Counted from the first letter of the stretch, positions 1-40,000 are shown. The stretch is 40,000 nucleotides of DNA from Chengkuizengella sp. SCS-71B (GCF_040100845.1 NZ_JAZHSH010000001.1:3947772-3987771), one strand, 5' to 3'. Numbers and translations are program-made. Notes: generated by a model from the sequence alone, not told the origin.

Positions 1-132
1 CAAATGATTAAAGACGGAAAGATCATACCTATCAAGAAAACTAAAAGGGATTCTTTATTTTTGAAAGTTGAAATTGAGGAAAAGAAAGTTGAAATGAGTG
101 AATTAAGGAAAAAATACCGTCCTTATGAATAA
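1..132 (+). CDS. 3' end of an ORF entering from the left edge, function unknown
   Basis: The frame is open from base 1 and ends at TAA 130-132 (…IKDGKIIPIKKTKRDSLFLKVEIEEKKVEMSELRKKYRPYE*). Only 43 aa are visible and show no recognisable motif. Confidence 0.3.
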   Translation, partial: QMIKDGKIIPIKKTKRDSLFLKVEIEEKKVEMSELRKKYRPYE

Positions 133-162
133 GAGATGAAAAAATCAAAGGGTGAAAATGTT

Positions 163-561
163 ATGAAATTAACGGATAAGTTAGATGAGCTGATGAAACA
201 GAAAGGGATTAGTCGAATGGGGCTGTCAAAAGAATCTGGAATCCCATACTCCACATTAGTTAACTTCTACGAAAAAGGCACAGACAACGTTAAACTTTCA
301 ACGTTAAAAAAACTTAGTGATTACTTTAAAGTGAGTTTAGATTTTCTTGTTTATGAAAATGTCGGAAAAGAAGATAAACTAAATGAAACACTAGAATTTT
401 ACAAAAAAAGCGTAGAAAGAAAAAATAGTTTGATAAGTAGAATAAATGAAAAAGATTCAGACACATTACAAATCAATGAAGAAATTGAATTGAGGATTTT
501 GGAGGCTGAGAGAAGATTAATAAATGAGTTTATAGAAGATTTGATTCTCTTAAAAGACTAA
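163..561 (+). CDS. XRE-family helix-turn-helix transcriptional regulator with a C-terminal coiled-coil tail
   Basis: It has an HTH_3-type motif (ISRMGLSKESGIPYSTLVNFYEKGTDNVKLSTLKKLSDYFKVSLDFLV). An AAAGGGTGA Shine-Dalgarno sits 8 nt before ATG 163, while the track start at 136 has none. The last ~60 aa are heptad-like and charged. Confidence 0.8.
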   Translation: MKLTDKLDELMKQKGISRMGLSKESGIPYSTLVNFYEKGTDNVKLSTLKKLSDYFKVSLDFLVYENVGKEDKLNETLEFYKKSVERKNSLISRINEKDSDTLQINEEIELRILEAERRLINEFIEDLILLKD

Positions 562-580
562 CCACCCTCAATAGGCGGTT
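562..580. terminator. Weak bidirectional hairpin between convergent genes
   Basis: CCACC-ctcaata-GGCGG with one mismatch, followed by TTTTATCTTTT. It lies exactly between the stop at 561 (+) and the stop at 581 (-). Confidence 0.3.
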
Positions 581-817
581 TTATCTTTTAAAAGGAGATT
601 CATAATCCCTAGTATATATAATCTTTATATTTTGAGTATTACCATCAGGACATTCTATATATCCACCTCTAACAAGTCCGTTTAATACTGAACGGACTGT
701 TTTCTCATCTTTACCTGTTTTGATTTCTAGTTCAGGAATGGTTGGCATTCTGCGTTTTGAATGAGAAAAGTTATACAAGATTCGTAATACCTTTCGTTCA
801 AGATCGGTAAGCATCAC
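581..817 (-). CDS. Small winged-helix protein resembling the LexA N-terminal DNA-binding domain, with no S24 peptidase domain
   Basis: 78 aa. The pattern LTDLERKVLRILYNF…MPTIPELEIKTGKDEKTVRSVLNGLVRGGYIE…IKIIY parallels the LexA N-terminal domain (LSKRQLDILRFI…PPSVREIGEAVGL…TVHGHLARLETKGLIRRD…IEI). The start overlaps the upstream stop (GTGATG, so GTG 817 or ATG 814). Confidence 0.6.
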   Translation of the reverse strand: MMLTDLERKVLRILYNFSHSKRRMPTIPELEIKTGKDEKTVRSVLNGLVRGGYIECPDGNTQNIKIIYTRDYESPFKR

Positions 818-1155
818 GAAACCCCCACTATATCATCAAACTTAATCCACTCATACTCACTCTCAAACTCTAGTTTAATTTGTTTTAATTGGGTATCAAA
901 TTTAGTTACTGTTCCAGTTTTAAATTCATTCTTACCAAATGAAGTAAACAATTCAATTGTTATTTCAGCCTCTTCCATCATGGATTGGGATAACTGCTCT
1001 GATATGATGTTTCTCTCTTCCTCTGCAAGTTTTGGTTTAGTTTTTCTGGTTAATTCGTGTTGAAATTCATTTATGCGTTCAACATGCTCAGGAAGCATCA
1101 TTCTGCTTGATTCCCATAGCATATTAGAGCCTGGTGTTAATTTATTTTCTTTCAT
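814..1155 (-). CDS. YolD-like protein
   Basis: It carries the hallmark NMLWESSRMMLPEHVERINEF motif of the YolD family, followed by an acidic linker and a C-terminal beta region. GAGGTGA lies 5-6 nt before ATG 1155, and the track's GTG at 1164 is less likely. Confidence 0.8.
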   Translation of the reverse strand: MKENKLTPGSNMLWESSRMMLPEHVERINEFQHELTRKTKPKLAEEERNIISEQLSQSMMEEAEITIELFTSFGKNEFKTGTVTKFDTQLKQIKLEFESEYEWIKFDDIVGVS

Positions 1156-1172
1156 TTTTCTCACCTCTTATA

Positions 1173-1192
1173 GAACATTTGTTCTAATTATA
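1173..1192 (-). promoter_or_regulatory. LexA (Cheo/SOS) box overlapping a sigma-A-type -10 element for the yolD-like operon
   Basis: GAACATTTGTTC at 1173-1184 matches GAAC-N4-GTTC perfectly. On the minus strand, TATAAT (1187-1192) lies 2 nt upstream of the box, with a weak TTGCGT -35 at 18-nt spacing. The box is 18 nt upstream of ATG 1155. Confidence 0.65.
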
Positions 1193-1342
1193 TAAGAGGT
1201 ACAGGAGGATACGCAAGAGCACAATTTAATATTTCCAAAACAAACACCCAATCAAAACAATCATAAAAACATATGATGAATTAAGTGTAAAAAGCACTAG
1301 AACAATTCCAAAAAAAACAGAATACCACTTTCTATATGATGT

Positions 1343-1530
1343 AAACCTCACTATTTATATAGTGGGGTTTTAAACTATGAAAAATGTGCGCTTGTATCAG
1401 AGCATTAACCCAAGCAGTTTAGATTTTCCTTTCATAGTATATATTACATTATATATAGAAAGGAGGGATTCGGATGAGTGCTGCAATTGTATTGGTCCTT
1501 TTCATTCTTTTAGTTATTATTTTAGTTGCT
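1343..1530 (+). repeat. Inverted-repeat arm A (hairpin + ~100-nt leader + RBS + TM-coding start of tiny peptide gene)
   Basis: Manual alignment to the reverse complement of 3282-3496 gave about 5 mismatches over ~138 nt (1343-1480). Homology then resumes over the TM-coding part. Weaker homology extends to about 1318. Confidence 0.85.
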
Positions 1531-1572
1531 TCTTGGAGCACGCTAAATACTCCAACAGGAATAGGGATCTAG
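1474..1572 (+). CDS. Tiny single-TM peptide, 32 aa (YjcZ / tiny_TM_bacill-like), paralogue A
   Basis: MSAAIVLVLFILLVIILVASWSTLNTPTGIGI*. A GAAAGGAGGG Shine-Dalgarno lies 6 nt upstream. It is not in the ORF track because it is under 60 aa. The TM-coding DNA is identical to paralogue B. Confidence 0.6.
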   Translation: MSAAIVLVLFILLVIILVASWSTLNTPTGIGI

Positions 1573-1678
1573 AGTAATCTTATTTGACTTATAAAACGTT
1601 AAATATGAAGCATAAAGTAGTTACTAAAACTTGCTTTTTAGTAAGTCTATAGATTTGAGAAAATAAAGTTTTTTTCAA

Positions 1679-1770
1679 CATAGTATATATTACATCAAAT
1701 ATAGAAAGGAGGGATTAACATGGGAGCTGCAATTGTATTGGTCCTTTTCATTCTTTTAGTTATTATTTTA
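1679..1770 (+). repeat. Tandem partial copy B of the promoter-like/RBS/TM module
   Basis: About 7 mismatches in 92 nt against 1433-1524. The 45 nt gctgcaattgtattggtccttttcattcttttagttattatttta are identical. Homology starts abruptly at CATAGTATATATTACAT. Confidence 0.8.
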
Positions 1771-1860
1771 TTAGGTGCGGGGCGCCCACACAGTTATGGA
1801 AGTTCCGTAGGAAAATTCGGATTCGGTTTATCTCCAGATTTACCACAAGGAGTATTTTAA
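1720..1860 (+). CDS. Tiny single-TM peptide, 46 aa, paralogue B
   Basis: MGAAIVLVLFILLVIILLGAGRPHSYGSSVGKFGFGLSPDLPQGVF*. It has the same GAAAGGAGGG Shine-Dalgarno. It is not in the ORF track. Confidence 0.6.
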   Translation: MGAAIVLVLFILLVIILLGAGRPHSYGSSVGKFGFGLSPDLPQGVF

Positions 1861-1934
1861 TTTTGTATTAATTTCATATAAATTTTATTTGATACCCCCA
1901 CCAGTTCACATTATGAGCCAGTGGGGAGATAAAA

Positions 1935-2123
1935 CTATATTAACTTATTTTTATCACTCTTATAGACCGTCACACCAAACAATAGAAATGTTATTACATC
2001 AACTGCCATCTGGAATGTATCTTGCTCGATCCCATAACCGTAAAATTCTATCCCCTGATATATAAGAGCAGCTATCATAAATAAAATATGTGGTTGTTTA
2101 ATTCTTTCTAAAAATGTATTCAT
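1935..2123 (-). CDS. Putative holin (XhlB / phi-LC3-like two-TM protein)
   Basis: 62 aa with two hydrophobic segments (HILFMIAALIYQGI and VDVITFLLFGVTVY). The N-terminus MNTF… and IAALI.Q resemble PBSX XhlB. It lies immediately 3' of the endolysin, 1 nt away. Confidence 0.55.
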   Translation of the reverse strand: MNTFLERIKQPHILFMIAALIYQGIEFYGYGIEQDTFQMAVDVITFLLFGVTVYKSDKNKLI

Positions 2124-2124
2124 A

Positions 2125-2838
2125 TTAATTTTCCCCTTTCTTAATTAAACTAGCTCGTTTTTCAATGTTATCCCAACCTACTTGAGCATCCAAAAACTCT
2201 CCTGTTTCACGCAATTCAATGTATGTTTTACCGTCTACTAAAAACCCTTGTACTGTTTGTTTTTCATCACCCTTTACTAGATCAATATTTACTGTTTTCA
2301 ATTCATTTTTCATTCGCTTGTCCACTTCTTTCATAAATTCATCCCATTCATTAGGATTATTCACAAACCATTTATGACAATCTTTCCAACCCACAACCTC
2401 TTTATGTAGCCATAAATCAGTTAAAGGGTTAAGGTCAAACTCCTTACAAAGTTCTACACATCGATTGACTAAGGAATTATAGGTTTCCTTAGTCATTTTT
2501 CCCTCCCAATCAACATGTGTACACTCTATTCCATAAGTACAATCATTTGGATAGTTTGATAGTCTCTCTAGTGCTTCTTTTGTATAAGTTGATGATCCCA
2601 CATGATAAGCTATTTCATCTTTTGGTATGCAAACAATCACATCACCGTTTAAGTCAATGATTTCATGAGCAGAACCATAACCATTTTTCTCGTTTTTTCT
2701 ATTTTCAAAAAATTTGCGGTTAGCTTCGGCTGTGCTTTTTTTGTTCGCAACCCAATGAATCACAACCCCTTTGATCTTTTTGAGTTTTGTACCAGGTCTC
2801 GAAAAAGGGTTAGGGGTTAGATAGTTATTAACAATCAT
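2125..2838 (-). CDS. N-acetylmuramoyl-L-alanine amidase endolysin (Amidase_2/PGRP fold) with a C-terminal wall-binding domain
   Basis: It has the motifs GVVIHWVANKKSTAEANRKFFENR and YGSAHEIIDLNGDVIVCIPKDEIAYHVGS. The C-terminal ~60 aa (VQGFLVDGKTYIELRETGEFL…) look like the Amidase02_C type of Bacillus phage lysins. Confidence 0.9.
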   Translation of the reverse strand: MIVNNYLTPNPFSRPGTKLKKIKGVVIHWVANKKSTAEANRKFFENRKNEKNGYGSAHEIIDLNGDVIVCIPKDEIAYHVGSSTYTKEALERLSNYPNDCTYGIECTHVDWEGKMTKETYNSLVNRCVELCKEFDLNPLTDLWLHKEVVGWKDCHKWFVNNPNEWDEFMKEVDKRMKNELKTVNIDLVKGDEKQTVQGFLVDGKTYIELRETGEFLDAQVGWDNIEKRASLIKKGEN

Positions 2839-3048
2839 TTACCCTCCATCCTTTCTATCATCAATTTTGTTTTCAATTCTATTAAGTTTTTTATCCAAAG
2901 AACCGAACCTTTTGCTTAATTCATCTAGGGTGTTATGGAGTCTATTTTCTCGGTTGTTGTTGTTTTTCATCACTTTTATAAGTAACCATACAAAAAGGAC
3001 CGCAAAAGGTCCCTGAGTTAAAAAATATTGAATGATATTTAATTCCAA
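2839..3048 (-). CDS. BhlA/UviB-family holin-like protein
   Basis: QYFLTQGPFAVLFVWLLIKVMK closely parallels SPbeta BhlA (QYLSTQGPFAVLFCWLLFYVMK). It has an N-terminal TM segment and a C-terminal coiled coil. The start is TTG with a GGAGG Shine-Dalgarno. Confidence 0.85.
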   Translation of the reverse strand: MELNIIQYFLTQGPFAVLFVWLLIKVMKNNNNRENRLHNTLDELSKRFGSLDKKLNRIENKIDDRKDGG

Positions 3049-3073
3049 TCTTATCCACCCTCCTTAACATGAA

Positions 3074-3102
3074 AGAACCCTGCATTAAATAGGCAGGGTT
3101 TT
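3074..3102 (-). terminator. Intrinsic terminator after tiny-TM gene C, upstream of the lysis cassette
   Basis: CCCTGC (3078-3083) and GCAGGG (3093-3098) form the stem, with a 9-nt loop. The flank is TTCTTTC on the minus strand and TTTT on the plus strand. Confidence 0.5.
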
Positions 3103-3143
3103 GATATATAAATTTATCTATTCATAGTTGATAAATACTTAGA

Positions 3144-3365
3144 TTATAATAATGTTTGGGACCCAAGGACTCCCTCACCAGTTAGAGGTCCAGCTCCTAA
3201 TCGTTGAAAAGCAAAACCTAGAGGAGCACCAGCACCAGTTCCTGAACCGACACCATTCCAACTACTCGAACGTCCACTTGCAGCAATTAAAATAATAACT
3301 AAAAGAATGAATAGTACTAATACAATTGCAGCTCCACTACCAGAACGTCTTCCATAATCACTCAT
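3144..3365 (-). CDS. Tiny-TM family peptide, 73 aa, paralogue C with a Gly-rich tail
   Basis: MSDYGRRSGSGAAIVLVLFILLVIILIAAS… followed by a Gly/Ser/Ala-rich tail. It shares the Shine-Dalgarno and leader of paralogue A. The GSG-plus-hydrophobic-core layout is typical of the YjcZ/tiny_TM_bacill family. Confidence 0.7.
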   Translation of the reverse strand: MSDYGRRSGSGAAIVLVLFILLVIILIAASGRSSSWNGVGSGTGAGAPLGFAFQRLGAGPLTGEGVLGSQTLL

Positions 3366-3496
3366 TCGAATTCCTCCTTTCTATATATAATGTAATATAT
3401 ACTATGAAAGGAAAATCTAAACTGCTTGGGTTGATGTTCTGATACAAGCGCACATTTTTCATAGATTAAAACCCCACTATATAAATAGTGAGGTTT
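3282..3496 (-). repeat. Inverted-repeat arm C
   Basis: It is the reverse complement of arm A (1343-1530). It contains a 27-nt insertion that encodes the extra N-terminal DYGRRSGSG. Confidence 0.85.
3468..3493 (-). terminator. Intrinsic terminator ending the tail-fibre operon (part of repeat arm C)
   Basis: On the minus strand: CCTCACTAT-ttat-ATAGTGGGG followed by TTTT. It lies about 135 nt after the XkdX-like stop. The same hairpin at 1346-1371 (+) has no co-directional gene upstream. Confidence 0.6.
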
Positions 3497-3627
3497 CCGT
3501 AGAAGGATTCTATGAGTGGTAATAGTTCTGCCATATATACTATGTTCATACCCTTCATTTGGTATAGACAAATGACTTGCTTGTTTGAAAATGTGTTCCA
3601 ACCCAAGTCCATACATAAAAATAGAAC

Positions 3628-3762
3628 CTATACTGTGTACGGTTCACCTACGATTTGTTCATATTGTTCTTCTGTGATCTTTGTTCTTTCAACAAATACT
3701 TTTACATTTTCTTTACTATAATACTTTGGATAATATCTTTGAACGATCTTAAACCAATCCAT
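3628..3762 (-). CDS. XkdX-family small phage protein (44 aa)
   Basis: MDWFKIVQRYYPKYYSKENVKVFVERTKITEEQYEQIVGEPYTV* matches the XkdX pattern (MDWF…, VK.FV.….IT.E.Y..I.G). It is coupled by TAATG to the upstream ORF. It is absent from the track. Confidence 0.75.
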   Translation of the reverse strand: MDWFKIVQRYYPKYYSKENVKVFVERTKITEEQYEQIVGEPYTV

Positions 3763-4691
3763 TAAATCACACCTCTCTCTACTAACGATAATGTAAGCCC
3801 TGCTATTTCTGTTTCTAGTTCTTCGATTTGGGTTTCTTTTTCAAGTGAATTAAGAAATTGTGTAGCATTCTCACTCTCTAAAGATTCTATTTGACTCTCT
3901 TTTTGTAATGAATCAAGGATAAGTGTGGCATTTTCAGATTTCAACAATTCAATCTCTTGCTCTGCTGTAAGTGGAGTCTTTGGTGCATTGATAATGTCAT
4001 CATAAGTAAATATAGAAGGTTGGTCCTCAAACTTCACCGTTTTAATCTGTTCAACATCTTCTAAAGCAGGCGCAAGTTCTTCTGTCCATCGTTCATCCTC
4101 TTTTATGACTTCTAGTGGCTCCTGATCTTCATAGGTGATAAGAGGTTCGGTTACTTCCTTGTAATATAATAGATTGCTCTCTGGATCTTCTTTTTGATTT
4201 AGGGTTAATTCCACCGTGGTACAGTTAATCATCTGACCTGTTCCTACTTGCCCCCAATATAAGAGGTTCCCATCTTCATCTACTTTGTGAACATCGCTAT
4301 AAACCTCATTTTCTTCATCCCAAACCTTTTCTATCACTGGTTCATCTGTAACCTCTGTTGTTTCCCCTCTCACGGTACGTTCATACTTCTTTTGTGTGCC
4401 ATCTTCATTGAAAATGGGAATTTGAGTTGGTGTATTTACCATCACTGGATTTTCTGTTATTTCTGTTGTTTCTATCGTTTTAGGGACCTGCTCAGATACT
4501 TCCAAAGGTTCCTGTGGAAGCAAATATAAAAGATTTCCGTCTAGATCCACTTTATGACGTTGTATGATGTCTGGTACCTGCTTGGTTAATCCTTCTAAAT
4601 CCACATCCTCAATCACAATTTCTAATGGTAAAGGTTGACGGTCAATATCAGTAACCTGATTAGTGACACGGTTTATAATGACATTAGCCAT
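3762..4691 (-). CDS. Tail-fibre-associated protein with an XkdW-like coiled-coil C-terminus
   Basis: It sits between the fibre genes and XkdX. It has repeated D.DGNLLY motifs, two 21-aa tandem repeats (SENAT…SL.KE.QIE.LE), and an ending EIAGLTLSLV similar to the XkdW tail. Confidence 0.45.
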   Translation of the reverse strand: MANVIINRVTNQVTDIDRQPLPLEIVIEDVDLEGLTKQVPDIIQRHKVDLDGNLLYLLPQEPLEVSEQVPKTIETTEITENPVMVNTPTQIPIFNEDGTQKKYERTVRGETTEVTDEPVIEKVWDEENEVYSDVHKVDEDGNLLYWGQVGTGQMINCTTVELTLNQKEDPESNLLYYKEVTEPLITYEDQEPLEVIKEDERWTEELAPALEDVEQIKTVKFEDQPSIFTYDDIINAPKTPLTAEQEIELLKSENATLILDSLQKESQIESLESENATQFLNSLEKETQIEELETEIAGLTLSLVERGVI

Positions 4692-4702
4692 TTACATCCC
4701 TC

Positions 4703-5755
4703 CTAACTGTTTTCTAGTCCTTTAATAATGTTCTCTATTCTTCTTGGTAATAGATTTAATGGATAAAGTTGGTTTTTAGATAATATCGTTTCTTCAAACT
4801 GTTGCTTTGCTTCTGGATTTTTCATTTCAATATTTAACTGAGTATAAACATCTAAGATAGCATCTTCTATCTCATTCCAATGAGTAGCCTTGATCGGTGT
4901 TACCCCTTTAATAATCGTTGAGTCAGTCCAGTTAATTGGATCAAGACCATTTCTGTTCCTAAACTCATTAACCATATCACGAATGTAATTAAAAACCTCT
5001 TTCATAAATGGATTTTCATTAGGCAATATCAAGTTTGAATGTTTAAAAAACGTTCTTGCTTGAATGCTATTCTTGGCACTCTCATTTCCTGCTGCGTCTA
5101 TAGCAATAACAGAGAGTGAATACAAAGTACCTCCCTCTAATCCAGTAAAGGTATAATTTGTTTCTATAACTGTTGTGATCAACACATCATCTAGATAAAC
5201 CTTATACCCTACAACACCCACATTATCTGTGGATGGACTCCAAATCAAATTTAGTGTATTTTCTGAAAACCCTACAATAGTTAAGTTTTTTGGTCTGCTT
5301 GGAGACTCAAGGTCCTTTTCTTCTACTTCTGCCTGCCAATCCCCTCTGAAAGTGCTAGAAAAATTATACGTACTCCCTGGATCTTCGAGTATGACCATAC
5401 ATGTGATTCGAACGCAATTTTCAGGTAAATCATTTATGCCACCACTATAATTCCTTTCACTTGTATAGTCGGTATTGCTTGATAAAATTGTAGTTCTTAC
5501 TCCATCTTTGTCATAAGCATAAATGTCAATTTCGTCAACGTGATCATCTGCTGTATAAGGTGGAGTAAAATGATATGATGTGATTTTTTTATAAACAGAT
5601 TGATCTATTCCATAATCTAGTGTAATTCTTGCGTAATTACTATCGTATAGATCAATATTCACATAGGATGAATCTGGTCGTGTCGATGTGTTTAACGTTT
5701 CCTTTTCGCTACTAAAGTTGAGAAAATTCCCTGAGAATATAGCCATATCATCCAC
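4703..5755 (-). CDS. Tail fibre / receptor-binding accessory protein with a fibronectin type III domain
   Basis: PSRPKNLTIVGFSENTLNLIWSPSTDNVGVVGYKVYLDD…YTFTGLEGGTLYSLSVIAIDAAGNES is a canonical FN3 signature. It lies directly after the large fibre gene. Confidence 0.7.
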   Translation of the reverse strand: MDDMAIFSGNFLNFSSEKETLNTSTRPDSSYVNIDLYDSNYARITLDYGIDQSVYKKITSYHFTPPYTADDHVDEIDIYAYDKDGVRTTILSSNTDYTSERNYSGGINDLPENCVRITCMVILEDPGSTYNFSSTFRGDWQAEVEEKDLESPSRPKNLTIVGFSENTLNLIWSPSTDNVGVVGYKVYLDDVLITTVIETNYTFTGLEGGTLYSLSVIAIDAAGNESAKNSIQARTFFKHSNLILPNENPFMKEVFNYIRDMVNEFRNRNGLDPINWTDSTIIKGVTPIKATHWNEIEDAILDVYTQLNIEMKNPEAKQQFEETILSKNQLYPLNLLPRRIENIIKGLENS

Positions 5756-5758
5756 CCC

Positions 5759-8700
5759 CTATTGATACGTCAATATCAACTCTCCATCTTGATCTAAGTA
5801 CCCCTGTATTTCTCCTGTTTGCGTTCTCCATGCAGTTGGTTTAATAGCTGGATTTCTCTCACCTTCAGGTAGTTTGACTAACGGTTTACCTTTAATCGGT
5901 AGCAATAACCCTACCCCATTTTGAGAAGTATCTATTAATCCAGTTTCATTGTAGAAACTAACCACAAGTAGTTTTAACTCATTTTCATGCATGACTAAAT
6001 GACCGATAATTCCAACCATCGGTTTTTGTAAAGTGGATATTCCATATTGAGTGATAAAGTAGTCTCTAAATCCTGATCCATTGACTTGTATTTCTTTACC
6101 TATGTTTACATTCTTACTGTCTGCTGCTAATGGGATATTTGCAAAACCAAACTCACCAAACACGTTTAATGAGTCATTTCCAACCCTGTAAAGTGGATTC
6201 ATCCAGTGGTGTATACCTTGTTTATCTCCTGCAGCACTAGACAAGTCTGAAACTAATATTTCATCTCGTTCAGCTAATACCGTTACATTTTTAGTCGATT
6301 CTAGTTTCTGAGGAACAGGCACATGATCATACCAAAGAGCTACATTGTCCGTTATTCCTGTGCGGTATGATTTAGGGTTATATTCAAGTTTTATTTCTTT
6401 AGTTTCTTTACGTACTTTAACGATGTTGGATTTTACATAGTCTACTTCTTCACTTAGTTCTACATCTAGCTTGATATAGTCGGTGTATACAATACTATTA
6501 TTTTCTGCCGATGCTGGATGTGTGCTGTGGACTAGGATGTATACTTTTTGGTTGTTGGTGATATACGGTAAAAAAGGATCTGGACTAACTGAAATAGTCG
6601 TAGGTACATCATCTGTATTTGACCACCCATTTACCCATATTTTACTTTCTTCATTCCATACAGTCATTCTTGCTCCATAAGCCAATTCATTCCCATCGTG
6701 ACCTTGACCATAACCAGTCCATGAAACGGAAAGTTTACGAAGTTTGTCTTTTAGCTCGGATAAGGATAAACCCAAATGGGATAGGTCGAATTCGAATAAT
6801 CTACATCTGTGTTTACCTAACTGGCTAGTAATATTAGTTGCCAGTATACCGTCTTGTTTTGACAGATCATTGTATCCTATCTGAGTACTCTCATCATTAA
6901 AGCTGTACGGTGTTCTAGTGAGTATATCATCAGTTAGAGTACTACCTAACAAAGTCCTATTCGGTACACTTACATCATCCCCTACGACTTTCCCCAAATA
7001 GTTTAACGTGGTTTTAGATTTTCGTCCTTCGCTCCATGTTGGGTTTTCGTTGATGCCTTTTTCTAGTTTAAAATTTCTAGCTTCAACATAAGTCGCTGTA
7101 TCTGTTTCGTATTTTCGAACAACTATAGTTTCTAAGCTACCATTAGAAAAATCACTCATAAAGAAAGGTGTAAAATCATTCTCATTAAGTTGGACAGATT
7201 TTTTTATAGTATTTCCTTGCTTATTAAATGTATAAATACTTATCGTTCCATTTCCTCTTAACTCGACACTTACCGTAAATGGTTCACCTTCGAGTAAATC
7301 ACATGTGTTTGTACTTGGGTAAACATAGTCATCTACATTCAAATTGCTCAATTTAATTATTCCACCTATTTCTATTGTTGATGAATTTGAATTTATACTC
7401 AGGTCTTTGGTATCAATAGGAAACGCTTGATTCTGTGTTAGTAAATTCTCAGTCATCACTGGAAACTCATTTTTAGGTACTAACACATCGTATCTTGTTT
7501 CAGATACATCGATTTGTATTTCTAACTCTACATAATCTGTATAGATGGTGCTTGGGGTTACTCCGTCACTTGGGTCTGTGTGTGCTAGGAAGTGAACGAA
7601 ACCGTTTGAGTCGATTTTATTAGATAAGGATTCACCACTTATAAACAAGTCCTTGATAGAATTATAATTATGTTCTGTAGGTGGATTTCCAAATCTTTGA
7701 GAGTACCATTGGGAATATTCTTCATACCAAACATCCAAAAATGAAGCATTGCCATTGGGATTTTCTCCATAACCATGCCAAATAAATTTATATTTTCCTA
7801 ATATATCTTTCGCCCTCTGCACCTTATCCTCAATTGTCACACAACCTTCAAAAAAACCCTCGCCTAGTTTATCTTGAATTGCTCGGATGATGTTAAAGGA
7901 GAATAGTTGTTGTGGAATTTCTCCATTAGTAGATGTTGATACACCATTAACTACCTTACCGTCTAGTTTCTCTAAATTTGAATAGGCAGAGTTCGCAATT
8001 TCTGTGATGCTGTCATATGGTGAAATAAGTGTTGAATTTGTCTCGCTAAATCTACTTATATGAGAATTCAAGTCTGTATTTGTTTTTACTTTCCCCTCAA
8101 AATTAGCCTTAATAATAACAATTCCATCATCACTTTTAACCAATTTTTGCTTATTCACTTCACCTTCTAAAACATCCTTAGGTACATGTTCAATTCCATT
8201 TCCACCTGCATAGTTAACACTATATTCAATAGTAAGTGTTTCTTTATTATCATTTGGAGGTGTAATTATTGTATAAGTTGATTCGTTTGTTAAAACACCA
8301 TCCCATTTACCAACAATTCCATCTGCCTTAACAATACTTTTTGTAATTACTGAATTTTCATCTACATCTGCACCAAGAACTGCTTCAAATTGTATTGTTT
8401 TTTCAGTTGAATTTATGGCAGTTATATATCTTGTTGTGCCTGACCAAATATCTCCACTTGGTTTAACGATCAAAAAACTATCTCCTACTGAAAATTCACT
8501 GACATCATCCAGATATAAAACAGTACTGTTAACATCCCCTCTAACTACTTTTGCTAAAGAATTATCTACGGTGTCGATTATTCCAAACAATCCATTTTTG
8601 CATGTGATTTTAATCGTATCCCCTGTTGACCAAACACCTACTGTAGCTTGTGTGACTTCAATATGTTTTAAGTGGTCGTTAGATAGTACTTCTATTTTAT

Positions 8701-10405
8701 CGGACACTTTTTGACTTGTTTGTGCATCTGATAGGATGCGTTTTTGTTCGGTTAAATCGAATCTTGTATTGGTTTGTTGATTTACATAGTCCGCAGGAAC
8801 GTACCATTTGCCACGTGGTATAAGTAATGTTCCTAGTGTTTCGTCCGTTATGTCTCCAATAAAAATAGATGGTTTTGTATTGCCCCCATCTACAGTATCA
8901 TTATGAAAATATACTCTTGCGTACATAGCATTACTTGGTGTAGTTATATTATGATCTGGTATATGAGATATAAAGTTTAATTCAGAATCAAAAAATACCC
9001 ATTCACGCCTGTTAGTATTTAAACTTAATGTATATTTGGTATTGGGTGTAACTCTAAATATAGATGTTGTAATGTAGTTAATGTTGCCTGCGGAAGTTAA
9101 ACTTGTATTTGTTGTATCATGATTAACATATCCATATTCGAAACTACCATCCCATATATTCCCCACCACATAAGGGTAACTATCCTGCTGAACCTCAACA
9201 TAACTCGGTGCTTTCTTCAAACCAAAATACTCTTTATGCATGGTTACATTTCCGTTTTCGCTTGCAAGCAGTCGGTTAAATTCTTCGTTCATGAGTTTAT
9301 TGTAATCTACGCCTGTTAAGCTGACTTTGTGTCTTAGGTCGATGATGTCACGTTGATCTATTAGATTAGAGAATAAACCATTGGGAACGTCTGATTTAAT
9401 GTAATGTTCTGATGATGAACCTCCACCGTTAATTAATCCTAGATATGTTACAGTTTCATCGTCATTGATGGAAACAACCTTAGCTCTGTCAGTCCCCGAT
9501 AAAGATATAATGTCACCAACATGCATAGCATTTCGCAGTTCTAAACATGTATAAACAGTTATCTCTTGTCCTTCTACAGTTCTTCCTCCATCAGTAAAAT
9601 AAATTTCTCCCTTTATATACTCCCTTGCACCATTCACATTCTCAGGACTGTATTCTGATGAATTACGTCTTGATATACGAAACATAGGGATAGCATAGAC
9701 GTATCCGTCTGCTGTAAGTAAGGTGTCTTTTGAAGTATCAGAACCATTACCAGCAATAAACATTCCTAGATCGTTGAAATGTAAAAAATACTCTGAATCA
9801 TGATGTGTAGTAGCATTTGGGTTATTATATACACTTTCACCAAAAAACATAAACATGGCATTGCTTAAACTGGTGGGTTCAGAGTTTCCTCCTTGTGGTT
9901 TAACTAACTCATTTTTTTCTGAATAATTAAGGATATTATGATCAAAAATTCCTTCAGAATAAGTTTCAAAATCTACTCCTGCAACACTTCTAATCCTCCA
10001 ACTCATTTCATACCCATTACCCTCTATAGGGAACCAAGCTTCTAGGAATACTAAGTCCTCACGTTTTCCCTCTGTTGTTGCTCCTGGTAGTTCAATGACT
10101 GTACCTTCTGGAATAGTTAATATATATCCATTAATGTTGGCTTTTTCTTCTTTTAGTAATGTGATTTTGTTAGGTTCTGATAAATCAAGATCAGAGCAAT
10201 TTAGAAATCCACTGTGTATGGTATTACGTATCAAACCTACTTGAGCATCTTCAAGAGATACATCATTATCAATCAATGTTTGAAATACCTGATTAAAGTT
10301 TTCTGGGTAGCTTCTTGTACTTTCTGTAAAGCCTTTTACACTCTTGTTAACTCCGACTTTTTTAGTACCATTGATCTCAACTAACGTTTCTGGTTGAATC
10401 GGCAT
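5759..10405 (-). CDS. Large tail fibre / host-specificity protein (1548 aa)
   Basis: It is an uninterrupted 4.6-kb ORF downstream of the baseplate genes. It is beta-rich with an Asn/Thr/Ser-rich composition and contains an internal duplicated ~150-aa module. Confidence 0.75.
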   Translation of the reverse strand: MPIQPETLVEINGTKKVGVNKSVKGFTESTRSYPENFNQVFQTLIDNDVSLEDAQVGLIRNTIHSGFLNCSDLDLSEPNKITLLKEEKANINGYILTIPEGTVIELPGATTEGKREDLVFLEAWFPIEGNGYEMSWRIRSVAGVDFETYSEGIFDHNILNYSEKNELVKPQGGNSEPTSLSNAMFMFFGESVYNNPNATTHHDSEYFLHFNDLGMFIAGNGSDTSKDTLLTADGYVYAIPMFRISRRNSSEYSPENVNGAREYIKGEIYFTDGGRTVEGQEITVYTCLELRNAMHVGDIISLSGTDRAKVVSINDDETVTYLGLINGGGSSSEHYIKSDVPNGLFSNLIDQRDIIDLRHKVSLTGVDYNKLMNEEFNRLLASENGNVTMHKEYFGLKKAPSYVEVQQDSYPYVVGNIWDGSFEYGYVNHDTTNTSLTSAGNINYITTSIFRVTPNTKYTLSLNTNRREWVFFDSELNFISHIPDHNITTPSNAMYARVYFHNDTVDGGNTKPSIFIGDITDETLGTLLIPRGKWYVPADYVNQQTNTRFDLTEQKRILSDAQTSQKVSDKIEVLSNDHLKHIEVTQATVGVWSTGDTIKITCKNGLFGIIDTVDNSLAKVVRGDVNSTVLYLDDVSEFSVGDSFLIVKPSGDIWSGTTRYITAINSTEKTIQFEAVLGADVDENSVITKSIVKADGIVGKWDGVLTNESTYTIITPPNDNKETLTIEYSVNYAGGNGIEHVPKDVLEGEVNKQKLVKSDDGIVIIKANFEGKVKTNTDLNSHISRFSETNSTLISPYDSITEIANSAYSNLEKLDGKVVNGVSTSTNGEIPQQLFSFNIIRAIQDKLGEGFFEGCVTIEDKVQRAKDILGKYKFIWHGYGENPNGNASFLDVWYEEYSQWYSQRFGNPPTEHNYNSIKDLFISGESLSNKIDSNGFVHFLAHTDPSDGVTPSTIYTDYVELEIQIDVSETRYDVLVPKNEFPVMTENLLTQNQAFPIDTKDLSINSNSSTIEIGGIIKLSNLNVDDYVYPSTNTCDLLEGEPFTVSVELRGNGTISIYTFNKQGNTIKKSVQLNENDFTPFFMSDFSNGSLETIVVRKYETDTATYVEARNFKLEKGINENPTWSEGRKSKTTLNYLGKVVGDDVSVPNRTLLGSTLTDDILTRTPYSFNDESTQIGYNDLSKQDGILATNITSQLGKHRCRLFEFDLSHLGLSLSELKDKLRKLSVSWTGYGQGHDGNELAYGARMTVWNEESKIWVNGWSNTDDVPTTISVSPDPFLPYITNNQKVYILVHSTHPASAENNSIVYTDYIKLDVELSEEVDYVKSNIVKVRKETKEIKLEYNPKSYRTGITDNVALWYDHVPVPQKLESTKNVTVLAERDEILVSDLSSAAGDKQGIHHWMNPLYRVGNDSLNVFGEFGFANIPLAADSKNVNIGKEIQVNGSGFRDYFITQYGISTLQKPMVGIIGHLVMHENELKLLVVSFYNETGLIDTSQNGVGLLLPIKGKPLVKLPEGERNPAIKPTAWRTQTGEIQGYLDQDGELILTYQ

Positions 10406-10416
10406 CTTTCCACCTC

Positions 10417-10797
10417 CTAAAACTCTGCGTCATAATCAAATTCAATCACTGTTCCAGTATCCAATCCTTTATTGGTGAAGGTTTTCATGGCTACTAAATC
10501 ACCGTCTGAATCAATCAATCCTGCTTCATTGATGTTTGTTCCGATTAGGTTATCTATATCTGCATTAATGGTTGCAGAATATCTGGAGGTGTACGGATCA
10601 GGAAAAACTTGCATGGCAGTCTTTGATATCACTTGATTAAATAATGCTGTTTCATTTCCCGTTAACATTCTCGGTGTTCCGTTCCCTTCTGTGCCTCCGC
10701 TGCCAAATACAATTGTAGATACTTTAGGCAATGAGGCTATCCCTGCGTGTGCCTTAGCAAGCTTTTCTCTCCCTTTATTCGTTTTTACACTCGCCAA
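10417..10797 (-). CDS. Phage tail-collar fibre N-terminal domain protein (P2 gpH N-terminus-like)
   Basis: The pattern KGREKLAKAHAG…IVFGSGG…TGNETALFNQV…NEAGLIDSDGDLVA parallels the P2 H N-terminus (GAAKLAAA…MAVGDGGG…GQTGLIHEV…RELGLYDDAGTLIA). Confidence 0.6.
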   Translation of the reverse strand: MASVKTNKGREKLAKAHAGIASLPKVSTIVFGSGGTEGNGTPRMLTGNETALFNQVISKTAMQVFPDPYTSRYSATINADIDNLIGTNINEAGLIDSDGDLVAMKTFTNKGLDTGTVIEFDYDAEF

Positions 10798-10798
10798 T

Positions 10799-11560
10799 TT
10801 ATATCACCTCTTCTTTAATAAGGTTGTTATTTTTATAAGTTCTGATGGTAAGTGATTCAGTCTGTTCAACATACTGTCTCATTCTTTCTGGGTTCTCTCC
10901 TTTCATAAATGTGTTGCCGTCCATACCCCAAGAACCATCCGTATATATTCCATTTGAGTCCGGTGTAAATGGATAATTACCTGGTCCAATTAATCCTGCT
11001 TTAAAATGTATGGAGTCTTGTTTTGTATAATTAAGTTCAAAGTCGGTAATTAAATGGGTATAGATTCTCATCTTTGTCTCGTGATTAAGTTCCATTGAGA
11101 TGATGATTAACAGTCCCAAAATGTGTTCCAGGTGTGCAGGTTTCATCTCCTCAAATGTAGAGCGAAGGGTATCATAATCTACTAAGCTATCAATGTTATG
11201 TCTCGTTTTAAAAGCATACTCACCGAGTATGGGGATAAATTCCGCTGATCGATCCAAGCTGTATTTATTCGCTAATTCTAGTGCATCCTCTTTATTAAAC
11301 GTTCCTAGTCCTGACATTTTAGAAAGAATTCTTGAACGTCTTATATCTAATGAATCAGAAAGATTGGGAGTAATGAAAAAAGATTTTTCCCACAATTCAA
11401 TTCCCCATGTTGCAGTAAATATAAATAATTGGTCTAATACTTCTTTACTGTTTTGGGTCAATTGATCAAACTCAATGCCCTCAGCCTCAAGCAAGGTTTG
11501 CATTTCAGCATAACCCTCATAAAATAAGGGTAAATAAGATTTTAAATTGTCAGATTTCAT
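10799..11560 (-). CDS. XkdU/YmfQ-like baseplate protein (Tail_P2_I family)
   Basis: It has SYLPLFYEG…, ATWGIELWEK and RRSRILSK motifs as in PBSX XkdU. It follows the baseplate J gene. Confidence 0.8.
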   Translation of the reverse strand: MKSDNLKSYLPLFYEGYAEMQTLLEAEGIEFDQLTQNSKEVLDQLFIFTATWGIELWEKSFFITPNLSDSLDIRRSRILSKMSGLGTFNKEDALELANKYSLDRSAEFIPILGEYAFKTRHNIDSLVDYDTLRSTFEEMKPAHLEHILGLLIIISMELNHETKMRIYTHLITDFELNYTKQDSIHFKAGLIGPGNYPFTPDSNGIYTDGSWGMDGNTFMKGENPERMRQYVEQTESLTIRTYKNNNLIKEEVI

Positions 11561-12590
11561 TGATCGTCACCGTCCCTAATACGGGAATTTGCGTATCACT
11601 TAATTGAATGTTTTGTGTGCTTGAATTAATCGTTAGGTTTTCATGGTCAACCACATATTCAGTGGTTAGGAGAATCGCCCCAACCTTACTGATCCGAACT
11701 AAATTCTCTCTAAATGAAATAGATCGTAAATAGGTACTTATGGATTCTTCTGTTATGCTCTTTACACTTCCTACATCGCTACCGTCTTGAAGAGTGAGCG
11801 TTGCGGATACGTTAATCGGCACGGTTTCAGCACTCTCTACGGTGATTGTATGTCCTATGGGGATAATGGACTCCAAGTACTCTTGAACATTGGATACTAA
11901 CTCATCTGATGCAGGGGAATAAGTTGAATCCACGATGATGATTTTCACTGTTCCCCTCCCGTTCCAAAGAGAAATGATCCTAGCATCCCCCACCCCTTTT
12001 ACAGAAGTAGCCCATTCGTAATAGTCATTTACATTTCCACTAGTACGAGGTTTAGATACCTTATCTTGGTATCTTTTTGTTAAAGATTCATCATCTTCTT
12101 CATCTGTTCCAGGTACTAAAACATCCGAGAGTTCGGCACGAACTAAACCCTCAATATAATCCATCGGCAGTAAAGTTCCAAAAGATTGATTTCCTATCTC
12201 CCCAGAGATTTCACACTCTAAAATGAACTCCCCGACTTCTTGTTTCTCTATTACAACGTAATGTACATTAGATATTGAAAACCGACTCCCCATCACTACA
12301 TCTATGGGTTGGTCATTTTCCCCGTAAAATAATCCTTTACGTTTGGCTTTTGTAGGCTCCCTGCGAATGACCCCCATTTCTTTGGCTCTTAATGCTAAAA
12401 ACTCTCCGGTAGAAGTGCCTGCGAATCCTAATTTTAATACACTGTCTAACTCTTCATACATTTGTGCAAGTTCAATAGCCGAGGGAGCAAGGGCATCATA
12501 AATAATGCTCCCTTCTCGTTTATCAACATTATCAGGAACACTTTCCAGCATTCGTTTTAAAATATAATCATAGGTTTGATCCTCATACAC
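11550..12590 (-). CDS. Baseplate J-like protein (XkdT-like)
   Basis: MYEDQTYDYILKRMLESVPDNVDKREGSIIYDALAPSAIELAQMY is a typical Baseplate_J N-terminus. Its position is syntenic with PBSX. Confidence 0.85.
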   Translation of the reverse strand: MYEDQTYDYILKRMLESVPDNVDKREGSIIYDALAPSAIELAQMYEELDSVLKLGFAGTSTGEFLALRAKEMGVIRREPTKAKRKGLFYGENDQPIDVVMGSRFSISNVHYVVIEKQEVGEFILECEISGEIGNQSFGTLLPMDYIEGLVRAELSDVLVPGTDEEDDESLTKRYQDKVSKPRTSGNVNDYYEWATSVKGVGDARIISLWNGRGTVKIIIVDSTYSPASDELVSNVQEYLESIIPIGHTITVESAETVPINVSATLTLQDGSDVGSVKSITEESISTYLRSISFRENLVRISKVGAILLTTEYVVDHENLTINSSTQNIQLSDTQIPVLGTVTINEI

Positions 12591-12972
12591 TCAGATTCAC
12601 CTCTTCATTAAAATCTCCAAATTGTGAAATCACCGTAAACTGAACAACCATTTCATCACCGTTAAAGTCAAACTGAACATTTTTAATCCCTGTAATTCGA
12701 TCATCCTGTTTCAGTGCTTCTTCCATTCGATTTTGAATCTCAGCCTGTGCCATTGAACTTAAATTTGAAAACTCACGACCATAATCAAAACCGTAAATAA
12801 GATGTTCAAATCGTTCGGTTTGTAGAATTTTAAATACAGCTTGTTTAACTGCCTCTAATCCATCAACCGTGCCTGATATCTTCATTGTGTTATGATTTAA
12901 TCGATAAGTCCGACTTGGTTGTTGCTGTACAGAGATTGAATCATTTTGAATCTGCCCTCCTTGAGGAATCAT
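12583..12972 (-). CDS. XkdS-like baseplate protein (gp25/W-like, DUF2634)
   Basis: It has SRTYRLN…GTVDGLEAVKQAVFKILQTERFEHLIY..DYG motifs and a syntenic position. Confidence 0.75.
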   Translation of the reverse strand: MIPQGGQIQNDSISVQQQPSRTYRLNHNTMKISGTVDGLEAVKQAVFKILQTERFEHLIYGFDYGREFSNLSSMAQAEIQNRMEEALKQDDRITGIKNVQFDFNGDEMVVQFTVISQFGDFNEEVNLSV

Positions 12973-13292
12973 GAGCTCACCACCCTATCTAAAACAATGT
13001 ATTGTTGTCCTCCTTGAATCCGTAAAAGTAGGACTTTATCCCCTACTTCTAACCCTTTTCTTATCACTATAGGTTCATTTAAACTTTCTTCAGTGCCAAC
13101 ATGTGAGTGCTTCAAGTCAACTACAATTTCTGTCACGCTTTCAGGAACCACTAAAAAATCCTCTGGAAGTTTGAAACGCTGATCAACGTTTATTTCAAGA
13201 GGATTAATTTTTGCTACGGTTCCGTATAATATTTTCGTTGGACCACTCGCATTTACTGCCCCTAAACTTGCTTGTTTAATTAAATCTATCAT
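12969..13292 (-). CDS. XkdR-like baseplate spike/plug protein (DUF2577)
   Basis: It matches in size (107 aa) and position, and has the G.V…PLEI.VDQRF.L…FL pattern. Confidence 0.65.
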   Translation of the reverse strand: MIDLIKQASLGAVNASGPTKILYGTVAKINPLEINVDQRFKLPEDFLVVPESVTEIVVDLKHSHVGTEESLNEPIVIRKGLEVGDKVLLLRIQGGQQYIVLDRVVSS

Positions 13293-14260
13293 CCCACTTC
13301 AATCACCTTCAGTTCTAGTTTCATTGTATGGACATTACCCTCAAATTGATGAGTACATTCATCTATAAGGAAGTTTTGACCGATTCCTAATTCTTCGATA
13401 AAAATTGGTACATAAGATCCAGCGCGAATTTTGAGATCTCCCATCGCCTCTACTTTTAATTTCTTCTGTTCACGATTCTTCAGTTCTGCTAGCTGTTCTG
13501 TCAAAGCTTCAATTTGAGCTGGATTCATATTTTCAACTTTTTTATAAAACTGAAGCAAACCCCACTCTGAGATCGTTTCACTATCTTTAATAATGTAAAC
13601 GTCGCGTCGTCCAGTTTCTTTATTATCCTGCACAACTTTAATTTGATTGTAAGAGTCTTCTATGGATATGGAGTGTTTGTAATCATACATCAAGCTATCA
13701 TTGCCCAAGGAAATATCCACGGCTAAACTTTCAATATTTTTTAAAGTCAGTTGATCGACATCATCATATAGTACAAAGTTTTTGCCGGTAGCAATTAGAG
13801 TAAAATCCAAGGCTTTATTAATAATATCTAGAAGCTTTTGATTATCTTCCACTAACTTAACCTTATGTTCAGTATCCTCAAGTTCCCCTACTTGAAGTTG
13901 AAAATCAGATGCAATTTGTTGAATAATTTGAGTTGCTGTAACATTTGAAAATACATACGTATCATTCATCATTAGGTATCGAATCTGGTCGTAGGCTAAG
14001 ACTTTCAACTCTCTATCTTTGTTTCTGTCTGTTTTAAAGATATACCCTTTAAATATTTTCTTCCCTTCAGCACGAACTTCAACGATGTCACCAGAATCAG
14101 TTTTAAAACTCTTACTTTGATAAATACCGTTATTTAAGAGAGTGAACTCTAATTTTCCTGCACTCCCTATTCGTTTTGTTTTCCATTTCATATTCGAAAC
14201 GAGTTCTGATATATCCCACACGTTCCCATCTCGATTATCAATTATAACTTCTATATCCAT
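13289..14260 (-). CDS. XkdQ/YqbQ-like baseplate hub protein (late control D-like)
   Basis: 323 aa, syntenic between the LysM protein and the XkdR-like gene, with translationally coupled overlaps. Confidence 0.7.
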   Translation of the reverse strand: MDIEVIIDNRDGNVWDISELVSNMKWKTKRIGSAGKLEFTLLNNGIYQSKSFKTDSGDIVEVRAEGKKIFKGYIFKTDRNKDRELKVLAYDQIRYLMMNDTYVFSNVTATQIIQQIASDFQLQVGELEDTEHKVKLVEDNQKLLDIINKALDFTLIATGKNFVLYDDVDQLTLKNIESLAVDISLGNDSLMYDYKHSISIEDSYNQIKVVQDNKETGRRDVYIIKDSETISEWGLLQFYKKVENMNPAQIEALTEQLAELKNREQKKLKVEAMGDLKIRAGSYVPIFIEELGIGQNFLIDECTHQFEGNVHTMKLELKVIEVG

Positions 14261-14262
14261 GT

Positions 14263-14946
14263 CTAATCCTCCGGTATCTTTATAACCATACCTACGGGTA
14301 GTCTTTTTAAATCTGCTGTACTAACTCCATTCAATTCTTGGATTTCTCTAGATCTTGAACCGTCCCCCAAAATCTTTTTGGCCACTTTCCACAGGTTATC
14401 CCCAAGTTGGAGTGTATACGTTTTAGGTCGGATCCGGTAGTCAGGTCGTTGAGCAGGTTGTTTAATGAGCACCGTTTGTCCGTCCTGTTGCACAACTTCA
14501 ATTTTTTTAGCTGCATAGAAAATATATTCTTTTAATACAATGCGATAGTGGATATCCCCCAATGTACCAGCGACTTCTTTCCATTCAAACTTTTCAATGG
14601 TCATAGGTAGAAAGAAGTTAGAAGAAGGACCAGTTAAAGAAAATCGAAAAGGATGTTTTGAGTTTTTCCATTTACGTAAACGATCTACATATTCTTCTGG
14701 TTTAAACAAATCTATTTTACTTACTGTCACATATGGTAACCATGTATAAGGGAATATACTTTCAAAACTAATTTCAATTAATTTTGGACTTTGAATAGCG
14801 TTGATTTCACTTCCACCAATAATGTCAAAAGTATTGCTTTTTCCATTCTCTTTAATTTCTATTTTCTCTGGATTGATAGGTAGAATAAACTTTTCTGCAT
14901 CATTGTTATAACTCATTTTGATTTCATAATCTTCACTCATGCCCAT
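14263..14946 (-). CDS. XkdP-like LysM-domain tail protein
   Basis: It has a C-terminal LysM motif (YTLQLGDNLWKVAKKILGDGSRSREIQELNG…LPVGMVIKIP). It lies directly after the tape measure gene. Confidence 0.8.
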   Translation of the reverse strand: MGMSEDYEIKMSYNNDAEKFILPINPEKIEIKENGKSNTFDIIGGSEINAIQSPKLIEISFESIFPYTWLPYVTVSKIDLFKPEEYVDRLRKWKNSKHPFRFSLTGPSSNFFLPMTIEKFEWKEVAGTLGDIHYRIVLKEYIFYAAKKIEVVQQDGQTVLIKQPAQRPDYRIRPKTYTLQLGDNLWKVAKKILGDGSRSREIQELNGVSTADLKRLPVGMVIKIPED

Positions 14947-17065
14947 AGACCCCCTCAGCTGAAGCTCTGATCTCCTCTTTCATTGATCGTTCAATTTCCC
15001 TTACTACTTCTTCAACATCCACCTTCTCAGTTATATCGCCTGTCTGTACTTGAACTACTGGAGTTAGGGTTACAAAATTTTGAATGTTTCTCATTTCTGC
15101 TAAATCACGCATCATTTTTAAATCTTCACTTGATATATCAACCGTATCCTTAATTTTACCTACCTCATCCACTCTCCCGATGTTGAGTTTATCCATATCT
15201 ACACTAAAGTCTTTAATATCAGGTAAGCTAAATTTTCCTTTTAGATTTTTGATAGCGTTATAACCAGCACTATATGCATCGTTATAATTCATACGTTTCA
15301 ATCCTAAATCATTAACGTTTAGATTGAGCTCATTCATTATCTTTTTGTAGTTTTCATCTGGTGCATATTTTTGAACTGCTGCATCAGCCATATTTTTTAG
15401 CCCTGAACGCCAGCTTGCTACTGAATCCGCCATATTTGAACCGAAAACAAAATCCATAGCAGATGCAATTTTTTGAAGGGTAGCAAGCACACTATCAGCC
15501 ATGCTTTGGAATAAATAAATAATGGATGAAACTGGGCTTGTAAACACATTACCTATGAAGTTTGCAATTCTTATAAATGGATTCACTAAAGCATTGATTA
15601 CACCAAGAATATGTTCAAATATAGCTAAAAGTAAATTCCATATATAAGCACCCATCGTTGCAAATGAACCAATGATAACTCCTGTTGCTGAAATACTTGT
15701 ACCTGCAAACTTGTTGATGATTGCGATAGCTCCATATATTGCCGCAATGATTGCGACTATGGATAGTACCACAAGTCCAATAGGGTTGGCTAACATAGCC
15801 ACATTTAAACCCCATTGTGCAACCGTTAAACCTCTTGTAGCTGCAATATCGGCAATCGTTGCCCTTGTTTTTGCTGCTATTGCCAGTGCTTGAATGGTTT
15901 GAATCCCTGTACTTATCCCCTGAACTATATTATTTGCAACAAGGGCAGCGGTATAGGTACCTACTACAGCAACAACCCCCCATACTATAGGTTCAATAAT
16001 GGACCATTTGTTTTTTATAAATGTTGACACAGCAATAACCATATCAACTACAATCCCAAGTACACCTGCGAGAACGGCCATTGAGCTGGATACGGAATTT
16101 ATAGCGGATGTACCAACATCACTATTGATAAAGTTATTCACTGTTTGTATTACAGGTGAAAAACTCTTGATTGCTTTGTTTTTGATTTGCGTCCACACTG
16201 TACCGAATGTCTTGGGCATTGTTGTGAACTTTTCATTGATTTCATCTGCAGCATGGAACATTGCACCTTTGATGATATCAGCTGTAATGGTTCCCTCTGC
16301 TGACATATCCTTCAGCTCACCTTTCGATTTCCCACTGAAATCTGCAATCGCCTGTGCTAACATTGGAGCATTTTCCATAATAGATCTAAATTCATCACCC
16401 TGAAGCTTGCCTGCAGCCATGGCTTGTGTGAGCTGATACATCCCTGCTTGTTGTTCTTGAGTAGATGCACCGCCAACCTTAAAGCTCTTTTGCATAAGTT
16501 CAGTAAAGCCGATTAACTCATCGTTATTTCTAAAAGACTCAGATGCAAGCATACCCATTTTTCCAGCCGCTGTTGCGAAATCCGTATAGTTCCCTCTAGA
16601 ATTATTAGCCGCGACAAAAATCTTGTCCTGGAGTTCTCCTGTTGTTTGACTACCATCATTGATCATGTCTAATCTCGCAAGACTATTTATATAATCATCG
16701 CTAATATTCATTGCGGATCGCGTTCCTTGAAAAGTTAAATATGCAGCAGCCATCCCTTTTATGGTATTCATCAAGTTGTTTACTTCACTTTTCCCCGCTC
16801 TAACTGATCGATTAAATCTGTTCTGTGAAGTTGTGGATTGATTAATCGCATTTCTGATGTCTATTTCAGCAGATCGAATTTGTTGTCTTGCCGCCTCAAA
16901 ACTCCTACCTACTGTATTTGTTTGGCTTGATGTGTTATTTAGTTCCTCCATAGCTGAGGTAGTAATGTTTAAGGCTTGAGTTATTTTTTGTAATGGTCGA
17001 GATATAGAGTCAAATAGTTGTAAACTTGATTGTACATTCAGTTTATTCACCCCCCTTTCGGGCAT
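14933..17065 (-). CDS. Tail tape measure protein
   Basis: About 710 aa, with helical N- and C-terminal parts and a long Gly/Ala/Ile-rich multi-TM core. It lies after the chaperone genes. The track's TTG start at 17080 falls in a terminator loop, so ATG 17065 is preferred, but the start remains uncertain. Confidence 0.85.
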   Translation of the reverse strand: MPERGVNKLNVQSSLQLFDSISRPLQKITQALNITTSAMEELNNTSSQTNTVGRSFEAARQQIRSAEIDIRNAINQSTTSQNRFNRSVRAGKSEVNNLMNTIKGMAAAYLTFQGTRSAMNISDDYINSLARLDMINDGSQTTGELQDKIFVAANNSRGNYTDFATAAGKMGMLASESFRNNDELIGFTELMQKSFKVGGASTQEQQAGMYQLTQAMAAGKLQGDEFRSIMENAPMLAQAIADFSGKSKGELKDMSAEGTITADIIKGAMFHAADEINEKFTTMPKTFGTVWTQIKNKAIKSFSPVIQTVNNFINSDVGTSAINSVSSSMAVLAGVLGIVVDMVIAVSTFIKNKWSIIEPIVWGVVAVVGTYTAALVANNIVQGISTGIQTIQALAIAAKTRATIADIAATRGLTVAQWGLNVAMLANPIGLVVLSIVAIIAAIYGAIAIINKFAGTSISATGVIIGSFATMGAYIWNLLLAIFEHILGVINALVNPFIRIANFIGNVFTSPVSSIIYLFQSMADSVLATLQKIASAMDFVFGSNMADSVASWRSGLKNMADAAVQKYAPDENYKKIMNELNLNVNDLGLKRMNYNDAYSAGYNAIKNLKGKFSLPDIKDFSVDMDKLNIGRVDEVGKIKDTVDISSEDLKMMRDLAEMRNIQNFVTLTPVVQVQTGDITEKVDVEEVVREIERSMKEEIRASAEGVYGHE

Positions 17066-17091
17066 AGAAAAAGCACCCAAAATGGATGCTT
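17066..17091 (-). terminator. Intrinsic terminator following the secreted-protein moron
   Basis: On the minus strand: AGCATCC-atttt-GGGTGCT followed by TTTTTCT. It lies 12 nt after the stop at 17106 and abuts the tape measure start. Confidence 0.65.
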
Positions 17092-17105
17092 GAATTTAAT
17101 ACGTT

Positions 17106-17921
17106 TTATTGTGTTATTACTTCTGCTTCTATGAGGTCCTGTATGTTGTAATAGTTATAGAATAGACCTTTATAATTATATCTTTTTATTCTAATGTTGT
17201 TTATTGTATCCTTACCAGTTTTTTCAAACCAATCTTCGTTTAGATTCAATTCAAGTAATATTTCTGATGGCAAGGAGAGTGTTTGAAGATATATGTCTGT
17301 ATCAACTATATTTTCTCTAATTGCAAAAATATTAAAAAGCAAATCCCTAGAAACCCACCCGTCTGTTAATTTAGGTGGTAATTCAATTCCTTTATCTTTT
17401 GCACGTATAAGATTAACATCATCCTCATCCACAAAATATTCAAAATCATCTGAAAAATCATCATACTTTTGATACGCTACCTTTTCCCCTGGATAATCCT
17501 GATAACTTTCTAAGATGACAAAACCTGATACCTTCTCTTGTTCAATCACAATCAATTCAGGTGTTAAATTTGGAGGAAGGAGACGTTCTTTATCAGGATC
17601 AGCGAGGTCCTTTTCTAAAACGATGTTCTCATCACTGATATCCACTGTATTATTCGTTGATATCTCTACTTGTTTTAGTTCATTATTCCACCTATAGTCT
17701 AATCCAGCGATATCTCCAATTTTGGAAAGTGGTATATAGGTACGTCCGTTATAATTCATGATTGGATTTCCTTGATCTACATACTGCACACCATCAACTA
17801 ATACAGGTTGTGTAAATTCAGTTAAAATATACTCTTTTACTGCTGAAAAAGCTGGACTAGTTACTGAAAATGAAAGACCAATGAGTAATCCTACCGTAAG
17901 ACCAATTATACTTTTCTTCAA
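17106..17921 (-). CDS. Secreted protein with a copper-amine-oxidase-N-terminal-like 'stalk' domain (moron)
   Basis: It has a Sec signal peptide (MKKSIIGLTVGLLIGLSFSVTSPAFSA|V) and a stalk motif (NYNGRTYIPLSKIGDIAGLDYRWNNELKQVEI). The start is TTG with a GGAGGG Shine-Dalgarno. It interrupts the chaperone-tape measure junction. Confidence 0.7.
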   Translation of the reverse strand: MKKSIIGLTVGLLIGLSFSVTSPAFSAVKEYILTEFTQPVLVDGVQYVDQGNPIMNYNGRTYIPLSKIGDIAGLDYRWNNELKQVEISTNNTVDISDENIVLEKDLADPDKERLLPPNLTPELIVIEQEKVSGFVILESYQDYPGEKVAYQKYDDFSDDFEYFVDEDDVNLIRAKDKGIELPPKLTDGWVSRDLLFNIFAIRENIVDTDIYLQTLSLPSEILLELNLNEDWFEKTGKDTINNIRIKRYNYKGLFYNYYNIQDLIEAEVITQ

Positions 17922-18007
17922 TCGTATCCCTCCTAAATTGATTCCTCTATGCTGACTATCATTCTATCATTCGTTGGATGGTTTTACCATATAAGAGGGT
18001 ATACGAT

Positions 18008-18603
18008 CTATTTTTTCTTTGGTTTCTTTTGAAGTTGTTTTTCTTTCTCAATCCGAATATCGATCATGGCGTAAATAGCAGCTTTTTCTCTTATAGACAT
18101 CTTTGCAAGCTCATGTGGTAAGATGTTCAATTCATAAAGGGCGTAGTTAGCGTAATTAAATTCACCATCGCCGCCCTTAATTAGTTTTTTACTTCATCAA
18201 TCAATTCCCCTATGTCTTTATTAAAGCCATTTATACTCATGACATTTTGGATGAGGGTAGAGTACTCTCCTGGTAACAGCATTTTACGTAATAGGACCTC
18301 GGCACCCATCACACCGTAAGATTTTTGCAATTCAGCATCTTTTAGATTAGGATACTGTATGCTTAAAACGGCTAGTTTTGCAGCATATTCATCTTGGTTT
18401 GTTTCAGGAATATAAACACCATTCTTCGCTTTCACCTTTCTAGTCGCTGCCTTTCTACATTGCTCATTTTCTTCTTCGGTCATGCTTTTTATTTTCCATG
18501 CCATAGGTTCGCCATTACTGCCTTTGAATCTATTTGAAATGATAACCTCTTCAATCAATTCTGAACTAACATTCTCTGCAAAAAATAAACTTAAATCACT
18601 CAT
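18008..18603 (-). CDS. Predicted -1 frameshift fusion of the tail assembly chaperone (G/GT-type long form)
   Basis: The -1 frame is open from the slippery site through to TAG at 18008-18010. It would append LIKGGDGEFNYANYALYELNILPHELAKMSIREKAAIYAMIDIRIEKEKQLQKKPKKK. This region has no independent start codon or Shine-Dalgarno. Confidence 0.6.
18181..18603 (-). CDS. XkdN-like tail assembly chaperone (short form)
   Basis: It matches PBSX XkdN closely (EEVIISNRFKGSNGEPMAWKIKSMTEEE…, YPNLKDAEL, LLRKMLLPGEY, INGF…LIDEVKN). Confidence 0.85.
   Translation of the reverse strand: MSDLSLFFAENVSSELIEEVIISNRFKGSNGEPMAWKIKSMTEEENEQCRKAATRKVKAKNGVYIPETNQDEYAAKLAVLSIQYPNLKDAELQKSYGVMGAEVLLRKMLLPGEYSTLIQNVMSINGFNKDIGELIDEVKN
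18184..18190 (-). other. A_AAA_AAC -1 programmed frameshift slippery heptamer
   Basis: The minus strand reads GTA AAA AAC TAA. This is an X_XXY_YYZ heptamer in the correct phase, immediately before the zero-frame stop. Confidence 0.6.
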
Positions 18604-18614
18604 CCATATTCCTC

Positions 18615-19079
18615 CTATCCTAGTGTTGGTTTTATAAATGAATCGTCGATTTCAACATCTTCAAACGTAAATGAAACTTCTTCTTCTAAAAATTCACTGT
18701 CAGTATCTAATGAAGCCATGACAACACTATCTAAATTAACCCCTTTTAAGGTAACGGTTTGTTTTCCAATACTAGAAGATGGATCTTGATTAATCACCAC
18801 AATATCAAAGTAGGTATCCTTACCTTCTTTGATATACTTATACATCAGCTGACGAAATAAGGTTGTCACATAGAAAATCGTCATACTGCCCGCTCCACTC
18901 CAACCGGTCGCTTTATGTTGTGTACCTCTACGACCTAATGTTTTAATTTCTGCCTTGTTCTTTTCTGCTGTAGCTTCAAGGGATTTAACATAAAACATCT
19001 CCTCATTTTGTCCATTAATTGTGGCATAAGCCCGACCTTCTTGACCAGATATAGCGTCATTTGAATTTAGAAAACCCAT
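18615..19079 (-). CDS. XkdM-like tail tube protein
   Basis: 154 aa. It has the GQEGRAYATINGQNEEMFYVKSLEA…GWSGAGSMTIFY pattern typical of the XkdM family. It lies after the sheath gene. Confidence 0.85.
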   Translation of the reverse strand: MGFLNSNDAISGQEGRAYATINGQNEEMFYVKSLEATAEKNKAEIKTLGRRGTQHKATGWSGAGSMTIFYVTTLFRQLMYKYIKEGKDTYFDIVVINQDPSSSIGKQTVTLKGVNLDSVVMASLDTDSEFLEEEVSFTFEDVEIDDSFIKPTLG

Positions 19080-19080
19080 A

Positions 19081-20394
19081 TTATCTCACCTTCACTTTCA
19101 TGTAGATTTTTTCTATCGAATCTACGGGTTGTACACTGGCATCAACATACACACTATCACCATCTGATCCCTGCTCTACCTCAATATCTTGTTGAGCATT
19201 AAAATTTTGGATAGCATTAATGTTTTGCAGACTATCTAAATACTTAATACATTCTTTCTTAAATAAGCCGCGACCATCATCATTATTATCTACTTTCCCG
19301 ATATAGTAGAGTTCAAAAATTCGTTTAAAATCATTGGCTATTCCGTCAAGTACTCGGATCACCCTATTTTTAGAGAATTTTTTCCCCTTCTCAGGTGTAT
19401 AGCTTGTAAATGTATTTATGTCCTGCTCAACCACTGCACGACTTTGACTTGGAACAAAAACAAACTCCCCGGACTTTAAAGCCTCTTCAATTTGTGCATT
19501 TGTGTAACGGGTATCTACATCTATGGCATCATCATAAGCTTCATAGGTTAGCGACTGATTGATTTGAGCGCCTGCGGTTGCTGCGGCTACCCAAACGGTA
19601 GATTCACTCGAATCCAACACGGTTCCTTCAGCAAGGATAACGCCATTCTTAACACTGATGACACCCTCATGATCAGCAATAGGATAGTTTTCTACAACAA
19701 GCTGCGTCTTTCGACCTTCATCACGTAATCGCCTTATAAAAGCAGCGAAAACCGATTTTAGTGTGGCATCTTTAGAAGCTAGTGCAATAGTATTAAAATC
19801 TTGCACTTCAACTGCATTTAAATAATCAGAGTAATTCCCATTCGTCACTGATCCGTCTTCTCCACCTGTAAGTGTAGCTCCCGCAGTGATGGTTAAAGCT
19901 CCACTGCCGATAAAATCAACCCATACATTATTTTGTAATTCTTCGATGTTAGCAACGGTTTGTGTATCTACCTCTCCACCATCAAGCAGTGTCATCACAT
20001 CAAATTTAGCACTGTCATCGATATTGGTTTGTATCACGAGTGTAAGATCATTTCCTCTTTCTCCGCCATATTTTGCTGTCGCAGTTAAACTTCCAACGGT
20101 TACGGTTGCTTTTGTTCCTTCATTTAATCGGTATAGGAGTAAAGTTTGCGCCCTTTTCAATGCTTCTTTTACTAACAAAAGCTTTTCATCTGTAATGTCA
20201 TATCCAAGTTTGTCAAATACATTTTCTCCTGCATATATGGGTAGTATCTTTTGTGACTCTCCCCAACTGAGAGATAAAGCTACGGTAACAACCCCTCTAT
20301 TCCCAGCACTTCCTAATGTTGAGCCCCCATCAACAAAGTTAATGTAAACTCCTGGACGGGTTTTATTTTGAGTAGTAAAAGTACCTCCGGCCAT
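19081..20394 (-). CDS. Contractile tail sheath protein (XkdK-like)
   Basis: 437 aa with N-terminus MAGGTFTTQNKTRPGVYINF, typical of sheath proteins. The order with the tube gene is syntenic. Confidence 0.9.
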   Translation of the reverse strand: MAGGTFTTQNKTRPGVYINFVDGGSTLGSAGNRGVVTVALSLSWGESQKILPIYAGENVFDKLGYDITDEKLLLVKEALKRAQTLLLYRLNEGTKATVTVGSLTATAKYGGERGNDLTLVIQTNIDDSAKFDVMTLLDGGEVDTQTVANIEELQNNVWVDFIGSGALTITAGATLTGGEDGSVTNGNYSDYLNAVEVQDFNTIALASKDATLKSVFAAFIRRLRDEGRKTQLVVENYPIADHEGVISVKNGVILAEGTVLDSSESTVWVAAATAGAQINQSLTYEAYDDAIDVDTRYTNAQIEEALKSGEFVFVPSQSRAVVEQDINTFTSYTPEKGKKFSKNRVIRVLDGIANDFKRIFELYYIGKVDNNDDGRGLFKKECIKYLDSLQNINAIQNFNAQQDIEVEQGSDGDSVYVDASVQPVDSIEKIYMKVKVR

Positions 20395-20561
20395 TAGTTA
20401 ACCTCCTTCTTATAAAAATCATCTAATATCTTTTTGACTTCTTTGATTGAATACGATTGATCCTCTTTAAGTAGAGCATTTAATATATCTTTATCCTTGA
20501 ATTGTTTAGATGCTAGGATTTGCTTTTTTATATACATAGCTTCCTGTTTTTTCTTAGCCAT
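20394..20561 (-). CDS. Small conserved-position phage protein (55 aa), function unknown
   Basis: MAKKKQEAMYIKKQILASKQFKDKDILNALLKEDQSYSIKEVKKILDDFYKKEVN*. It overlaps the upstream stop by 8 nt and is coupled to the sheath start by TAATG. It is not in the track. Confidence 0.5.
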   Translation of the reverse strand: MAKKKQEAMYIKKQILASKQFKDKDILNALLKEDQSYSIKEVKKILDDFYKKEVN

Positions 20562-20967
20562 GTTGAATATCTTCCTCCATTCTTTGCATTTTAGGAACAG
20601 ATTCTATTTCTCTAAGCACATGAAAATCATAATCAACAAAAAAATGCAGCACATTATCAAACACTTCGTGCCGCATCTTTCTACCTCGAATCTTCCCTTG
20701 TGATACTTCTATATATTCCATTTCAGAGTAAAGCTTCTCAGCTACTTTATGTGCATCCTCATTGGACGTAGCAAAGTAATGAATATCAAAGGTATGCATC
20801 CGCTTGTATCTTCTGTTTAATTCTCGTTCCTGTTCAGATAAGAGGATTTTTACAAAGAACTGAGGCACTTTAAGACCTTGCCTTATTTTTTCACCTGTTA
20901 CTTTAACACCAGGGAAAACAAATTTAATTTTAGAAATCACGCCATCTCTGACTGTATTTATGTTCAC
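20554..20967 (-). CDS. XkdJ/YqbJ-like tail completion/terminator protein
   Basis: 137 aa, positioned just before the sheath gene. It has the FPGVKVTGEKIRQGLKVPQFFVKIL pattern seen in this family. Confidence 0.5.
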   Translation of the reverse strand: MNINTVRDGVISKIKFVFPGVKVTGEKIRQGLKVPQFFVKILLSEQERELNRRYKRMHTFDIHYFATSNEDAHKVAEKLYSEMEYIEVSQGKIRGRKMRHEVFDNVLHFFVDYDFHVLREIESVPKMQRMEEDIQHG

Positions 20968-21407
20968 TTCTTGTCATCCCCTTTCTTTCTAGGGCGACCA
21001 TTCATAATTTGGTTCAATAGATCGTCTTGTCTTTTTTTAAGGTATTTAGGGAGCTCCTTCTCAATTTCCTTCATGGAAATAGTCATCATAAAACGACCTT
21101 CTACCCATTTGGTGAGGTCTTGTCCTGTTCTATGACCGTACTCTACAAAAGAAGCATATTCGGTATTATTATAAATTTCTACAACATAAGATTTTGCTCT
21201 ACGTTCTACTTTACCCACCTTCCAATTCCGTCTAAGCTCACCAGAATCTACAGGTGTACGCCTTTTGAACTTTCTTTCTGATCGATAAGCCATTTCGAGT
21301 AAAAACTCTCGGATAAATCTTTCAACGATCCTTTGATCTTTCGCCTTTTTGAAATTCTTGGCCATCTTCTCAAAATCACCAAAGTCAAAGCTTCCCCATC
21401 TAGGCAT
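20964..21407 (-). CDS. HK97 gp10-family head-tail joining protein
   Basis: RTPVDSGELRRNWKVG…YNNTEYASFVEYGHRT is the gp10-family signature. Confidence 0.8.
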   Translation of the reverse strand: MPRWGSFDFGDFEKMAKNFKKAKDQRIVERFIREFLLEMAYRSERKFKRRTPVDSGELRRNWKVGKVERRAKSYVVEIYNNTEYASFVEYGHRTGQDLTKWVEGRFMMTISMKEIEKELPKYLKKRQDDLLNQIMNGRPRKKGDDKK

Positions 21408-21729
21408 AACCTTTCCTCTCCAAGCTAACCTCTTGATGTGAGGAATATATAAACGGTTCTCCAGCTGTATAGTTTAGAGTTCTGCCATAACGAGTCACTA
21501 TAATTTCATCCCCGTGAAGTATTTCTAAATCAGGAGAGATAAAAAGCTTCATTTGATACTGAATATTATTTTGTACTTCGGTTTGGTCGTTTCGCCCTAA
21601 AGATAATTTAGAGAGTTTGCATGGTTCATTTTTGTAAATATTATCAGGTTCTTCATCTTCTAAATATCTTTGAATCGTTGCTCTATCCTCGTACAATTTT
21701 TCTAGTGCTTTACGGTGTTTTGAGTACAC
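21400..21729 (-). CDS. Head closure / head-tail adaptor protein
   Basis: 109 aa, positioned between the gp6-like and gp10-like genes. It has a C-terminal HGDEIIV…Y pattern. Confidence 0.5.
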   Translation of the reverse strand: MYSKHRKALEKLYEDRATIQRYLEDEEPDNIYKNEPCKLSKLSLGRNDQTEVQNNIQYQMKLFISPDLEILHGDEIIVTRYGRTLNYTAGEPFIYSSHQEVSLERKGYA

Positions 21730-21732
21730 GTT

Positions 21733-22080
21733 TTACCACCTCAACTTTCGGTAGCGGTTTAGATCAATTCGGTAGTTTTTAACCACCGTATCAACTCCTT
21801 TAACTCCAACTGATTTTACAGTTGTATCACCGATTTTGGTTTCAAATTCTTCTAAAGCTTCAATCTCTGGAATAGCTACTTTGTTTAAATGGAGTGCATC
21901 GATCGTCATTTTTACCCAAGTAAATTTAAGTCCATCAGGGATGGCTGTGAGATTACAATAGTGAAGCATTCTCAACTCAATTTCTTCGACATAAGACAAA
22001 ATCAATTCATCATGATTAGTTTCTAGAATTTGAAGTCTTGACTTAACAAGTTCTAAAATATCAGAACGTTCAATTGCCAT
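21733..22080 (-). CDS. gp6-like head-tail connector (DNA-packaging/connector family)
   Basis: Its N-terminal pattern LVKSRLQILETNHDELILSYVEEIELRMLHYCNL is typical of Phage_connect_1. Confidence 0.65.
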   Translation of the reverse strand: MAIERSDILELVKSRLQILETNHDELILSYVEEIELRMLHYCNLTAIPDGLKFTWVKMTIDALHLNKVAIPEIEALEEFETKIGDTTVKSVGVKGVDTVVKNYRIDLNRYRKLRW

Positions 22081-22342
22081 TTCCTACACCTTCAAGGTGA
22101 GACTTGATTACGGCTTTAATATCATCTTTTAGAGTAGCTTCTCCTAAGTCGATGTTGTTTTTGGCTGCATATTCTATGAGTTCATCTAACAACATTTCAT
22201 TAATCGTTTTTTGATCTTCCTCTATAACCTCAACCAAACCCTTTATTTTTTCATAATCACTTTCACTAACTTCAAATGGTACATTTACTTTATATGTTTT
22301 TCCATTATGAGTGATTGGAATTCTTTTAGTTTGCACTTTCAT
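22070..22342 (-). CDS. Small head-module protein with a HeH/Rho-N-like C-terminal motif
   Basis: 90 aa. LDELIEYAAKNNIDLGEATLKDDIKAVIKSHLE resembles Rho_N/HeH motifs. It lies directly after the capsid gene. Confidence 0.35.
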   Translation of the reverse strand: MKVQTKRIPITHNGKTYKVNVPFEVSESDYEKIKGLVEVIEEDQKTINEMLLDELIEYAAKNNIDLGEATLKDDIKAVIKSHLEGVGNGN

Positions 22343-22355
22343 AGTAAACCCTCCC

Positions 22356-23375
22356 CTATATTACCTTTGCTTGGAATACTTCATCAGCGGTTGGGAAACT
22401 TGGTAGTGCTGTTGCTACTGCTTTTGTCCAAGTACTCACTGGGTCCGTACCTTCTTCATACACCATCGCTAACACGTTCCCAATCATATTTGCCTTAATG
22501 TTTGGATTACGTGTCAATCGGATTTCCTCGGCAGTTGGTCCATAAATCGTTTCTCCTAAAGCTCCATCAGGTAGCATGACAAATTTATCTTGAGGGAAAT
22601 AACGCTCTTTTTGATAGCTTCCTCCTTTGAGTTGTCTTCTGTACACATTGTCATTGGTTGCAATCGTAGGCAGTTCATGTTGAGTTAAGAATGCATTCAA
22701 ATCCTGGCGGGTAGGTATGCGCATTGAATCCTTCCCAAACAACGCTCCGATGATTTTCGGGTGTTTAAGTAAAGCATTTAAAATCGCTCTTGTTGTTAAG
22801 GCTCTTGTAGGTCTCATATCCAAAGCATCTGCAAAACGTTCCATATCCCCAATCGGATCAGAATTTTCGTCTGTCCATAAGCTTGTTCCACTAAGTGCCT
22901 CTTTGTGATCATCAGGCACTCCATAATCAATTACAGCACTCAGGTTGTTTTCATTTAACGTGATTTTGCCGTTTGCAACGACTTCCATTCTCATAGCTTC
23001 GATTCTAGCTTTTACACCTTGAACAAGGACATCAATATCATTAAACACATCCTTCATTAAATATTGCTGCTCAGTTGAATTTCGTGGGTTTTCAAGGGCA
23101 ATGATATTCTTTTCATTTAATCCCATCTTACGTTTGATCAGCGTTAGTTCTAATGCTTGCTTCCCAGCCTCGCGACTTCCAATCTCTGCTTCAGTGTCAA
23201 ACTCATGAACACTTGCAATAACAGGTATTTTCTTTGCTCCTTGGATCATGTCAAACTCAAGGGAACCTCGTTTTACTTCTGGGAAAAGTGTTTCACCCAT
23301 GTATGCTGGGTATTGTCTATTTTTTTGATAGTTTAAAACTTCTATTTGATTAAATAGTTCTAGTATAGTTGCCAT
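22356..23375 (-). CDS. Major capsid protein (lambda gpE / XkdG-like family)
   Basis: 339 aa with N-terminus ILELFNQ…YPAYMGETLFPE… and the …PSFPTADEVFQAKV end typical of E-family capsids. It follows the scaffold and the small head protein. Confidence 0.85.
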   Translation of the reverse strand: MATILELFNQIEVLNYQKNRQYPAYMGETLFPEVKRGSLEFDMIQGAKKIPVIASVHEFDTEAEIGSREAGKQALELTLIKRKMGLNEKNIIALENPRNSTEQQYLMKDVFNDIDVLVQGVKARIEAMRMEVVANGKITLNENNLSAVIDYGVPDDHKEALSGTSLWTDENSDPIGDMERFADALDMRPTRALTTRAILNALLKHPKIIGALFGKDSMRIPTRQDLNAFLTQHELPTIATNDNVYRRQLKGGSYQKERYFPQDKFVMLPDGALGETIYGPTAEEIRLTRNPNIKANMIGNVLAMVYEEGTDPVSTWTKAVATALPSFPTADEVFQAKVI

Positions 23376-23389
23376 TTATTAATCACTCC

Positions 23390-23710
23390 TTATACAAACT
23401 TCTTAAATGAAATTTTATTCATTGCTGTTTTTGCTTCAGCAGTTGGTGCTGTAGGTAAACGATCTTCTAAAAGCCATGCTTCCACTAACAAAGCCCCGGG
23501 TTGTGGTCCTTCTGTCACATCAGTATCATTGAAGAGAATCCCAATAGCATTAGCGTCATTGCTTGGGTATATCGTGCCAGCAGGTACAATTTTTTTACCT
23601 TCTTCATTCGGAGTCACACCCACGTCTGAAATTTGATATGTGAAACTTGTATACTTTTGACTGGCTAAAAAGTTAATTTGTTCAACTTCTGTTCTTGGTT
23701 TTACGTACAT
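23390..23710 (-). CDS. Small head protein at the decoration-protein position
   Basis: 106 aa, between the scaffold and the E-type capsid gene (the lambda D position). No diagnostic motif was seen. Confidence 0.35.
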   Translation of the reverse strand: MYVKPRTEVEQINFLASQKYTSFTYQISDVGVTPNEEGKKIVPAGTIYPSNDANAIGILFNDTDVTEGPQPGALLVEAWLLEDRLPTAPTAEAKTAMNKISFKKFV

Positions 23711-23725
23711 AAAAAAGCTCCTTTC

Positions 23726-24340
23726 TTAGTCCCAAAAATTATTTTCTTGTTCTTTTCCTGAATCATTTGCTGTTTTTGCAAAACTAGCACCAACACTAGT
23801 ATTTGGATCGTTTTTATCTTTGTCCTTACCTTCAGGTGGAGTAGCACCCTTAAACTTATTCTCGTTACCTTCCTCTTGAACAAATAAAAAAGCCTTGCTC
23901 TCTTGCAACGCTTTGATCTGATCATCGAGTCCAGTTTTTACACTGCCATCCTCATTGATTTCTATTTTTGATTTGTCCAGTAAAGATGTTATGAGATCCG
24001 GATCATGGACCTTTCCATTGACCGCTAATTTAATTGCTGTAGTTACGGACATATCTTTCAATTGATCCTTGTACTCCTGATCCTTCTTCTTATTCTCTTT
24101 TTGAAGCTGTTCAATTTGGTTCGTTAAAGTTTCCTTATCCCCTGCATTCTTCTTAAGCTCTGTAAGCTGTTTATCTCGATCTTTGATGTCTGTTTCTAGT
24201 TGTTTCTTAGCTGTGTTTACCTCATCAAACCTATGCTTAGGAATATGATCTTTATAGTTCCCTTCCACCCTCTCAACAATTGATTTAATTTGCTCTTCTG
24301 AAAGGTTCATACCCTTCAATAAATTCTTTAGCCAATCCAT
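23726..24340 (-). CDS. Scaffolding protein (phage GP20 family)
   Basis: MDWLKNLLKGMNLSEEQIKSIVERVEGNYKDHIPKHRFDEVN… is the GP20 signature. AAAGGA lies 8 nt before ATG 24340, and the track start at 24358 is less likely. Confidence 0.85.
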   Translation of the reverse strand: MDWLKNLLKGMNLSEEQIKSIVERVEGNYKDHIPKHRFDEVNTAKKQLETDIKDRDKQLTELKKNAGDKETLTNQIEQLQKENKKKDQEYKDQLKDMSVTTAIKLAVNGKVHDPDLITSLLDKSKIEINEDGSVKTGLDDQIKALQESKAFLFVQEEGNENKFKGATPPEGKDKDKNDPNTSVGASFAKTANDSGKEQENNFWD

Positions 24341-24426
24341 TACAAATCGTCCTTTCATCTTCGTTTTTTATCCTGGTCTCGGCCAGTGATGTCTTGTTGT
24401 TTTACGCCTAACAATACCAAAACGGC

Positions 24427-40000: not shown

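Follow-up and report, generated by a model that had tools for sequence, protein, structure and literature searches.

Facing copies of a YjcZ-like tiny membrane-protein gene family probably explain the inverted repeat around a Chengkuizengella prophage lysis cassette

Introduction

The Hin, Gin and Cin systems and the R64 shufflon are site-specific invertible DNA segments. Morons, described for lambdoid phages, are self-contained genes that carry their own promoter and terminator and lie between conserved phage genes. The PBSX- and SPbeta-type lysis cassettes of Bacillus phages are arranged as XkdX-XhlA-XhlB-XlyA and BhlA-BhlB-BlyA, respectively. The YjcZ family (TIGR01732, 'tiny_TM_bacill'; PF09680, YjcZ_2) comprises tiny proteins that contain one helix and the core xxIVLVLFILLVIIL, and endospore-forming Bacillota encode multiple paralogues. 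In Bacillus subtilis, yjcZ has been placed in the sigma-K regulon (PMC517825).

Here, we describe a prophage locus in Chengkuizengella sp. SCS-71B that shares features with each of these systems. The window is the whole analyzed stretch of 40,000 nucleotides (NZ_JAZHSH010000001.1:3947772-3987771), and all positions are counted from its first letter. A first-pass annotation had reported a long inverted repeat that brackets the lysis genes of this prophage and had proposed that recombination between the arms would invert them.

Results

The lysis operon is encoded on the minus strand. An XkdX-family gene (3628-3762; PF09693, 1.6e-11; TIGR01669, above cut-off) is the last gene of the tail module. 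The lysis genes are a BhlA-family holin-like gene (2839-3048; PF10960, 7.8e-13; phrog_2429), an N-acetylmuramoyl-L-alanine amidase (endolysin) gene (2125-2838; PF01510, Amidase_2, 1e-18) and a terminal 62-aa open reading frame (ORF) with two hydrophobic helices (1935-2123). The amidase matches a Chengkuizengella sp. SCS-71B protein at 100% identity. The 62-aa ORF, which had no family match in profile searches, shares 84% amino acid identity with its positional counterpart in the closest related phage contig, L124, and is a putative holin. Together with the tiny-TM gene B described below, these three genes make up the 1.75 kb enclosed by the repeat, in agreement with the first-pass annotation. 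On the far side of the operon, a YolD-like gene (814-1164, minus strand; PF08863) and an HTH gene (581-817, minus strand) form a pair covered by phrog_3352/phrog_3502; this region (581-1164) shows 79-82% nucleotide identity to modules repeated in C. marina. The ORFs within 1-5.7 kb comprise XRE, HTH, YolD, the lysis genes, XkdX and tail-fibre proteins. A metagenome scan with a 309-aa tail protein yielded no confirmed relative. The window ends within a replication module encoding DNA polymerase A and a VapE-like primase, and thus stops short of the integrase end of the prophage.

The inverted repeat was confirmed by a computed repeat search. The outer block (1343-1480/3359-3496) spans 138 nt and is 96% complementary, with five mismatches (at 1374, 1402, 1406, 1467 and 1473), in line with the approximate count made earlier by manual alignment. 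The inner block (1480-1530/3282-3332; 51 nt, 92% complementary) lies inside two coding regions and is separated from the outer block by a 27-nt indel, which adds nine codons to gene C. Perfect inverted identity extends over at most 60 nt, compared with a mean of 13.8 and a maximum of 22 nt in shuffled versions of positions 1-6000 (n = 100). Arm A (1343-1530, plus strand; repeat length about 189 nt) comprises a hairpin, upstream DNA, a promoter, a ribosome-binding site (RBS) and the first 19 codons of tiny-TM gene A, and arm C (3282-3496, minus strand; about 216 nt) contains the same elements with the 27 additional nt (encoding SDYGRRSGS) after the start codon. The terminator-like hairpin, GGAGG RBS and tiny-TM gene start listed in the first-pass annotation are thus present in both arms. 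Its '~100-nt leader' proved to be mostly promoter and upstream DNA, and the weaker homology suggested to extend outward to 1318 and 3545 was reduced to a 13-nt local match that is not significant; the arms stop at the hairpin base. Separately, a 14-nt exact match (1677-1690/3533-3546) links the gene B promoter to a distal promoter copy upstream of arm C.

An Rfam scan of positions 1-6000 at E <= 1 found no RNA family in the arms and only two chance-level matches, MicF and SprX, both outside them. A structured leader RNA or riboswitch was therefore rejected; this reading also fails because the family-wide promoter position places most of the presumed leader upstream of the likely transcript start. 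A hairpin-leader pattern scan of metagenomes returned 0 matches.

Three tiny-TM genes surround the lysis operon. Gene A (1474-1572, plus strand, divergent from the YolD-HTH pair) and gene C (3144-3365, minus strand) encode YjcZ-like peptides of 32 and 73 aa, respectively. Gene B (1720-1860, plus strand) encodes 46 aa and directly repeats the promoter/RBS block and transmembrane codons of A (107 nt at 87%). Genes A and B are located just past the lysis operon and are convergent with it. TIGR01732 was the sole NCBIfam match for A, B and C (15.6, 13.2 and 18.0 bits; curated cut-off 21.35). PF09680 was the sole Pfam match for A and B (14.7 and 15.2 bits) and the second for C (15.6 bits), after a sub-threshold match to PF02466 (Tim17; 17.6 bits); all three PF09680 scores are below the curated cut-off of 21. 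All three products show the YjcZ-type traits: they are tiny, contain one hydrophobic helix and belong to multiple paralogues in endospore formers. Gene A is a mosaic: its upstream part matches C, and its first 45 transmembrane-coding nt are identical to those of B, with 3 of 51 positions differing over a longer block. A and C differ at four sites within the transmembrane codons, of which three are third positions where the change is synonymous; this indicates that the peptides are under selection.

Furthermore, at least 25 homologues were identified, including 18 from Chengkuizengella sp. SCS-71B. Their N-terminus is near-invariant (MSxYGRRSGSGAAIVLVLFILLVIIL) and their C-terminal tails are unrelated; the N-terminal 33 aa of gene C are 97% identical to those of the SCS-71B paralogues P0001 and P0002. 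Several paralogues in SCS-71B and C. sediminis are named 'sporulation protein YjcZ' by NCBI. At least 138 motif-bearing ORFs, with a median length of about 30 aa, were detected in Paenibacillaceae and uncultured Bacilli. Among the matches listed, the neighbours of family genes elsewhere are housekeeping genes (such as PrsA-type rotamase, HIT, HAD and RsmF), and amidases account for 2 of 100.

The promoter regions of the three genes are similar. As judged by consensus match, a perfect sigma-K-type -10 box, CATAGTATA, occurs upstream of gene A (1433-1441, plus strand), gene B (1679-1687, plus strand) and gene C (3398-3406, minus strand). The -35 equivalent is GC rather than AC in A and C, located 17 nt upstream in A, and neither C nor AC is present at this position in B. 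The box lies 41 nt before the ATG, within the usual family range of 39-42 nt; if it is truly a -10 element, the transcribed leader would be only ~30 nt long. The CATAnnnTA motif recurs across the family: among the matches listed, drawn from uncultured Bacilli and many genera of Paenibacillaceae, 78 of 135 genes have it 20-70 nt before the start codon, with a peak at 39-42 nt, versus 2% in the background. In 80 of the 99 distinct promoter segments, a C is found 17 nt upstream of CATA, and 58 have AC with a 16- or 17-nt spacer. From these signals we infer that sigma-K RNA polymerase may transcribe A, B and C in the mother cell during sporulation, without dependence on phage late transcription. 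The distal sigma-K-like promoter copy, GTCTATAC-N17-CATAGTATA (3536-3569, minus strand), has no ORF behind it and is also present on the C. marina contigs L084 and L114; transcription from it would yield a short RNA terminating at that hairpin of arm C.

Four terminator-like hairpins were analyzed. The one at the outer end of arm A (1343-1372, plus strand) is followed by UUUU and folds at -15 kcal/mol (z = -4.7) on the sense strand; the antisense strand, where a C.A mismatch arises, gives -11.2 kcal/mol. Tandem arrays such as the C. axinellae array L068, with the order gene-terminator-promoter-gene, suggest by analogy that this hairpin terminates a preceding family unit. Its counterpart at the outer end of arm C (3467-3496, minus strand) folds at -16.9 kcal/mol (z = -5.5). 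The hairpin 3' of the convergent gene B and lysis operon (1895-1926; -16.6 kcal/mol on the plus and -19.1 kcal/mol on the minus strand) can, according to the predicted folding, terminate in both directions, and homologous hairpins are present in L124 and C. marina. The hairpin after gene C (3075-3100, minus strand; -11.9 kcal/mol, z = -2.5) has a weak U-tail and is kept on both L084 and L114.

Comparison with related phages delimited unit C. L124 is collinear with the window at 73-80% nucleotide identity across the tail fibre genes, XkdX, BhlA, the amidase and the 62-aa ORF, but its homology covers positions 1935-3060 and 3619-3892, and ~8 nt replace 3061-3618. This 558-bp segment between XkdX and BhlA (3061-3618, minus strand) comprises a distal promoter remnant, a hairpin, a proximal promoter, gene C and a terminator. 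In Bacillus phage phi18-2, XkdX is likewise followed directly by BhlA, without unit C. The arms were not found in L124, in six other amidase-related viral contigs (L125-L130) or in phi18-2. A blastn search of 1200-3700 against sequenced phages gave a single 65-nt match, to phi18-2, corresponding to positions 2965-3029 in BhlA, and tblastn of peptide C against the phage collection gave no match. Unit C is therefore a variable presence at a junction where related phages have two neighbouring genes, and, as judged from consensus and folding, it has its own promoter and terminator. Copy C is thus an insertion between XkdX and BhlA relative to these phages, and appears to be a self-contained, moron-type cassette. 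Base composition was also considered as a sign of foreign origin and was rejected, as no contrast was seen.

To trace the near-identity of the arms, hairpin-to-ATG units were compared between species. Identity is 96.3% within SCS-71B (the A/C pair), 86-90% among three C. marina units and 74-80% between the two species. The alignment contains 15 species-diagnostic columns and 0 columns diagnostic of genomic context, although both species keep the A-type context beside YolD as well as the C-type context behind a distal promoter. This combination of higher identity within than between genomes and conserved contexts supports recent duplication or ongoing gene conversion behind the A/C identity, one of the explanations offered earlier. 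The accompanying view that arm A is the derived copy, its hairpin having no co-directional gene to terminate, is not supported: in C. marina, too, the hairpin is part of the orthologous A-type unit.

Discussion

We consider, with a probability of about 0.7, that the inverted repeat is a by-product of gene-family homogenisation, consisting of paralogous 5' modules around the lysis genes, and not a DNA switch. Each arm would correspond to the conserved 5' module from a single gene of the multi-copy YjcZ-like tiny membrane-protein family expanded in Chengkuizengella; this module runs from the preceding unit's terminator through upstream DNA, the sigma-K-type promoter and the RBS to the N-terminal transmembrane codons. 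Three family copies would surround the prophage lysis operon, with C co-directional with the lysis genes and A and B pointing towards the operon. Copies C and A point at one another, so that the 5' modules they have in common appear as an inverted repeat, and the 96% identity of the arms would reflect gene conversion among paralogues rather than a dedicated repeat function.

The inversion proposed earlier would make the repeat the substrate of a programmed switch that turns the lysis cassette on or off relative to the late operon. The repeats are real, include a 60-nt perfect run and bracket a functional unit. However, no recombinase gene is encoded within 1-5.7 kb, and the arms are ordinary 5' modules of the family that are also present far from any cassette. 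The current orientation is ancestral, being a clean insertion relative to L124, and both types of equivalent junction in C. marina are oriented only as in the window. Moreover, no sigma-70-like promoter was found on the minus strand between gene C and BhlA, so an inverted cassette would lose transcription, and inversion would part the lysis genes from the late operon. We therefore regard a programmed switch as extremely improbable. Rare RecA-mediated inversion is physically possible because the longest perfect run is 60 bp; such an event, if it occurs at all, is likely to be a harmful accident of homologous recombination.

The arms had alternatively been proposed as handles for swapping lysis modules, and the evidence on this point is circumstantial: units do adjoin different lysis genes in C. 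marina prophage remnants, but the arms are absent from the closest phage relatives. In its general form, this explanation holds that the units are conserved boundaries at which Chengkuizengella prophages that are co-resident or co-infecting exchange the lysis cassette or flanking modules by homologous recombination. On L084, a unit with 77-87% identity to the C-type unit is bordered by a different tail-fibre-like gene (phrog_13022) and by an XhlA-like hemolysin gene (phrog_937), and the homology reaches the start region GGAGGGTGGATA(A)GATTGGAA shared by two different lysis genes. On the other side, the downstream block (terminator, B-like gene, A-like gene, YolD and HTH) is 77-88% identical in C. 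marina, where its neighbours are an endolysin fragment (phrog_833) and an unrelated holin (phrog_1299), and the same lysis cassette is armless in L124. Nevertheless, these observations come from fragmentary loci in two species and include no reconstructed exchange event; repeated moron insertion at intergenic junctions gives the same mosaic pattern, the inverted arrangement of the arms is irrelevant to exchange between genomes, and the family, among the matches listed, is mostly chromosomal and unlinked to phages. Exchange at the units is thus unlikely to explain the repeat. A still less probable explanation is that the tiny-TM peptides are parts of the lysis system, such as holin modulators, antiholins or membrane-depolarising peptides, which would account for units hugging the cassette. 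The products are single-helix membrane peptides, the units border lysis genes both in SCS-71B and in C. marina remnants, and on two IMG/VR contigs from other hosts (L002 and L003) a family member lies just downstream of endolysin/lysis genes. Yet A and B are antisense to the lysis operon, the units would be insulated from late transcription since each has a predicted sporulation-type promoter and terminators, the closest phages with the same cassette lack tiny-TM genes, gene C has no PHROG match, and the family is, among the matches listed, overwhelmingly found beside housekeeping genes.

In the C. marina remnants, the units also flank lysis cassettes, so a role in lysis or module exchange could replace the view of the units as passive passengers.

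Unit C has two sigma-K-like promoters and only a weak terminator, and it lies directly upstream of, and in the same direction as, the first lysis gene, namely BhlA here and the XhlA-like gene in a C. marina prophage. The terminator may be read through, the cassette may be transcribed specifically during sporulation, and modules may be exchanged at the units. The fuller proposal, that the lysis cassette is coupled through unit C to the late mother-cell programme and that the tiny-TM units serve as conserved linkers for cassette exchange, strikes us as a long shot; if true, the coupling would mean phage-assisted lysis of the mother cell or sporulation-linked phage release.

Under the homogenisation reading that we prefer, a striking inverted repeat around a lysis cassette would be a side effect of paralogous small genes, which calls for caution in scans for long inverted repeats. 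Chengkuizengella prophages carry YjcZ-like tiny membrane-protein genes with sigma-K-type promoters on both sides of their lysis genes, near-identical within a genome. If expressed in the mother cell, these units would represent temperate phages adding small membrane proteins to the host sporulation programme.

Like the Hin/Gin/Cin systems and the R64 shufflon, the locus has inverted repeats that flank a DNA segment and lie partly in coding regions with variable 3' parts. It differs from them in having no adjacent recombinase gene and in that its repeats are ~190-215 nt of paralogous sequence, not short crossover sites; inversion here would not switch expression, because every copy has its own promoter. 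Compared with the PBSX/SPbeta-type cassettes and phi18-2, the window has the same order of XkdX, BhlA-family gene, amidase and holin, and phi18-2 also carries a YolD-like gene beyond the lysis genes. However, that YolD-like protein is only 25% identical to the one in the window, phi18-2 and L124 lack tiny-TM genes, and the 62-aa last gene has no family match, a difference from Bacillus-phage lysis cassettes. The resemblance to phage morons lies in the discrete 558-bp insertion of unit C between genes adjacent in related phages, in its own promoter-like and terminator-like elements, and in the classic post-lysis-gene position of A and B. It is limited by the composition of unit C, which is not distinct (35.8% GC versus 33-36% in its neighbours), and by the membership of gene C in an expanded host family, apparently homogenised with other copies in the genome. 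With the YjcZ family, the genes share the tiny single-helix products and their core, the occurrence as multiple paralogues in endospore-forming Bacillota, and the CATAnnnTA box with C or AC 16-17 nt upstream that is expected of a sigma-K promoter. They depart from it in scoring below the curated cut-offs, in residing in a prophage, and in the long, unrelated C-terminal tails of the Chengkuizengella members (here reaching 44 aa beyond the helix); most proteins of the family are 26-36 aa long in all.

Gene layout and extent of the inverted repeat

Three tiny transmembrane (YjcZ-like) genes, A (1474–1572, + strand, 32 aa), B (1720–1860, + strand, 46 aa) and C (3365–3144, − strand, 73 aa), were located around the prophage lysis operon. 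The interval from A to C contains B, a hairpin (1895–1926, between B and the lysis operon) common to the convergent transcription units, and the minus-strand lysis operon itself, with a BhlA-family gene (2839–3048, −), an Amidase_2 endolysin (2125–2838, −) and a 62-aa two-helix ORF (1935–2123, −). XkdX (3628–3762) is found upstream of C along with tail-fibre genes; on the other side, left of A, the genes encode YolD-like, HTH and XRE proteins. Prophage DNA makes up the remainder of the window, and its terminase, structural and replication genes are all on the minus strand.

The first-pass annotation had described, from manual alignment, an inverted repeat holding the 5′ ends of A and C (arm A and arm C). 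A computed repeat search agreed almost exactly: the arm blocks 1343–1480 and 3359–3496 are 138 nt long and 96% complementary, with five mismatches (1374, 1402, 1406, 1467 and 1473), and a second arm block of 51 nt (1480–1530/3282–3332; 92%) follows beyond a 27-nt indel. The longest perfect inverted run was 60 nt, whereas shuffles of 1–6000 averaged 13.8 and reached 22 at most. Weaker homology, claimed to extend outward to 1318 and 3545, was not significant. Both arms contain a hairpin, a GGAGG ribosome-binding site (RBS) and the opening codons of a tiny transmembrane ORF. Folding gave −15 and −16.9 kcal/mol for the arm hairpins on the small-gene sense strand, versus −11.2 kcal/mol on the antisense strand, where a C·A mismatch occurs. 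A 38-nt block (CATAGTATATATTACATyAwATATAGAAAGGAGGrATT) and about 45 nt encoding AAIVLVLFILLVIIL are common to A, B and C; C has nine additional N-terminal codons that both A and B lack.

The arms belong to a family of 5′ modules

Units built like arms A and C, with hairpin, upstream DNA, promoter and RBS, were found at three C. marina loci (L042, L084 and L114), where they share 74–80% identity with the arms. A C. axinellae locus (L068) carries a tandem array of five units, in which a gene is followed by a terminator hairpin, then by a promoter and the next gene. The arm hairpin, previously assigned specifically to the tail operon as its terminator, most plausibly represents the terminator of a unit ahead of it that has decayed here. 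The A-type context is kept in C. marina L042/L132, where the unit is divergent from YolD–HTH and has upstream of it a specific stretch homologous to window 1215–1342. The C-type context, in which about 45 nt separate a second, distal promoter copy from the hairpin, is kept in L084 and L114; in the window, this copy (GTCTATAC-N17-CATAGTATA, 3536–3569, −) is a second sigma-K-like promoter ahead of arm C. Because both contexts are conserved in C. marina, arm A is not the recent derivative of arm C that it had been supposed to be.

In the distal promoter region (3497–3600, −; L084 ~708–834; L114 ~7695–7830), the ~45 nt preceding the arm hairpin hold no RBS or ORF, and the promoter–hairpin arrangement is kept in three units from two species. 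The region could encode a small RNA of ~70 nt specific to sporulation, or be a family unit that has decayed. Elsewhere, sub-threshold Rfam matches to MicF (28.9 bits; gathering score 79) and SprX (20 bits; gathering score 80) at 575–705 (+) overlap the HTH gene at its 3′ end and are almost certainly due to chance.

Probable gene conversion between paralogous units

From hairpin to ATG, A and C share 96.3% identity, the three C. marina units share 86–90% among themselves, and all cross-species unit pairs share 74–80%. Fifteen alignment columns separate the species, and none separates A-type from C-type units. Because the A-type and C-type contexts are orthologous across species, this pattern is what concerted evolution through gene conversion leaves behind. 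The proposal that duplication or conversion underlies the likeness of the arms is thus supported, as within-genome identity exceeds cross-species identity in orthologous contexts. Gene A is also a mosaic, matching C upstream of the promoter and B exactly in the first 45 transmembrane-coding bases (3 of 51 positions differ between A and B over a longer block), and this make-up appears to point the same way. Within the helix codons, three of the four A/C differences are synonymous, suggesting that the tiny-TM peptides are under selection. Overall, the most likely explanation of the feature is that the prophage lysis operon is flanked by paralogous tiny membrane-protein genes of sigma-K type, which gene conversion has homogenised, keeping the arms alike.

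Insertion of unit C into the phage backbone

An SCS-71B protein matches the window amidase at 100% identity, which makes the window very probably a prophage carried by that genome. The amidase's nearest relative (74%) is encoded on the metagenomic viral contig L124. This contig is collinear with the window at 73–80% nucleotide identity through the tail fibre genes, XkdX, BhlA, the amidase and the 62-aa ORF, at whose stop codon the homology ends; about 8 nt stand in place of window 3061–3618. In Bacillus phage phi18-2, a BhlA gene comes directly after XkdX, the amidase and holin genes come next, and a distantly related YolD-like gene lies past these. No tiny-TM gene was found in phi18-2, and the family is absent from six other viral contigs with related amidases (L125–L130). 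The XkdX–BhlA adjacency and the absence of tiny-TM genes in these related phages indicate that unit C is a moron-type insertion and that A and B are additions past the lysis operon.

The C cassette (558 bp) is bordered by an imperfect direct repeat, GGTTCTATTTTTATGTATGG/GGTTCTTTCATGTTAAGG (3603–3622 and 3064–3081, −), both copies of which resemble GGTTCTTTTTAAATTAGG, the single sequence at the empty L124 site. The repeat looks like a target duplication or the product of recombination between terminator-like tails.

Prophage remnants in C. marina

L084 carries a tail-fibre-like gene (phrog_13022), two small ORFs, a C-type unit and an XhlA-like hemolysin gene (phrog_937), in this order, and its homology with the window extends to a start region common to two different lysis genes. 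The shared sequence, ATGTTAAGGAGGGTGGATAAGATTGGAA, forms the RBS and TTG start of BhlA in the window (3041–3070, −) and, with the frame shifted by one base, the start (MLRRVD...) of the XhlA-like gene in L084 (~330–365); two different lysis genes therefore have the same start region.

L132 carries HTH–YolD, an A-like unit, a B-like unit, a degenerate third unit and a terminator 88% identical to window 1894–1927, past which lie an unrelated holin (phrog_1299), an endolysin fragment (phrog_833) and the cotJABC operon. A second copy of the end of cotJC (3′), repeated directly over 270 nt at 98% identity and joined to a second holin fragment, lies 5.5 kb away; this duplication points to prophage remnants that integrated in tandem at the cotJC 3′ end, in this spore-coat-associated operon. 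The repeat lies at L132 6107–6581 and 10863–12139 (C. marina contig12), each copy being joined to holin sequence. By analogy, the prophage in the window would be expected to have integrated at the cotJC 3′ end as well. As each remnant has its own terminator and YolD–HTH tail, A, B, YolD and HTH may by analogy be prophage genes rather than host flank. Several paralogous Cys-rich proteins (MGVFDESKCDCCVCPMQCVLEQL..., second motif KGECACCEDP) are interspersed with the YolD–HTH and tiny-TM modules in C. marina (L042 4779–5316; L114 838–1307, 1965–2450 and 5599–6108); the sole one checked, L114:5599–6108, had no Pfam match.

Proposed inversion and possible module exchange

Recombination between the arms had been proposed to invert the lysis cassette. 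No recombinase gene lies nearby (1–5.7 kb), the arms are generic family modules, and relatives show one orientation only, with both C. marina junction types oriented as in the window. Relative to the ancestral order, the present layout differs by a clean insertion. No sigma-70-like promoter was detected on the minus strand between C and BhlA, so that inversion would deprive the cassette of late transcription. Inversion is therefore not supported; a rare RecA-mediated event is possible. The alternative proposal was that the arms are handles for swapping lysis modules. Across L124, SCS-71B and C. marina, the units assort independently of the lysis cassettes, and homology stops at the edges of modules. 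Morons inserted repeatedly into intergenic junctions account for this pattern equally, and the case for swap handles is circumstantial. We regard as very unlikely the further readings that the lysis cassette is coupled to late mother-cell transcription through unit C, or that the units are exchange linkers.

A sporulation-type gene family with sigma-K-like promoters

The top family matches of the small genes were TIGR01732 and PF09680 (YjcZ sporulation protein, 'tiny_TM_bacill'), every score being under the cut-off. With C as the protein query, 25 relatives were retrieved (18 in Chengkuizengella sp. SCS-71B; several named YjcZ by NCBI), whose N-terminal halves are nearly invariant and whose C-terminal tails are unrelated. 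Searched as a degenerate DNA pattern, the helix motif occurs in at least 120 genome stretches, whose hosts among the matches listed include Cohnella, Paenibacillus, Marinicrinis, Gorillibacterium, Thermobacillus, Chengkuizengella and many uncultured Bacilli, and also in three viral contigs. The nearest large neighbours among the matches listed are mainly housekeeping genes (PrsA-type rotamase, HIT, HAD, RsmF), amidases accounting for 2 of 100.

Across the paralogues P0001–P0025 and A, B and C, near-constancy extends up to ...AASGRSRY, followed by wholly unrelated tails of 10–45 aa; members from other genera end right after the helix. The Chengkuizengella tails may be read-through into DNA past a copied 5′ module, or a diversified functional region. 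An element, AAAATGTG/CACATTTT, is present in either orientation ~65–80 nt upstream of start codons (window 1381–1396, 3443–3458 and, distally, 3583–3590) and at equivalent positions in L043, L068 and L109, with a near-palindrome, AAAATGCACATTTT, in L043; it may be a regulator binding site.

The sigma-K promoter consensus is AC-N16/17-CATAnnnTA. Among the matches listed, CATAnnnTA was found 20–70 nt 5′ of the start in 78 of 135 genes, mostly at 39–42 nt, versus a 2% background. A cytosine stands 17 nt upstream of CATA in 80 of the 99 distinct promoter segments among these matches, and AC with a 16- or 17-nt spacer in 58 of the 99. The family pattern matches the sigma-K consensus at sequence level. 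Taken together, the relatives, promoter pattern and housekeeping neighbours led us to conclude that the tiny-TM family is a host sporulation-type family of which phages carry occasional copies. B. subtilis yjcZ is assigned to the sigma-K regulon in a study that also gives the promoter logos (PMC517825, Figure 4).
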